Of a stretch of 64,000 bases of DNA, positions 1 through 64,000 are shown piece after piece. The position numbers and the translations under genes are program-made. The number at the start of each line of letters is the position of its first letter. The first letter of the stretch is position 1. The stretch spans positions 1 through 64,000 of the forward strand of contig JALUTT010000092.1 in NCBI GenBank assembly GCA_027021705.1, written 5' to 3'. Under the pieces are notes generated by a model. It saw only the letters and a program-made list of their open reading frames with translations, was not told the origin of the DNA and did no database searches. The stretch is from Anaerolineae bacterium. GTDB lineage: Bacteria > Chloroflexota > Anaerolineae > S140-20.

Positions 1-265
1 GCCGGACCGTGGAGCGGCTGGACCGGCTGGAGCAGGTCGTTGCGGGCCTGGCCGAAGCCCAGCGCCGGACCGAGGAGCGGCTGGACCGGCTGGAGCAGGT
101 CGTTGCGGGCCTGGCCGAAGCCCAGCGCCGGACCGAGGAGCGGCTGAACCGGCTGGAGCAGGTCGTTGCGGACCTGGCCGAGGCCCAGCGCCGGACCGAG
201 GAGCGGCTGAACCGGCTGGAGCAGGTCGTTGCGGACCTGGCCGAGGCCCAGCGCCGGACCGAGGA
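1..265 (+). repeat. 63-bp coding tandem repeat, at least 4 units
   Basis: Unit starting gccggaccg recurs at 1, 64, 127, 190 and 253 with few substitutions. Confidence 0.95.
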
Positions 266-788
266 AACCGTCAGGAGACTGACCGAAACCCAACAGCAGA
301 TTCTGAAGGACCTGGCAACTCTGCAGACCACCGTTGGGGGCATTAAAGGTCGCCTGTTGGAGATCACCTACCGCCAACGAGCGGGTACTTATTTCGGCCC
401 TCTCCTCCGTCGTGTGCAGGTCTTTGCTCCCCACGAGATCGAGGACGACGTGGAACCCCACCTCACCTGGGAGGAATTCCAGGACCTGCTCCAGCTCGAC
501 TGGGTGGTCAAGGGACGGCCCCGGCGGATGGAGAGGGCCCCCTGGGTCTGGCTGGCGTTGGAAGTCTCCTCGGTGGTGGACCGCCGCGACGTGGAGCGGG
601 CAGTGGAGCGGGCCGCACTTCTGCGGAAAGCGGGGCTGCTGGCGCTGCCGGCGGTCGCTGGCGAGCAAGTCACCGAGGGAGGCGAGGCACTGGCCGAGGA
701 GAAGGGCGTGGTGATGGTGATTGATGGATGGACCCGCTTTTGGGAAAAGGCGTGGAAATGGGCCCAGGAAGCCCAACAGGAAGGGTAA
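1..788 (+). CDS. Coiled-coil repeat protein with C-terminal PD-(D/E)XK-like domain (5' end probably outside the window)
   Basis: 21-aa repeats (RRTEERLDRLEQVVAGLAEAQ) followed by G..LE, LDWVVKG and LALEVS, a restriction-endonuclease-like pattern; repeat runs off the window edge. Confidence 0.65.
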   Translation, partial: RTVERLDRLEQVVAGLAEAQRRTEERLDRLEQVVAGLAEAQRRTEERLNRLEQVVADLAEAQRRTEERLNRLEQVVADLAEAQRRTEETVRRLTETQQQILKDLATLQTTVGGIKGRLLEITYRQRAGTYFGPLLRRVQVFAPHEIEDDVEPHLTWEEFQDLLQLDWVVKGRPRRMERAPWVWLALEVSSVVDRRDVERAVERAALLRKAGLLALPAVAGEQVTEGGEALAEEKGVVMVIDGWTRFWEKAWKWAQEAQQEG

Positions 789-864
789 CCCTCGGAGCGT
801 GAACGGATAATCTTTTGGGTGGCACCGACGCCGGCGAAGCCAACCCGGCAGGGAGACCTGTTGT

Positions 865-3800
865 ATGGAGAGGTTCCTGGCCCTCCTGGATGATCTGCGC
901 CGCCTCCATAGGCACCTTGACCTGGCTCAGGTGTTGCCCCAGGCCCTGGCCCTGGTGCAGAGAGCCATCCCCACGGAGGCAGCTGCTCTGGCCCTCCTGG
1001 ACCCCGACACGGGGGACCTGGTTTTCCAGGCTGCCACCGGCCCCGGCATAGACCAGGTCGTCGGGATGCGTTTTAGTCCCACGACAGGTCTCACGGGTCA
1101 GAGTGTCCTGACCAACTACCCGCTGCTTGTTCGTGCTCCTCAGGACGCTCTCCACTTCCATAGCCGTGTGGACAGCCGCCCCCACCTTCCCCTCCGGGAA
1201 CTGCTCTGCATCCCTCTGAGCGACGCCGAAGAGCGACTGGGCGTGATCCAGTTGCTGAACAGAGTGGACGGCTCCTTCGGTGACGACGATGTGGATCTCC
1301 TGAGCCGGCTGGCAACGGAGGTGGTCATCGTCATCCAGAACGCACGCCGCTATGAGAAGGAGCGCCGCCGGCGGCGGGTGGCTGATGCCCTCCTGGCTGT
1401 CTCCTCAGCTCAAGCGACCACCGTAGACCTGGAGGCCCTGCTCAATATCATCCTCGAGCAGCTAGGCCGCGTTGTCCCTTACGTGAGTGCTGCCATCTTC
1501 CAAGTGGACGAAAGCGGTCAGGGCCGGGTCCTGGCTCAACGGGGCTTTCCCCGTCCCGATATGGCCGAACAGGCCGCCAAGGTTCTGGGCGTGGACACGC
1601 GGATGAAGGTGCTCCGCTCCACAGGCCGCCCGCTGCTCATCGCCGATACCCACCACGATCCTCGCTGGCCTGCCCTGGCCGGCTGGGAGTACGTGCGCTG
1701 CTGGATTGGAGTCCCGCTCTTGGATAAGCAGCGCTTCATCGGGGTCCTGAGCGTGGACAGCGGGGAGCCGGCCAGCTACGGCGAGGAGGAGATCAGCGTG
1801 GTCAGCGCCTTTGCCCAGCAAGCTCTCTTGGCTCTCCAGCGCTTCCACGCCCAGCAGGAAGCCGAGCGAGCCACTGCAGAGCTGGCGACCAACGCCCGGC
1901 GAATGTCGCTCCTCTACGAAACCAGCCACCTTCTCCTCTCTCACCTTCAGCTCAATGACGAAAAGCTGGAGCAGGTGGTCCGGTGGATGGCCGAGCTGAC
2001 CCAGGCTCGTTACTGTGCCCTGCACCTCCTACCCGCCTCAGGACAGGAAGAGCGCATCATCGTTCACGGCATAGATGAGTCCTATCGGAGCATCCTTCCA
2101 TCCCATCCAGAAGGCGCGGGACTCCTGGGGCATATCACTCCCTCCACCCCTGTCGTCCGCAGCGATGATCTCTCCAAGGACTCCCGGGTGCAGGGGTTCC
2201 CTCCTCATCACCCCCGGATGCACACCTTCCTGGGTGTGCCGGTCACCGCCCAGGGACGGCTTCTAGCCCGTTTCTACCTGGCCGACAAGCAAGAGGGCAA
2301 GCCCTTCACCGCCGAAGATGAGGCGTTGGCCAAAGCATTCGCCGCCACCGTCGCCACAGCGCTGGAGAATACCCGCCTCTTCCAAGAGAGCCAGCAGCGG
2401 TTGCGGGAGCTTAAGGGGCTCTACGAAATCTCCCGTGCCTTGGGCATGGTGATTGAACCGAAGGAGCTCTACGGCCAAATCGTCGCCCAGATCGCCGAAC
2501 TGATGGATGTGGAGATCTGTGCCATCTTCACCCTGGACCCTGATCGGGAAGAGATGTTGGTCTGCCAACCGCCGGCCGTAGGGCTGACCCCTGAACAGGT
2601 CTCCCAATTGCGCTTTCCCCTCCGACCGGAGACAGGGTTGCAGCTGGCCTGGCAGGAGACCGGACCCCGCTGGGCCAACAGGCCCTACCAGGAGAGAGAC
2701 CTGGCCCCCTTCTGGGACATCATGCGCCAACTGGGCATTCGTCAGATTCTGGGGTGCAACCTCTGGAGCGGGCATCGGAGTTGGGGTATGTTGGCCGTCG
2801 CCAACAAGCGGGATGGCTCCGAGATCACCGAGGCCGATGCTCGTCTCATCTCCACCCTGGCCCATCAGGCAGCGGCCATCCTGGAGAAGGTTCACTTGCA
2901 GCGAAAGCAGCGGGAGGAGGCCGAGATCACCGCTGCCCTTCTGGAAGTGAGCCAGGCCATCAACGACCTGATTCAACTGGGGGAGATCCTGGAGCGGGTG
3001 ACCCAGATCACCCCTTCGTTGGTGGGCTGTGATTGCTGTTTGATCCACTTATGGGATGCTGAGCAAGAGCGCTTCTTGCCTGCCGAGGCTGCCGGCCTCA
3101 CGCCGGAGCAGCGGGAGCGCTTCTTCCGCCACCGGTGTCTGCCTGCCGATGTTCCCTATGTGACCGACGAGGGAATTCCTCGGAAGACCCCGTTGGTCAT
3201 CCGAGACACCCGGTCCAGCCCCCAGGTCCCCGAATGGCTTCGCCAGGAGATGGCTGTTCGCTCGTTGCTGGCTGTGCCCATCCTGAGCAAAGACCATCTT
3301 GTAGGAGGACTGCTGGTCTACAACAGCCATACCTCTCGGACCTTCAGCGAACAGGAGATCGCTATTGTCACCGGCATCGCCCATCAAACTGCCATCGCCA
3401 TTGAAAACGCCCGGCTCTACCAGGAGCTCCAAAAGCGGGCTCAAGAGCTGGAGCGGGCCTACGAAGAGTTGAAGGACTTGGACCGGATGAAAAGCGAGTT
3501 CATCCAGAACGTCTCCCACGAGTTGCGTACGCCGCTCACTTTTGTTCGCGGCTATGTGGAGCTCCTGCTCTCCGGCGACCTAGGTCCCCTTAACCAGCGC
3601 CAGCGGGAGAGCCTGGAGATCGTGGCAGCCAAGAGCGGACGGCTGGCTGAATTGGTCAATGATGTCATCACCCTCCAGACGGTGGATGCCGATTCCCTGG
3701 AGCGCAGCGACGTTCCTCTCAGCTTGGTAGCTCGCTCGGCGATGCGAGGAGCGGCTGCTAAGGCCAAGGAGGCCGGTCTGACGCTACAGGAGGCCTTCGA

Positions 3801-4185
3801 AGAGCCGGAGAACACCTTGGTGTACGGTGACCCCCACCGTCTGGAGCAGGTTTTCGACAACCTCCTCAGCAATGCCATCAAGTTCAGTTCCCCTGGTAGC
3901 ACCATCACCGTGCGGATCTACGACGATGGCGATGTCGTCCGGGCGGAGGTGGAGGACCAGGGGATTGGGATCCCTGAGGAGGCTTTGCCCCACATCTTCG
4001 ATCGCTTCTATCAGGTGGACGGCTCCACCACCCGCCGTTATGAAGGGACTGGGTTGGGTCTGGCTATCGTCAAGCAGATTGTCGAGGCCCATGGTGGCGC
4101 GGTTGGGGTAGAGAGTCAGGTGGGAGAGGGAAGCTGCTTCTGGTTCACGATCCCCAAATACCAGGATGGGGGATCTGAGACGTGA
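865..4185 (+). CDS. Cytoplasmic sensor histidine kinase with about five GAF domains
   Basis: Repeated GAF motifs (LLCIPL, IGVPL, FLGVPV, LAVANK, LLAVPI), H-box SHELRTPL, N-box NLLSNAIKF, G-boxes DQGIGI and GTGLGL; no transmembrane segment seen. Confidence 0.92.
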   Translation: MERFLALLDDLRRLHRHLDLAQVLPQALALVQRAIPTEAAALALLDPDTGDLVFQAATGPGIDQVVGMRFSPTTGLTGQSVLTNYPLLVRAPQDALHFHSRVDSRPHLPLRELLCIPLSDAEERLGVIQLLNRVDGSFGDDDVDLLSRLATEVVIVIQNARRYEKERRRRRVADALLAVSSAQATTVDLEALLNIILEQLGRVVPYVSAAIFQVDESGQGRVLAQRGFPRPDMAEQAAKVLGVDTRMKVLRSTGRPLLIADTHHDPRWPALAGWEYVRCWIGVPLLDKQRFIGVLSVDSGEPASYGEEEISVVSAFAQQALLALQRFHAQQEAERATAELATNARRMSLLYETSHLLLSHLQLNDEKLEQVVRWMAELTQARYCALHLLPASGQEERIIVHGIDESYRSILPSHPEGAGLLGHITPSTPVVRSDDLSKDSRVQGFPPHHPRMHTFLGVPVTAQGRLLARFYLADKQEGKPFTAEDEALAKAFAATVATALENTRLFQESQQRLRELKGLYEISRALGMVIEPKELYGQIVAQIAELMDVEICAIFTLDPDREEMLVCQPPAVGLTPEQVSQLRFPLRPETGLQLAWQETGPRWANRPYQERDLAPFWDIMRQLGIRQILGCNLWSGHRSWGMLAVANKRDGSEITEADARLISTLAHQAAAILEKVHLQRKQREEAEITAALLEVSQAINDLIQLGEILERVTQITPSLVGCDCCLIHLWDAEQERFLPAEAAGLTPEQRERFFRHRCLPADVPYVTDEGIPRKTPLVIRDTRSSPQVPEWLRQEMAVRSLLAVPILSKDHLVGGLLVYNSHTSRTFSEQEIAIVTGIAHQTAIAIENARLYQELQKRAQELERAYEELKDLDRMKSEFIQNVSHELRTPLTFVRGYVELLLSGDLGPLNQRQRESLEIVAAKSGRLAELVNDVITLQTVDADSLERSDVPLSLVARSAMRGAAAKAKEAGLTLQEAFEEPENTLVYGDPHRLEQVFDNLLSNAIKFSSPGSTITVRIYDDGDVVRAEVEDQGIGIPEEALPHIFDRFYQVDGSTTRRYEGTGLGLAIVKQIVEAHGGAVGVESQVGEGSCFWFTIPKYQDGGSET

Positions 4186-4199
4186 GGGCGACCAAACAG

Positions 4200-4229
4200 A
4201 AACGGGCCGGACGAGCCAGCCCGTTTTTC
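4200..4229. terminator. Probable terminator between convergent genes
   Basis: aaacgggc...gcccgtttt stem-loop between the kinase and rpoD stop codons. Confidence 0.6.
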
Positions 4230-4249
4230 TCTTCTCTCCGGAGGGGCTT

Positions 4250-5449
4250 TTACCCCAGGTACTCCCGCAACTGGCGGCTGCGGCGGGGATGGCGAAGCCG
4301 GCGCAGAGCCCGACCCTCAATCTGCCGGATTCGCTCTCGAGTCAGCCCGAACTTCTGCCCTACCTCTTCTAGGGTGTAGCTCCGCCCATTGAGCAACCCG
4401 AAACGGAGACGCAAGATGCGCGCTTCGCGCGGTGAGAGGGTGGACAGTACCTCCTCGATCTTCTCTCTCAACAAATTGTGGTAAGCATTCTGAGGAGGCG
4501 TGGGCGTGGATTCGTCCTCGATAAAACCCCCTAGCTCATTGTCCTCATCATCGCCGATGGGTTGCTCCAGGGAGAGAGGGGCCCAAGAGACGCGGAGCAT
4601 CCATTGAACCTTCCGGGGCTCCATATCTAACTCTTCGGCCAACTCCTCCGGCGTTGGCTTATAACCCCACTCCTGCTCCAGTTCCCACGCCGTCTTGTAG
4701 AGCCGTCGAATCCGGTCCGACATATGGACTGGCACCCGGATCGTCCGTCCCTGGTCCGCGATGGCGCGGGTGATCGTCTGCCGGATCCACCAGGTGGCGT
4801 AGGTGCTGAAACGATACCCTCGCTGGTAGTCGAACTTCTCTACCGCCTTCATCAAGCCCAGATTCCCTTCTTGGATTAGGTCCAGGAAGGGAACTCCTCG
4901 GCCCATATACTTTTTGGCGATGCTCACCACCAGCCGGGTATTGGCCTTGATCAGACGCTCTCGGGCTGCCAGACCCTCTTCGACGACCTTCTTTAGATGG
5001 GCGATCTCGTCGGGATCGTGTCCATTGCCTGAGATCTCCGCCAGCCGACGCTGGGCCTCCTGCCCCCGCTCCAGTTGCTTGGCCAGGGCCACCTCTTCCT
5101 CCGTGGTCAACAGGGGCACCTGAGCCATCTCTCGGAGATAGAGCCCAACGGTATCGTCGCTGGCGATCTCGCCAAGGTCGAGCTCCTCGTCCTCCCCAAC
5201 TCCGGGACCAACCTCTTCGTCAATCTCCTCGATCTCTATGACTTCTTCCTGTCCCTTTCGCTCTTGAACCTCCTCTAGATCATCGTAGACCTGAATACCG
5301 ACTTCATGACAAGCGAGTAAGACCTCCTCCAATTGATCCAGACTTTCCTCCGTCTCGGCCAGGACCTCCAGGACATCCTCCATCACCAGATACCCTTGAG
5401 TGTCCGCCTTTTCCAGCAACTCTTGCAACACATCCTCCCATACAGCCAT
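4250..5449 (-). CDS. rpoD: RNA polymerase sigma-70 factor, RpoD/SigA type
   Basis: Region 1.1-like N-terminus, [56 protein letters not shown]; start placed at ATG 5449. Confidence 0.92.
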
Positions 5450-5527
5450 TGCTACCACCCACCCTTCTAGATTGTTAAAGGGAACTACGACCTTTACGGT
5501 AACGCCAACCGACAGCAACAGAATCCG

Positions 5528-6019
5528 TTACGACAGGAGAGCCCGAAGTTGGGTTAGACGAGGGTCAACCGCCTCAACGACGCAGGAGCACGATCCCTCG
5601 TTGAGATTCTGACCACACTGACTACACAATCCCCGACAGTCTGGACGACACAAGGGACGCCAAGGTATGCTCAGCAAAACGTACTCACGGAGGGCCGGCG
5701 CCAGATCAATCCAGCCGCCCTCCGTGATGTGGTAGAGAACACTCGGTTGATGGGAAGCGGGGGAGAGAAAGAGAAGGTCTTCGACCTCGACTGTCAGGGT
5801 GAGGGGAAAGGGGGTGAGGCAGCGGATGCACTCCGCCTCGATCTCGACGACTAGCTGACCGGAAGCCAGCAGGCCGTTATGAATCCTTGCCAGGGTCAGG
5901 GCACCCTGCAAAGACTGGACAACCAGGTCTTCACCCAGAGTATAAGGCCCGGTATCGAGGCTCAGCGTTTCTCGAGCGCCGAGAGGCCCTTTCAGTAGAT
6001 GGGCAACCTGGTAGCGCAT
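5528..6019 (-). CDS. yceD: YceD/DUF177 family protein
   Basis: ECIRCL and PLCRPDCRGLCSQCGQNLN..CSC...DPR motifs. Confidence 0.88.
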   Translation of the reverse strand: MRYQVAHLLKGPLGARETLSLDTGPYTLGEDLVVQSLQGALTLARIHNGLLASGQLVVEIEAECIRCLTPFPLTLTVEVEDLLFLSPASHQPSVLYHITEGGWIDLAPALREYVLLSIPWRPLCRPDCRGLCSQCGQNLNEGSCSCVVEAVDPRLTQLRALLS

Positions 6020-6107
6020 CACGCCCCAGCACGAAGAACCACTACGATCCCGGATGGCCACTCGGCCTCACGGGCGGGCAACGACGAGTCTCGACGAAGA
6101 TGTTGAG

Positions 6108-6136
6108 ATTATAACATAATCATGCGCCAAAGTCAA
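6108..6136 (-). promoter_or_regulatory. Sigma70-type promoter for yceD-rpoD
   Basis: Minus strand TTGACT-N17-TATAAT with extended TGn. Confidence 0.75.
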
Positions 6137-6146
6137 GGTTTTTTAA

Positions 6147-6299
6147 TTGTGATTGCCTATATCTCGAGGGCAGAGGGGGTGGCCGTCGGCGAATATCCCA
6201 CGAGTGGACAAATAGGTTGGCTAGTCATCCGCGCATTTATGCTTCGTTCGCGGATGGCCCATCACGGGTGTTCCTCTACCCACTTGTGGGTAATCACCG
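6147..6299. mobile_element. MITE family A, diverged copy
   Basis: Ends GTGATTGCCTATATC and CACTTGTGGGTAATCACCG match the 26674-26828 element; similar length. Confidence 0.65.
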
Positions 6300-6302
6300 G
6301 TT

Positions 6303-7076
6303 TTAAACCGCTTCTCCAACCCATCGCACAGGGATCCCCTGATCGGCCAGATAACGCTTCACCTGGCCGATGCTCAGCCGGCGGAAGTGGAAGAGGCTGG
6401 CAGCCAAGGCAGCATCGGCCCGCCCCTCCGTTAGCACCCGGTAGAAGTGCTCCAAAGCCCCCGCCCCACCCGATGCGATAACCGGCACCGGCACGGCTTC
6501 GGCGACAGCCCGGGTGAGGGCAACGTCGTAGCCCGCCTGGGTGCCGTCGGCGTCCATCGAGGTTAACAGGATCTCGCCGGCCCCCCGGTCCGCCACCTCC
6601 CGGACCCAGGCGATGGCGTCCTTGCCTGTCGGCGTCCGCCCGCCCCGGATGTAAACCTCCCACCCCCCTTCCGCCCGCCGACGGGCATCAATGGCGACGA
6701 CGATGCACTGGCTGCCATACCGCTTCGCCCCCTCGGTGATGAGCTGAGGGGAACGCACGGCCGCGCTGTTGATGCTCACCTTGTCGGCGCCTGCCTCCAG
6801 CATCGCCGCCATATCGGCCAGGGAACGCAGCCCGCCTCCCACGGTGAAGGGAATGAAAAGCTGATCCGCGACCTGCCGGACAACCTGTCGCATAATCGCC
6901 CGCCCCTCGTGGGTAGCCGTGATGTCCAGAAAGACCAGCTCGTCGGCCCCCTCGGCGTCGTAGATGGCGGCCTGTTCCACCGGATCGCCGGCGTCCCGCA
7001 GGCGGACGAACTGAACCCCTTTGACGACGCGGCCGGCGTGCACGTCGAGACAGGGGATGATCCGTTTAGCCAGCAT
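6303..7076 (-). CDS. hisF: Imidazole glycerol phosphate synthase cyclase subunit
   Basis: [43 protein letters not shown]. Confidence 0.97.
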
Positions 7077-7827
7077 CTTCTCCCTGCAGTCGAGCCAACT
7101 CTTCCTCAAGCTGCTTGAGACGGGCTTCTGCCTGTCGCCGGCGTTCAGCTTCTCGACGGGCCCGCGCCTCTGCTTGCTGCCGACGCCGAACCTCCTGTCG
7201 CCGGGCTTCTTGGGCCTCCAGCGGGGTGAGCAGACGTTCTCCCGTTGCCGGATCGTACAGCCGCAACATCCCCTCTTCCACCCGCATCTCCAGTCCCAGA
7301 ACTGTGCTGGCGAGCCGGATCCCACCCTCCTCGGCTTCGAGAAGAGGAATGGGCCGATAGTTAGTCTCTTCCAGCCGATACCCCTGCAGTACAGGTTGAA
7401 GGTATTCCCCTACCGGATCAAACAGGAAATACTCCCTTACCCCCAGATAGGCGTAAATCCCCTTCTTGCTCCCTAGGTCCTGCCAGCGGGTCCCCAAAGA
7501 CGTGACCTCAAAGACGACATCCGGCCCTTTTCCCTCCTCCCACACCTTGTAGATCCGGCGGGGCTGCCCAGGGACCCCGAAAACGACGAAGACATCTGGA
7601 GCAACGACAGCCGCTGGATTCCCCTCTTCGTAGTAGACGAAGAGGTTGCCGGCCACGTAGACGTCCTCCTGCTCCCGAAAGTGATCCTTGAGCGCTTCGA
7701 TGAGGTAGACGATCTGCTCACGGTGGAAGTCGGTCTCGGCCATCGGCTCCCCATCCGATTCAAGGTAGATGATCTGAGGGCGGATCCCGATTCGGGCAGA
7801 TGCTCCCGTTACGACCGTCTCACCCAT
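7066..7827 (-). CDS. Uma2/DUF820 family endonuclease-like protein
   Basis: E.DGEPMAE...[32 protein letters not shown]-terminal coiled coil; SD ggaggagg before ATG 7827. Confidence 0.88.
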
Positions 7828-7847
7828 CTTGGCCTCCTCCACCGGAC

Positions 7848-8645
7848 TTACCGGCTCAGGGCTTCCCCGTCCGTCCGCCCCAGTATACCATCACCCTTCC
7901 CTTGGGTCAACTGAATGGCTTCGGTCAGGGAGAAGTTCCCTTCGTAGAGAGCCCGTCCGATGATGACCCCAACGATGCCGTCATCCCGATGAGCCTGGAG
8001 ACGGCGCAGGTCCTCCAGCGAACGGACCCCTCCCGAGGCGATGACCTGTAGTCCGGTGGCCCGGGCCAGGGCCACCGTCGCCGACACGTTCGGCCCGGTC
8101 TGCAGGCCATCCCGGGCCACGTCGGTGAAGACCAGCCAGCGCAGGCCCCGTTGGGCTAGCCGCGTTGCCAGGTCCACCGCCCGGAGTTCCGTACCTTTCT
8201 GCCATCCCCGCACCCGGACCAGGCCGTCACGGGCGTCCACGCCGGCGACCACCCGATCGGGGCCGAAACGGGCCAGGGCCTGGTCCAGCACCTCCGGGCG
8301 TTCCACGGCCACCGTTCCCAGGACGACGCGGGTGACACCCATCCCCAGCGCAGCCCCCACCGCCTCCAGGGAGCGCATCCCCCCGCCGAATTGGACGTGG
8401 GCTCCGAAGTTCGCAGCGACGCTCAAGATGGCCGCCAGGGCCTGTCGGTTCGCGGCATCCTCCTCGCCAAAGGCCCCATCCAGGTTCACCACGTGCAGCC
8501 AGCGGGCGCCGGCCTCCAGCCAGCGCCGAGCCACCGCTGCCGGATCGTCGGCGTAGACCGTCTGACGGCCTGGATCGCCCTGCTTTAGGCGGACGACCCG
8601 CCCCTGACGCAGGTCAATGGCCGGGTAGAGGGTGAAGGTCGTCAC
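7848..8645 (-). CDS. hisA: ProFAR isomerase
   Basis: LYPAIDLRQGRVVRL.QG, LHVVNLDGA, QFGGGMRS, IASGGV, GVIIGRALY. Confidence 0.96.
   Translation of the reverse strand: MTTFTLYPAIDLRQGRVVRLKQGDPGRQTVYADDPAAVARRWLEAGARWLHVVNLDGAFGEEDAANRQALAAILSVAANFGAHVQFGGGMRSLEAVGAALGMGVTRVVLGTVAVERPEVLDQALARFGPDRVVAGVDARDGLVRVRGWQKGTELRAVDLATRLAQRGLRWLVFTDVARDGLQTGPNVSATVALARATGLQVIASGGVRSLEDLRRLQAHRDDGIVGVIIGRALYEGNFSLTEAIQLTQGKGDGILGRTDGEALSR
7882..7910 (-). promoter_or_regulatory. Internal promoter for the Uma2 gene inside the hisA 3' end
   Basis: Minus strand TTGACC-N17-TATACT with extended TGn. Confidence 0.6.
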
Positions 8646-9250
8646 GGCGCTTCTCCTTTCTGGAGGACTGCCCACATCAGGAACCCCTGTTCGCGATCGT
8701 CCCGATGGTGGATTCCCACCCGGGTGAAGCCGGCCTGCTGGGCCAGCGCCCGGACCTCCTCGGGTCGGTAGGCGTGGGTCAGGGGGCTGATGAACAGGTG
8801 CTCCACCAACTCGAAGAAGGGCGCAATCCAGTGCCGACCGTCTACGTCGGCCAGGACGAAGAGGCCACCGGGCTTCAGGGCGCGGGCCACTTCCCGGAAG
8901 ACCTGCTGGGGCTTGGGCAGGCAGTGGAAGGTCATCACCGCCATCACGCCGTCCAGGCAGCCGTCCTCAAAGGGAAGGGCTGTGGCCGAGGCCTGCACGA
9001 AGTGAAGCGGCCGGGGAGTTGCCGGGAGGGATCGGCGGTCGAGCGATTCCATCGTGATGTCGAGGCCGACGACGCAGGCTTCGGGGAGCCGGCGGCCGAG
9101 GAAAGCGGTACCGGCTCCGCTGCCGGCGCCCAGGTCCAGCACACGGGCCTGGGGCGGGAAGGAGAGCTTCTCCAGGGCGAAGGCGTAGGCCCGGGTCGAG
9201 CGGGCCATCGGGGTGCGGCGGAGCAGCCGCTTCAGCCAGTTGATCATCAC
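8642..9250 (-). CDS. Class I SAM-dependent methyltransferase
   Basis: VLDLGAGSG, LPFEDG, LKPGG motifs; overlaps hisH stop and hisA start. Confidence 0.88.
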   Translation of the reverse strand: MMINWLKRLLRRTPMARSTRAYAFALEKLSFPPQARVLDLGAGSGAGTAFLGRRLPEACVVGLDITMESLDRRSLPATPRPLHFVQASATALPFEDGCLDGVMAVMTFHCLPKPQQVFREVARALKPGGLFVLADVDGRHWIAPFFELVEHLFISPLTHAYRPEEVRALAQQAGFTRVGIHHRDDREQGFLMWAVLQKGEAP

Positions 9251-9867
9251 AGCGGATCCTTGGGAAGCGTGAGGAAGTTGCGCAGGATGCGCAGGCCAAC
9301 AGCCTGGCTCTTCTCCGGGTGGAACTGGAGGCCGAAGACGTGGCCCCGCCCCACGACGGAAGCGTACTCGAGACCGTAGTCGGTGGTGGCCAGCACCAGG
9401 GAAGGGTCGGCCGGCCGACAGTAGTAGGAGTGGACGAAGTAGACGTAAGCGCCGTCGGGGACGCCCTCCAGCAGAGGATGGGGCCGCTGCCGGTGCAGTT
9501 GGTTCCAGCCGATCTGAGGGACCTTCAACCCCATCCCGTCGGGGAAGCGGACGACGCGACCGGGGAAGATGCCCAATCCTTGGTGCTCACCCATCTCCTC
9601 GCTGACTTGGAAGAGGAGTTGCATCCCCAGGCAGATGCCCAGGAAGGGGGTGCCGGCGTCAATGGCCTCGCGGAGGGGGGCTTCCAAGCCCAGCCGGCGC
9701 ACAGCTTCCATCCCATCGCCGAAGGCCCCGACGCCGGGGAAGACGATCCGGTCCGCTCTGCGGATCTCGTCGGGGTCGCGGGTGATCCGCACCGGCGCTC
9801 CCAAGTGGCGCAGCGCCTTCTCCACACTGCGGATGTTGCCGATGCCGTAGTCAATCAACGCAACCAC
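9247..9867 (-). CDS. hisH: Imidazole glycerol phosphate synthase glutaminase subunit
   Basis: DYGIGN, PGVGAF, LGICLGMQ, YFVHSY, QFHPEKS. Confidence 0.97.
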   Translation of the reverse strand: MVALIDYGIGNIRSVEKALRHLGAPVRITRDPDEIRRADRIVFPGVGAFGDGMEAVRRLGLEAPLREAIDAGTPFLGICLGMQLLFQVSEEMGEHQGLGIFPGRVVRFPDGMGLKVPQIGWNQLHRQRPHPLLEGVPDGAYVYFVHSYYCRPADPSLVLATTDYGLEYASVVGRGHVFGLQFHPEKSQAVGLRILRNFLTLPKDPL

Positions 9868-9878
9868 GCTTCAACCCC

Positions 9879-10472
9879 TCACAAACGCCCCTTCGTCGAA
9901 GGCACACGCCCCCCACGCCGAGGGTCGAGGCGGGTGGCAGCGGCAAGGGCCCGCCCCAACGCCTTGAAGAGGGCTTCCGCCTTGTGATGATCGTCCCGCC
10001 CGTAGAGCACCCGCGCGTGGAGGTTCATCCGACCGTGGACCGCCAGGCTCTCCAGGAAGTGAGGGATCAGACTGGTGGGCAGTTCCCCGATGGTTGTTCC
10101 CCCCCAATCGGCCTCGACGACGGCGTAGGGCCGGCCCGAGAGGTCCACGGCGACGAAGGCCAGCGCCTCGTCCATCGGCACGTAGGCGTGCCCCATCCGC
10201 ACGATCCCCCGTCGTCCCCCCAGCGCTTGGTCCAGCGCCTGCCCCAGGACGATGGCCACATCTTCCACCGTGTGGTGGGCGTCCACGTGGAGGTCCCCCT
10301 GGGCGTGGACCGTCAGGTCGAAGAGGCCGTGGACGGCCACGTGGTGCAGCATATGGTCGAGGAACCCGATGCCCGTGGTCAGGTCCACCTGACCGGTTCC
10401 GTCCAAGTTCCAGCGCACTTCCACCGTCGTCTCCGCCGTCTGCCGGCGTACCCGGGCGACCCGTTCGCTCAT
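9879..10472 (-). CDS. hisB: Imidazoleglycerol-phosphate dehydratase
   Basis: [39 protein letters not shown]. Confidence 0.97.
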
Positions 10473-11614
10473 CGCCTGCTCCTGTCCCGTGTCACCGGTT
10501 GCCTATCGCGCACTGCCTGTCGTGCCCCCAGGGCTTCCAGGAGCCGGTCGGTCTCCTCGGGCTTCCCCACGCTGATGCGGATGTGATCCTGCAACCCTGG
10601 CTTGTCGAAGTAACGGACCAGAATGCCTTCCCGTTCCAGGGACCGCTTCAGCGCTTGAGCGTCGCGCCCCACGACACGACACAGGACGAAGTTGGCCTGA
10701 CTGGGATAGGGCTCCAGGTAGGGGATGGACCGAAGGGCCTGGTAGAGGCGCTCCCGCTCGGTCACGATGCGGGCCACGTTCTCCTGCAGGTAGGCGATGT
10801 CCTCCAGCGAAGCCAGGGCAGCCACCGTCCCCGCCACGTTCACGTTGTAGGGCTGCTTGACCTTCCAGAGATGGGGCATCATCCAGCGGGGGAAGAGGCC
10901 ATACCCGACGCGCAGCCCGGCCAGGCCGGCCCACTTGCTGAAGGTGCGCAGGACGACCAGGTTGGGATGCTCGCGCACCCAGGAGGCATAGCTCTGCCCG
11001 GCGAACTCGGCGTAGGCTTCGTCCAGGACGATGATCAACGGGAGGTCAAGGAGCCGACGCAGCACCGGGGCCGGCACCACGCTGCCATCGGGGTTGTTGG
11101 GGGAGCAGAGAAAGAGGAGCTTCGCCGGACGGTCACCATTTCTGCCCGTCGCCGCTGCCTCGATGCCGCCGAGGTCCAGGGAGAAATCGGTCCGTCGGGA
11201 GACATTGACCAGCTTCCCCTGGTTGATGGCCGTGTCGAAAGCGTACATCCCGAAGGTCGGGGGACAATTCACGACCCTGTCACCTGGCTCCAGGAAGAGG
11301 CGCATCAGCAGGTCTATCAGTTCATCAGAGCCGTGACCGACCAGGATCTGCTCAAAGGGCATCCCCACGTAACGGGTCAGCGCCTCTCGCAGGAGGCGTT
11401 GCTCCGGGTCCGGGTAGACGTGGTAACGGTCGTAACGGGCCAGAGCATCTCGCACGCGCGGCGAGGGGCCGTAAGGATTCTCGTTGGCATCCAGCTTGAC
11501 GATCCGCTCCGGTGGGAGCCCCAGTCGGCGGCTGAGCACCTCAAAAGGGACGATGGGGGTGTACGGATCCATCGCCGCCACATCAGGGCGCAGCCATCGC
11601 TCTAGCAGGTTCAC
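10469..11614 (-). CDS. hisC: Histidinol-phosphate aminotransferase
   Basis: [40 protein letters not shown]; start uncertain (11614-11641). Confidence 0.95.
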
Positions 11615-11719
11615 GTCCACAGGCCCCTCCCTGAAGCTCACAGCGGCTCCTATGCCGCCGAAGGCCGGCCGCAGGAGCCGCTCGCTGCTACCTCCGTGTA
11701 GGACTTCCCTCCAAGACGC

Positions 11720-12487
11720 CTAGAACACCGCCGGTTGGAACCCCGGGGAGTTGAGCACGTCCATCACATCCTCGCCGAAGCCCAGCACGATCAGCCCCAT
11801 CCGCTCTCCGTAGTGGACCAATCCCTCTTCCACATACAATGACGCAATGGCCCCGATAAACTTTTTGTCGGCGTATTCGGGGAAGTAGACGCGAGCCCGT
11901 TCCATCACCCGGACGAAGGCCGGTATATCGTCGGGCTTCAGACGGCTTTTGGTCTCATTGATCAGAACATACTCCCCACATACGGCCACTACATCGAACT
12001 CCTGGCTTGGTTGACCAAGAGGATGCCGGCGCACCCGCACCGCGATGCTCTCAACCCGATCCTCGGGACAAGCCACCGTAGTGCGCAAGATGCGGGGGAC
12101 GCTGGGGGCAACCAGGTCTTCGGCCATCGTGCCCATCTTGTTGGCCAGCTCTCCCCACTTCTTCTTCCAATCCCTCAACTCCTGCTGCGCCTCTTCCCGG
12201 TATGTCAGCATCTGGTCCTTGAACTCTCGCATCTCTTCCTTGAAGAGCCGCATTTCTTCTTTGAAGGCTAGCATCTCTTCCTTGAAGAGCCGCATTTCTT
12301 CTTTGAAGGCTAGCATCTCTTCCTTGAAGGCCAACATCTCGTCTTTGAACGCCGACATCTCGTCCTTGAAGAGACGCATCTCCAAAGCGAGTTGGTTCAG
12401 TTGGTGCTGCGTTTCGGCGATGGCCCGCCAGGCCTGGACCATCGCGTCCTCCAGCGTGCTCACCCGTTCTTCGAGAGTTGCTTCCAT
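11720..12487 (-). CDS. Heptad-repeat coiled-coil protein with PD-(D/E)XK-like domain
   Basis: Eight EMxxFK(D/E) heptads, then GTMAED, EFDVVA and INETKS (E..D..ExK). Confidence 0.72.
   Translation of the reverse strand: MEATLEERVSTLEDAMVQAWRAIAETQHQLNQLALEMRLFKDEMSAFKDEMLAFKEEMLAFKEEMRLFKEEMLAFKEEMRLFKEEMREFKDQMLTYREEAQQELRDWKKKWGELANKMGTMAEDLVAPSVPRILRTTVACPEDRVESIAVRVRRHPLGQPSQEFDVVAVCGEYVLINETKSRLKPDDIPAFVRVMERARVYFPEYADKKFIGAIASLYVEEGLVHYGERMGLIVLGFGEDVMDVLNSPGFQPAVF
12215..12382 (-). repeat. 21-bp coding tandem repeat including an exact 42-bp duplication
   Basis: gcatctcttccttgaagagccgcatttcttctttgaaggcta occurs twice in tandem within eight 21-bp units. Confidence 0.92.
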
Positions 12488-12530
12488 AGAGGCCTCTTCT
12501 TTTTCTTTCTTACCCGGCGTCCCTGCCCGG

Positions 12531-12559
12531 ATTGTACCATGGGTCCGTTGTTAGAGCAA
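12531..12559 (-). promoter_or_regulatory. Internal promoter for the coiled-coil/nuclease-like gene
   Basis: Minus strand TTGCTC-N17-TACAAT with extended TGn, in the gap after hisD. Confidence 0.55.
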
Positions 12560-12578
12560 CAGCGTTCAAACAGCTTCC

Positions 12579-13913
12579 TCACTCACACCGCAGACGGGCA
12601 GCCGCAGCGTGGGCCGTCAGCCCTTCCGCCTCGGCCAGGCGGGCGGCCGACTCGCTCAGCCGGGCGGCCTCGGCAGGGCTGAGGGCGAAGAGGGAGATCA
12701 CCTTGACGAAGTCGCGGACGGTCAGGGGGGAGGCAAAACGGGCCGTGCCCATCGTCGGCATCACGTGGGTGGGGCCGGCCACGTAGTCCCCCAGCACCTC
12801 AAAGCTGTGCTCACCCAGGAAGAGACCACCGGCGTTGTGGATCCGCCCGACCAGCGCCCAGGGATCGGCCACCGCCAGGCAAAGGTGCTCGGCTCCGTAC
12901 CCGTTGGCCAGGGCGACCGCCTCGTCCAGGTCCCGCACCAGCACGATCCCCCCCTGATCGGTGAGGGAGCGGGCGATGATCTCCGCCCGGCTCAGCGCCT
13001 CCAGACGACGGGCCACCTCCCGCTGCACCGCCTCCGCCAGGGGGCGGTGGGGGGTGAGCAGGATGGCCGTGGCCAGAACGTCGTGCTCCGCCTGGGCCAG
13101 CAGGTCGGCCGCCACCCAGGCCGGGCGGGCCGTCTCGTCGGCGATGACCATCGTCTCGGTGGGACCGGGCAGCCCGTCAATCCCCACCTGGCCGAAGACC
13201 TGCCGCTTGGCCAGGGTGACGAAGAGGTTGCCCGGCCCAACGACCTTGTCCACGGCGGGGATGCTCTCGGTGCCGTAGGCCAGCGCCGCGACGGCCTGAG
13301 CCCCGCCGAGGCGGTAGAGGGCCGTCACGCCCGCCAGATGGGCCGCCGCCAGGATGACCGGGGCGACCTTCCCATCCCGTCCAGGTGGGGTCGCCACGAC
13401 GATCTCTTCAACGCCGGCCACCCGGGCCGGGATGATGCTCATCAGCAATGTCGAGGGGAGCGGGGCCGTGCCGCCGGGCACGTAGACCCCCACCCGGCGC
13501 AGGGGCACGATCCGCTGGCCCAAGGCGCTCCCCTCGGCGCTCCAGGAGAGCCAGGAGTGCAGCGGCTCCTGCTGGTGGAAAGCCCGGATCCGATCCGCCG
13601 CCAGCCGGAGGGCATCCTGCAAGGCAGGGTCCAATCCCTCCCAGGCGGCCCTCCAGGCGTCGCGGGGCACGGCAAACTGTTCCAGATGCACCCTGTCCAG
13701 CCGAGCCGTCCAGTCCCGTAAGGCCGCGTCGCCCCGCTCCCGGACATCGGCCAGGATGCGGGCCACCGCCTCCTCAGGGGAGAGGGGCTCGCCAAAACGG
13801 GCCTCGATGCCGGCCTGGAGGGCCGGCGATGGGGTGACCTGGCCCACGGGCCGGCGGCGCAGGATCGTCCGGCGGGCCGTCTCCGCGTCGTACAGGCGCA
13901 ACACCGTGTCCAT
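12579..13913 (-). CDS. hisD: Histidinol dehydrogenase
   Basis: VGVYVPGG, GGAQAVAALAYGT, VGPGN.FV..AK, DLLAQAEHD, GDYVAGPTHVMPT; SD gaggagg before ATG 13913. Confidence 0.97.
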   Translation of the reverse strand: MDTVLRLYDAETARRTILRRRPVGQVTPSPALQAGIEARFGEPLSPEEAVARILADVRERGDAALRDWTARLDRVHLEQFAVPRDAWRAAWEGLDPALQDALRLAADRIRAFHQQEPLHSWLSWSAEGSALGQRIVPLRRVGVYVPGGTAPLPSTLLMSIIPARVAGVEEIVVATPPGRDGKVAPVILAAAHLAGVTALYRLGGAQAVAALAYGTESIPAVDKVVGPGNLFVTLAKRQVFGQVGIDGLPGPTETMVIADETARPAWVAADLLAQAEHDVLATAILLTPHRPLAEAVQREVARRLEALSRAEIIARSLTDQGGIVLVRDLDEAVALANGYGAEHLCLAVADPWALVGRIHNAGGLFLGEHSFEVLGDYVAGPTHVMPTMGTARFASPLTVRDFVKVISLFALSPAEAARLSESAARLAEAEGLTAHAAAARLRCE

Positions 13914-13926
13914 CAGCCACGCCTCC

Positions 13927-14697
13927 TCAGCGGGCACAGGTCTGGCTCCGGCCTCCGTCAATGGGGCAGGAGACCCCGGTGATCCAGCCGGCCTTGGGAG
14001 AGGCCAGGAAGAAGATCAGCTCGGCCACTTCCTCGGGCCGGCCCACACGGCCCAGCGGGTGGGTGGTCTTGCTGTGCTCCAGGAAGGCCGCGTACTCCTT
14101 CTCCGTCATCCCGCCGGCGCGGTGCAGGTTGGTGACGACGACGCCGGGGTTGACGGCGTTGACCCGCACCCCCTTGTCGGCCACCTCCAGGGCGACGCAG
14201 TGGGTGAGCTGGTCCAGCGCCGCCTTGCTGACGCAGTAGGCCAGGATGCCGGGGAAAGCGCGAAGCCCCGTCACGCTGGAGACGTTCACCACGTTTCCCT
14301 TCCGCTCGATCAGGTAGGGCATAGCACACTGGATCAGGTAGAAGGGGCCACGCAGGTTGACGTCCATCATCTGATCCCACGCCTCAAGGCTGGTCGTCTC
14401 GATGGTCCCCGAGGCGATGATGCCGGCGGCGTTGACGAGCACGTCTATTCCCCCAAAGGTCTCCACCGTCTCTCGGACGACCCGTTCGATCTCGGCCGGC
14501 CGGGTCACGTCGGCCACGATCGCCTTCGCCCGTCCCCCCTGGGCCTCGATCGTCTCGACGACCTCGGCCAGCTTCTCGGCCCGCCGGGCGACCAGGGCGA
14601 CGCTGGCCCCTTCCGAGGCGAACTTGAGGGCGGTGGCCCGCCCAATGCCGCTGCTGGCACCGGTGATGAGCGCGACTTTGCCTTGCATCTCATCCAT
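13927..14697 (-). CDS. Short-chain dehydrogenase/reductase
   Basis: TGASSGIG, NAAG, YCVSK (YxxxK), RVNAVNPG. Confidence 0.93.
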   Translation of the reverse strand: MDEMQGKVALITGASSGIGRATALKFASEGASVALVARRAEKLAEVVETIEAQGGRAKAIVADVTRPAEIERVVRETVETFGGIDVLVNAAGIIASGTIETTSLEAWDQMMDVNLRGPFYLIQCAMPYLIERKGNVVNVSSVTGLRAFPGILAYCVSKAALDQLTHCVALEVADKGVRVNAVNPGVVVTNLHRAGGMTEKEYAAFLEHSKTTHPLGRVGRPEEVAELIFFLASPKAGWITGVSCPIDGGRSQTCAR

Positions 14698-14722
14698 CGT
14701 TGCTCTCCTTGTGGTCGGATGA

Positions 14723-14788
14723 AGTCCTCAGTCCTCGGTCCTTAGTCCTCAGTCCTTGGTCTATGGTCGGCGGTCGGCGGTCGCTCGG
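14723..14788. repeat. Heptanucleotide tandem repeats (CAGTCCT-type, then CGGCGGT-type)
   Basis: gtcctcagtcctcggtccttagtcctcagtcctt followed by ggtcggcggtcggcggtcg. Confidence 0.8.
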
Positions 14789-15816
14789 TCAGGCGGCACG
14801 TCTCCTTTGAGCTGCTCCAACAGGCGGCGGTAGGCCGCCGGCTCCTCCTCGAAGATGTAGGTGGCCGGGGTGACGACGACGCCGCTGCCGCCGATGGCCC
14901 GGAGCTGCTCGACGGCGGCGTGGAGCCGATCCTTGCGCACGACGATGCTGATGGCGTACCAGCCGGGCGATCCATCCCGCACGTAGACGCGGGAGATGGT
15001 CGGCCCCTGGAGCCCCCCCAGGTCGGGCTGGGAGAAGACGCGAGCCGCCACCGCCTCGGGAGACTCCCCTCGAATGTTGGCGATGATGGCGTGGTAGGAC
15101 CGGGCACGCAGGTGGGCTTCGATGTACTCCAGCAGTTGACGGGCGACGGTCAGCACCTCGGGTCGCCGGGAGAGGGCCTGCCGGTTGCCGATGAGACAGG
15201 CCTCGGAGTAGAGGATCGCGCCTCCCTCCAGGCGCTTCAGGTGATTGTCACGCAGCGTCGTCCCGGTGGCAGTCAGGTCGGCGATGATGTCGGCGTAGCC
15301 CATCCCCGGTGCGGCCTCCAAGGCTCCTTCGACGGCGATGAGCCGATAGGGCATCACCTGATGGGCCTCCAGGAACGCCCCCACCAGGCGGGTGTACTTG
15401 GTCGCCACCCGAAGCGGACGGCCCTCCTGTGCCCGTCGGCGGGCTTCGGCGGCCAGGTCCTCCACCGTCTCGACCGCCTGCCAGCTCTCGGGCACGGCCA
15501 GGACCAACTCGCAGTTGCCGTAGCCCAGCCGGTCGTAGAGGACGATCACATCGCCATCCACCCCGGCTTCGGCCACCCGATCGTAGCCGGTGATGGCCAG
15601 GTCTATGTCGCCGTCCCGGACCTGAAGGGGGATCACCGAAGCCCGCTGGAACCAGACGGTGACCTGGGGGAGGGCCGGTATCCGGGCCACATACTGCCGG
15701 GGGTTGATGCGGTCCACCCGCAGCCCACAGCCATCCAGAAAGGCCAAGGTCTCCCCTTCCAGGCGTCCCTTGCTGGGCAATCCCAACCGAATCTCTTTTC
15801 GATCCATTCGTGTCAT
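14761..15816 (-). CDS. hisG: ATP phosphoribosyltransferase, long form
   Basis: GLPSKGRL, DLAITGYD, VATKY, GALEAAP.MG.ADIIADL..TG.TL..N.L, C-terminal regulatory domain. Confidence 0.96.
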   Translation of the reverse strand: MTRMDRKEIRLGLPSKGRLEGETLAFLDGCGLRVDRINPRQYVARIPALPQVTVWFQRASVIPLQVRDGDIDLAITGYDRVAEAGVDGDVIVLYDRLGYGNCELVLAVPESWQAVETVEDLAAEARRRAQEGRPLRVATKYTRLVGAFLEAHQVMPYRLIAVEGALEAAPGMGYADIIADLTATGTTLRDNHLKRLEGGAILYSEACLIGNRQALSRRPEVLTVARQLLEYIEAHLRARSYHAIIANIRGESPEAVAARVFSQPDLGGLQGPTISRVYVRDGSPGWYAISIVVRKDRLHAAVEQLRAIGGSGVVVTPATYIFEEEPAAYRRLLEQLKGDVPPDRATADRRP

Positions 15817-15846
15817 CCTTCACCTTCCCCAAGGGTGTGGTGGGGG

Positions 15847-15875
15847 ATTCTACGGGAAAAGGAGGAAGCTGTCAA
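15847..15875 (-). promoter_or_regulatory. his operon promoter
   Basis: Minus strand TTGACA-N17-TAGAAT. Confidence 0.75.
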
Positions 15876-15877
15876 GC

Positions 15878-15906
15878 TTGACAGTCCTCAAGCTTCCGCT
15901 TATAAT
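15878..15906 (+). promoter_or_regulatory. rpmF promoter, perfect sigma70 consensus
   Basis: TTGACA-N17-TATAAT. Confidence 0.85.
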
Positions 15907-16030
15907 AGCGGACCGTGGGGTCGGCTGTGCCGGCCCCGATCTGGCGTGGCCTTGGCCGCCCGGGTTCACCCGGATGGTCCACAGCCCCGCCAGGTCCGAT
16001 GAAACTGAAAGGAAAGGAGTGTAAACCGTC

Positions 16031-16213
16031 GTGGGAGCACTACCGAAGCGAAAGGTCTCACGAGGCCGGCGGAACCGCCGACGGGCCCATCACGCCCTCC
16101 GTCCGCCCCAGTTGATCCCCTGCCCCGATTGCGGGGAACTCAAGCTCCCCTATCGGGTCTGCCCTAACTGTGGCACCTATCGGGGCCAGCAGGTGCTGGA
16201 AATCGAGGAATGA
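16031..16213 (+). CDS. rpmF: 50S ribosomal protein L32, Zn-ribbon type
   Basis: ALPKRKVS..RR..RR, CPDC...K.PYRVCPNCG.Y. Confidence 0.96.
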   Translation: MGALPKRKVSRGRRNRRRAHHALRPPQLIPCPDCGELKLPYRVCPNCGTYRGQQVLEIEE

Positions 16214-16263
16214 TCTCCTGTTGAGCGATGCGGGTAGGGTGGTGATGGGTCGCCTGGGGTCGT

Positions 16264-16302
16264 GGGCCGTGGCGTCGCACGCCTGGCGACACGGCCCCTT
16301 TT
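16264..16302 (+). terminator. Probable terminator after rpmF
   Basis: gggccgtg...cacggccc stem followed by a T run. Confidence 0.55.
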
Positions 16303-16327
16303 GCGTTGACCGTGGAGCAGGGATGCG

Positions 16328-17281
16328 ATGACAGGGACAGCCTTTCTCTTCCCCGGCCAAGGAGCCCAGCACGTGGGGATGGGGCTGGTGCTGAGCCAGA
16401 GCTACCCCGAAGCCCAGGAGACCTTCGTTCAGGCGGACGCCATCCTGGGCTTCCCCCTCTCCACCCTCTGTTTCGAGGGGCCGGCCGAGGAACTGACGGA
16501 CACCATCAACGCCCAGCCGGCGATCCTGACCCACAGCGTGGCCGCGCTGCGGGTCCTGGAGAACCACAACGGGCTGCGCCCGGACTACGTGGCCGGCCAT
16601 AGCCTGGGGGAGTTCAGCGCCCTGGTGGCTGCCGGGGCCCTCACCTTTGAAGCCGCCCTCCGCCTGGTGCGGGAGCGCGGTCGCCTGATGAAGCTGGCCG
16701 GCGAACGCAGCCCAGGGGGAATGGCCGCCATTCTGGGCCTTCCTCGTGAAGCAGTCGAAGCGGCCTGCGAGAGCGCCCGTCAGGAGACCGGCGGTATCGT
16801 CCAGATCGCCAACGACAACTGCCCCGGTCAGATCGTCGTCTCGGGGGAGGTGCCCGCCCTGGAAGCCGCGATGGCCCAGGCCCAGGCAGCCGGTGCCCGC
16901 AAGGTCGTCCGCCTGGCGGTGAGCATCGCGGCCCACTCCCCCCTGATGGCCACAGTGGCCGATGAGTTCGCCGCCGCCGTCGAGGCCGCGCCCATCCAGA
17001 AGGCCACTATCCCCATCGTGGGCAACGTCTCCGCCCGCCCCCTCACCCACCCCGACGACCTGCGGGCGGAGCTCACGGCCCAGCTCACGTCACCGGTGCG
17101 TTGGACCGACTCGATGCGCTGGCTGATCGAGCAGGGGGTGAAACGGGTGATCGAGCTGGGGCCGGACAAGGTGCTCACCGGCCTGATGAAGCGCATTGAC
17201 CGCCGGGTCACCCGCATCAACCTGGAGGAATCGGTGGAAGGGCTTGAGGTCGCCGAAGGACGCCCCACCGCCGGTCCGTGA
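16328..17281 (+). CDS. fabD: Malonyl-CoA:ACP transacylase
   Basis: FPGQGAQ..GMG, AQPAI, GHSLGE, SPVRW, ELGP.KVL.GL. Confidence 0.95.
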   Translation: MTGTAFLFPGQGAQHVGMGLVLSQSYPEAQETFVQADAILGFPLSTLCFEGPAEELTDTINAQPAILTHSVAALRVLENHNGLRPDYVAGHSLGEFSALVAAGALTFEAALRLVRERGRLMKLAGERSPGGMAAILGLPREAVEAACESARQETGGIVQIANDNCPGQIVVSGEVPALEAAMAQAQAAGARKVVRLAVSIAAHSPLMATVADEFAAAVEAAPIQKATIPIVGNVSARPLTHPDDLRAELTAQLTSPVRWTDSMRWLIEQGVKRVIELGPDKVLTGLMKRIDRRVTRINLEESVEGLEVAEGRPTAGP

Positions 17282-17297
17282 CAAGGGAGCGAGGCAA

Positions 17298-18218
17298 ATG
17301 CGACGCCTGGGATTCATCGGCCTGGGGCTGATGGGGAAGCCGATGGCCCGCAACCTGCTGCGGGCCGGTTACCGGCTCACCGTGCACAACCGGAGCCGTG
17401 CCCCGGTGGAAGAGCTGGTCGCCGAAGGAGCAGAACCCGCCTGGTCCCCCAAGGAGGTGGCCGAGGCCTCCGACGTGGTGATCACCTGCCTGCCCGATGC
17501 CCCGGACGTCGAGACGGTGGCCCTGGGCCCCGAGGGGATCATCGAGGGTGCTCACTCCGGCCTGATCTTCGTGGATATGAGCACCATCGCGCCGCCGGCC
17601 GCCCGCCGCATCGCCCGACGGCTGAGCGAGGCGGGCATCCCGATGCTGGACGCGCCGGTCAGCGGTGGCGACGTGGGAGCCCGAGAGGCTACCCTTTCCA
17701 TTATGGTCGGAGGGCCACGTTCGGTCTTCGAGACCTGCCTGCCCATCTTCCAGGCGATGGGCAAGCGGATCACCTACGTCGGGGAGAGCGGTGCCGGCCA
17801 GATCGCCAAGGCCTGCAACCAGACCATCGTCGCGGGCACGATGGCCGTCATCGCCGAGGCGCTGGTCCTGGCCGCCAAGAGCGGCGTGGACCCCGGTCGG
17901 GTGCTGGAGGCGATCCAGGGAGGGGCAGCCCACTCTTGGGCGCTGGAGATGCGAGCCCCCCGGCTCCTGCGCCGCCAGATGGCCCCCGGCTTCAAGGCCC
18001 AGATGCAGTACAAGGACCTGCGGATCATCGCCGAGACGGGGCAAGCGGCCGGCGTCCCGATGCCGGTGACGGCCGTGGTGCGGGAGCTCTACGCCGCGAT
18101 GGTGGCCGCCGGCCGGGGTGGACTGGACCACTCGGCCATCGTCACGGTCCTGGAGGACCTGGCCGGGGTCCAGGTGCGGAGCGATCACCCAACAGATGGA
18201 TTGGAGGAGGCAACGTGA
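17298..18218 (+). CDS. NAD(P)-dependent beta-hydroxyacid dehydrogenase (tartronate semialdehyde reductase-like)
   Basis: GFIGLGLMGKPMA.NL, DMSTI, DAPVSGG, GQIAKACNQ, KDL. Confidence 0.9.
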   Translation: MRRLGFIGLGLMGKPMARNLLRAGYRLTVHNRSRAPVEELVAEGAEPAWSPKEVAEASDVVITCLPDAPDVETVALGPEGIIEGAHSGLIFVDMSTIAPPAARRIARRLSEAGIPMLDAPVSGGDVGAREATLSIMVGGPRSVFETCLPIFQAMGKRITYVGESGAGQIAKACNQTIVAGTMAVIAEALVLAAKSGVDPGRVLEAIQGGAAHSWALEMRAPRLLRRQMAPGFKAQMQYKDLRIIAETGQAAGVPMPVTAVVRELYAAMVAAGRGGLDHSAIVTVLEDLAGVQVRSDHPTDGLEEAT

Positions 18219-18958
18219 GACTGGAGGGAAAAGTCGCCGTCGTGACGGGAGCCTCGCGCGGCATCGGGCGGGCCATCGCCCAACGGCTGGCCGCCGAGGG
18301 TGCCAAGGTCGTCGTCAACTACCGGGCCAGCGAGGAGGCAGCCGACGAGGTCGTGGCCGAGATCCGGGAGCAGGGCGGGGAGGCCATCGCCGTCCAGGCC
18401 GATGTCAGCGATTTCCAGCAGGCCCAGGCCCTCATCAAGGCCGCCCGTGAGACCTTCGGCCGGGTGGACATCCTGGTGAACAACGCCGGCACCACCCGGG
18501 ACCAGCTTCTGATGCTGATGAAGGAATCGGACTGGGACCTGGTCATCAACACCAACCTGAAGAGCGTCTTCAACTGCTGCAAGGCGGTGGCCCGTCCGAT
18601 GGTCCGGCAGCGGAGCGGACGCATCATCAACATTACCTCGGTCGTGGGCATCGCTGGCCAAGCGGGACAGACCAACTACGCCGCCTCCAAGGCCGGGATC
18701 ATCGGCTTCACCAAATCGCTGGCCAAGGAACTGGGCTCCCGCAACATCACCGTCAACGCAGTGGCCCCCGGCTTCATCCCCACCGCGCTGACGGAAGGGC
18801 TACCCGAGGAGATGAAGCAAGAAGCGTTGAAAGCCACTCCGCTGGGGCGCTTTGGCAAGCCCGAAGAAATCGCTGCCGCTGTGGCCTTCCTCGCCTCTGA
18901 CGATGCGGCCTTTATCACCGGGCAGGTCCTCGTCGTGGATGGTGGATTGGCCCTCTGA
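18215..18958 (+). CDS. fabG: 3-oxoacyl-ACP reductase
   Basis: TGASRGIG, NNAG.TRD.L, GQTNYAASKAG, VAPGFI; GTG start overlaps the upstream stop. Confidence 0.93.
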   Translation: MRLEGKVAVVTGASRGIGRAIAQRLAAEGAKVVVNYRASEEAADEVVAEIREQGGEAIAVQADVSDFQQAQALIKAARETFGRVDILVNNAGTTRDQLLMLMKESDWDLVINTNLKSVFNCCKAVARPMVRQRSGRIINITSVVGIAGQAGQTNYAASKAGIIGFTKSLAKELGSRNITVNAVAPGFIPTALTEGLPEEMKQEALKATPLGRFGKPEEIAAAVAFLASDDAAFITGQVLVVDGGLAL

Positions 18959-18989
18959 CGCGAACGGCCTCAGGGAAGGGTGAGGGCTT

Positions 18990-19364
18990 ATGGAAGAAGC
19001 AGAAGGTCGGGTTACCATTGCCCCGGAGATCCTGGTCACCATCGCCCGGCTGACCACGCTGAGCGTCCCCGGTGTGGCCCGGATGGCCGGCGGGCATCCG
19101 GCCGGCCTTGGCCGGCGTCTGCGGCGGAATGTGGCCACAGGCGAGGGGGTGCTGATCACCTACGAGAACCACCACGTTTGCGTGGACCTGTACATCGTGG
19201 TCGAGGCCGACGTCAACATGCGCCGGGTCGGTAAGCAGATCCAGAACGCGGTCACCCGGGCTATCCACGATATGGTCGGGCTGGAAGTCAAACGGGTGGA
19301 TGTCCACATCCAGGACGTTGCCTATCCCACCACCCCTCAGACGCACCCTTCCAGCACCGACTAG
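18990..19364 (+). CDS. Asp23/Gls24 family protein
   Basis: G.VTIA.E.L..IA.....VPGV, V...IQ..V...I..MVGL.V..VDV.I.DV; usual position before nusB. Confidence 0.88.
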   Translation: MEEAEGRVTIAPEILVTIARLTTLSVPGVARMAGGHPAGLGRRLRRNVATGEGVLITYENHHVCVDLYIVVEADVNMRRVGKQIQNAVTRAIHDMVGLEVKRVDVHIQDVAYPTTPQTHPSSTD

Positions 19365-19419
19365 CCCTCGCTACCGGTTTCGGTGAGGAGATCGAGGTTT
19401 CCGCTGTTCTCAGCCGGTA

Positions 19420-19522
19420 ACTGTTCACCCTCCCGCAGGTTAGGCACGTTTCCGACGCGAAACCGTGTTCAAATAGCCCATCGGGGCTGAAAGCGCCCTC
19501 GACCGGTGACCTGCGGGAGGGT
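19420..19522. repeat. Inverted-repeat element family B, copy 1
   Basis: ACCCTCCCGCAGGT...ACCTGCGGGAGGGT ends; nearly identical to 36772-36873. Confidence 0.85.
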
Positions 19523-19584
19523 AGGCCGAATAGATACCCCAGCCATAGCCATCATAGAATGCCGGGAAACGAGAACAAGGCGCT

Positions 19585-20013
19585 ATGAAACTCCGCCGAC
19601 GAGCCCGAATTGTTGCTCTCCAGGCGCTTTACGAAATTGATAGCGCAGGTCACAAGCCGGGCTTCGTGCTCCAGGAGCGATTGACCGAAACGCCGCTCCC
19701 GGAGCGAGGTGCCGCTTTCGCCCGCCACCTGGTGACCGGTGTGCTCAAGCACAGACCTTTCCTGGACAAATTGATCCAACGTTACGCCCCCGAATGGCCC
19801 GTGGACCAGATGGCCGTCATTGACCGCAATATCCTCCGCATGGCCATTTTCGAGCTGGTCGTGGACAAAGGGACCCCGGTCAAGGTCGCCATCAACGAGG
19901 CGGTGGAGTTGGCCAAGCTCTTCGGTTCTGACAGCAGTCCCCGTTTCGTCAACGGTGTCCTGGGCAGCTTAGTGGAGCAAGGTGTCCACAGGATGCCTCT
20001 ACCGGGCACGTAA
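19585..20013 (+). CDS. nusB: Transcription antitermination factor NusB
   Basis: RRRAR..ALQALY, IDRNILR, VAINEAVELAK.FG, FVNGVL. Confidence 0.97.
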   Translation: MKLRRRARIVALQALYEIDSAGHKPGFVLQERLTETPLPERGAAFARHLVTGVLKHRPFLDKLIQRYAPEWPVDQMAVIDRNILRMAIFELVVDKGTPVKVAINEAVELAKLFGSDSSPRFVNGVLGSLVEQGVHRMPLPGT

Positions 20014-20049
20014 GAGGGGGACGCGGCGAGAGGAAGAGCGAAGCGTACC

Positions 20050-20367
20050 GTGGACGTCTTAGGTGTTGGTCCGGCAGAACTGCTTTTCATCCTGATCCTG
20101 GCCATCATCGTGCTGGGGCCAGAGCGGACGGTCGAGGTGGCCAGAGAGGCCGGTCGGCTCTACCGGATGTGGAGCCGCCGCTGGCAGATGGACTGGGAGG
20201 AGCTAAGCCGGGAGTTCCGCCGGGAGCTGGAGCAGGTCCAGCAAGAGGTGGAGAAAGTGCGCCAGGAGACCGAGCGGGAGATCCACGTGCCGGAGGAGAC
20301 GATCTCCACCCCGCCCCGCCTTTCCTCCCAGTCCACCCACGAGTCGGCCGGCGAGGGAGAGGTATGA
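20050..20367 (+). CDS. tatB: Twin-arginine translocase TatA/TatB family subunit
   Basis: GVGPAELL.I...A.IVLGPER, amphipathic helix; directly upstream of tatC. Confidence 0.8.
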   Translation: MDVLGVGPAELLFILILAIIVLGPERTVEVAREAGRLYRMWSRRWQMDWEELSREFRRELEQVQQEVEKVRQETEREIHVPEETISTPPRLSSQSTHESAGEGEV

Positions 20368-21074
20368 AGGACAGACAGGGCGAAGATGAAACCCGCATGA
20401 CCCCGCTGGAACACCTGGCGGAGCTGCGGCAGCGGCTGTTGAAGGCCCTCGTCGCGCTGACTATCACCACCCTCTTGAGTTTCGTCTTCACCCCTCAGAT
20501 CATCGAGATCCTGACCCGCCCCATCGGTGGCCCGGAGGCCCTTCAGGCCATCGAGATCACGGAGAACGTCGGCGTCTTCATGCGGGTCTCCCTGCTCTCC
20601 GGCCTCGTCCTGGCCATGCCCGTCATCGTCTACCAGCTCCTGCGCTTCATCCTGCCCGGCCTGAAGCCCCACGAGAAACGATGGGTCTTCATCGCCGTGC
20701 CCAGCGCCAGCCTGCTCTTCCTGACAGGGGTTCTCTTCGCCTACTTCGTTATGCTTCCCGCCGCCCTGCCCTTCCTTATCGGCTTCCTGGGCATCAAGAC
20801 CGCCCCCCGGCCGGCCAACTACTTCAGCTTCATCACCAACCTGATGCTCTGGATCGGCCTCAGCTTTGAAGCCCCTCTGCTCATCTTCGTCCTGGCCAAG
20901 CTCAAGCTGATCTCTGCCCAGACCCTAGCCCGGCAGTGGCGGGTTGCCGTCATCATCATCGCCATCATCGCCGCCGTCGCCACCCCCACCGTGGACCCGA
21001 TCAACATGGGACTGCTGATGCTTCCCCTGCTGCTCCTCTACCTGCTCAGCATCCTGCTGGCTCGGCTGGCCTGA
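20364..21074 (+). CDS. tatC: Twin-arginine translocase TatC
   Basis: M...EHL.ELR.RL, PGL...EKR, FEAP, ATPT.DP; ATG 20364. Confidence 0.95.
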   Translation: MKDRQGEDETRMTPLEHLAELRQRLLKALVALTITTLLSFVFTPQIIEILTRPIGGPEALQAIEITENVGVFMRVSLLSGLVLAMPVIVYQLLRFILPGLKPHEKRWVFIAVPSASLLFLTGVLFAYFVMLPAALPFLIGFLGIKTAPRPANYFSFITNLMLWIGLSFEAPLLIFVLAKLKLISAQTLARQWRVAVIIIAIIAAVATPTVDPINMGLLMLPLLLLYLLSILLARLA

Positions 21075-21086
21075 GCGGTCGGGGCC

Positions 21087-21115
21087 TTGCCTACCGGGCC
21101 GCTTGCCCGTATAAT
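21087..21115 (+). promoter_or_regulatory. Promoter of the vapBC module
   Basis: TTGCCT-N17-TATAAT. Confidence 0.6.
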
Positions 21116-21189
21116 CCCTTTGAAGGAAAGCATAAGCTCCGGGCTTGCAAGGGGCACCCGGTGACCTGCAAAGGGGAAGGAGACCGGCT

Positions 21190-21447
21190 ATGCTCTGGAC
21201 CGTGAAGATCACATCGGAGGGGCAGATCACCCTGCCCAAGGAACTCCGGGAGTACCTGGGGCTGCGCCCGGGCGACCAGGTGACGTTCCTGGTGCGCAAC
21301 GGTGAGGTGATGCTGAAGCCCCTTCCAGGGGATATTCGCTCCTTACGGGGGATTTTCTCCGTTCCGGAAGCCCAGGACTGGGAGCGAGTTCGCCAGGAGA
21401 CGATGAATCTTATCGCCAAAGACACAGCTCAGGAAGGGCTACTATGA
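21190..21447 (+). CDS. AbrB/MazE-type antitoxin (VapB-like)
   Basis: KITSEGQITLPKELRE.LGL.PGD.V.F. Confidence 0.9.
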   Translation: MLWTVKITSEGQITLPKELREYLGLRPGDQVTFLVRNGEVMLKPLPGDIRSLRGIFSVPEAQDWERVRQETMNLIAKDTAQEGLL

Positions 21448-21854
21448 CCTCCAGCCCTTTTCTCGATGCCAACGTGATCCTGCGGTACCTTCTGAACGAC
21501 CTCCCCGCTCAGGCCGACCGGGCTGAAGCGTTGTTCGTGCGCGTGCAGAGGGGGGAAGCGCGGGTCTATCTCCCTGAGATCGCCCTGGCCGATGTCGTAT
21601 GGACGCTGCACCGTTTCTACAAGCGTAGCCGAGAGGAGATCCGCTCGGCGTTGCTCCCCTTCCTCGGCCTGGAGGGCCTGGAGATGCGAGACAGAGCCAC
21701 AGCTATTCAAGCCCTCCACCTCTTTGCCGACCGGAACATTGACTTCTCCGACGCCCTCATCGCCGCCGAGATGCTCCAGACAGGCCAGGCAGAGATCTAC
21801 TCCTACGACCGAGATTTCGACCGGATCGCCGGCATCCGCCGCGTTGAGCCCTGA
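21444..21854 (+). CDS. PIN-domain toxin (VapC-like)
   Basis: LDANVILR, DFSDALI, SYDRDF acidic motifs; ATGA overlap with the antitoxin. Confidence 0.9.
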   Translation: MTSSPFLDANVILRYLLNDLPAQADRAEALFVRVQRGEARVYLPEIALADVVWTLHRFYKRSREEIRSALLPFLGLEGLEMRDRATAIQALHLFADRNIDFSDALIAAEMLQTGQAEIYSYDRDFDRIAGIRRVEP

Positions 21855-21858
21855 ACGC

Positions 21859-21892
21859 GAAGGTCCGGCCTCTCCCCCAGGGCCGGACCTTC
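21859..21892. terminator. 12-bp stem-loop between convergent genes
   Basis: gaaggtccggcc-N10-ggccggaccttc. Confidence 0.6.
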
Positions 21893-21922
21893 TCCACCTC
21901 GCGGTCTTGTCCTCTTCCCGCC

Positions 21923-24787
21923 TCAGCTATACAGCCCCCGACCGTTGGCGATCAACGATTGCTTCAGGATGAGCGGCAGCACGATGCGGTAAGCGTTGAC
22001 GATCATCGTCGCGCTGCGGCTCAGGACCCCCACCGGTGACGACTCGACCACGACGGTGTTGCGCAGGACCGCCGGTCGCCCTTCATCCACCCGGGCGCGG
22101 TAGGTCAGCGTGAGGACCGTGGATGAGGAGAGGACACCCTCCCAGGTGATCCGAGAGCCTGCGCAGGCGGGAGCCTCGAGGGCATCGGCCCCATCGGCTC
22201 GGAGCTGACAGGAACCGGCAACCAATTGGAGCCCCGACGGAAGCGTGTCTGTCAGCCGCATCGTCTCGGTGAAGGGGTCTCCGCTGTTGCGCACCACCAC
22301 CGTGTAGGTGACCGTCTCGCCGACGCGGGCGTCGGGACGGGAGACGATCTTGTAGGACTTGCTCAGGTCGGGGGGGCGCTGGAGCCAGGCTAGGCTCCCA
22401 AAGCGGGGGACCTCGGCCGTGAAGGTCAGGGAATCGGCCCCTGCCTGCACCGAGGTGACCCAGGGGTGCGCCCGCATCCGGCTCACCAGAATGGGCATCG
22501 GGGCCAGGGGCAGGGTGATGGTCAGCGTGGTCGTCGTCGGCGAAGGGTTGTAGAGGGCCAAGGAGTGCACCCGATCCCCCTGGGCGATGTAGAGCAGGTG
22601 AGCAGGGCCGCTGGCCGCGTGGCCGGCCGCCTGGTCCGTGGCCTCGAAGAAGACCATCCCCGTGGCCTGACTGGAGCGGTCACGGACCCCGTGGGCGGCC
22701 ACCGTCTGCACCAGCACCTCGAAGTCGGGGGCCTGGGCATAGCTCTGGGTGCGGCTCCGACTCGTCATCGGCAGGTAGGCAAAGCGGTAAGTGGCCCCGC
22801 TGGGTTGAACGCCATGCTCCACGAAGGTCTGAACCCAGTCCCGATCGTTGTAGGTGACTGTCTCCTGCTTCCAGGTCGCGCCGTCGGCCACGACCACGCC
22901 GAGGGTGCCGTCGTAGAGCCAGTTGCTCCCGCCCTCCAGGGTTCGAGCCGCCGGGAGCGTGTGCAGGTAGGTGCGCACGGGCCGGGGATCGTCGCTGCGG
23001 ATGTCGGAGCCCAGGCAGACGATCTCTTCGTCGAAGGCGAAGCAGCTCTTGTGGGCCCACAGCCGGCGGTCGTCGTCCACCAGCACCTGGAGAGCCATCC
23101 CGGCCGCCGCGAAGTCGCCCAGGGTCGCCGCCCCCGCCATCGGGCTCTCCTCCCGTCGCCAGGCATTGGGGCCGTTGTAGACCTCACCGGTCACCGCCGT
23201 GATCCCATCGTAGAGGTGCTGGGCCTCCTGAAGCTCCAGGTCCACGAAGTCGGTCACGTTCCCATCGGTGAAGAAGACCAGCCCGCCGTCGTGCTCCCGG
23301 GCCAGGGCGCGGGGGGCGACGTTGGCCGTCCGCATCGCCAGGCCAGCATACCAGGACGACCGCCGCACGACGAGGAACTCCGACCAGGGGTAGTAGCGGG
23401 CTCCGGTGGGCGGCGGAGCCGGTGTCTGGGCCCGGGCAACGGCCTGGGCCAGGGCCGGTTGTCCCAGCAGCGTATCCCCCGGCAGGTGGAAGTTGCCAAA
23501 CCATGGCGTGGCGATCCCCCAGTACCCCTGCTCCATCTCCAGATCGTCGGGGTGCTTGGCCAGCCACTCCACGACCACCCGGGCCAGTTCATCCGCGTAG
23601 GGGGGATCGGGGAGGTTGAGCAGGAAGACGGCTCCCATGAAAAGCTCGCCGGCTTCAGTCATATGGGGCCAACGCCCTCGGGTTGCCGGCTGCTCCAGCC
23701 CCTGGTAGAAGTTCCAGCGCAGCCACTCGTGGAAGTAGTCCCCCAGGTAGGTTACGGCTTCGGACGTCGGGCCGTAGAGGGGGGAGTCGTGGGTCAGATA
23801 GACGTAGAAGGCGGCGGTTTCGAAGAGATGATCGCCGTAAAGCTGGTTGGGGGCTCGTCCGTGATCCCAAGGGGTGTAATCAGGCTTGGGGCCGGCGCTG
23901 CGGGTCCCCGCCGCAAGCCCCTCGTTGGTCCGCAGCCCCCAGTTCATCTCGTTCGCCGCCCATTGGACGACGGGGGGGAGCCGGAAGTAGAGGCCCGTGA
24001 GCAGGGAAACGACGCGGAACCAGGCTCCATTTGCCTCTGTCAGGTAGAAGAGGTCCCCGCTGGGACTGGCCTTGGTCAGGCTGCTGGAGTCCCGACCGAT
24101 CCAGAGGTTGCACCAGAGGAGCATATCCTCCAGATCGTCCCGCACGTCGGGGCTCAGCTCCTCCCCTACGGCGAAGAGGATGTCCAGCAGGCGAAAGGGG
24201 ACCTGCACTTCCCAGGTCCACCAGTTGCCGGGCAGCCCGTTGTCCGGGTGCAGATTGTTGTAGGTGATCTCGTAGCGCAACGCCGGTTCGATGACGTTGC
24301 GGATCATCTGGGTATCCTGGTACCAGCGAGAGCCGGGAACGTGGTAGGCGAAGGCCAGTTGGCGTACCGTCTGTAGGCCGCCGGAAATCTCTCCTGTCTG
24401 GGCGTTCTGCTGGTTGACCCGCCAGACCAGGTCCCGTTCCAGGCGGGCCACCCGCTCCTGCACGGCAGGATCGTCCCAGTCCACGTAGCGGAGTTGGACC
24501 ATCTCCTGGTAACGCCGGCGCAGCCGCTCCAGCTCTGCCATACCCGGATCGTTCACCGTCACCGTCCAGCGGGTCGGTCCGGTAAATCCCTCCGCGTTGG
24601 CACCGGGGAGGGTCACGGTGCCCGTCTCCACGCTCAGCGCATCGAGGATCCCTTGATAGGAGTCCGAAACGGCCAGGACAGGCGCAGGGGCTGTCAGGAG
24701 CAATCCCGCAAGCCACCAGAGCTGTCCCACCAACAGGAGCCAGGATTGCCATCGCAACCAGTGCCTTGCTCGACGTTTCGTCATCAT
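21923..24787 (-). CDS. Secreted polysaccharide lyase family 8-like protein with C-terminal DUF11-like domain
   Basis: Signal peptide; NWWTWE..VP, TEAN, DH.....LYG, RGR, KS.F.FD.EIV.LG motifs; C-terminal K......VG..VTYT.VV.N.G....LTD.LP. Confidence 0.7.
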   Translation of the reverse strand: MMTKRRARHWLRWQSWLLLVGQLWWLAGLLLTAPAPVLAVSDSYQGILDALSVETGTVTLPGANAEGFTGPTRWTVTVNDPGMAELERLRRRYQEMVQLRYVDWDDPAVQERVARLERDLVWRVNQQNAQTGEISGGLQTVRQLAFAYHVPGSRWYQDTQMIRNVIEPALRYEITYNNLHPDNGLPGNWWTWEVQVPFRLLDILFAVGEELSPDVRDDLEDMLLWCNLWIGRDSSSLTKASPSGDLFYLTEANGAWFRVVSLLTGLYFRLPPVVQWAANEMNWGLRTNEGLAAGTRSAGPKPDYTPWDHGRAPNQLYGDHLFETAAFYVYLTHDSPLYGPTSEAVTYLGDYFHEWLRWNFYQGLEQPATRGRWPHMTEAGELFMGAVFLLNLPDPPYADELARVVVEWLAKHPDDLEMEQGYWGIATPWFGNFHLPGDTLLGQPALAQAVARAQTPAPPPTGARYYPWSEFLVVRRSSWYAGLAMRTANVAPRALAREHDGGLVFFTDGNVTDFVDLELQEAQHLYDGITAVTGEVYNGPNAWRREESPMAGAATLGDFAAAGMALQVLVDDDRRLWAHKSCFAFDEEIVCLGSDIRSDDPRPVRTYLHTLPAARTLEGGSNWLYDGTLGVVVADGATWKQETVTYNDRDWVQTFVEHGVQPSGATYRFAYLPMTSRSRTQSYAQAPDFEVLVQTVAAHGVRDRSSQATGMVFFEATDQAAGHAASGPAHLLYIAQGDRVHSLALYNPSPTTTTLTITLPLAPMPILVSRMRAHPWVTSVQAGADSLTFTAEVPRFGSLAWLQRPPDLSKSYKIVSRPDARVGETVTYTVVVRNSGDPFTETMRLTDTLPSGLQLVAGSCQLRADGADALEAPACAGSRITWEGVLSSSTVLTLTYRARVDEGRPAVLRNTVVVESSPVGVLSRSATMIVNAYRIVLPLILKQSLIANGRGLYS

Positions 24788-24831
24788 CCATACCTCTCCA
24801 GATAGTCCAAGGAGCCCAGCATCGCCATATG

Positions 24832-24855
24832 AAAAAGCCCAGGAAGTGCCTGGGC
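24832..24855 (-). terminator. Probable terminator after the MFS gene
   Basis: Minus strand gcccagg-N5-cctgggc followed by ttttt. Confidence 0.55.
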
Positions 24856-24912
24856 AAACTCCGCTGCGAGGTCTCTACCTGTTGTTCATCTTAGCGATGA
24901 AAGGGCGGGAGG

Positions 24913-26211
24913 TCAATAGGACTCCCCTCCCAAATAGGCCATCCGGTGCTGTCGCCCCTCTCCCAACCCCGGCGTCAGAGCCAGCCCTATGGCGATCCCG
25001 CAGGTGGCCACGCCAAAGAGGGTGGGGAACGAGCTCAGCGTCAGGATCCAGCCACCGAGGAGGGGGGCCAGTACCAGCGTTCCGCTCAGTGCGTTCAGAA
25101 GCCCCATGTAGACGGGACGTTGGTCAGGGGGCGTGATCTCCAGGGCGTAGTTGAAGTAGCCCACCATCAACGCGCTGCCCACGATCCCGATGGCCGCGAA
25201 GACCCAGACGAAGAGGATAGCCAGCCTGTCTCCTGCCTGAACGCCGCCCAGGTAGAGCCCCAGGGCGACCAAGGGGGCCGAGAGGCTGGCCAAGCCGGAG
25301 AGTTGGATGACGCGCCAGGTTCCTTTGCGATCGGCGACTAGTCCCAATCCCAGGCTGCCGGCCACCCCACCTAGCGTCTGGGCGGCGACGAACCCACCCA
25401 CCGCCGCCTGGGAGAAGCCCAACTCCTCGATGGCGTAGACCACATAGAAGGGGGTGACCATCTGCTCCAGGCCCACCAACAGGCGGACGAGGACGAGCCG
25501 CCGAAAGAGGGCATCGTCCCGCAACGTGCGTCCCAAGAGCGGGAGGTAATCACGCCAGCTTGGCATAGGCGCATCCACCATCCCGGGTGGCTCTCGGATC
25601 ACGGTAAGGGCCGCCAGGCCCAGCATGTAGCTGAGGCCGGCCAAGGCGAAGAGGATGGCGTAGTTCTGGGGGAAAGGGGGGCCGTCTGGCCCCAGGAGAC
25701 GCCCTACCAGCACGCCGGCACCGGCGGCCATCAGTCCGCTGACGAACTGGGAGAGGCCGATCAGCCGTCCCCGGCGCTCCGTGGGGATCACCTTGGCCAG
25801 TACGTCGAACCAGGCGATGACGGCCAGGGCATCGGTCACCCAGAAGAGGGCCAGCACGAGGAAGAAGAAGGCCAGCACAGCCCAGGAGGGGCGGGAGAAG
25901 CCCAGCCAGAGGAGCAGGGCCAGCCCCCACCAGAGCGGGCGACCCACCAGCCCCGCCCCGATGAGGTAGGGCTTCATCCGGGGGCGGTGGGTCAGGAAGC
26001 GGGCTGCGACCAGTTGGGGAAGCTGCCAGCCGCCGCCGCTGATGACACCGACCAGGCTCAGGGCCAGCGTCGAAGTGGTAAGCTGTTGGACGAAGGCCGG
26101 CAACACCGTAGCCGGATGGGAAAGGGCCAGGCCCAAGCCAAAGGCCACATAGTCGAGGAAGATGACCAGCGCGTTACGGCGGTAATGGCGCTGGGCGAGA
26201 GGGGCTTCCAC
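24913..26211 (-). CDS. MFS transporter
   Basis: About 12 hydrophobic segments, G.VADRKG loop motif. Confidence 0.88.
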   Translation of the reverse strand: MEAPLAQRHYRRNALVIFLDYVAFGLGLALSHPATVLPAFVQQLTTSTLALSLVGVISGGGWQLPQLVAARFLTHRPRMKPYLIGAGLVGRPLWWGLALLLWLGFSRPSWAVLAFFFLVLALFWVTDALAVIAWFDVLAKVIPTERRGRLIGLSQFVSGLMAAGAGVLVGRLLGPDGPPFPQNYAILFALAGLSYMLGLAALTVIREPPGMVDAPMPSWRDYLPLLGRTLRDDALFRRLVLVRLLVGLEQMVTPFYVVYAIEELGFSQAAVGGFVAAQTLGGVAGSLGLGLVADRKGTWRVIQLSGLASLSAPLVALGLYLGGVQAGDRLAILFVWVFAAIGIVGSALMVGYFNYALEITPPDQRPVYMGLLNALSGTLVLAPLLGGWILTLSSFPTLFGVATCGIAIGLALTPGLGEGRQHRMAYLGGESY

Positions 26212-26214
26212 GGT

Positions 26215-26583
26215 TCACAGTGCCTCGGTAGAGATGATGAGGTCGGCCGTCGCCACGTTGGTCGCCAGCGGAACGTTGTGGACATTGCAGACCCGAAGGA
26301 GGGACTGGATGTCGGGATCGTGGGGATGCTTGTCCAGAGGGTCCACGAAGAAGAAGACGCCGTGGACCTCGCCCTGGGCCACCCGGGCGGCGATCTGGGC
26401 ATCGCCCCCGTAGGGGCCGGAGAGCAGCCGCTCCACCTCCAGTCCTACCTTCTCCACCAGCAGCTTTCCGGTGGTCGCCGTAGCGATCAGGCGGTAGCCG
26501 GAGAGCTTCTCCCGATTGAAGGTGGCGAAGGCGACCATATCGGCTTTCTTCCCATCGTGGGCAATGAGGGCCAGGGTTTTCAT
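26215..26583 (-). CDS. mgsA: Methylglyoxal synthase
   Basis: ALIAHD.KK, AT.TTG, SGP.GGD.QI, PHDPD...L.R.C. Confidence 0.96.
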   Translation of the reverse strand: MKTLALIAHDGKKADMVAFATFNREKLSGYRLIATATTGKLLVEKVGLEVERLLSGPYGGDAQIAARVAQGEVHGVFFFVDPLDKHPHDPDIQSLLRVCNVHNVPLATNVATADLIISTEAL

Positions 26584-26673
26584 CGTAGGGCTCCTTGGCA
26601 GGACACTTGTGAACGACAGGACAACCTCTTGAATATACCACAGTATCCTTCCTCCGGCAAACCTCCGTGATTC

Positions 26674-26828
26674 CGGTGATTACCCATATCTTTGGAGATA
26701 GGGAGACTAGCCGTTCACGAATGGGGCACGAATACACGAATTAAGGACCGCCTCGTTCGTGCATGTGTGAGAAATTCGTGGACGGCCTGCTACGGACCAC
26801 TCTCTCGCTCACTGGTGGGTAATCACCG
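26674..26828. mobile_element. MITE family A, intact copy with 11-bp target-site duplication
   Basis: 13-bp perfect TIR CGGTGATTACCCA/TGGGTAATCACCG; CTCCGTGATTC directly repeated at 26663-26673 and 26829-26839. Confidence 0.85.
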
Positions 26829-27094
26829 CTCCGTGATTCGTGCCTGGGTGTCCGTTTGTGGATGATCGATCCTACCACTGCCTCTGGGATGTGGGGACAG
26901 CACAGCCATCGGACGGGCTTTTCGCGCAAATTGAGGTACAATACCGGGGGGTACGATACCGAGGTACTATGCTTCCCGGTCAGCGGCCGGCCTGCCGGCC
27001 TGCCTTCAATACCACGTTGGAACTACCTGACCCATCAGGGACCCTCCCGCAGGAGGGTGCCCGTTGAGCGGTTAGGACAAGATGGGGGAGAAGG

Positions 27095-29671
27095 ATGACT
27101 ACCGACACCCAGCCTTCCTCGACCCAGCGCCAGGCACTGGAGCGCTCGCGGCGGGCTACGATGGCCGCCCTCCTGCGGATTGACGACAGCACCTTGATGG
27201 AGCTCACCCGGCTCACCTTGCCCGAGATCCGGGCCATCCAGCGGGAGATCGCCCAGGTCCTGCCGGCCGGCAACTTGCCCGCCTTCGTTCTCAGCGGTCT
27301 GGTGAAGCTCAAGGGACGCCGCGTCACCCCCAACCAGGTGCGGCGCGACCTGACCGCGCTGATGCGTGGCCTCAGTCTGATCCCCCAGGGGCTTTACGGT
27401 GTCTTCGTCGCCGGCCCCGCTGCCGTTCTCTACGCCTACCAAAAGATCCTGCAACTGGCGGGCAAGGATCCCGAGAGCGCCTTCCCTCAGGGCACCTGGC
27501 AGTTCTACCTCCAGTTCGGCATGCGGGAGGACACCGCCCGTCACGCCAATGAGACCGTGGGCTTCCATTGCTCCCTGCCCCCGGATCCCGATCCCGTGGC
27601 GGTGGCGGCTGCCTGGGTCTACGCCGCTCTGGAACTCCTCTACTGCTACGACGACCTCCTGGCCGCCGACTGGACAGAGCGGGTGATGCTACGGCTCCTG
27701 CTGGAAGAAGCGACGGAGGCCGATGTGGCTGATCGGCCCCCTTTCGTCACCCTCATTCGGGACTGGAACCGGGAGCGCCCTTACCATCGCCCCGAAGATG
27801 GGGCGGATTACCTGCTCCACCGTCAGGCCGCCTTCCGTCGTTTCTTTAAGCAACGGCTGGCTCTCCTCCCACCGGAGGCCCAGAAGCGCTTTCGTCAGCG
27901 CTATCAGGAGCGCCTGACCGAGGAGTTGCCTGCCTACCAAGAGCAGATGACGATCCTGGCCATCCTGGAGCCCGATCGCTATCAGGAGCACCGGATCCCT
28001 CTCCCTCTCTGGCAGGCGACCATCGCCTTCGTCTGGCAAGGCCACACCTACCTGCTTCCGGCCTGTCAGCAGGACGAGCGGGGTAGTCCCCTCTGCTATC
28101 CCCCCCAAGCTCGGGGGGCGCTGCCGGTGCCCCTTTACGCCCTCTCCGACGAAGAACTCTGCGACGCCGCCGGCCAACCGCTCCTGGTGGACCGAAGCGG
28201 ACGGGTCTGGTATCGGAAGAGCGGCCACCTGCTGGGCAGTCTGCGTCCTCCCACGCCGGAGGCTGTGATGAACTGGTTGGCCGCTATCTTCGCTGTCCCC
28301 CAGACCGGAGCGGCCCCCACCCTCGACCTGCTGCTGGCCGAGAGCCCCAGGGCGCTTCAGCCCCAGTTGCGGAAGCGGCTGCCTGCCGCCACCCAGGAGG
28401 AGATCGAGGCACTGCGTCGTGCCCCCATCGTCATTAACTGGGACTGCCGGCCCCACGAGCTTCCCCTCGCCTACATCCGGCAGGACCATCGGGGCATCGG
28501 TGACCACGCCCTCACCCTCTTCCGCACCGAGCGGAGCATGGTCTTTGACCAATCCCACATCTTCTTCGACGGGATGTGGGGGATGGCCGTCGCCGAGGTG
28601 CTGACCGATAGCGCCATCCACTGGTACCGCCGCCTGGCCGGACGCCCTGTCGTGCCCCAGACGCCGTCCCCTCAGCCCCTACGGCTTCTCAACAGCCCGG
28701 AAGTGGAGGTCCTGGCCAGCCCCCACCGTCAACGGAGCGAGGCCGCTGCCGAATCCAAGGGTGTGGATACCCGCCGTCTCTTTCGCTTGCGCAAGTGGCT
28801 GCGTCAGCGGGGCGTCCACCTGACGGTCAACGACCTGCTCCTCCTCTATCGCTTCTTCCACGTTGCTGACTATCGGCCCTCCCCGACCGTTCGCCAGGCC
28901 CTGGAGGCTTTTCACAGCCGGGCCACCACTCCGGAGGGACGTGCCGCTTGGCAGTCCATTATGATGACGATGGCCCGTCTAGGGGAGACCAACCCCGCCC
29001 TTCTCATCCCGATGGATGCCAGCAACGTCTCCCCCCAGGAGCGGGTCTTTCCCACCACCTTCCGTAATCCCCTGACCGAGATCCGCGATCGCTTTGCCAC
29101 CACCCGGCAGCGGTATCGGACCTATCGAGACGATCCCACCCCCGAGCACTGGACTGCTTTCGACCGGGCGCGTCGAGAGCTCTTGGCCTACCTGAAGGCC
29201 TTCGGTGAGCTGCTGGATGCCGTCAAGGCGGTGACGATGCGTGGCGAGAGCTTCAACACCGCCACCATCCGGCTGCTGGCCCACCTCCCCCCTTCGATGC
29301 AGCACCTGCTGGATCAGATCCCCCAGCGCATTGGGGTTCTGAACGAGATCATCAAGGGCAGTGAGGTCTTCTCCAACGTAGGGCGGGTTGCGCCGGGTAG
29401 CTCCCTTGCCCGCTTTATCAGCGCCAAGGACGATGGCAAGACCAAGGAACTGATCTGGGGGATCCTGACCGACGATGAGGGGCGGATGCACATCAGCCTG
29501 CGGGACTTCCGCCCCTTCGTCTTCCACCTTTTGGCCCTGGGCGAGGCAACGTTGGCCGATCTACTGGCCCAGGATTACCTGGATAGCTACGTGAAAGGGC
29601 TGAACCGCTTCGTCGCCGATCTAAGCACCATCATTGCCCTCGAACCCGCTCGCCCTCCGAAGTCTCCATAA
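27095..29671 (+). CDS. Large hypothetical protein, possibly CoA-dependent acyltransferase fold
   Basis: 858-aa ORF with good SD; contains SHIFFDG (HxxxDG); function is inference. Confidence 0.6.
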   Translation: MTTDTQPSSTQRQALERSRRATMAALLRIDDSTLMELTRLTLPEIRAIQREIAQVLPAGNLPAFVLSGLVKLKGRRVTPNQVRRDLTALMRGLSLIPQGLYGVFVAGPAAVLYAYQKILQLAGKDPESAFPQGTWQFYLQFGMREDTARHANETVGFHCSLPPDPDPVAVAAAWVYAALELLYCYDDLLAADWTERVMLRLLLEEATEADVADRPPFVTLIRDWNRERPYHRPEDGADYLLHRQAAFRRFFKQRLALLPPEAQKRFRQRYQERLTEELPAYQEQMTILAILEPDRYQEHRIPLPLWQATIAFVWQGHTYLLPACQQDERGSPLCYPPQARGALPVPLYALSDEELCDAAGQPLLVDRSGRVWYRKSGHLLGSLRPPTPEAVMNWLAAIFAVPQTGAAPTLDLLLAESPRALQPQLRKRLPAATQEEIEALRRAPIVINWDCRPHELPLAYIRQDHRGIGDHALTLFRTERSMVFDQSHIFFDGMWGMAVAEVLTDSAIHWYRRLAGRPVVPQTPSPQPLRLLNSPEVEVLASPHRQRSEAAAESKGVDTRRLFRLRKWLRQRGVHLTVNDLLLLYRFFHVADYRPSPTVRQALEAFHSRATTPEGRAAWQSIMMTMARLGETNPALLIPMDASNVSPQERVFPTTFRNPLTEIRDRFATTRQRYRTYRDDPTPEHWTAFDRARRELLAYLKAFGELLDAVKAVTMRGESFNTATIRLLAHLPPSMQHLLDQIPQRIGVLNEIIKGSEVFSNVGRVAPGSSLARFISAKDDGKTKELIWGILTDDEGRMHISLRDFRPFVFHLLALGEATLADLLAQDYLDSYVKGLNRFVADLSTIIALEPARPPKSP

Positions 29672-29854
29672 CAAGTTGGGAACAGGGCCCTCAATGCTTT
29701 AACCCTGGAGATTCCCGAGGTCTAGAGGGCGGTCCTGGGAGGCAACGCACTCACCCTTCCGAGAGCATCCCGAGGTGCAGATCGCCCCCCAAGGACCCCG
29801 GGAACCTGGGTCTTGCCTGAGCGTGGATAGGCCATAGGGGTAAGCGGCTCCTCC

Positions 29855-29883
29855 TTGACAAGCCCCTGGTTTCTTTGTATGAT
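29855..29883 (+). promoter_or_regulatory. Promoter of the disulfide oxidoreductase gene
   Basis: TTGACA-N17-TATGAT. Confidence 0.7.
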
Positions 29884-29995
29884 TCACCCCGAAGCTCACC
29901 GAGTTCCAGGGGACACAACGGGGATGCCCTTTGTGTCCCCCGTGCCCTTCCATTCCCTTTGAGCAACCCGATGCAAAGAAGCGAGGAGGAAAGCG

Positions 29996-30670
29996 ATGCC
30001 CCTTTTAGACCCTCAGACCGCCAGCCAGGTGCGCCAGGAACTGGCCGGCCTGACCGGGCGCGTCCGTATCCTCAACTTCACCCAGAACTTTGAGTGCCAG
30101 TACTGTCTGGAGACCCGCCAGCTCGCCGAAGAGGTCGCCGCCCTCTCGGACAAAGTCGAGGTGGAGGTCTACAATTTCGTCACCGACCAAGATCAGGTGC
30201 AGGCTTACGGCATAGACAAGATCCCCGCTCTTGTCATCCTGGGCGAGTCCGACGGCCAGTACAAGGACTACGGCGTCCGTTTCTACGGCATTCCCTCCGG
30301 CTACGAGTTTACCTCTTTCCTTGATGCCCTCAAGACCGTCTCCCGGGGCGAGGTGGACCTGATGCCACAGACCCGCCAGTTCCTCTCCCAACTGACCGTT
30401 CCCCTCCACATCCAGGTCTTCGTCACCCCCACCTGTCCCTACTGTCCTCGAGCCGTGATGCTGGCCCATCACCTGGCCGTCGCCAGCGACCTGGTGCGGG
30501 GCGATATGGTCGAGGTGATCGAGTTCCCCCACCTGGCCCAGAAATATCAGGTGATGGGGGTACCTCGCATCGTCATCAATGAGACGGTGCACCAGGAAGG
30601 GGCTGTACCCGAGCCTTACCTGCTGGCCCGCCTCCAAGAGGCTGTCCTGCGTGCCGAAGGCAAGATGTGA
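29996..30670 (+). CDS. Protein disulfide oxidoreductase (two thioredoxin folds)
   Basis: CQYC and CPYC sites, G.P.GYEF, MGVP. Confidence 0.9.
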   Translation: MPLLDPQTASQVRQELAGLTGRVRILNFTQNFECQYCLETRQLAEEVAALSDKVEVEVYNFVTDQDQVQAYGIDKIPALVILGESDGQYKDYGVRFYGIPSGYEFTSFLDALKTVSRGEVDLMPQTRQFLSQLTVPLHIQVFVTPTCPYCPRAVMLAHHLAVASDLVRGDMVEVIEFPHLAQKYQVMGVPRIVINETVHQEGAVPEPYLLARLQEAVLRAEGKM

Positions 30671-30683
30671 AGTCCCTCTTTCT

Positions 30684-30716
30684 CCCGGAGGTCCCCAGGA
30701 ACTCCGGGCCTTTTTT
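30684..30716 (+). terminator. Probable terminator
   Basis: cccggag...ctccggg stem followed by tttttt. Confidence 0.6.
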
Positions 30717-30835
30717 CGGAGAGGCGGGGTAACCATCCTGTCTGCTGGCATCCTTTCTTCAGACCTCCGAGGTCCTCGGTACAAAGCAGAGATGGCACAA
30801 CAGACCACGTCAAGCTTCCCAGTTGAGGTGACCCG

Positions 30836-33082
30836 ATGACCATTGCCAAGGAAGAGGCCCTGGCCTACCACGCCGAAGGCAGGCCGGGCAAGATCGAAGT
30901 CGTTCCCACCAAACCGATGTTGACCCAGCGAGACCTCTCGCTGGCCTACACCCCCGGTGTCGCCATCCCCGTCCTGGAGATCGCGCGGGATCCTTCCCTG
31001 GCCTATACCTACACGGCCAAGGGGAACCTGGTCGCCGTCGTCTCCAACGGCACAGCCATCCTGGGCCTGGGAGATCGGGGAGCTCTGGCCGCCAAACCCG
31101 TGATGGAGGGCAAGGGGGTCCTCTTCAAGCGGTTCGCCGACGTAGATGTCTTCGACATCGAGGTGGACACCCACGACCCCGACGAGGTGATTCGGGTCTG
31201 TGAGCTGCTCGCCCCTACCTTCGGAGGCATCAACCTGGAGGACATCAAGGCTCCCGAATGCTTCTACATCGAGGAGACGTTGCGGGAGCGGCTCGACATC
31301 CCCGTCTTTCACGATGACCAGCATGGCACCGCCATCATCTCCGGCGCGGGCCTGCTGAACGCCTTGGAACTGGTGGGGAAGCGCATTGATGAAGTGCGCA
31401 TCGTCATCAACGGGGCCGGGGCTGCCGGCATCGCCTGCGGTGAGTTCTACCTGCTTCTGGGCGCCCGCCGCGAGAACATCCTGATGCTGGACAGCCGGGG
31501 GGTGATCTACAAGGGCCGGGAGGCGGGGATGAACCCCTACAAGGCCCGCTTCGCCCAGGACACGGAACTGCGCACCCTGGAAGAGGCGGTTCGAGGAGCC
31601 GACGTCTTCGTCGGCCTCTCCGTCGCCGACGTGCTCACGCCGGCGATGGTCAAGACGATGGCCGAGCGCCCCATCATCTTCGCCCTGGCCAACCCCGACC
31701 CTGAGATCCGTTACGAGATCGCCAAGGAGGTCCGACCCGACGCTATCGTCGCCACCGGCCGCTCCGACTATCCCAACCAGGTGAACAACGTCCTGGGATT
31801 CCCCTTCATCTTCCGGGGGGCGCTGGACGTCCACGCCCGGGCCATCAACGAGGAGATGAAGGTGGCGGCGGCCAAGGCGCTGGCCGCCCTGACCCGTGAG
31901 GACGTGCCCGACTCGGTGCTCCAAGCCTACGGCCTGGAACGGCTCAAATTCGGCCCCGACTACATCATCCCCAAGCCCGTGGATCCCCGCGTTCTCCTCT
32001 GGGTGGCCCCGGCGGTGGCCGAGGCGGCGATGGCCTCCGGCGTCGCCCGGCGCCCCATTGACCTGGACGTCTACCGGCGGGAGTTGGAGGCCCGCCTAGG
32101 GCCGGGCCGGGTGCTGATGCGCACCTTGCTCGACCGGGCCCGGACTTCGCCGAAGCGAATCGCCTTCGGCGAGGGGGAGGAGCCCAAGATCATCCGAGCC
32201 GCCGCCCGCATCCTGCAGGAAGGGATCGGCCATCCCATCCTCCTGGGCCGCCCCGAGGTGATCGCCCGCCAGATCGAGGAGCTGGGGCTGGAGTTCGAGC
32301 CGGAGGTGGTGGACCCGGCCCGGTCGTCCCGACGGGAAGCCTACGCCGAAGCCCTCTATCGGCAGCGACAGCGCAAGGGTGTGACCCGGCAACGGGCCCA
32401 GGAGCTCATCACCCAGCCCAACTACTTCGGCGCGATGATGGTTCAGCAGGGGGACGCCGATGCCTTCATCTCCGGTCTCACCTCCAACTACCCGGAGGTG
32501 CTGCGCCCTGCCCTCCAGGTGGTGGGAACGCGCGAGGGGGTGAGACGGGTAGCCGGGATGTACATTATGCTGGTCAACGACCAGGTCTACTTCTTCACCG
32601 ACGCCACCGTCAACATCGAGCCCAGCGCTGAGGACCTGGCCGAGATCGCCATCCTGGCTGCCGACGCTGCTCGGGTCTTCAACGTGGAACCCCGGGTGGC
32701 GATGCTTTCCTTCTCCAACTTCGGGAGCACCCGCCATCCGCTGTCGGAGAAGGTGCGCCGGGCGGTGGAGATCGTGCGGGAGCGCCGGCCCGACATCGCC
32801 GTGGATGGCGAGATGCAGGCCGATACCGCCGTCGTCCCGGAGATCGTCGAAGAGCGCTATCCCTTCAGCCGGGTGAAGGATGCCAACATCCTCGTCTTCC
32901 CCAACTTGGAAGCCGCCAACGTGGCCTACAAGCTCCTGAACCGGCTGGGCGGAGCCGAAACCATCGGCCCGGTGCTGATGGGGATGGGCAAGCCCATCCA
33001 CGTCCTGCAGGCTGGCGACGCCGTCGAGGAGATCGTCCGCATCGCCGCTGTCGCCGTCCTGGATGCCCAACTGCGGGAGTGA
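30836..33082 (+). CDS. maeB: NADP-dependent malic enzyme fused to a phosphotransacetylase-like domain
   Basis: [38 protein letters not shown]-terminal DGEMQAD and LVFPNL.AAN. Confidence 0.96.
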
Positions 33083-33182
33083 TCCCAAGGGCGTCTGCGC
33101 GGAGGCCAGCTGCGCTGGTCGGATCAGGGTGCCGGCGGAGGCGGGCAGAGCGCGGACCCGTGTCAAAGTCTGAGGGCGAACG

Positions 33183-33416
33183 ATGTACCCCCTCTCTGCC
33201 CGGACCGATGTGCCTAGGATAGACGACGACCGATGCCGGTGTTGCCGGCGCTGTCTGGCCGCCCAGACCTGTCGCTATCACGCCTTCGTCCGCTTCGACC
33301 GGGAGGAACCGCCAGTGATTGACGCAGCCCGCTGCGGTGGCTGCCGCATTTGCATCCCGGCCTGCCCCTTCGATGCGGTGCTGCCGCCCAATGGTCGGGA
33401 CCTTCCGCCCTGGTGA
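33183..33416 (+). CDS. Small 4Fe-4S dicluster protein
   Basis: CRCCRRC-x5-C and CGGCRICIPACP. Confidence 0.8.
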   Translation: MYPLSARTDVPRIDDDRCRCCRRCLAAQTCRYHAFVRFDREEPPVIDAARCGGCRICIPACPFDAVLPPNGRDLPPW

Positions 33417-33437
33417 TGGGACAGACTACCGACCGCG

Positions 33438-34847
33438 ATGTTGCAGACCTTCTTCGAGGCCAACCAACAGATCCTCTACTTCATCTACGGCCAGGTCTAC
33501 TTCGTGATGGCCATCGCCATCGCCCTGCGTCCTGGGACAAGGAGCCGCCTGGAACTGGCTCGCACGCTGCCGCTGCTGGCCCTCTTTGGTCTGACCCAGG
33601 CGTTGGTGGAGTGGGGGCGGGTCTTCATCCCCATCCAGGCCACCTACACGCCCCTGGCCCTCGTTCAGTTGCTCCGCGTGGCCCAGCTCCTCATTCTGGC
33701 CCTCTCCTACGCTTTCCTGATGGCCTTCGGGCTTCAGGTCCTCTCTCCTCGTCGGCTTCCGCCTCCGGTAACCCGCTGGTTCCCCTGGGTCCTCTACCTG
33801 GTCTGGGGGGGGCTCCTCTTGTTGATCTGGGTTCTCCTCCCAGACCGCCTCGACCGGCTCCTGACCATCGGAGACGTGAGCTGCCGCTACCTGCTGGCCC
33901 TGCCCGGCGGCGTGCTGAGCGCCTGGGGGCTGCGCCGCCAATCGGAGCGGGTCATCCGCCCTCTGAAAGAGCCCCGCATCTACGACTTCCTGCGGTTGGG
34001 GGGGATCGCCATCGCCGGCTACACCATCCTGGCTGGCCTCATCGTCCCCCCGGCTCCCTTCTTCCCTGCCTCTTGGCTGAACGAGGCCCGCGTAGCAGCC
34101 CTGCTGGGAGGCATCCCCATCGCCGCCCTCCGCGCCTGTTTTGGCTCGATCTTGGCTTACGCCATCCTCCGTGCCCTGGACGTCTTCCACCTGGAGACGG
34201 AGCGCTGGATCGAAGAGATGGAGCGGGCCCAGGCCCTGGCCGAGGACCGGGAGCGGATCAGCCGGGAGCTTCACGACGGCACCATCCAGTCCATCTACGC
34301 CGCCGGCTTGATGTTGGAGGACGTCCGTCAGTCTCTGAACGAAGACGTGGAGCGGGCCCGGGTCCAGTTGGACCGGGTGATGCACAGCCTGAACCAGACC
34401 ATCCGGGACATCCGCAACTACATCTTCGACCTGCGGCAGGACGAGATGGTGACGGACCTGGAGGAGGGCGTCCGCCAACTCCTAAAGGACTTCCGGGTCA
34501 ATACCCTCGTCGAGGTGAACTACCACGTGGAAGGGAAGGGGCCGCCACCGCTAAGGCCGGAGCAGACCCGGCACATCATCCAGATCGTGCGCGAGGCGCT
34601 GAGCAACGTCGCCCGACACGCCCGTGCCCGCCGGGTGGACGTCCGACTGCGCTACGGTGAGAACCAGCTCACCTTGCGCATCGCCGATGACGGTGTGGGC
34701 TTCCCGGTGACCGGCGTGGGGGAGGGAGGGCGCGGGCTGCGCAACATGCGAGAACGGGCCCAGCTCCTGTACGGGGCCCTCGTTGTCGAGGGCGAACCGG
34801 GCCGGGGCGTCACCGTGGCGCTGACCGTCCCCTACGAGAAGCCATGA
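33438..34847 (+). CDS. Membrane sensor histidine kinase, HisKA_3 (NarX/UhpB) class
   Basis: About 6 transmembrane helices, RERISRELHD...Q, REALSNV.RHA, DDGVGF, G.GL.NMRERA. Confidence 0.92.
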   Translation: MLQTFFEANQQILYFIYGQVYFVMAIAIALRPGTRSRLELARTLPLLALFGLTQALVEWGRVFIPIQATYTPLALVQLLRVAQLLILALSYAFLMAFGLQVLSPRRLPPPVTRWFPWVLYLVWGGLLLLIWVLLPDRLDRLLTIGDVSCRYLLALPGGVLSAWGLRRQSERVIRPLKEPRIYDFLRLGGIAIAGYTILAGLIVPPAPFFPASWLNEARVAALLGGIPIAALRACFGSILAYAILRALDVFHLETERWIEEMERAQALAEDRERISRELHDGTIQSIYAAGLMLEDVRQSLNEDVERARVQLDRVMHSLNQTIRDIRNYIFDLRQDEMVTDLEEGVRQLLKDFRVNTLVEVNYHVEGKGPPPLRPEQTRHIIQIVREALSNVARHARARRVDVRLRYGENQLTLRIADDGVGFPVTGVGEGGRGLRNMRERAQLLYGALVVEGEPGRGVTVALTVPYEKP

Positions 34848-34932
34848 GGGGCAAGGGAGCAACGGGCCAATGAGGCACCCGGAAAGAAGCGATGAGGTTT
34901 AAGGAGGCTATAGGTTCAGGGGGAGGAGAGCG

Positions 34933-35589
34933 ATGGGAAGGCATCTGCGCATCCTGATTGTGGACGACCACGAAGTGGTGCGGCTGGGGCTGCGCACCTT
35001 GTTGGACCGCCACCCGCAGTTCACCGTTGTGGACGAGGCCGGCACAGCCCGGGAGGCGGTGCAAAAGGCCCTCCAGCACCAGCCCGACGTCGTGGTGATG
35101 GACATCCGGCTGCCCGGGGGGAGCGGCATCGAAGCCTGCCGCAAGATCACGGAGCAGATCCCGGAGGCCAAGGTGATCATGCTCACCTCCTACGCTGAGG
35201 ATGAGATGCTTTTCGACGCCATCACAGCGGGTGCGGCCGGCTACGTGCTCAAGCAGATCGGCTCCGACGACCTGGTGCGGGCCATCGAGACGGTGGGCCG
35301 GGGCGACGCCCTGCTGGACCCGGCGCTGGTGCAGAAGGTCTTCGACCGGGTGCGGGAGGCCGCCCGCAAGGAGGAAGCCGCCGCCTTCGCCGACCTGACG
35401 GAGCAGGAGCTGCGCGTCCTGGCCCAGGTGGCCAAGGGGAAGACGAACCGGGAGATCGCCCAGGCCCTCTACCTGGGGGAAGGGACGGTGCGCAACTACG
35501 TCAGCAGCATCCTCAGCAAGCTGGGGCTCTCCAACCGAGCAGAGGCGGCCGCCTACGCCGTGGAGCACAACATCGAGGACTACTTGTAG
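34933..35589 (+). CDS. NarL/LuxR family response regulator
   Basis: VDDH.VVR.GL, MDIRLP, GYVLK, LT.QE..VL...GKTN.EIA..L.L...TV. Confidence 0.96.
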
Positions 35590-35595
35590 GGGGTA

Positions 35596-35679
35596 CAGTC
35601 CGCAGTCCGCAGTCCGCAGTCCGCAGTCCTCAGTCCTCGGCCCTCGGTCCTCAGCCCTCCGTCGGCGGTCGGCGATCGG
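35596..35679. repeat. Heptanucleotide tandem repeats (CAGTCCG/CAGTCCT, then CGGCGGT-type)
   Basis: (cagtccg)x4, cagtcct x2, variants, then gtcggcggtcggcgatcgg. Confidence 0.88.
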
Positions 35680-35690
35680 ATAATCACCAT

Positions 35691-36767
35691 ATGGATGCCG
35701 AAGGTTTGTTGGAGCAACTGGTCCGCATTGAGAGCGTGAGCGGACAAGAGGAAGCCGCTGTCGCCTTCCTGGTCGAGGCGATGAGCCGGCTGGGCTTTCA
35801 CGCCTACACCGACGAGGCCGGCAACGCCGTGGGCGAACTGGGAGACGGCCCCGACACGGTGGTCCTGTTGGGCCACATAGACACCGTGCCCGGTCGGGTC
35901 CCCGTGCGCCGGGAGGGACCGTGGCTCTATGGGCGCGGGACGGTGGACGCCAAGGGACCGCTGGCCGCCTTCGTCGCCGCCGCTGCCCAGGTCGGTCCCC
36001 AACCAGGCCGGCGCCTCGTCGTCGTCGGGGCCGTCGAGGAGGAGGCAGCCACCTCCAAAGGGGCACGCCGGGTCCGGGACCGTTTCGCCGATGCCCCTCC
36101 CAGCGCCTGCATCGTGGGGGAGCCCAGCGGCTGGGACCGGGTGACGCTGGGGTACAAGGGCCGGCTGCTGGTGGAGGTGACGCTTCAACAGCCGGCTGGC
36201 CACACAGCCGGTCCCCACGGGGGCGTTGCCGAAGCGGGCGTCCTCCTCTGGCAGGCCCTGCAGGCGCACGCGGAAGCCTTCAACGCCGGCCGGGAGCGGG
36301 CCTTCGACCGGCTCCTCCCCTCCCTGCGCCGTTTCCAGACCGGGAGCGACGGCCTGACCGACCAGGCCCATCTGACCATCGGGCTGCGGCTCCCGCCCGG
36401 CTTAGAGCGGGCGGCGCTGGAGGCGGCGCTGGAGGCAGCGGCCCGCCGGGTCGAGGCGGCCACCCCGGCCCGGGTCCACCTCACCACCCACGGCTACGAG
36501 CCCGCCTTCCAGGCCCCCCGGAGGAACAGCCTGGTACGGGCCTTCCTGGCCGCCATCCGGGCGGAGGGGGGGCGGCCTCGCTTCGTCCTCAAGACCGGCA
36601 CATCCGACATGAACGTCGTGGGGCCGGTGTGGGGCTGTCCCATCGTCGCCTACGGGGCCGGCGACGCCGCCCTGGACCACACCCCGGAGGAACGGATCCA
36701 CCTGGGCGAGTTCCGGCGCAGCATCGCCGTGCTCAGCCGTGTCCTCCAGCACCCCCCCGCAGGCTGA
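35691..36767 (+). CDS. lysK: [LysW]-lysine/ornithine hydrolase, M20 family
   Basis: [42 protein letters not shown]. Confidence 0.82.
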
Positions 36768-36771
36768 AGAG

Positions 36772-36873
36772 ACTGTTCACCCTCCCGCAGGTTAGGCGCG
36801 TTTCCGACGCGAAACCGTGCTTCAAATAGCCTATCGGGGCTGAAAGCGCCCTCGACCGGTGACCTACGGGAGG
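36772..36873. repeat. Inverted-repeat element family B, copy 2
   Basis: Nearly identical to 19420-19522, same orientation. Confidence 0.85.
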
Positions 36874-36894
36874 AATCAGACAAGGAGGCATCCG

Positions 36895-37374
36895 ATGACT
36901 TCCCCAGCCGAGAAGATCCTGCCCAAGATGCAGGCCACCCATCAGGAGTTGGTGACCCTGATCAAGGGTCTGGACCAAGAGACCCTGAACCGGCGGCCAC
37001 CGGAAGGGGGCTGGAGCATCCGGGAGAACCTGGCCCACCTGGTGGACGCGGAGCGGGCTCACCGGCGGTTCGTCGAGGCCGTGTTGGAGGGACGTCCCAT
37101 CCGCCGTCTGGAGGGTTTCGACCTGGACCGATGGAACGAGGAGCGCGTCGCCCGTCGGGCCAATCAGTCCGCCGACGAACTCCTGGAGGCGCTGGAGGCT
37201 GAGCGCCGGGAGACCCTGGCCCTCATCACCGCGCTTCCCGACGATGCCTGGGAGAAAGAAGGGGATCACCCGGTCCTGGGCCGGGTCAGCGTGCAGCACG
37301 TGCTCAAGATCATCGGCATCCACGAGCGGATGCACCTGAAAGAGATGCGGCAGTTGGCTTCGATACAGGCGTAG
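36895..37374 (+). CDS. DinB/YfiT family protein
   Basis: WSIRE.LAHL and HE..HL metal-binding pattern. Confidence 0.85.
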   Translation: MTSPAEKILPKMQATHQELVTLIKGLDQETLNRRPPEGGWSIRENLAHLVDAERAHRRFVEAVLEGRPIRRLEGFDLDRWNEERVARRANQSADELLEALEAERRETLALITALPDDAWEKEGDHPVLGRVSVQHVLKIIGIHERMHLKEMRQLASIQA

Positions 37375-37401
37375 GCTAACAGGCGTGGGCTAATGGAACC
37401 G

Positions 37402-38301
37402 TCAAACGGCGCGGGTGACAATGCCGACGGCGGCAACCCAGACCAGCACCTGGACGATCAGGCTCCCTGCCCAGAGCAGGTAGGCCGCCACCCGCTCCCG
37501 CCGGTAGAGGAGAAACCCGAGGGTGGTGTTGGCCAGCAGCGTCAGCAGCCCGATGAGAGGAAGGTAGAAGACCCGGATGCGCCGGACCCATCCCCCCGCC
37601 TCGCCCGCCGCATTGACCCGCAGGGGCACCTGGTCCGGCAGGCTCGGATAGCGCCAGCAGAGGAAGCCAACGAGGAGGAGCAGCAGCAGCCCCCCTGACA
37701 TCAGCAGCCCGACCCCCAACCGGTCGGACCAGAAGGCCCAGGAGAAGATGGCCGGCTGCTCCGAAACCTGATCCACCATCTGGGTTGGTCCCATCTCCAG
37801 CCGCACCCGCAGAGCTTCGCTGAAGCCCTCCAGGTCGGCTGGCGAGATGGCGTAGGTCAGGGCCGGCGTGCTGATCCAGACCTGGCGCTCCAACGGGGCG
37901 GTGGCGTAGAAAAGCACTGGTCCCAGCGTCTCCGCCTCTCCGTACCCCATCTGGTATCCCGGCCAGCGAACGCCCCGGAAGCGCACCCGCTCCCGGACCT
38001 GCGATCCCGGGATCACCCGCACCACGTTGGCCATCGGGATCACCTGGCGGGTCGCTCCCCAACGGATCACCAGCCGGTTGCGGTCGAGGTTGTAACCCGC
38101 TCGGAGAAGCCCATCGAGCCAATAGAGCAGCAGCCCCAGCAGCAAGAGGCTGCCCACCAGCAGCAGGGCGAGCAGAAAGGTTCCCAGGTCGAGAGGCCGC
38201 TGGCGGACCACCCGCACGATCCAGCCGTCCGCGGCCACCAGAAGCAGCAGGAGCCCCACCCCAATGGCCAGTCCCAGGCGACGATCCACAGGGAAATCCA
38301 T
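37402..38301 (-). CDS. Membrane protein with bacterial PH-like domain
   Basis: Two N-terminal TM helices, Y.LD...L.IRWG.....IP, Y.ISP; C-terminal TM bundle with LP.QVP. Confidence 0.6.
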   Translation of the reverse strand: MDFPVDRRLGLAIGVGLLLLLVAADGWIVRVVRQRPLDLGTFLLALLLVGSLLLLGLLLYWLDGLLRAGYNLDRNRLVIRWGATRQVIPMANVVRVIPGSQVRERVRFRGVRWPGYQMGYGEAETLGPVLFYATAPLERQVWISTPALTYAISPADLEGFSEALRVRLEMGPTQMVDQVSEQPAIFSWAFWSDRLGVGLLMSGGLLLLLLVGFLCWRYPSLPDQVPLRVNAAGEAGGWVRRIRVFYLPLIGLLTLLANTTLGFLLYRRERVAAYLLWAGSLIVQVLVWVAAVGIVTRAV

Positions 38302-38348
38302 ACCTTTGCCCCTTTTCGGTAGCTTCAGAGGTTGCGGGGACTACGAGG

Positions 38349-38445
38349 ACCCTCCCGCAGGTTCTCTCCACGCCCTGAAGCGCGTCGCAGGCAGCCTCCG
38401 ATAAGCCGTTGCGGTCGCCGGGCACCATGTGACCTGCGGGAGGGT
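38349..38445. repeat. Inverted-repeat element family B, copy 3 with a different interior
   Basis: Same 14-bp ends ACCCTCCCGCAGGT/ACCTGCGGGAGGGT, 97 bp, unrelated middle. Confidence 0.75.
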
Positions 38446-38456
38446 GACAAGGGGGG

Positions 38457-38485
38457 ATTATACAGACCCCGGCCCCATCCGTCAA
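38457..38485 (-). promoter_or_regulatory. Promoter of the PH-domain gene
   Basis: Minus strand TTGACG-N17-TATAAT. Confidence 0.7.
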
Positions 38486-38553
38486 CCGTGGAGGCAATTT
38501 GACCAATTGCCCCACCCCCCGCTCCCGAGATGCGAGCAATCACCAAGGGGGCT

Positions 38554-38582
38554 TTGCGTTTTCTGCAACCCTGAAGTACAAT
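38554..38582 (+). promoter_or_regulatory. Promoter of the signalling operon
   Basis: TTGCGT-N17-TACAAT. Confidence 0.55.
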
Positions 38583-38618
38583 TCTTAGCAGAGGTCCTTC
38601 CCCACCCCAAATCCGGCT

Positions 38619-39668
38619 ATGGAAGCGATCGCCTTACGCAAGCTGCTCCGTCGAGACCTGATAACCGCTGTGCTGGCCGACTTCGCCCGGCTCCTGCCCT
38701 CGTCCGGCTCTCTTTGCCTCTACGACCGGGATGGTCGGGTCCTGGCTGCCTATCCGGCCCCACCATCTCCCGAGCCTGTCGAGGCCATCCGGGCCGTCCT
38801 GGATGGCAGCGGCGCTGTCCCCTTTCCCGGCGGCGTGGCCGAGCCCCTCCTCGTTCAGGGCCGGCCGATAGGGGTCTTGGTGGGAACGGTTGTGGACGTC
38901 CCTCCCTTGCCTGCCCGAAAGGCAGCGGATCCGCCGGCCCTCCACCCCCTGCTCCGGGCGCTGGCGGGGGCGCTGGGCCAGATGGCAACCCTGGCCCTGG
39001 AGAACCGGGCGCTGGCTCTAGAGGCTCTGGACCGCTACCGAGAGTTGAACCTGATCTACCGGATGCAGACGGAACTGGGTGCCGAGCTGGACCCGGACCA
39101 GATCGCCACCCGGGTTCTGGCCGAGAGCATGCGGGTGATCAAGGCGACCCGTGGGGCGATCCTGCTCCTCAGCCAGGACGGACAGAGTCTTGTGGTTCAG
39201 ACTTGCGAGGGGCTGTCCCTGGAGCGCGATCGCTATCCGGCGACGGAAGGGCTCGCTGGTCAGGCTCTCTCCCAACGCCGTTCTTTTCTCATCAACGATC
39301 TAAAGCGGGACCGGCAGCAGGGAACGCTGGAAGCCCATGCCCGTTCCCTCCTCTTCGTCCCCCTGTTGGTGGGGGAGAGGGCACTGGGGGTGATCTGCCT
39401 CTTCGACAAGAAGGGGGGCAAGATCTTCACGGCCGGCGACGAGAAGCTGCTCAACGCCTTGGCCTCTCAGGCCGCTGTTGCCTTCCAGACCGCCCGCCAG
39501 GTCGAGGAGCGAGAGCGCCTCCTGCGCCAGCAGATTCAGGCCCTCCGGGTGGAGATTGACGAGATCAAGAAGCAGCGCCAGGTGGCCGCGATCACCAGCA
39601 CGGACTACTTCGCCCATCTGCAGGCGACCGCCCAGCGGATGCGACAGGAGTTCGAGGAAGAGACCTGA
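38619..39668 (+). CDS. GAF-domain protein with C-terminal coiled-coil tail and no catalytic output
   Basis: GAF (SLLFVPL, LGVI.L.DK, FTAGDEKLL..LA.QAA) then LRVEIDE.KK..QV..IT.TDYF..LQ. Confidence 0.8.
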   Translation: MEAIALRKLLRRDLITAVLADFARLLPSSGSLCLYDRDGRVLAAYPAPPSPEPVEAIRAVLDGSGAVPFPGGVAEPLLVQGRPIGVLVGTVVDVPPLPARKAADPPALHPLLRALAGALGQMATLALENRALALEALDRYRELNLIYRMQTELGAELDPDQIATRVLAESMRVIKATRGAILLLSQDGQSLVVQTCEGLSLERDRYPATEGLAGQALSQRRSFLINDLKRDRQQGTLEAHARSLLFVPLLVGERALGVICLFDKKGGKIFTAGDEKLLNALASQAAVAFQTARQVEERERLLRQQIQALRVEIDEIKKQRQVAAITSTDYFAHLQATAQRMRQEFEEET

Positions 39669-39682
39669 CCGAGACAAGGAGC

Positions 39683-40462
39683 GTGAGGGTGGCCCGACTG
39701 ATCTCCTTCCATTCCTTTCGAGGTGGGACGGGCAAGTCCAACATCACCGCCAACGTGGCAACGGCGGTAGCTCAGGCCGGCTATCGTGTGGGCGTCGTGG
39801 ATACCGACATCCAATCACCAGGCATCCACACCATCTTCCGGTTGGATGAAGGACAGATCCACCGAACCCTGAACGACTACCTGTGGGGACGGTGCGCCGC
39901 CGAGGAGACCGCCTACGACGTGAGCCGCCGGCTGGGGCTGCAAACGGGTCGCCTCTTTCTCGTCCCTTCCAGCATGGATATGTGGGACATCTCCCGCGTG
40001 CTGCACGAAGGGTACGATGCCCGCCAACTCCGCGATGGCTTCAAGACCCTCATCCGCACGCTGGACTTGGACTACCTCCTGATAGATACCCATCCGGGGT
40101 TGAACGAGGAAACATTGCTCTCCATCGCCATCAGCCACATCCTGGTGGTGATCCTGCGCCCCGACGCTCAGGACTACCAGGGCACCAGCGTCACGCTGGA
40201 AGTGGCCCGCAAGCTGAGCGTCCCCCGCATCTACCTGGTGCTCAACAAGGTGCTGCCTGACCTGGACGCTAGGGCACTGCAGCGGGTGGTAGAGGAGCGC
40301 TATCGGACGCCCATCGGGGCGATCCTGCCCCTGTGCGAGGAACTGGTGCGCCTGGGCAGCGAGGGGGTCTTCCTCCTCCAGCAGCCCAACCACCCCTTCT
40401 CCCAAAGGATCCGAGAGTTGGCGGAGACCATCCTGGGTCCCGCCGAGAGCCCCCAACCGTGA
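39683..40462 (+). CDS. MinD/ParA family ATPase
   Basis: HSFRGGTGKS deviant Walker A, VVDTDIQSPG, YLLIDTHPG, VLNKV. Confidence 0.9.
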   Translation: MRVARLISFHSFRGGTGKSNITANVATAVAQAGYRVGVVDTDIQSPGIHTIFRLDEGQIHRTLNDYLWGRCAAEETAYDVSRRLGLQTGRLFLVPSSMDMWDISRVLHEGYDARQLRDGFKTLIRTLDLDYLLIDTHPGLNEETLLSIAISHILVVILRPDAQDYQGTSVTLEVARKLSVPRIYLVLNKVLPDLDARALQRVVEERYRTPIGAILPLCEELVRLGSEGVFLLQQPNHPFSQRIRELAETILGPAESPQP

Positions 40463-40468
40463 TGGACT

Positions 40469-42412
40469 ATGGCTGAGCAAGAATCTCTCTCCTGGCTGGC
40501 TGGCAACCAAATCTACACCCACCGGCGGGCTGAAGGTATCAGCGGGATGGAGATCCTGGCCCTACCCGAAGGGCTGCGCCTGCTGGTCAACGAAGTGCTG
40601 CGACAGGAGCCGGCCCAGGCCGACGAACTGGCCCAGGCCCTGGGGCGGGACCGGGAGACGGTGGAACAGGAGTTGGCCCTGCTGGTCGCCCAGGGCTGGC
40701 TGGAACGGCTCTCCACCCCCGATGGCCCCCGCTACCAGGTCCGGCTGGGTCGCCGTCGCCGCCGCAGCCTACCGCCTGGAATCTGGCAGACGCTGGAAGG
40801 GGTCTGGCGGATGCCCCTCTTCCGCGCCTTCAGCGAAACGGAGTTGGCCGACTTCACCGACGCCTTTCGACAACAATCTCTTCAGGCCGGCGAAGTGCTC
40901 TTTGAGGAAGGGACCTGGGGGGACACGCTCTACCTGGTGGACAGCGGCGAGATCGAGCTGATGACCACGGACATTGAAGGCCGTCCCGTCGTCCTGCGCC
41001 GCTTGCGGGCCGGCGATGTGGTGGGCGAGGCCGCCGTCCTGATCGGCGAACGCTACGCCTTCACCGCCCGGGCCGTCGAGCCCAGCCAGGTCTGGACCCT
41101 GCGCCGGGCAGACCTGGCCCGCCTACTGGCTCAGGACCCTTCTACCGCGCTCCTCTTGGAGCGGGAGCTGAGCGGCCGAGGAGGGGCCACGCCCGCCGAC
41201 AGCCCCCCCGCCCTCAATCCGGTCCTCTTCGTCGGACCAGGCATCGTCGAATTCCTCCAGGTGGTGACCCACTACACTCGCTGCCCCATCACGTTGCTGG
41301 ATCTGCGGCGGGTCTCCCCTACCATCGCCAACCTGCTGGGAAAGCAGGTGGCCTACCGGCCAGCCTGGCGGATGGACGGCAGGAGCCTCTCCCGGGCAAT
41401 CCGGGAGGCTCTGGAAGCCGGCCGTTGGACCTTTGTGGCAGTGCCTCCCACCGATCAACCCTCCTCAGCGCTGATGGGGGTGATCAGCCTGATGGAACTG
41501 ATGATTGATCTCAGCGGCAAGGATCTGCCTTGGATCATCGCTGCCGCTCGTCGCCGCTGGGTCATCCCCGCCGGACCCCGGGTCAACTTGGACCGATTGG
41601 CCCGCCAACTGACGGGACGGACCGTGGGGCTGGTCTTCTCGGGGGGGCTGGCCCGTGCCCTGGCCCACATTGGCGTCCTGCGGGCTCTGCTCCGGGCCAA
41701 GGTCCCGGTGGATGGGGTGACCGGCACCGGGCTGGGGGCAGTCATCGCAGCCCTCTACGCCGCCGATTTCTCCCCCGATGAGATCGCCCAGCGGGTTCAA
41801 CGCGCTCCTCAGGAGCTTAGCCCCTTCGACGGCGGGCGGAACCTGCGCCTGGCCAACCGGGCTGGCCTCTACACCGGCCGGCGGGCTCGCATCGCTCTGC
41901 AGCGCTGGCTGGACGGCCGCTCCTTTGAGGACCTGGTGATCCCCTTTTGCCTGCCGGCCACCGATCTGCGGCGCGGTCAGACCCTTGTCCTGGAGGAAGG
42001 CCCCCTGGCCCAGGCCCTGGAGGTCGCGCTGGCCCTCCCCGGCCTGGTCGTGCCGGTGGAGCGGGACGGGGCGTGGCTGGTGGATGGGTGGCTGCACAAC
42101 CCGCTGCCTGCCCACCTTCTCCGTCAACAGGGCATCGGCCTGATCATCGGCATCAACACCCTCCCAGGACCGCCCTCGGAGCCCCGGGAGACCTCGCTCG
42201 ACCTGACCCGCACCTGGCTGGAGATTCAGACCCGGCTGGCCCACGCCGCGATGCTCCGCCACCTCTCCGACCTGGACTTCCTCATCACGGTCCCCCTGGA
42301 CAACGTGGCCGAGACCGACTTCGACCGGGCAGAGGAGATCATCGTCCGGGGGGAGGAGGCAGCGGAGCGACAAATGGACATCCTGCGTGATCTGCTGCGG
42401 CTGGAGTGGTAG
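40469..42412 (+). CDS. Winged-helix + cNMP-binding + patatin-like fusion protein
   Basis: N-terminal ELAQAL......V...L..LV..GWL; cNMP domain GEVLF.EG..GD.LY.V.SG; patatin GLVFSGG.AR..AHIGVL, ATDL..G, LVDG. Confidence 0.85.
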   Translation: MAEQESLSWLAGNQIYTHRRAEGISGMEILALPEGLRLLVNEVLRQEPAQADELAQALGRDRETVEQELALLVAQGWLERLSTPDGPRYQVRLGRRRRRSLPPGIWQTLEGVWRMPLFRAFSETELADFTDAFRQQSLQAGEVLFEEGTWGDTLYLVDSGEIELMTTDIEGRPVVLRRLRAGDVVGEAAVLIGERYAFTARAVEPSQVWTLRRADLARLLAQDPSTALLLERELSGRGGATPADSPPALNPVLFVGPGIVEFLQVVTHYTRCPITLLDLRRVSPTIANLLGKQVAYRPAWRMDGRSLSRAIREALEAGRWTFVAVPPTDQPSSALMGVISLMELMIDLSGKDLPWIIAAARRRWVIPAGPRVNLDRLARQLTGRTVGLVFSGGLARALAHIGVLRALLRAKVPVDGVTGTGLGAVIAALYAADFSPDEIAQRVQRAPQELSPFDGGRNLRLANRAGLYTGRRARIALQRWLDGRSFEDLVIPFCLPATDLRRGQTLVLEEGPLAQALEVALALPGLVVPVERDGAWLVDGWLHNPLPAHLLRQQGIGLIIGINTLPGPPSEPRETSLDLTRTWLEIQTRLAHAAMLRHLSDLDFLITVPLDNVAETDFDRAEEIIVRGEEAAERQMDILRDLLRLEW

Positions 42413-42456
42413 CGGATTGCGGATTGCAAATGGCGAATTGCCCATTGTGGATTGCA
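42413..42456. repeat. Degenerate heptanucleotide repeat (CGGATTG-type)
   Basis: cggattg cggattg caaatgg cgaattg cccattg tggattg. Confidence 0.65.
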
Positions 42457-42475
42457 GGTTGCGTTGGAGGAGGCG

Positions 42476-42862
42476 ATGTCCAAGAAGATCCTGATCGTGG
42501 ATGACGAAATCTACATCCGGGTGCTGCTGGAGCAGACGCTGGAGGACTTCGAGGACGCCGGCGTTGAACTGCTGGCCGTGGGCGATGGCCTAGAGGCGTG
42601 GGAGGTCGCCCGAACCGAGCGCCCCGACCTCATCATCCTAGACGTGATGATGCCCGGCCTCTCAGGCTATGAGGTCTGCCAGCGCATCAAGAGCGACCCC
42701 GATCTCTCCGACATCCACGTCATCATGCTCACCGCCAAGGGGCAAGAGATAGACCGGCTGCGCAGCATCGAGGTGGGCGCCGATGAGTACATCACCAAGC
42801 CCTTCGATCCCGACTACCTCATCGAGCGCACTGCCGACGTGCTGGGCGTCAGCATCGCGTAG
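42476..42862 (+). CDS. Single-domain response regulator (receiver)
   Basis: ILIVDDE, LDVMMP, MLTA, YITKPF. Confidence 0.95.
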   Translation: MSKKILIVDDEIYIRVLLEQTLEDFEDAGVELLAVGDGLEAWEVARTERPDLIILDVMMPGLSGYEVCQRIKSDPDLSDIHVIMLTAKGQEIDRLRSIEVGADEYITKPFDPDYLIERTADVLGVSIA

Positions 42863-42874
42863 AGGATCGTACCC

Positions 42875-45649
42875 ATGCAGGCTCCCCAGGAGGCCCTGCA
42901 ACAGGAACAACGCCTTTTCCAGGCCCTCCAGATCCTCTCAGCCCGCATCACCACTTTCCACGATCGGGACCCGCTGCTGGAGGCACTGGTACAGGGCGTG
43001 ACGGAGGTCTTGGGCTATTACAACGCCCGGGTCTTCCTGCTGGACGAAGGGCGGGAGGAGCTCTACCTGGTCGCCTCCGCTCGACCCCCCGCGCCATCGG
43101 TGGACACACCGCGCTTTCGGATCGGTCCTGAGGGGGCCATCGGGCGGGTGGCCAGTAGCGAGGCCCCCCTTCTGATCCCCGACGTGGCTCAGTGCGATTT
43201 CTCCACGCCCTCGGACCCGGCAATCCGCTCTGAGATGGCCGTCCCGATGTTCGTGGGCGGCCGGCTGGTGGGTGTCCTCGATGTTGAGAGCGATCGCCCT
43301 CACGCCTTTCAGGCCCAAGACCTGGCAGTGATGACGGCTCTGGCCAACCAGACCGCAGCCGCCCTCGAGGCTGCCCGCCTGCTGCAGGAGAGCCGGACCA
43401 CGACCATCGCTCTGGAGCAGCAGGCCCGCAACCTGATGCTCATCAACCGCATCTCCACGACCCTGGCCTCCTCGCTGGACGCCTACGAGATCCTCGACGT
43501 GAGCCTCCGGCACCTGGTAGAGCTGAGCGAGGCGGACTACGGAGGCGTCCTCATCGTGGAGCGGGGGCGGGAGCGGGGCCTGATCGCCGCCGAATACCCC
43601 TTCCGCCGCCTCACCGGCACCCGTCTCCCTCTGCCCCACCTCCCCTCGGCCCGACGAATGCTGGAGGCGGGGATCCCCTACGCCATCAAGGATGCCCTCC
43701 ACCATCCACTCCTGGACCCCCTGCGAGAGCAGATCGCCCCCCTGGACATCCGCTCGTTGCTCCTGGTCCCGATGGTAGCCCGGGACGAGATGATCGGCAT
43801 CTTGCTGCTGGCCTCCCTGGGGCGACGTCGGACCTTCAACGACGAGGAGATGGAACTCTGCCAGACGGTGGTCAACCAAGCGGCTGCCGCCATCGCCAAC
43901 GCCCGCCTCCTGCAGGACATTCAGCAGCAGAGCCGCGCCTTGGCCCGCAAGAGCCAGGAGCTGGCCGAGGAGTCGAGCAAGCTGGACGCCATCCTCAACA
44001 ACATCGCCGACGGCCTGGTGGTGACCGATCCCACAGGGCGCATCATCCTGAGCAATCCGGCCTTCCGTGAGATGGCCGGGCTACCCTCGGGCCGATCCTT
44101 GCGGGGGCGTCTGCTGGCGGAATCCTTCCCCGTGGCCGGCCTGCAGCCCCTCGCCGACCAAGCCCTGCACGCCCCTGGTCAGGTCTTCACCGAGAACCTG
44201 GAGCTGCCTGATGGTCGGGTCTTGAAGACCTCGGCCACCGCCCTCCGCCTCCCTCCGCCCGTCCTGGAGCCAGAGCAGGGCGAGCAGATCGCCGGCGTCG
44301 TCACCGTCCTGCGGGACATCACCCACGAGGTGGAAGTAGATCGGATGAAGACCGATTTTATCTCCGCCGTCTCCCACGAGCTGCGCACCCCGCTCACCTC
44401 GATCCTCGGCTTTGCCAGCCTGATCCAGCGGGAGTTTCGCCGCCGCATCGCCCCCCACGTAGCTGCCGACGACCGTGCCCGCCAAGTTGCCGACCGCATT
44501 CTAGACAACCTGACGATCATCGAGCGGGAAAGCCGGCGGCTCACCCGGCTCATCAACGACGTGCTGGACATCGCCAAGATGGAAGCAGGACGGGTGGAGT
44601 GGCACATGGCGGAGACCGACCTCTCCGGCGTCATCCAGAGCGCCGTGGCTGCCACCTCCGCCTTGGCCGAGGAGAAGAACTTGCCCATCCAGGTCTACCT
44701 ACCCCCGGAGGGGCTGCCTCCCGTCTGGGGGGACCGGGACCGACTCATTCAGGTGATGACCAACCTGCTCTCCAACGCCATCAAGTTCACCGAGCGGGGA
44801 CAGGTTGAGGTGCGCGGCTGGCGGCTGACCGTCGAAGGTGAGACCCTTCGGTGCGCCGGCCCCTTCCCGATCCCCTACGAGCCGGCCTCCGAGATCCAGG
44901 AGACCCTCACCGGCCTCCACTTCTCCGACGGCGAATGGGTGGTCGTGAGCGTTGTGGACACAGGCATCGGCATTCCCGACGAAGACCTGCCCCGCGTCTT
45001 CGAGAAGTTTACCCAGGTGGGGGATACGCTGACCGAGAAGCCCCGAGGGACGGGACTGGGGCTTTCCATCTGCCGAGAGATCATCGAGCACCACGGGGGA
45101 CGTATCTGGGCGCGAAGCCGGTTCGGCCTGGGCAGCACCTTCTCCTTCGCTCTCCCCTTGAAGGTCGCGCCGGCTTCCGGTCGGACACGACCAGCGGCCT
45201 GGTCTCCTGGCACCGTTGCCAAGCCCATCACTGCCCACTCCATCTCTGCCACCGCTCCCGCCCTTCCCAGCCGGGGACGGGGGCATACCATTCTGGTGGC
45301 CGACGACGAGGCCAACATCCGGCGTATGTTGCGCCAGGAGCTGAGTGAGGCGGGGTACCGGGTCATCGAGGCCGCCGACGGAGCCGAAGCGCTGGCCCAG
45401 GCCCGCCAGGAACAGCCTGACCTCATCGTCTTGGATGTGATGATGCCCGGCGTCTCCGGCTTCGATGTCACCAGCGCCCTCAAGGCCGACGAACGTACCC
45501 AGAAGATCCCCATCGTCATTCTCTCCATCGTCGAGGACCGGGAGCGGGGGCTGCGGCTGGGGGCCGACGCCTACCTGACCAAGCCGGTGGACACGGTTCG
45601 TCTGCTGAAAGTGGTGGAAACGTTAATTGCGACGAGGGGCTTGGAGTGA
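42875..45649 (+). CDS. Hybrid histidine kinase GAF-GAF-PAS-HisKA-HATPase-REC
   Basis: Two GAFs, PAS (IADGLVVTD..G), SHELRTPL, NLLSNAIKF, GTGLGL, receiver LDVMMP and YLTKP. Confidence 0.93.
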   Translation: MQAPQEALQQEQRLFQALQILSARITTFHDRDPLLEALVQGVTEVLGYYNARVFLLDEGREELYLVASARPPAPSVDTPRFRIGPEGAIGRVASSEAPLLIPDVAQCDFSTPSDPAIRSEMAVPMFVGGRLVGVLDVESDRPHAFQAQDLAVMTALANQTAAALEAARLLQESRTTTIALEQQARNLMLINRISTTLASSLDAYEILDVSLRHLVELSEADYGGVLIVERGRERGLIAAEYPFRRLTGTRLPLPHLPSARRMLEAGIPYAIKDALHHPLLDPLREQIAPLDIRSLLLVPMVARDEMIGILLLASLGRRRTFNDEEMELCQTVVNQAAAAIANARLLQDIQQQSRALARKSQELAEESSKLDAILNNIADGLVVTDPTGRIILSNPAFREMAGLPSGRSLRGRLLAESFPVAGLQPLADQALHAPGQVFTENLELPDGRVLKTSATALRLPPPVLEPEQGEQIAGVVTVLRDITHEVEVDRMKTDFISAVSHELRTPLTSILGFASLIQREFRRRIAPHVAADDRARQVADRILDNLTIIERESRRLTRLINDVLDIAKMEAGRVEWHMAETDLSGVIQSAVAATSALAEEKNLPIQVYLPPEGLPPVWGDRDRLIQVMTNLLSNAIKFTERGQVEVRGWRLTVEGETLRCAGPFPIPYEPASEIQETLTGLHFSDGEWVVVSVVDTGIGIPDEDLPRVFEKFTQVGDTLTEKPRGTGLGLSICREIIEHHGGRIWARSRFGLGSTFSFALPLKVAPASGRTRPAAWSPGTVAKPITAHSISATAPALPSRGRGHTILVADDEANIRRMLRQELSEAGYRVIEAADGAEALAQARQEQPDLIVLDVMMPGVSGFDVTSALKADERTQKIPIVILSIVEDRERGLRLGADAYLTKPVDTVRLLKVVETLIATRGLE

Positions 45650-48600
45650 AGATGAGAGCGCTGCGGACCGGTTACTTGCGCTTCCTCGTCTTGGCGCTGG
45701 GCATGGCCATCCTGCTCTACGGCCTTGCCCTCTTCGCCCTGATCGTGCGGCTCCCCCACGATGGCTACAGCGTCCACTTCTCCCGGGAGGGAGTTGTCGT
45801 GGACCAGGCCAACCTGATCGGCCCGCTCCGGGTGGGTGACGTGATCACCAACATCGCCGATCACCCCGTGCACGCCGATCTGATGAAGCCGGGGGAGTGG
45901 TATCGGCGGCTCTTCGCGAAGGCGGAGCGCCTCCTTACGTACCAGGTGCGTCGAGATGCGGAGACGTTGCTGTTGACTGTGGACCTGGCCCGACCCATTT
46001 CGGGGGCCCTGCTGGCCCACGTCGGCGTGCTCTACGTGATCGGCCTCACTTTCGTCCTCAGTGGTTTGCTGGTCGCCTTCCACCGAGGAGGGGGGAAGGG
46101 GGATCGGGCCGGCCGCTTGATCGCGGTCACCTTTCTCCTGGAGGGGCTCAACCTCTTCACCAACACGACCAACGCTGCCGGTGCCAACCTGGCCGTTGCC
46201 TTCTTCTGGATCACTGTCCCGTTGGACGTGATCTCCTTTTGGCTGGTCCTCAGCTTCTTCCTCCACAGCTTTCTCGTCTTCCCCGAAGAGGTGAGTTGGA
46301 TCCGACGCCGCTCTTGGGTGGTGCCGACCATCCACCTGGTGAACCCCGTGGTCGCTGGCCTGGGGAGCTGGCTGCTGGGCGGAGGAGAGGTCCTGCCCAC
46401 CCGAGCCATTCTCTTCCGCCTCAGTTACCCCATCGGCGGGTTGATGCTCCTGATGGGAGTGGGGCGGCTCATCTACCTCTACCGGACCACCCATCGTCCT
46501 CTGGTGCGCACCCAGATCCGCTGGCTGGTCTGGGGGCTGGTGGTGGGAACGCTACCCTGGTTGCTCTTCTTCAACCTCCCGATCATCCTTAGTGGGGAGC
46601 CTCTCCTTCCCTTGGGGCTGACCCTGGTGCCCCTCATCGCCATTCCCATCACCTTCACCTTCGCCGTGACCCGCTACCGGCTGCTTTCCATTGATCGGCT
46701 CATCAACCGGAGCCTGGTCTACGGAGCGCTGAGCCTCGTCCTGGTCGTTTTCTACTTTGCCACCGTCGCCCTCTTCAGCCGGATGGTGCAGATCGCGGCC
46801 GCCGGGGTGGAGGACACGACCATCGTCTTCTTCTCCACCTTGCTGGTCGCGCTTCTCTTCCTGCCGGCCCGCCAGCGCATCCAGGCAGCCATTGACCGCA
46901 CCTTCTACCGGCACAAGATCACCTTCCAGCAGGTGCCGGCCCAAGTTGGCCGGGAGCTGAGCACTACCCTCGTCTTCGATCAACTGACCACCCTCCTGAC
47001 GGAACGTCTCCCCCGGCAACTGGAGATCGCTGGCGCGGTCCTCTACATCCTCGACGAAGAGGCCTCCCGGTTCACCCCTCACGGCTCCCTGACAGGGGAA
47101 CCAATCCCCGCCCAGGCTCCCTTCCTCACCCCGCTGCGAGGGGGGAACAAGCCCCTCGTCTGGACGGGCGAGGAAGGGAAGGATGGCCTGTGGACTGTCG
47201 CCCCATCGGTAGCCCTCTGGCTGCCCCTCGTAGGGCGGGGCGGGCTCATCGGCCTCTATGGGCTGGGGGTCAAGGAGTCGGGGGACCTCTACACCGATGA
47301 GGAGATCGAGTCTCTGCGCCTCCTGAGCCACCAGATCGCCATCGCTGTGGAGAACGCCCGCCTCTACCGCCAGGTGGAGGCTTACAGCAAAGGGTTGGAA
47401 GCCCAGGTCCAGGAGCGCACCCAGGCCCTGGAGGCGGCCAACCAGGCCCTCTGCCAGGAGAAGAGCAAGCTGGACGCGGTGATCCACAACATCGCCGACG
47501 GCCTGGTCGTAACCGATTCTGCCGGGCACATCCTCCTGACCAACCCTGTCTTCCAGCGGATGGTGGGCCAGCCAGCGACGTGGCTTCGGGGGCAGTCCTT
47601 GGCCGATCTCCCCTTTGACGAAGGGCTGGTCATGGTCGTCGCCCAGGCGCTGGAGGAGGTCGGTCAGGTCTTCACCACCGACGTTCAGGCAGCTAAGCGC
47701 ATCTATCGGGCCTCGGCCACCGCTCTCCAGACCGATGGACGGGCCACCGGCGTCGTCACCGTGCTGCGGGACGTCACCCACGAGGTGGAGGTGGACCGGA
47801 TGAAGACCGACTTCATCTCCACCGTTTCCCACGAGCTGCGCACCCCCCTCACCTCTGTCCTGGGATTCGCCCGCCTCATCCGCAAGGCTTTCGAGCGGGA
47901 GATCGTCCCGGTCCTGCCGGAGGTACGCCAGGTCCAGCGGGCCAAGAAACGGATCCTGGACAACCTGACCATCATCGAGAGCGAGAGCCAGCGGCTCACC
48001 CGCCTCATCAACGACGTGCTGGACATCGCCAAGATGGAAGCAGGGCGGATGGAGTGGCATATGGAGGAGACCGACCTGGGCGAGGTGATCCGACAGGCCA
48101 TCGCCGCCACCACTGCCCTGGCCGGCGAGAAAGGGCTGCCCATCCAGGTTGACCTTCCCGCGGAGGGGCTGCCCCCCATCTGGGGAGATCGAGACCGACT
48201 GATCCAGGTGATGACCAACCTGCTCTCCAACGCCATCAAGTTCACCGAGCGGGGCCGGATCGAGGTGCGCGGCGAGGTGATCCCGGCAGAGGCCGTGGCC
48301 ACCCTGCGATCAGGAGACGCTCCCCTGCCACCGGGGGAGTGGGTAGCGGTCCATGTGACCGACACCGGCGTGGGCATCCGGGCCGAGGACTTGCCCCACG
48401 TCTTCGAAAAGTTCCGCCAGGTGGGGAACGCGCTGACCAACCGCCCCCGGGGCACCGGGTTGGGGCTCTCCATTTGCAAGGAGATCGTTGAGCACCACGG
48501 AGGTCGGATCTGGGTCGAGAGCCAGGTAGGGGTGGGCAGTACTTTTTCCTTTGCACTGCCGCTGACCGGGACAGGGGCTGTGCCGGAATCCCCGGCCGAG

Positions 48601-49386
48601 CCCAAGCTGACCCCGCTGGTGGAGATCCGACGACGAGTCGAAGCTCAGCTTCCCCTGCCCCCATCGGGGACGAAGACGATCCTGGTGGCCGACGACGAGG
48701 CCAACATCCGCGAACTGCTCCGGCAGGAGTTGGCCGAGGCCGGCTACCGGGTCATCGAGGCCGCCGATGGGCCGGAGGCGCTGGAGAAGGCCCGTCGGGA
48801 GCGGCCCGACCTGATCATCCTGGACGTGATGATGCCCGGTGTCTCCGGCTTCGACGTCACCAGCGTGCTCAAAGCCGACGAGCAGACCCAGGAGATTCCC
48901 ATCCTCATCCTCTCCATCATCGAGGATCGGGAGCGGGGGCTGCGACTGGGAGCCGACGCCTACCTGACCAAGCCGGTCGAGGTGGATGCCCTGTTGACGA
49001 CCATCGCCCGCCTCCTGGCGAAGGACCAGGGTCCCATCCGGCGCAAGGTCCTGGTCATTGACCGAGACCAGTCGGCGGTGGAAGCCATCACCCGCACGCT
49101 GCGGGAACGCGGCTACGAGGTCGTCGAGGCTTACGACCCACGCGGGGCGATCCTGAAGGCCCGGCGGGAGAAACCGGACTTGGTCATCCTGGACGCGATG
49201 ATCTCCCAAATGAACGACTACGAAGTGCTCAAGGCGCTGCGTTATCAGGACCGAGAGGGACGGACCTGCATCATCGTCCTGGCGGGGGAGGTCTCGCCCC
49301 AGCAGGAGGCCGAAGCTCGGCGGCAGGGGGCCGATGACGTGGCGCGGCGGGAAGACCTGCCCGACCTGCTGGATGAAGGTCGGTAA
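45646..49386 (+). CDS. Membrane hybrid histidine kinase: PDZ-like/multi-TM-GAF-PAS-HisKA-HATPase-REC-REC
   Basis: LRVGDVI..I PDZ-like loop, many TM helices, SHELRTPL, two receivers (second atypical). Confidence 0.9.
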   Translation: MKMRALRTGYLRFLVLALGMAILLYGLALFALIVRLPHDGYSVHFSREGVVVDQANLIGPLRVGDVITNIADHPVHADLMKPGEWYRRLFAKAERLLTYQVRRDAETLLLTVDLARPISGALLAHVGVLYVIGLTFVLSGLLVAFHRGGGKGDRAGRLIAVTFLLEGLNLFTNTTNAAGANLAVAFFWITVPLDVISFWLVLSFFLHSFLVFPEEVSWIRRRSWVVPTIHLVNPVVAGLGSWLLGGGEVLPTRAILFRLSYPIGGLMLLMGVGRLIYLYRTTHRPLVRTQIRWLVWGLVVGTLPWLLFFNLPIILSGEPLLPLGLTLVPLIAIPITFTFAVTRYRLLSIDRLINRSLVYGALSLVLVVFYFATVALFSRMVQIAAAGVEDTTIVFFSTLLVALLFLPARQRIQAAIDRTFYRHKITFQQVPAQVGRELSTTLVFDQLTTLLTERLPRQLEIAGAVLYILDEEASRFTPHGSLTGEPIPAQAPFLTPLRGGNKPLVWTGEEGKDGLWTVAPSVALWLPLVGRGGLIGLYGLGVKESGDLYTDEEIESLRLLSHQIAIAVENARLYRQVEAYSKGLEAQVQERTQALEAANQALCQEKSKLDAVIHNIADGLVVTDSAGHILLTNPVFQRMVGQPATWLRGQSLADLPFDEGLVMVVAQALEEVGQVFTTDVQAAKRIYRASATALQTDGRATGVVTVLRDVTHEVEVDRMKTDFISTVSHELRTPLTSVLGFARLIRKAFEREIVPVLPEVRQVQRAKKRILDNLTIIESESQRLTRLINDVLDIAKMEAGRMEWHMEETDLGEVIRQAIAATTALAGEKGLPIQVDLPAEGLPPIWGDRDRLIQVMTNLLSNAIKFTERGRIEVRGEVIPAEAVATLRSGDAPLPPGEWVAVHVTDTGVGIRAEDLPHVFEKFRQVGNALTNRPRGTGLGLSICKEIVEHHGGRIWVESQVGVGSTFSFALPLTGTGAVPESPAEPKLTPLVEIRRRVEAQLPLPPSGTKTILVADDEANIRELLRQELAEAGYRVIEAADGPEALEKARRERPDLIILDVMMPGVSGFDVTSVLKADEQTQEIPILILSIIEDRERGLRLGADAYLTKPVEVDALLTTIARLLAKDQGPIRRKVLVIDRDQSAVEAITRTLRERGYEVVEAYDPRGAILKARREKPDLVILDAMISQMNDYEVLKALRYQDREGRTCIIVLAGEVSPQQEAEARRQGADDVARREDLPDLLDEGR

Positions 49387-49399
49387 AGGGTGAGGTAAG

Positions 49400-51289
49400 G
49401 TGGAAGAGAAGATCCGACTGCGAAGACTCCTCCCTTCCAAACAGGTTGCAGCACTGCTGGCCGACTTCGCGCCCCTCCTGGGCAAGGACGTCGCCCTGGC
49501 GGTGACCGACCAGGATGGCCGGCCGTTGGGGAGCCATCCCACCTTCCCGTCCGAGGCCATCCGGTTTCTGCGGGAGGCGGTCCACGAAGCGGCGGAGATC
49601 GTGATCACCCCTCAGGGGGCCCTCACCCCCCTCCGGGCCGAGGGCTGTGAGGTGGGGTGGGTCTTGGCGCTTGGCTCCCTCCCCTCGGCCTCGCGGACGC
49701 GGGCTCTACTAAAGGCGTTGCGCCAGGCTCTAGAGACCTTGATCGGTGTCGCTTTGGAGAAGCGGGCCCTGGCTCGAGAGACGCTGGACCGCTACCGGGA
49801 GATCAACCTGCTCTACAACCTGGGGGAGACGCTGGCCACCTGTATGGGGGTGCAGGAGCTCCTCCAGCGGGTGCTGACCCAGGCCAGCCAGATCATCCAA
49901 GCACGCCGGGGAGCCGTCCTGCTCTATGACGAGGAGGGCCGGCTGACCGTCGCGGCCAGCACCGGTTTGGAGGCAGGCGGAACGCTGGCCCAGGAGGGGC
50001 GAGCGCTGGCGGAGGAGGTGGCTCGCACGGGCAAGCCCCAGATCATCAACGACTTCACCAACGGCGAAGGGCGGGTCCCTCTCCTGGCCGTTCCGATGCG
50101 CACCTCGGAACGGCGGCTGGGAGCCATCCTCCTGGCCGACAAGGCGGATGGGGCGATCTTCACGGCGGGGGATGAGAAGCTGCTGGCCGCCTTGGCCTGG
50201 CAGGCAGCTATCTTTCTGGAAAATGCCCGCCTCTTCGAGAACGTGCGTCGGCAGCGGGACGAGATCGCCACGATGAAGCGCTACATGGATAACATCTTCG
50301 CCAGCATCGCCAGCGGCGTCATCACCACCGATACTCAGGACGTCATCACCACCTTCAACCGGGCTGCCGAAACCATCCTGCGCGTCCCCGCCCACGAAGC
50401 GGTCAACCGCCCCTACCGTCAGGTGCTCGGTTTCTTGCGCGACACCCCGCTTCCCACCCTCATCGAGGAGGTCCGTCGGCACTGCAAGAGCCGCATTGCC
50501 CAGGAGATCACCTCTCGGCTTCCTCAGGGGGAGCAGGTTCACCTGAGTCTGAACCTCTCCACCCTGCGGGGGAGCAACGGGGAGACGCTGGGCGTGGCCA
50601 TCGTATTGGACGACGTGACGGAGAAGCGGCGCTATGAGCGGGAGCGGGCCTTGGTCCGCCGCTATCTGCCGCCTGAACTGGTAGACCGGCTGCCCGATGA
50701 CCTGGCCGAGCTGGGGCTGCGGGGTGAGCGGCGGGTCATCACCGTCCTCTTCGCCGACATCCGGGGCTTCACCAGCTTCAGCGAGGTGAACCCGCCTGAG
50801 CGCGTCGTCGAAGTGATCAACAACTACCTGGCCCTGGCCGAGGGGGCGGTCCGCTACCATCGGGGCATCGTGGACAAGTACATGGGGGACGCCGTGATGG
50901 CCCTCTTTAACACCCCTCTCTTGGAAGAGCAGGAGCATGCTTGGCGGGCGGTGCAGGCAGCTTGGGGCCTGCAGGAGGCCGTGGCGGCCTACCATCAGCG
51001 CGTCCCGCCGGAGGAACGGCTCTTTATGGGCATTGGGATCTGCACCGGCGAAGCGGTCGTGGGCAATGTAGGAACGGAAGACCGGATGGAGTACACGGCC
51101 ATCGGGGACACGGTCAACGTAGCCAAGCGGCTGCAGGAGAACGCCCGTCCGGGGCAGGTGCTCCTGGGTCGGACGACGTGGGAGGCGGTGCGAGACCGGG
51201 TGCGGGTGAAAGCACTGCCTGCTGTGCGGGTCAAGGGTCGGCAGACGGTCACGCAGATCTACGAACTGGTCGGTCTCGTGGGGGAATAA
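49400..51289 (+). CDS. Class III adenylate cyclase with GAF and PAS domains
   Basis: FADIRGFT, DKYMGD, YTAIGDTVNVAKRL, VKG; Lys/Thr specificity residues typical of ATP use. Confidence 0.92.
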   Translation: MEEKIRLRRLLPSKQVAALLADFAPLLGKDVALAVTDQDGRPLGSHPTFPSEAIRFLREAVHEAAEIVITPQGALTPLRAEGCEVGWVLALGSLPSASRTRALLKALRQALETLIGVALEKRALARETLDRYREINLLYNLGETLATCMGVQELLQRVLTQASQIIQARRGAVLLYDEEGRLTVAASTGLEAGGTLAQEGRALAEEVARTGKPQIINDFTNGEGRVPLLAVPMRTSERRLGAILLADKADGAIFTAGDEKLLAALAWQAAIFLENARLFENVRRQRDEIATMKRYMDNIFASIASGVITTDTQDVITTFNRAAETILRVPAHEAVNRPYRQVLGFLRDTPLPTLIEEVRRHCKSRIAQEITSRLPQGEQVHLSLNLSTLRGSNGETLGVAIVLDDVTEKRRYERERALVRRYLPPELVDRLPDDLAELGLRGERRVITVLFADIRGFTSFSEVNPPERVVEVINNYLALAEGAVRYHRGIVDKYMGDAVMALFNTPLLEEQEHAWRAVQAAWGLQEAVAAYHQRVPPEERLFMGIGICTGEAVVGNVGTEDRMEYTAIGDTVNVAKRLQENARPGQVLLGRTTWEAVRDRVRVKALPAVRVKGRQTVTQIYELVGLVGE

Positions 51290-51353
51290 ATCTCAGAACA
51301 TCCCCGGGCAGAACCACCCAGCGCTGTACTTCCTTGCACAAACAAGCGCAAAC

Positions 51354-51380
51354 AAAAAGGGGGGCTGTCAGCCCCCCAAA
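51354..51380. terminator. Terminator between the cyclase and hsp20
   Basis: ggggggct-gtc-agcccccc with an A run upstream (U tract on minus strand). Confidence 0.7.
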
Positions 51381-51400
51381 TCGGTGCCCATCAACGGGAC

Positions 51401-51859
51401 CTACTTGGCCTTCACCTTGATCTGCTTGGGCCTGACCTCTTCCACCTTGGGGAGGGTCAGCGTTAGCACACCGTTCTCGAACAGGGCCTCAGCCTTGTCT
51501 GCGTTGATGGGCACCGGCAACGACAGAGAGCGCTGGAAGGTGCCGTGGCGTCGCTCACGCAGGTGGTAGGAGCCCTTCTTGCCCTCGAACTCGTCCTTGA
51601 TCTCACCTCGGATGGTCAGCACATCGCCCGAAACCTGGATCTCCACATCGTCAGGCCGCACACCCGGCACAACCGCCTTCACGATAATCGCGTCATCGGT
51701 CTCGTACACGTCCATCGGCAGGTAGAGCTGGGTGCGGCCATCGCCGGTGCCGAACCACTCCCGGAAGGGCCAGACGAAGCTTTCCTCGAAGAGCCGATCC
51801 ATAGCCTCGCGCAAGGTCATGACCTCCCGCATAGGATCCCACCGCATCAGCTCAGCCAT
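51401..51859 (-). CDS. Hsp20/alpha-crystallin small heat shock protein
   Basis: WDP.RE...L..AMDRLF, P.DVYET, PGV, ER..G.F.R...LP, NGVL.L.LPK. Confidence 0.96.
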   Translation of the reverse strand: MAELMRWDPMREVMTLREAMDRLFEESFVWPFREWFGTGDGRTQLYLPMDVYETDDAIIVKAVVPGVRPDDVEIQVSGDVLTIRGEIKDEFEGKKGSYHLRERRHGTFQRSLSLPVPINADKAEALFENGVLTLTLPKVEEVRPKQIKVKAK

Positions 51860-52159
51860 GCGTCTCACCTCCCTTCTCTGCAGGTTTCTTTCCGATACAA
51901 TCCGGCCTCCATGATAGCCACTTCGTGTTAGATGAACGCTAACAAAACGCTAAAAATTCGTTAGACTCGGGGGGTTGCGAGCCTGCATTCCGCATGCCAT
52001 CTCGATGGGGGCTTTCTTCACCACAGAGCCGCCGAGGGCGCAGAGGGATTTCTGGGGTCTCTCGGCGTCCTCCGTGCCTTTGCGTTAGAGAGAGCGCCGT
52101 CGAGCAGGCCAACACGATAGGGGGGAGCTGCCTATGTCGGGGAATCACCGAGGAATGCG

Positions 52160-52308
52160 CGGTGATTCCCCACAAGTGAGCGAGAGAGTGGTCCGTAGCA
52201 GGCCGTCCACGAATTTCTCACAAATGCACGAATGAGGCGGTCCTTAATTCGTGTATTCGTGCCCCATTCGTGGACGGCTAGTCTCCCTATCTCCATGGGT
52301 AATCATCC
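52160..52308. mobile_element. MITE family A, inverted copy with 9-bp target-site duplication
   Basis: Reverse complement nearly identical to 26674-26828; AGGAATGCG repeated at 52151-52159 and 52309-52317. Confidence 0.85.
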
Positions 52309-52319
52309 AGGAATGCGGG

Positions 52320-52348
52320 TTGCGAAGCGTGGTTAGCTAGGGTATAAT
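52320..52348 (+). promoter_or_regulatory. Promoter of the ATPase pair
   Basis: TTGCGA-N17-TATAAT. Confidence 0.6.
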
Positions 52349-52398
52349 GACGTCGGGAATCGTAGGCCAATCGTTGGCAACCAAAAGAGAGACGACAT

Positions 52399-53685
52399 AT
52401 GATCCGGCGGGTGAGAGTCCGAGGGTACAAGTCGCTCAAAGAGATTGAGGTAAAGCTTCGACCGTTGACCGTTTTCATCGGTCCAAATGCTGCCGGCAAA
52501 AGCAACCTCTTCGACGCGCTGGGGCTGCTGAGCCGATCTGTGACTTCCCGGAATCTGGCCGAAGCGTTTAAGGAGCATCGCGGTGCCCCCTTGGAGGCTT
52601 TCTACTACGGTGATCAGGGGCTGAAGGGGCTCCTTGCACGACCTACTGTAGAGTTCACCATCGAAGTGGATGTCGAACTCTCGTCTGAGGTCGTTCGGGC
52701 TGTTGAGCAGCGCATCCAGGATATGCGGGAGGGGCTGCCAGAAGACGGAAACACATCGGGGCCATCCCGGCGTCGGGTCACCGAGCCGTTGCTGCGGTAC
52801 ACGCTGACCGTGCAGATGGCTGTGGAGTCGGGGTATCTGCGGGTGATGGAGGAACAATTGGTTGCCCTAACCCGCGATGGGAGGGTCAAGGCTTCCCGAC
52901 GAGCATTCATCGAGCCCGTAAAAGGCCGTCTCCGACTCCGGTTGGAAGGACAGGCCCGGCCAACGGAATACGAAGTTGGCCTGGATTACACGCTGGTCTC
53001 GATGCCTCTCTATCCACCTCACTATCCTCATATCACGGCCTTTCGAGAAGAACTCTCCCGCTGGCGTTTCTACTACTTCGACCCAAAGACTATGCGGGCG
53101 GAGGTGCCTCTCAAAGAGGTTGAGAACCTGGGAGCTTTTGGGGCTGACCTGGCCGCTTTCTACAGCACTTTGAAGTCGCGGCACCCTCGGCAGTTCGAGG
53201 CTTTGAACCGGGCCCTCCGCTCTCTGCTGCCCGATGTCCAGCGTCTGGATGTCGAGCGTACCGATGAAGGGTTTCTGCGCCTACAGGTCTTCGAGAGAGG
53301 AGTTCCCTTCTCGGCTCGCATCATCTCCGAAGGCACTCTCCGTATCCTGGGGCTGTTGGCCATCACCAACCCCCTGTCACCGACAACGGTCATCGGATAC
53401 GAGGAACCGGAGAATGGGGTTCATCCCCGGCGTCTCCAGCTTATCGCCGATCTGCTCAAGAACGCCTCCGAGACCGGAAAACAGGTCCTGGTCAATACCC
53501 ACTCGCCTAAATTGCCTACCTACTTTGATCCCCAGGCTCTCATTGTCTGTCGCAAAGAGGGGGGTAAAACTTCTTTTCTCCCCCTTTTGGACTTGGGACC
53601 TGTGTTCCAACCAGCGCTTATTGAACAAGCCCTGGCCGAGACCCCGCTGTCGGAACGGATCTTGAGGGGGGATTTCGGTGGATGA
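52399..53685 (+). CDS. ABC-type ATPase (AAA_21-like)
   Basis: V.GYKSL, GPNAAGKS, ISEGTLR, EEPENGVHP, NTHSP. Confidence 0.9.
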   Translation: MIRRVRVRGYKSLKEIEVKLRPLTVFIGPNAAGKSNLFDALGLLSRSVTSRNLAEAFKEHRGAPLEAFYYGDQGLKGLLARPTVEFTIEVDVELSSEVVRAVEQRIQDMREGLPEDGNTSGPSRRRVTEPLLRYTLTVQMAVESGYLRVMEEQLVALTRDGRVKASRRAFIEPVKGRLRLRLEGQARPTEYEVGLDYTLVSMPLYPPHYPHITAFREELSRWRFYYFDPKTMRAEVPLKEVENLGAFGADLAAFYSTLKSRHPRQFEALNRALRSLLPDVQRLDVERTDEGFLRLQVFERGVPFSARIISEGTLRILGLLAITNPLSPTTVIGYEEPENGVHPRRLQLIADLLKNASETGKQVLVNTHSPKLPTYFDPQALIVCRKEGGKTSFLPLLDLGPVFQPALIEQALAETPLSERILRGDFGG

Positions 53686-54307
53686 AATTCGCATCGGATA
53701 CTTCTTGGAGGATATAGGCCAGGAGCAATTTCTGCGAACTTTGGTGGAGCGGGTCGCCCAAGAAGTTGGGATCGCCTCCCAACGGCTTCGCCACGAAGTG
53801 CGAAATGCCACCGGAGGGCGAGGCAAGGTGCTGGACGAACTGCGGCGGTTCTTACGCGATGTCGGTCGTGAGCGCGAGAGTCCCTTTCCCTTGCTGATTG
53901 TCGCCATAGATGGCAACTGCAAGGGGTACCAGGAAAGGCGGAACGAAATCCACGCCATCGTCGAACGGAGTGGCTACAGAGGACGGGTAATCTGCGCCGT
54001 GCCCGATCCCCACATCGAGCGATGGTATTTGGTGGCCCCACGCACGCTTCAGCGGGTGTTGGGGGTCTCGGTCACTCCCGGCGTGCCTCCCTACAAATGC
54101 GAACGTGGCCGCTACAAACGGGCGCTCCGCGAGGCCATCCGGCAAGCAGGCATAATAGCGCCTCTGGGAGGCATCGAATACGGCCCTGACGTTGCAAGGG
54201 CTCTCGACTTGTACACTGTTGGTCGAGCCGATCCGGGATTCAAGCACTTCGTGGATGAACTGCGAGAGGGGTTGTCCCCTTTCGTGCGATCCCAGGACCC
54301 TTGGTAA
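53678..54307 (+). CDS. DUF4276/RloB-like (TOPRIM-related) partner protein
   Basis: FLED, VAIDGN, IERWYL, F..F motifs; overlaps the ATPase stop. Confidence 0.6.
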   Translation: MDEIRIGYFLEDIGQEQFLRTLVERVAQEVGIASQRLRHEVRNATGGRGKVLDELRRFLRDVGRERESPFPLLIVAIDGNCKGYQERRNEIHAIVERSGYRGRVICAVPDPHIERWYLVAPRTLQRVLGVSVTPGVPPYKCERGRYKRALREAIRQAGIIAPLGGIEYGPDVARALDLYTVGRADPGFKHFVDELREGLSPFVRSQDPW

Positions 54308-54402
54308 TTACCCATATATGCGGGCTACTTCGCGGTCCTCGGTGTAGAGATGCAACTGGAGTTGCATCCTGCTCAGCCGGGGAGACTTATGGGTAATCGC
54401 CG
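54302..54402. mobile_element. Short element with family A ends and a different interior
   Basis: GGTAATTACCCATAT...CTTATGGGTAATCGCCG; internal gatgcaact-gg-agttgcatc palindrome; no TSD seen. Confidence 0.6.
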
Positions 54403-54413
54403 ACGTGCAACCG

Positions 54414-54441
54414 TTGACGGTTAGGCGAAAGGCCGTACAAT
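54414..54441 (+). promoter_or_regulatory. rsmD promoter, probably near-leaderless
   Basis: TTGACG-N16-TACAAT ending 10 nt before the ATG; no SD. Confidence 0.5.
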
Positions 54442-54451
54442 ACGTAGCGCT

Positions 54452-55015
54452 ATGGTCCGTGTCATCGCCGGCACAGCCAAAGGACGAAAACTGCGGGTGC
54501 CTTCCGAAGGGGTCCGCCCCATCACCGACCGGGCCAAGACCGCCCTCTTCAGCATCCTGGGGCCGGCCGTGATCGGTGCCCGCGTCCTGGACCTCTTCGC
54601 CGGGGCCGGGAGTGTGGGGATCGAGGCCCTCAGCCGAGGAGCCGCCCAGGTCGTCTTCGTGGAGCGCGACCCCACAGCGGTCCAGGCCATCCGTTGGAAC
54701 CTGCGCCACACCGGCCTGTTGGAGCGAAGCCGGGTGGTACGCAAGGATGTCTTCAAGTTCCTGGCCGGAGAGCCGGAACCCTTCGACCTCATTTACATCG
54801 CCCCTCCCCAGTACCGAGGGCTTTGGGCCGATACACTGCAGGCCCTGGATGCCCGGCCTGACTGGCTGGCCGAAGAGGGTCAGATCATCGTTCAAATCCA
54901 CCCTCGCGAATACGAGCCCTTGCCCCTACAGCGGCTCTCCCTCTTCGACCAGCGGACCTACGGGGGGGTGATGCTCTGCTTCTACGAACGGAGTGGAGTC
55001 CTCGTCGAGAGCTAG
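54452..55015 (+). CDS. rsmD: 16S rRNA m2G966 methyltransferase
   Basis: RVIAG.AKGR, RP.TDR.K..LF, LDLFAG.G..GIEALSRGA; APPQY in place of DPPY. Confidence 0.88.
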   Translation: MVRVIAGTAKGRKLRVPSEGVRPITDRAKTALFSILGPAVIGARVLDLFAGAGSVGIEALSRGAAQVVFVERDPTAVQAIRWNLRHTGLLERSRVVRKDVFKFLAGEPEPFDLIYIAPPQYRGLWADTLQALDARPDWLAEEGQIIVQIHPREYEPLPLQRLSLFDQRTYGGVMLCFYERSGVLVES

Positions 55016-55149
55016 GTGAGGCTTCCATCCTTCTACGGGCAAAACCGTCTCTTTGCCAACCCTTCCGCCTCTTCATACCCACCCTTGGGCGAGCCGCCAT
55101 CGTCCCCCTCATTGAACGCCCCGCTCGTGAAGATATACACACATCTCTA

Positions 55150-55171
55150 TGTCAAAAGTGACAACTGTCAT
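55150..55171. promoter_or_regulatory. Palindromic operator-like site upstream of the CODH/ACS operon
   Basis: TGTCA-aaag-TGACA-ac-TGTCA in an AT-rich intergenic region. Confidence 0.45.
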
Positions 55172-55293
55172 ATGAAATGAATGGCAACGATTACTTGACT
55201 TTTCTCGGTCTTCCGGGGATGATGTCCCCAAGGGATTGAAGAAGTTTTTGCCGTAATCTGTTCCTAAAAGGCACCAACAGGGGAGGGATGCCT

Positions 55294-55704
55294 ATGGCCA
55301 CGTTGACCCTTGAGGTCCCGTTGATGTACGGTGACCATCACGTTACCGAGGTGAGGCGGCTCCTGCTGAGCTTGCCCGGCGTAGAGGATGTCTACGCCAG
55401 CAGCTGTTTCCACATCGTCGAGGTCCAGTACGACGAAGCTCAGGTGAGTCCTGAGGAGATTGAGGCCCGGCTGGAGGAAGCCGGCTATCTGGGAGAGTTG
55501 CCGGTGCCCGTCGAGGCCGGGGCCGTCCACGGGAATGGACAGGGGGACGGTCCGAAGCCCTCGTATCGCCACACGACCGCCTATGAGCAGACCCGGCAGG
55601 TGATCAGCTTCGCCCAGCGCGTGCCCTATCGGGGACGCCCCTTGTGGCCCTGTCCCGGGATGGGGGTTCTGCGCAACGTAGAACTAGAAGAAGAAGGGAG
55701 GTGA
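55294..55704 (+). CDS. HMA-like (ferredoxin-fold) protein
   Basis: L.V..MYGDHH...V...L..LPGV, V.YD......EEI...LEEAGY HMA pattern without CxxC. Confidence 0.65.
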   Translation: MATLTLEVPLMYGDHHVTEVRRLLLSLPGVEDVYASSCFHIVEVQYDEAQVSPEEIEARLEEAGYLGELPVPVEAGAVHGNGQGDGPKPSYRHTTAYEQTRQVISFAQRVPYRGRPLWPCPGMGVLRNVELEEEGR

Positions 55705-55707
55705 CCG

Positions 55708-57723
55708 ATGGCCCGGAAGAAGCGCAGCCTCGAAGAGTTCAGCGCCGATCCTGCCGCTCAGGAGATGCTGGTACGTGCCGAGGAGATGGGGGTCTCGACG
55801 GCCTTCCATCGGGCCGACGCCCTCGCCCCCTGCAACATCGGGGCTGCCGGCATGTGTTGCAGCAACTGCGGCATGGGGCCTTGCCGGCTGACCAAGGATG
55901 GGCTGACCGGCGTCTGCGGCGCGACCATTGACACCATCCAAGCCCGTAACCTGGTCCGGGCCATCGCCGTGGGATCGGCGGCCCATTCGGACCACGGACG
56001 TGATATGGCCTTCACCCTCAAGGCGGTCGCCAACGGGGAGGCGGAAGGCTACGTGATCCGCGACGTGCCCAAGCTCCGCACCCTGGCCGCCCGTTACGGC
56101 ATCCCCATCGAGGGGCGCTCCCCCGAAGAGATCGCCAACGACCTGGCCGACCTCTACATCGCCCAGTTCGGTCAGCAGGATGGCCAGGTGGTCCCCATTA
56201 TCCGTGCGCCGGAGAAGCGTCAGAAGCTCTGGAAGAAGCTGGGCGTCATCCCCCGAGGTATTGACCGGGAGGTCGTCGAAGCGCTGCACCGCACCCATAT
56301 CGGCGACGACCAGGATGCCGAGCACCTCCTGCACCACGCCATCCGCACCGCCCTCAGCGACGGCTGGGGAGGTAGCATGATCGCCACCGACGTCTCCGAC
56401 ATCCTCTTCGGGACGCCGGCCCCCCTCCTCGGACGGGCCAACTTGGGTGTCCTACGGGAGGATATGGTCAACGTCATTGTCCACGGCCACGAGCCGACTT
56501 TGAGCGAGATGATCGTCGCCGCCTCCCAGGATCCGGAGATCATCGAGTACGCCCGCGCTGCCGGCGCCAAAGGGGTCAACCTGGCCGGCATTTGCTGCAC
56601 CGCCAATGAGATCCTGATGCGCCAGGGCGTCCCGGCCGCCGGAAACTTCCTGCACCAGGAGTTGGTCATCCTCACCGGTGCCGTCGAGGCGATGGTGGTG
56701 GACGTCCAGTGCATCATGCAGGCCCTCGTCGGCCTGGCCCAGAACTTCCACACCCTGATCATCACCACCTCCCCCAAGGTGAAGATCAAGGACGCGGTCC
56801 ACATCGAGTTCGACGAGCACCAGGCTCTCACCATCGCCAAGGAGATCCTGCGCCGCGCCATTGACAACTTCAAGAACCGGGGCGAGGTCCACATCCCGGC
56901 CGCCCAATCGGAGCTAATCCCCGGCTTCTCCCACGAGTACATCAACTATATGCTGGGTGGGAGCTACCGCGCCTCCTTCCGCCCCCTCAACGACGCCATC
57001 ATGGCCGGGCGCATCCGGGGTGTGGCGGCCATCGTGGGGTGCAACAACCCCCGCAGCACCCAGGACTACCTGCACTCCTACGTGACCCAGGAGCTCCTCA
57101 AGCAGGATGTGCTGATCGTGGAGACGGGGTGCGGGGCCATCGCCACCGCCAAGTTGGGCCTCATGCTCGGAGAGGCCGGCCTGGATCAGGTCGGGCCGGG
57201 CCTGCGCGAAATCTGCGAGACCGTCGGCATCCCACCGGTGCTCCACATGGGCTCCTGTGTGGACAATAGCCGCATCCTCACCGTGCTCACCCAAATGGTC
57301 GAGGAGGGCGGTCTGGGTGACGACATTGACCAGATTCCGGCGGTGGGGCTGGCTCCCGAGTGGATGAGCGAGAAGGCCCTCTCCATTGGTGCCTATTGCG
57401 TCGCATCCGGCGTCTACGTCATCTTCGGCGGGAGTTCGCCGGTGAGCGGGATGCCCGATCGGGTCTCTGACAGCGACCTGGTCTCCCGCTACATCAGCGA
57501 GGGATGGGAGAAGCTCTACGGCGGCAAGCTGGAGTTCATCCCCGATCCCGAGGAGATGGTTCGCAAGACGCTGGAGCACATTGACAAGAAGCGTGCGGCC
57601 TTGGGGCTGCCGGAGTACGATCCCAGCCGCTTTGGCCGCAGCGGCGATGCCCGCATCCTGGAACTGGAGAAACTCCCGTTGCCGGAGCGTCGGGAAGCGC
57701 TTTACGGTGTACCGGTGCGCTAG
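55708..57723 (+). CDS. cooS: Anaerobic Ni-Fe carbon monoxide dehydrogenase catalytic subunit (AcsA/CooS)
   Basis: C-x7-CC..C.MGPC, HGHEP, GICCT, VDVQC, GCNN, TGC, GSCVD, SEKA. Confidence 0.96.
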   Translation: MARKKRSLEEFSADPAAQEMLVRAEEMGVSTAFHRADALAPCNIGAAGMCCSNCGMGPCRLTKDGLTGVCGATIDTIQARNLVRAIAVGSAAHSDHGRDMAFTLKAVANGEAEGYVIRDVPKLRTLAARYGIPIEGRSPEEIANDLADLYIAQFGQQDGQVVPIIRAPEKRQKLWKKLGVIPRGIDREVVEALHRTHIGDDQDAEHLLHHAIRTALSDGWGGSMIATDVSDILFGTPAPLLGRANLGVLREDMVNVIVHGHEPTLSEMIVAASQDPEIIEYARAAGAKGVNLAGICCTANEILMRQGVPAAGNFLHQELVILTGAVEAMVVDVQCIMQALVGLAQNFHTLIITTSPKVKIKDAVHIEFDEHQALTIAKEILRRAIDNFKNRGEVHIPAAQSELIPGFSHEYINYMLGGSYRASFRPLNDAIMAGRIRGVAAIVGCNNPRSTQDYLHSYVTQELLKQDVLIVETGCGAIATAKLGLMLGEAGLDQVGPGLREICETVGIPPVLHMGSCVDNSRILTVLTQMVEEGGLGDDIDQIPAVGLAPEWMSEKALSIGAYCVASGVYVIFGGSSPVSGMPDRVSDSDLVSRYISEGWEKLYGGKLEFIPDPEEMVRKTLEHIDKKRAALGLPEYDPSRFGRSGDARILELEKLPLPERREALYGVPVR

Positions 57724-57751
57724 AAGAGGAAGAGCAGGAGGAGGTAGCCCT

Positions 57752-60040
57752 ATGTCTCGTTACATCGCCACCCGCGCCATCCGTGGCGCGCACGCTCTGG
57801 TCACAGAAGCCGAACTGATGCTCCAAAAGGCCCTGGCCGAGAAGGGGCCGGAGACCCCGGTCGCCTTTCCCAACACGGCTTACTACCTCCCCGTGATCTA
57901 CGGCATGACCGGCATTCCCGTCGAGAAGCTGGGCCAACTGGAGCCGGTGCTCCAACACGCGCGCGCTCTGCTGCATCCCCTCCCCTCGGAGAAGCGATGG
58001 ACGCCCTATCTGGGCGAAACCCTGGATTGTGGCATGGCGACGCTGCTGGCCGCCGAGGCCATCGAAGCCATCCGTTTCGTCTACGGGCTGCAGCCGGAAC
58101 CGATGCCCGGCTTCCGGCTGGCCGGTGGTACCGCCTTCACCAGTCCCGACAACGGGGCCGGCGGCGAGAGCCTGGACGGCCATCTCAACGGTCCCATTGA
58201 CGACATCCAGTTGCGCACGTGGGGGATCCAGTTGGTGGACGGGCGGATGCCGGGCTTCGCTGCCATCATCGGCGCGGCCAAGTCCAACGAGGTCGCCGTG
58301 AAGATCGTGCGCGAGCTCCAGCAACGGAATATCCTCTGTTTCCTCGCCGGCAACGTCAACGGGCGGAGCATCATCCACCAGTTGATCGAGGAAGGGGTCG
58401 AGCTGGGCTACGACACCTACACTGTCCCCTTTGGCACAGACACCATCAGCGCCATCTACGCCTTGGGCTTCGCCGTCCGCTCAGCCCTCACCTTCGGCGG
58501 CCTCAAGGGCGGCCAGGCCCGGGAAATCCTGCTCTACAACAAGGACCGTGTCTTCGCCTTCGTCCTGGCCCTGGGCGAGGTGGACGACCTGAAGTACGCC
58601 GCCGCCGCCGGCGCCATCAACTTCGGTTTCCCCGTCATCGCCGACACCGTCATCCCCGAGATCCTGCCCACGGGCATCACCACCTATGAGCACGTGGTCA
58701 GCATGCCCTTCAACGAGATCGAGGGCAAGGACGACTTGGAGCGGGCCGAGCGGCTGGTGCAGAAGTGCATCGAAGTGCGCGGCGTCAAGATCAAGGTTAC
58801 CAAAGTGCCCGTCCCCGTCCCCTACGGCTCCGCCTTCGAGGGCGAGGTCGTGCGGCGGGCCGACATGCGGATCGAGTTCGGCGGCAAGTACTCCCGCGCC
58901 TTCGAGTACCTCTACATGGCTCCTCTCAACGAGGTGGTGGACGGGCGCGTCGAGGTCGTCGGACCCGGCTTCGAGGAGGTCCCCGAACAGGGCCACATGG
59001 ACCTGGGCATCGTGGTCAAGGTGGCCGGCCGGGGGATGCAGGAGGACTTCGAGCCGGTGCTGGAACGCCAGATCCACTACTTCATCAACGGGGCCTCCGG
59101 CGTCCAGCACATCGGCCAGCGCGACATCGCCTGGATCCGCATCTCCAAAGCGGCGGCGGAGAAGGGCTTCAACTTGGAGCACCTGGGCAAGATCCTGCAC
59201 GCCCGCTTCCACGCCGACTTCGGGGCCATCGTGGACAAAGTCGAGGTGACCATCTTCACCGATCCCGACCGGATCGAGGAGTGGCTGCGGGAGGCCCGCA
59301 AAGCCTACGACCGACGCAACAAGCGGCTGGCCGACCTGACCGACGAATCGGTCAACGAGTTTTACTCCTGCACCCTCTGCCAGTCCTTCGCCCCCAACCA
59401 CGTCTGCGTCATCAGCCCCCAACGGCTAGGACTCTGCGGGGCCTACAACTGGCTGGACTGCAAGGCCTCCTACAACATCAACCCCACCGGCCCCAACCAG
59501 CCCATCAAGCTGGGCACCTGCATTGACCCGGTGAAGGGGTACTGGACGGGGATCAACGAGTACGCCCGCATTGCCTCCCACGGCACCGTTGAAGAGGTGG
59601 CGATGTACTCGATTATGGAAAACCCGATGACCGCCTGCGGCTGCTTCGAGTGCATCGTCATGCTCATCCCCGAGGCAAACGGCGTGATGGTGGTCAGCCG
59701 GGAGGACTCCAGCATGACGCCGGCGGGCATGACCTTCAGCACCCTGGCCGGGATGGTCGGCGGCGGCATCCAGACCCCCGGCGTGATGGGCGTGGGCAAG
59801 TACTACCTGCTCAGCCCCAAGTTCATCTCCGCCGACGGCGGCTTCAAGCGGGTGGTCTGGATGAGCAGCATCCTCAAAGAGACGATGGCCGAGGAACTCC
59901 ACGCCGTCGCCACCCGCGAGGGCGATCCTGAGCTGATCTCCCGCATCGCCGACGAACGCTACGCCGTCACCGTTGAGGAACTGCTGGCCTGGCTGGAGGA
60001 ACACGACCATCCTGCCCTGACTATGCCGCCTATCTTCTGA
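57752..60040 (+). CDS. acsB: Acetyl-CoA synthase subunit, bacterial type
   Basis: FPNTAY.LP, FEPVLER..H, CTLCQSFAPNHVC, GLCGA, PMTACGCFE; SD ggaggagg before ATG 57752. Confidence 0.96.
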   Translation: MSRYIATRAIRGAHALVTEAELMLQKALAEKGPETPVAFPNTAYYLPVIYGMTGIPVEKLGQLEPVLQHARALLHPLPSEKRWTPYLGETLDCGMATLLAAEAIEAIRFVYGLQPEPMPGFRLAGGTAFTSPDNGAGGESLDGHLNGPIDDIQLRTWGIQLVDGRMPGFAAIIGAAKSNEVAVKIVRELQQRNILCFLAGNVNGRSIIHQLIEEGVELGYDTYTVPFGTDTISAIYALGFAVRSALTFGGLKGGQAREILLYNKDRVFAFVLALGEVDDLKYAAAAGAINFGFPVIADTVIPEILPTGITTYEHVVSMPFNEIEGKDDLERAERLVQKCIEVRGVKIKVTKVPVPVPYGSAFEGEVVRRADMRIEFGGKYSRAFEYLYMAPLNEVVDGRVEVVGPGFEEVPEQGHMDLGIVVKVAGRGMQEDFEPVLERQIHYFINGASGVQHIGQRDIAWIRISKAAAEKGFNLEHLGKILHARFHADFGAIVDKVEVTIFTDPDRIEEWLREARKAYDRRNKRLADLTDESVNEFYSCTLCQSFAPNHVCVISPQRLGLCGAYNWLDCKASYNINPTGPNQPIKLGTCIDPVKGYWTGINEYARIASHGTVEEVAMYSIMENPMTACGCFECIVMLIPEANGVMVVSREDSSMTPAGMTFSTLAGMVGGGIQTPGVMGVGKYYLLSPKFISADGGFKRVVWMSSILKETMAEELHAVATREGDPELISRIADERYAVTVEELLAWLEEHDHPALTMPPIF

Positions 60041-60488
60041 CAGACGCGCCGAGGGGTGGTCTCCCGCCGAGGCGTGCCATCGCTCCGCCACCTGTCGGAC
60101 GTGGACCATAAGGCTGCACGGGGAGGCCCTCTTAACCTCGGCCGGAATGGGAATTCCGGCCTGCGGGGCAGCTCGCCGGGTTTGGCTCCCTTGGCCTGTG
60201 GAACGTCCGGGTAGGATCGAGTGACCGACGTCCCGTGGGAGACCACCCGACGGAGAGGGTGGGGGACGTTCTCGGTATGGTGTCCCCTTCCCTCCCCGTC
60301 TGGGACGGCCCTCCTCTTCCTCTCTTCCAGGTTGAGGTGAGCTGCAATCCGTGAATTCGTTCGGGATTCGTTGACTGGGTGCCGATGGAGCGACCCGCAG
60401 GTCGCCCGTAGGCACAGAGTTTAGCCGGTGCTGTATCGCACCTCCAAGCCCATCCAGACGAGAGACCGGAAATACGCAGGAGTGAGCT

Positions 60489-61472
60489 ATGCCTCTCGAA
60501 ATTCCGAAAGACAAATGGCCCGGTTCCGTTCGCACCATCACCATCGGGGCCACCCCCGAGGAGGGGGGGACCCGCGCCTGTACCGTCACCGTCGGGGGGG
60601 AGACGACGATGCCCTTCCTCCACTTTGAGGGCGAGATTCCCCACCGACCGGTGGTGGCCATCGAGATCCGAGACCGCCGGCCCGACGATTGGTCCCCGCT
60701 GCTCCTGGAGACCTGGGGGGAGGTGGTGAACGACCCGGCCGCCTGGGCCAAAGCGGCCGAGGAGGCCGGCGCCGACCTGATCCAGCTCTCCCTCAGCCTG
60801 ACCGACGGCGACGGGGAGACCACCACCCCCGAGGCCGCCGTCGCCGCCGTCCGGGCGGTGCTTCAGGCCAGCGGGCTGCCGCTGATGGTCTTCGGGCCCG
60901 GCCAGGCCGAGGTGGACAACCAACTGCTGGTCGCGGTGGCCGAGGCAACCGCCGGGGAACGGCTGGTGCTGGGCATCTGCGAGGACAAGAACTACCGCAC
61001 CATCGTCGCCACGGCGATGGCCAACGGCCACCTGGTCAACGCCCGCACCCCGATGGACGTCAATCTGGCCAAGCAGCTCAACATCCTCATCAGCGATATG
61101 GGCTTTCCCCTCGACCGCATCCTGATGGACCCGACCACAGCCGCCCTGGGCTACGGCATCGAGTACGGCTTCTCCGCGATGGAACGGCTGCGCCTGGCCG
61201 CGCTCCAGGGGGATGCCATGACCCAGTTCCCGATGCTCGTCACCCCCGGCTTCGAGGCCTGGAAGACCAAAGAGGCCAAAGTCGGTGAGGAGGTGCCGGC
61301 CGAGTGGGGCGACTGGCTGGAGCGGGCCGTCCATTGGGAGACCCTCACCGCCGTTACCCTGCTGGAGGCCGGGGCCGACATCCTCGTCCTCCGCCATCCC
61401 GAGAGCGTGCGCCGGGTCAAGGCTGCCATTGACGACCTGATGACCGTGCGCGAAGTGGAAGCAGTGGCGTGA
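60489..61472 (+). CDS. acsD: Corrinoid iron-sulfur protein small subunit
   Basis: GGE...PF..FEG, DVNLAKQLN, MDPT..ALGYG.EY..S.MER.R. Confidence 0.94.
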   Translation: MPLEIPKDKWPGSVRTITIGATPEEGGTRACTVTVGGETTMPFLHFEGEIPHRPVVAIEIRDRRPDDWSPLLLETWGEVVNDPAAWAKAAEEAGADLIQLSLSLTDGDGETTTPEAAVAAVRAVLQASGLPLMVFGPGQAEVDNQLLVAVAEATAGERLVLGICEDKNYRTIVATAMANGHLVNARTPMDVNLAKQLNILISDMGFPLDRILMDPTTAALGYGIEYGFSAMERLRLAALQGDAMTQFPMLVTPGFEAWKTKEAKVGEEVPAEWGDWLERAVHWETLTAVTLLEAGADILVLRHPESVRRVKAAIDDLMTVREVEAVA

Positions 61473-61487
61473 TAAGGAGACAGCGCT

Positions 61488-62831
61488 ATGGCCCTGACGG
61501 GAATCCAGATCTACAAGCTTCTGCCCAAGACCAACTGCAAGGATTGCGGCTTCCCCACCTGCCTGGCTTTCGCCATGAAGCTGGCCGCCAAACAGGTGGA
61601 ACTCTCCGCTTGCCCCCACATCAGCGAGGAGGCCAAGGCGGTCCTCGCCGAGTCCGCCTCTCCGCCCATCCGGCTGGTGACCCTCAAGGCCGATGGTTAC
61701 GAGGTCAAGGCGGGCAACGAGGTGGTCCTCTTCCGCCACGAGAAGAAGTTCTACCACAAGCCTGGCTTCTTCATCCGGGTGCGTGATGATGCCTCCTTGG
61801 ACCAGATCAGGGAGAGGGTAGCCGCCACCGATGCCTACACTGTGAACTACGTGGGGATGGACCTGACGCTGGACGGCTTCGCTGTGGAGTCGGCCTCCGG
61901 CGACCCGACCACCTTCTCCCAGGCGATCAGCGCGGTCCGGGCCGTCAGCCAACGCCCCCTCATCCTGATGAGCCGGGACCCGGGGGTGATGGCGGCCGGC
62001 CTCCAGGCAGTGAATGGTGAGGCCCCCCTCATCTACGCCGCCGACGCCGACAACTGGGAGGCGATGGCCGACCTGGCCAAGCAGCACCAGGCTCCCCTGG
62101 CCGTCTTCGCCGACTCCCTGGAGGGGCTGGCCGACCTGACCCAGAAGATCAAGGCCAAAGGTGTGGAGGATATGGTCCTGGACCACGGGGCGCGGGACCT
62201 GGGCACATCCCTTGCCCGCAACACCGTGATCCGCCGCCTGGCCCTGAAGAAGACCTTCCGTCCCCTGGGCTATCCCATCATCGCCTTCCCCGGCGACGCC
62301 GGCGATGCAGCCTGGGAAGCGATCTTGGCCGCCCACGCCGTCGCCAAGTACGCCGGTTTCATCGTCCTGGACCACACCGCGCCGGAGATGCTCTACCCGC
62401 TGCTGGTCCTGCGGGAGAACATCTACACCGACCCGCAGAAGCCAATCCAGGTCCAGCCCGGCCTCTACGAGATCAACGACCCCTCGCCGGAGGACCCGGT
62501 CCTGGCGACCACCAACTTCAGCATCACCTACTTCAGCGTAGCCAATGAGGTGGAAGGGGCCGGCCTGCCCGCCTGGCTCCTGGTGACCGATGCCGAGGGG
62601 ATGAGCGTCCTCACCGCCTGGGCGGCGGGCAAGTTCGACGCCGAGCGCATCGCCAAGGATGTCCGGCGCTTCCACGTCCCCGACAAGGTCCATCGCAAGC
62701 GGATCGTCATCCCCGGCCACGTGGCGGTCATCTCCGGGGAGCTGGAGGAAGAGCTGCCCGACTGGGAGGTGCGCGTTGGCCCTCGGGAGGCGGTGGACCT
62801 GCCCACCTATATGAAAGAGGCCCTCGTGTGA
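61488..62831 (+). CDS. acsC: Corrinoid iron-sulfur protein large subunit
   Basis: IYKLLPKTNCKDCG.PTCLAFA, IYTDPQKP, TTNFSITY, SVLTAWAAGKF, GPREA. Confidence 0.95.
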   Translation: MALTGIQIYKLLPKTNCKDCGFPTCLAFAMKLAAKQVELSACPHISEEAKAVLAESASPPIRLVTLKADGYEVKAGNEVVLFRHEKKFYHKPGFFIRVRDDASLDQIRERVAATDAYTVNYVGMDLTLDGFAVESASGDPTTFSQAISAVRAVSQRPLILMSRDPGVMAAGLQAVNGEAPLIYAADADNWEAMADLAKQHQAPLAVFADSLEGLADLTQKIKAKGVEDMVLDHGARDLGTSLARNTVIRRLALKKTFRPLGYPIIAFPGDAGDAAWEAILAAHAVAKYAGFIVLDHTAPEMLYPLLVLRENIYTDPQKPIQVQPGLYEINDPSPEDPVLATTNFSITYFSVANEVEGAGLPAWLLVTDAEGMSVLTAWAAGKFDAERIAKDVRRFHVPDKVHRKRIVIPGHVAVISGELEEELPDWEVRVGPREAVDLPTYMKEALV

Positions 62832-62835
62832 CCCT

Positions 62836-64000
62836 ATGGCTGAACACCTCGTCCAGTTCGACGGTAGAGAACCGGTGCGCGTGCCCACGGGCACGCTGCT
62901 GATCGAGGCAGCCCGGCTGGCCGGGGTGGAGATCCTCCAACCCTGCGGCGGTCAGGGACGGTGTGGCCGCTGTGCTGTCCAGGTGGTTAACGGTGACGTG
63001 CGCCGCCGCAGCACCCTGCGCCTCTCGCCCGAGGACGTGGCCCAGGGCTATGCCCTGGCCTGCCAGTCGGTGGTCGAGGGAGATGTCACCGTCATCGTGC
63101 CGCCCCAGGAGAAGCTGGAGCGGCGGCTGACCACCGATCGCACCGTCGCCGAGGTCACCGTCCCGGCCGGCTACGACCCCCAGACCGCCCAGACCATCCG
63201 CCGGATCGCCCTCACCCTCCCGCCCCCCAGCCTGGACGACCAGACGGACGACTGGAGCCGCCTCCAGACGGCCCTCCGGCGGCAGGCCGGCATCGCCGAG
63301 GTCCAGATCTCCCTGCCGCTCCTGCGGCGCATCGGGCCGGTGCTGCGGGAGGGGGCGTGGCGGGTGACGGCGGTCCTGGACACGATGGCCTGGGACTGCC
63401 CCGGCTGTCCCGCCCGTCTGATTGACCTGCGCCCCGGCCACGAGCCGGAGGATGCCCCCCTGTGGGGAGCCGCCGTGGACGTGGGCACCACCACCGTCAC
63501 CGTCTGGCTGGTGGACCTGCTGACCGGTCAGGTGCGGGCTCAGGTGGCCGAGTACAACCGCCAGATCACCCGGGGCGAGGACGTCATCTCCCGCATCATC
63601 TACGCCAGCAAGAACAACGGCGGCGAGGAGATGCGGGCCCTGGCCTTGGAGACCATCAACGAGCTGCTGGACCGGGCCTGCAAGCGGACCCGGGCCAAGC
63701 CGGAGGAGATCGTCAAGGTCACCATCGCCGGCAACAGCACGATGATGCACCTGCTCCTGGGCATCCCGGCCGAGAGCATCCGTCTGACGCCTTTCGTGAC
63801 GGTGGTGAACCATGTGCCCACCCTCCGCGCCCAGGAGGTCGGCCTGCTCGCCCACCCCGAGGCGACGGTGGACTGCCTGCCGGGCGTCGCCAGCTACGTC
63901 GGGGCCGACATCACGGCCGGCGTCCTCGCCGCCGGCCTGGACGAGACCGATCAGGTTACCCTCTTCATGGACATCGGCACCAACGGGGAGACGGTGCTGG
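62836..64000 (+). CDS. Corrinoid reductive activator RACo/AcsV (2Fe-2S + ASKHA ATPase), truncated by the window end
   Basis: Read directly (not in the ORF track): MAEHLVQFD...PCGGQGRCGRC...LACQ, DVGTTT, G.DVISRI, VGADI, DIGTNGE. Confidence 0.88.
   Translation, partial: MAEHLVQFDGREPVRVPTGTLLIEAARLAGVEILQPCGGQGRCGRCAVQVVNGDVRRRSTLRLSPEDVAQGYALACQSVVEGDVTVIVPPQEKLERRLTTDRTVAEVTVPAGYDPQTAQTIRRIALTLPPPSLDDQTDDWSRLQTALRRQAGIAEVQISLPLLRRIGPVLREGAWRVTAVLDTMAWDCPGCPARLIDLRPGHEPEDAPLWGAAVDVGTTTVTVWLVDLLTGQVRAQVAEYNRQITRGEDVISRIIYASKNNGGEEMRALALETINELLDRACKRTRAKPEEIVKVTIAGNSTMMHLLLGIPAESIRLTPFVTVVNHVPTLRAQEVGLLAHPEATVDCLPGVASYVGADITAGVLAAGLDETDQVTLFMDIGTNGETVL

Follow-up and report, generated by a model that had tools for sequence, protein, structure and literature searches.

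The seven genes that occupy 12.7 kb of the window (the whole stretch of 64,000 nucleotides that was analysed, from an Anaerolineae bacterium) probably constitute, with a likelihood of about 0.58, an elaborate member of a widespread and apparently undescribed module in which tailed sensors act on a MinD/ParA-like ATPase that works with a winged-helix (wHTH) partner. The core trio of tail-ended sensor, MinD-like ATPase and wHTH partner recurs in hundreds of bacteria. The gene and domain content, the conservation of gene order, the genome-wide co-occurrence of the components and the natural fusions of sensor, tail and ATPase and of ATPase and wHTH were all observed directly. As judged from these sequence comparisons, the ATPase would be partnered by the tail that ends g1 and by the wHTH domain at the start of g3. 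This trio is not peculiar to the present operon.

Organization of the operon

The ORF listing of the window has seven plus-strand reading frames in one block, 38619-51289, separated from g1 to g7 by 14, 6, 39, 12, -4 and 13 bases. The tight same-strand spacing given in the original prediction agrees with these gaps, and the domain contents that it assigned to the seven genes agree with Pfam. The features are as follows.

38554..38583, plus strand: promoter-like TTGCGT-17 nt-TACAAT, 36 nt upstream of the g1 start, read by eye
38619..39668, plus strand: g1, a sensor protein with an N-terminal region of no known family, a GAF domain and a C-terminal tail (Pfam)
39456..39662, plus strand: tail module of g1, about 58-70 residues, helical, at the very end of the protein (tail profile E 1.3e-25, alignment A3)
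39683..40462, plus strand: g2, MinD/ParA-like ATPase (Pfam ParA, AAA_31 and CbiA above cut-off; 1HYQ alignment; family alignment A1)
40469..42412, plus strand: g3, wHTH, cNMP-binding domain, NTE P-loop-like middle and inactive patatin domain (Pfam, orthologue alignment A2)
40535..40813, plus strand: wHTH partner domain of g3, with a basic stretch and LPPGIW at its end (wHTH profile E 1.6e-29)
40874..41137, plus strand: cNMP-binding domain of g3, residues 136-223 (Pfam cNMP_binding 1e-22)
41630..42121, plus strand: patatin-like domain of g3, lacking the nucleophile Ser (Gly421) and retaining Asp539 (Pfam Patatin 5e-25, A2)
42452..42862, plus strand: g4, single-domain receiver (Pfam Response_reg 9e-30)
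42875..45649, plus strand: g5, soluble hybrid histidine kinase, GAF-GAF-PAS-HisKA-HATPase-REC (Pfam)
45646..49386, plus strand: g6, membrane hybrid histidine kinase with a multi-TM N-terminus, GAF-PAS-HisKA-HATPase-REC-REC (Pfam, hydropathy)
49400..51289, plus strand: g7, GAF-PAS-class III nucleotide cyclase (Pfam Guanylate_cyc 3.7e-21)
51359..51377, no strand assigned: GC-rich hairpin, 70 nt downstream of g7, with a T-run on the minus strand

The flanking signals that had been claimed fare less well. The promoter scan gave no plus-strand site upstream of g1, the TTGCGT/TACAAT pair lying under the scan threshold, but the pair can be read by eye and -35/-10-like elements are present at the equivalent position in five orthologous loci. 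The hairpin proposed as the terminator of the operon exists, but it is not followed by a T-run on the plus strand. Because the T-run is on the minus strand, the hairpin is formally the terminator of the convergent HSP20 gene. The stated absence of minC/minE, parB and che genes agrees with a Pfam scan, in which no Min, ParB or Che family was found among the seven operon genes and eight flanking ORFs.

The sensor protein and its tail

The GAF domain of g1 (GAF_2, E 1e-21) spans residues 157-290, and residues 1-150 have no Pfam match. The description of g1 as an output-less protein has to be abandoned, as it ends in a conserved module, the tail. The tail match ends 21 bases before the start of g2 (39683) and the g1 stop codon is 14 bases before it. 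Among 1.84 billion proteins, 1725 representatives match the tail profile at E <= 1e-10. The genome of the window has exactly one ATPase of this kind and one tail, that of g1, which is the sole match to the profile. No Pfam family covers the tail in the seven proteins or in a census of the best 150 representatives, and an ESM Atlas search with the tail returned unrelated clusters only, with scores below 0.9 and no structure match.

In 32 proteins the tail is preceded by dCache-HAMP, CHASE2, CHASE-PAS, Tll0287-HAMP, GAF, cNMP or REC domains. The 150-protein census contains HAMP in 91 proteins, REC in 24, dCache_1 in 24 and GAF in 10, and in 130 the end of the tail is no more than 15 residues away from the C-terminus. 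Kinase-ATPase, GGDEF, MCP and cyclase families are absent from the 25 families shown in this census. Since the tail is placed after varied sensor domains and closes the protein, it appears to act like a sensor output.

The ATPase

By Pfam membership g2 belongs to the ParA/MinD superfamily, with 60.7 bits for PF10609 (cut-off 27.1), 58.8 for PF13614 (27) and 56.6 for PF01656 (25.4). The superfamily signature motif is KGGxxK[ST] as given in Table 1 of PMC9178275. The Walker A motif of g2 is RGGTGKS: Arg13 replaces the signature Lys, and the catalytic Lys18 is kept. The equivalent of Arg13 is invariant in 17 aligned family members. The family, with 55-68% identity across phyla, retains Lys18, Asp40/42 and Asp135, and more than 8000 matches to g2-type ATPases are found at E <= 1e-10. 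The score of g2 against NF047398, the KGGVGR-motif variant AAA ATPase, is 78.3 bits, below the cut-off of 90, and its RGGTGKS also departs from the KGGVGR motif.

Among solved structures g2 matches archaeal MinD-1 (1HYQ, E 5e-17) best, along with Aquifex MinD (4V02/4V03). FleN structures are found among the weaker PDB matches. Like MinD with MinE/MinC, g2 belongs to a fold family of P-loop ATPases that have GGxGK[ST] and a length of about 250 residues, and its partners are encoded alongside. It differs in the Arg at the signature position, in its partners, which would be sensor tails and a wHTH, and in the lack of minC/minE among the seven operon genes and eight flanking ORFs. Its scores against the septum-site MinD models are 41.1 bits for TIGR01968 (cut-off 212.9) and 85.9 for TIGR01969 (cut-off 201.75), and a separate true MinD is encoded in the same genome (at C61, 391.9 bits). 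On these grounds a role of g2 as the division MinD was rejected. A role in plasmid or chromosome partition was likewise rejected in view of the chromosomal signalling context and the sensor fusions.

Recurrence of the trio in other genomes

Eighty loci were gathered with the ATPase profile and the tail was sought within 7 kb. It was found in 56 of the 80. In 38 of the 74 loci having at least 1.5 kb of upstream DNA, the tail ends no more than 1.1 kb upstream of the ATPase on the same strand. The tail is missing within 7 kb in 24 loci, some of them on short contigs. Both archaeal loci lack the tail as well as the wHTH. The wHTH adjoins the ATPase in 27 of the 80 loci. A cyclase or cNMP domain is present in 29, and Chloroflexota loci have cNMP-tail proteins and cyclases beside the ATPase.

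Of the 201 genomes of a phylum sample, 32 contain the ATPase and 34 the tail, and not one of the 32 lacks the tail. All the genomes compared here are kin and hence not independent observations. G086, a complete genome, contains a strong match to the tail, but no ATPase reaches E <= 1e-15 there, although the contig stops 600 bases past the tail gene. At E <= 1e-11 the wHTH is found in 17 of the 201 genomes, every one of which is ATPase-positive. At E <= 1e-6 it is present in only 18 of the 32 ATPase genomes and therefore cannot be the universal output.

The components also occur as fusions. Among the 120 listed (of 132) longer ATPase homologues at E <= 1e-40, 104 consist of a single chain in which REC, cNMP, dCache, PAS or HK-REC is followed by the tail and the ATPase. 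One of the 120 is a fusion of the ATPase to the wHTH, and two further fusions, of ATPase paralogues to the wHTH, occur at loci L012 and L062. Gene order is conserved as well. All seven genes are found in the same order, at 40-68% identity, in a genome of another genus (G262), and two genomes of another family (G326 and G357) have g1-g4 only, with unrelated genes on either side. The gene-neighbourhood comparison of the ATPase homologues, which had been suggested as a check, supports the originally predicted convergence of inputs on the ATPase module in tail co-occurrence, fusions and synteny. The term 'self-contained' is only partly apt, as g1-g4 alone travel together across families and g5-g7 accompany them only in the family of the window's own genome.

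A single chain that contains sensor, tail and ATPase is not what one would expect of a motor and the cargo that it moves. This argues against a positioning system, an explanation we regard as unlikely, in which the ATPase would resemble PpfA and ParC, the wHTH would be a ParB-like DNA adaptor and the tail a cargo tag, and sensor clusters would be placed or segregated without signal transmission. The wHTH fold is of the DNA-binding type, and its basic C-terminal peptide presumably resembles those with which ParB or MinE stimulate their ATPases, both of which are points for positioning. A third is that orphan ParA/MinD ATPases position chemoreceptor clusters through partner proteins; the ParA-like ATPases PpfA and ParC place chemoreceptor arrays and, as the present module would, the PpfA-TlpT and ParC-ParP systems functionally tie an ATPase of the ParA/MinD type to receptors (PMC9178275 and PMC5706961). 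The receptors of those systems, however, keep the MCP signalling domain and use CheA/CheW. Here no che genes are found in the scanned ORFs, in most tail proteins there is no further output domain, of the families named above, that could be positioned, and the tail is the only output-side element, often fused to the ATPase. Furthermore, the C-termini in A1 vary and, by reading, have no conserved membrane helix of the MinD type.

The g3 protein

Pfam finds a weak MarR-like wHTH, cNMP_binding and Patatin in g3. The wHTH match starts 73 bases after the end of g2. The AlphaFold model of the wHTH (pLDDT 82) has MarR/ArsR-like matches; those returned by Foldseek are of the generic MarR/ArsR type only, none at E <= 0.001. 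The remainder of the protein, residues 110-643, aligns with cNMP-NTE_Ploop-patatin proteins, which are found in 43 of 301 class genomes, and PF24179 (NTE_Ploop) is found in the canonical relative P0130. The full form with the wHTH occurs in only 6 of the 301, including one cut at a contig end and one split in two frames. The protein is similar to the NTE-family cNMP-binding patatin lipases, but adds an N-terminal wHTH and is devoid of the catalytic Ser.

The patatin domain scores 89.2 bits against a cut-off of 27.7. Its nucleophile site is GTGLG (Gly421), compared with GTSMG in the canonical P0129 and P0132, and Gly likewise replaces the Ser in 8 of 8 full-length or partial orthologues (P0121-P0128). 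The Asp of the Ser-Asp dyad (DG[AG]) is kept, Asp539-Gly540 being nearly invariant in A2. Judged by these residues the domain is catalytically dead, and the name 'pseudo-patatin' was well chosen.

The receiver, the kinases and the cyclase

The real start of g4 may be an ATG 24 nt downstream of the called start. The gene lies directly downstream of g3 in five orthologous loci (64-69% identity). It has no tail, which counts against the preferred explanation. The first 410 residues of g6 contain about 7-8 hydrophobic segments by hydropathy. The cyclase domain of g7 scores 76 bits against PF00211 (cut-off 21.9), and its alignment to 2W01/6FHT gives faDirgF, vdKymGD, eyTaiGD and vNvakR, which we take to be the two metal-binding Asp, the substrate Lys and the transition-state Asn and Arg of class III adenylate cyclases. 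By this reading g7 is a predicted class III cyclase of the adenylate type. At E <= 0.01 none of the seven proteins has a match to an Hpt domain, so that 'phosphorelay', used in the original prediction, is a loose term; the hybrid kinases g5 and g6 and the receiver g4 are present as stated.

The lack of Hpt, together with the occurrence of g1-g4 without g5-g7 in G326 and G357, favours a looser arrangement, in which g1-g4 would be the real unit and g5-g7 ordinary two-component and cAMP genes of this lineage that signal elsewhere. The genome has 14 cyclase-domain matches, and a neighbouring cyclase alone therefore says little. We consider this reading somewhat less probable even than positioning. 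The tight packing of g4-g7 (12, -4 and 13 bases) and the seven-gene order kept in G262 at such low identity speak against it, and the cNMP domain of g3 would need a cyclase. Phosphorylation also appears to feed the module elsewhere, as indicated by the HK-REC-tail-ATPase fusions and by locus L072, where hybrid-kinase and receiver genes lie beside a REC-tail gene.

Anti-phage defence of the Pycsar/CBASS kind, in which a nucleotide signal from the cyclase would activate a cNMP-binding patatin effector, is very improbable and was rejected: PADLOC gives PycC-type matches to g7 (best 88 bits) and cNMP-domain matches to g3, but these span shared domains only, the patatin nucleophile is absent in g3 and its eight orthologues, sensory GAF-PAS domains are present in g7, and the operon conserves as its partners an ATPase, a GAF-tail protein and a receiver.

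Proposed mechanism and related systems

In the preferred reading, that of a sensor-coupled ATPase module, a short C-terminal helical tail would replace the kinase, cyclase or MCP output of the sensor proteins. The tail would bind the dedicated ATPase and alter its ATP-dependent cycle of dimerization or hydrolysis. The ATPase would cooperate with a small winged-helix protein ending in a basic LPxxIW peptide, and its state would control that protein, probably at the level of DNA binding and so of transcription. In the window the GAF-tail protein g1 would be the sensor and g2 the ATPase, and the wHTH partner would be fused within g3. Because the wHTH is joined there to a cNMP-binding domain, the partner would read the cAMP made by g7 directly. 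The free receiver g4, which is invariably found with g1-g3, would be the phosphorylation target of the hybrid kinases g5 and g6, and cAMP and phosphorylated g4 may modulate the control of the wHTH by the ATPase. The proposed convergence of several inputs on an ATPase module has strong comparative support from the tail-ATPase co-occurrence, the fusions and the conserved synteny.

A regulatory precedent is FleN/FlhG with FleQ, where the MinD-like ATPase has a DNA-binding regulator as its target and does not position DNA (PMC9178275). FleQ, however, is an AAA+ enhancer-binding protein and not a small wHTH, and no sensor-tail inputs are known for that system. A literature search covering few subscription journals turned up no publication on the tail, on DUF7005 or on a MinD-like ATPase coupled to sensors; the comparative data agree with the earlier statement that the operon matches no named system.

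In the Streptomyces conservons CvnA-D and the MglA/MglB-type switches, a sensor, a small nucleotide-switch protein and small accessory proteins are encoded in one operon. Compared by description, the logic is the same as here, but Ras-like GTPases and Roadblock proteins are used.

A broader proposal, to which we give slightly less than even odds, is that the sensor tail, the RGGTGKS-type ATPase and the wHTH partner form a separate, widespread class of prokaryotic signalling systems. Cache, CHASE2, HAMP, GAF, cNMP and receiver inputs would not drive a kinase or cyclase but would set the nucleotide or dimer state of the ATPase and thereby act on a DNA-binding partner, and the present operon would wire cAMP and His-Asp phosphorylation into the same hub.

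Significance

If the preferred reading is correct, a pathway would be found for many bacterial receptors that have no output and now bear the label 'HAMP domain protein' or 'response regulator'. The large clade of orphan MinD/ParA ATPases to which g2 belongs would be assigned a role in signalling and not in positioning, and a new type of wiring would be placed next to the one-component, two-component and chemosensory systems. The operon would be a convenient test case, since a second messenger, a phosphorylation input and an ATPase hub are contained in a single unit of 12.7 kb, which another genus has conserved.

Organization of the operon

The operon occupies positions 38619-51289 and consists of seven ORFs on the + strand, separated by successive gaps of 14, 6, 39, 12, -4 and 13 bases. 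The tight same-strand spacing described in the original prediction is thus correct, and its list of domains is upheld by Pfam.

Genes of the operon (38619-51289, + strand) and their Pfam domains
g1, sensor protein with the C-terminal tail: GAF
g2, MinD/ParA-like ATPase: ParA/AAA_31/CbiA
g3, wHTH-cNMP-patatin fusion: MarR-like wHTH (weak), cNMP_binding and Patatin
g4, single-domain receiver: receiver alone
g5, soluble hybrid histidine kinase: GAF-GAF-PAS-HisKA-HATPase-REC
g6, membrane hybrid histidine kinase: hydrophobic long N-terminus (about 7-8 segments), then GAF-PAS-HisKA-HATPase-REC-REC
g7, nucleotide cyclase: GAF-PAS-class III cyclase

The flanking genes are unrelated to the operon: DinB_2 and an M20 peptidase upstream, and a convergent HSP20 gene downstream, followed by an AAA_21/AAA_15 ATPase and a DUF4276 protein in DNA of lower GC. 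This last pair (52399-54307; 428 and 209 residues) has a GC of 0.57-0.58 versus about 0.66 in the operon and appears to be an insertion, a two-gene module of ABC-ATPase type.

The promoter predicted in front of g1 was not recovered by a promoter scan, which found none on the + strand for the operon, but a promoter-like TTGCGT-17-TACAAT can be read by eye 36 nt 5' of g1, and -35/-10-like elements occur at the equivalent position in five orthologous loci. The hairpin after g7, where a terminator was proposed, has its T-run on the opposite strand.

The ATPase

By its sequence, g2 is a MinD-like ATPase, and its closest solved structure is archaeal MinD-1 (1HYQ). The division MinD is a different protein: g2 scores far under the NCBIfam cut-offs, and a true MinD is present elsewhere in the genome. 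More than 8000 proteins match the g2 family at E <= 1e-10, with long invariant blocks and 55-68% identity across Chloroflexota, cyanobacteria and others. The Walker A motif of g2 is RGGTGKS. The deviant Walker A motif, as tabulated in PMC9178275 (Table 1), has a signature lysine; this position is an invariant Arg in the g2 family, which retains the catalytic lysine and the acidic switch residues. The genome of the window encodes one ATPase of this family and one tail, and no more.

Locus types cluster in a quick ATPase tree: their labels change 30 times, whereas shuffled labels average 53.1 changes and none of 200 shuffles came down to 30. There the ATPase of the window groups with those of the two other g3-type loci with support of 96. 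Archaeal copies, 53-55% identical to g2, were found in two Methanobacteriota loci (L067 and L078); the fetched DNA around them contains no tail and no wHTH, and their neighbours, among them an amino-acid permease, are unrelated genes.

Recurrence of the tail and the wHTH domain

The ATPase profile was used to fetch 80 loci, and 606 of 614 candidate stretches were confirmed. Among the operon's other proteins, only the ~58 residues at the end of g1 (the tail) and the ~110 at the start of g3 (the wHTH) recur beside the ATPase in tblastn searches, and profiles were built from these two pieces. The gene neighbourhoods of the ATPase homologues bore out the association: a tail lies within 7 kb of the ATPase in 56 of the 80 loci, and a wHTH adjoins it in 27 of 80. 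Upstream DNA was long enough in 74 loci, and 38 of these have the tail on the same strand at most 1.1 kb upstream. As short contigs are common among the loci, these counts are lower bounds. The adjacent wHTH is usually free-standing, a protein of 100-150 residues with a basic stretch and LPxxIW motif at its C-terminal end. Neither the tail, nor the wHTH, nor the g2 ATPase clade is named by Pfam or NCBIfam.

Of 201 sampled genomes of the phylum, 32 encode the ATPase and 34 the tail; all 32 ATPase genomes contain a tail, often several, some distant from the ATPase gene, although such counts overstate independence because the sampled genomes are kin. At E <= 1e-11 the wHTH is found in 17 genomes, all ATPase-positive; genomes lacking the ATPase gave six wHTH matches, each of them weak and partial. 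The one strong exception, genome G086, has a tail without an ATPase at E <= 1e-15, and its contig stops 600 bases past the tail gene. This gene (L097:6033-7151, from C63) encodes a strong multi-TM tail protein, and the genome is marker-complete.

Two types of large protein without a Pfam or NCBIfam match were also seen. Proteins of ~960-1010 residues with the wHTH in the middle lie beside the ATPase (L072:2368-5274 and L046:12110-15007), and similar ones occur in genomes G002, G015 and G056. In some cyanobacterial loci a gene for a conserved protein of ~870 residues separates the ATPase from the tail gene (L030:7246-9837, with homologues in L022, L042, L044, L048 and L061).

The tail as a probable output module

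On the domain evidence, the tail behaves as an output module of sensors. In 32 tail proteins from the loci, it is preceded by dCache_1-HAMP, CHASE2, CHASE-PAS-PAS, Tll0287-like-HAMP, HAMP alone, GAF, cNMP_binding, REC or HisKA-REC. Against 1.84 billion representatives, the tail profile matched 1725 proteins at E <= 1e-10, a number that rises to 2560 at E <= 0.001. The best 150 contain HAMP (91), REC (24), dCache_1 (24), HisKA (12) and GAF (10), and kinase-ATPase, GGDEF, MCP and cyclase families are absent from the 25 families listed for them. The tail itself is covered by no Pfam family in these 150 proteins; 130 of them have at most 15 residues, and 147 at most 40, between its end and the C-terminus.

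In some Chloroflexota loci the module is accompanied by very large cyclase-AAA_16(-TPR) proteins (L018:12450-16496, L018:17275-20745, L021:12342-15959 and L054:5699-9274) and small cNMP-tail proteins (L018:16474-17247 and L069:16875-17633), a pairing that gives a putative direct route from cAMP to the tail. In Nostocales, a dCache-HAMP-tail gene and the ATPase lie within NHLP/Nif11-type bacteriocin export clusters (L010:8167-15646; also L003, L005, L014, L030, L040, L045, L057 and L058). These clusters include DUF7005 (PF22541, 582 bits), a two-cNMP-domain protein (TIGR03896, 412 bits), NHLP HlyD (TIGR03794, 466 bits), an ABC transporter and radical SAM genes. Since the wHTH was not found in them, DUF7005 may be the partner of the ATPase there.

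Fused proteins and alternative roles

At E <= 1e-40, 132 longer homologues of g2 were found, and architectures were obtained for 120.

Architectures of 120 longer g2 homologues
REC-tail-ATPase: 74
tail-ATPase behind other inputs (dCache, PAS per Pfam lists): 20
ATPase with other additions, or with none that were recognised: 14
cNMP-tail-ATPase: 8
HK-REC-tail-ATPase: 2
ATPase-wHTH: 1
HK-ATPase: 1

An ATPase paralogue is fused to the wHTH in L012:625-1725 and L062:5838-7055; both are diverged second copies beside a canonical one, and that of L012 lacks the P-loop lysine. Several of the genomes sampled from the phylum also carry a canonical and a diverged ATPase as a tandem pair. The fusions are the strongest argument available that the sensor, the tail, the ATPase and the wHTH work as one device, because the sensor-tail-ATPase order within the chains is the gene order of the operon and because the paralogue is joined to the wHTH.

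The main alternative is a positioning role like that of PpfA or ParC, as described in PMC9178275 and PMC5706961. It appears to fit poorly with tail sensors that carry no other output, and with the joining of sensor, tail and ATPase in single-chain proteins. Anti-phage defence of the Pycsar/CBASS type was rejected: PADLOC matches are at the domain level only, and g3 and its homologues lack the patatin Ser nucleophile. The full-text literature yielded no description of a tail/ATPase system, though most subscription journals lie outside its coverage and may hold one.

Operon-specific components and a proposed mechanism

The g3 protein consists of the wHTH partner, a cNMP-binding domain, a diverged NTE P-loop-like middle and a patatin domain. 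This architecture is rare, with 8 homologues in a search of 5.8 billion proteins and full-length forms in 6 of the 301 class genomes, including one truncated at the end of a contig and one broken into two frames. The name "pseudo-patatin" is apt: the nucleophile Ser is replaced by Gly in all 8 homologues as a conserved trait, and the Asp is retained. A fold model of the wHTH (pLDDT 82) is of the MarR/ArsR DNA-binding type.

Directly after g3, g4 is found in 5 of 5 orthologous loci with 64-69% identity; its translation retains the acidic pocket, the phospho-acceptor Asp, the Thr and the Lys. The best alignment of g7 is to the cyanobacterial cyclase of 2W01 and the engineered form 6FHT, with both metal aspartates, the substrate-position Lys and Thr, the Asn and the Arg present; from the roles of these residues, g7 is a putative adenylate cyclase. 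All seven genes occur in identical order, with 40-68% identity, in a genome of another genus of the same family (G262). Two genomes of another family (G326 and G357) have g1-g4 between unrelated flanks (phosphofructokinase upstream; cupin, RpiB and a glycosyltransferase downstream).

Gene content, gene order, co-occurrence and fusions are established by the comparisons above. In the mechanism we propose, a dimeric sensor would present the tail to the ATPase and shift its ATP-dependent cycle, and the state of the ATPase would govern the wHTH partner. Within the operon, g3 would read the cAMP made by g7, and g4 would be the entry point for phosphorylation by g5 and g6. The label "phosphorelay" given to the operon is unproven, since no Hpt domain was found in g1-g7 (Pfam, E <= 0.01). 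Elsewhere, the domain make-up of the REC-tail and HK-REC-tail-ATPase proteins shows phosphorylation as a probable feed into the ATPase hub.
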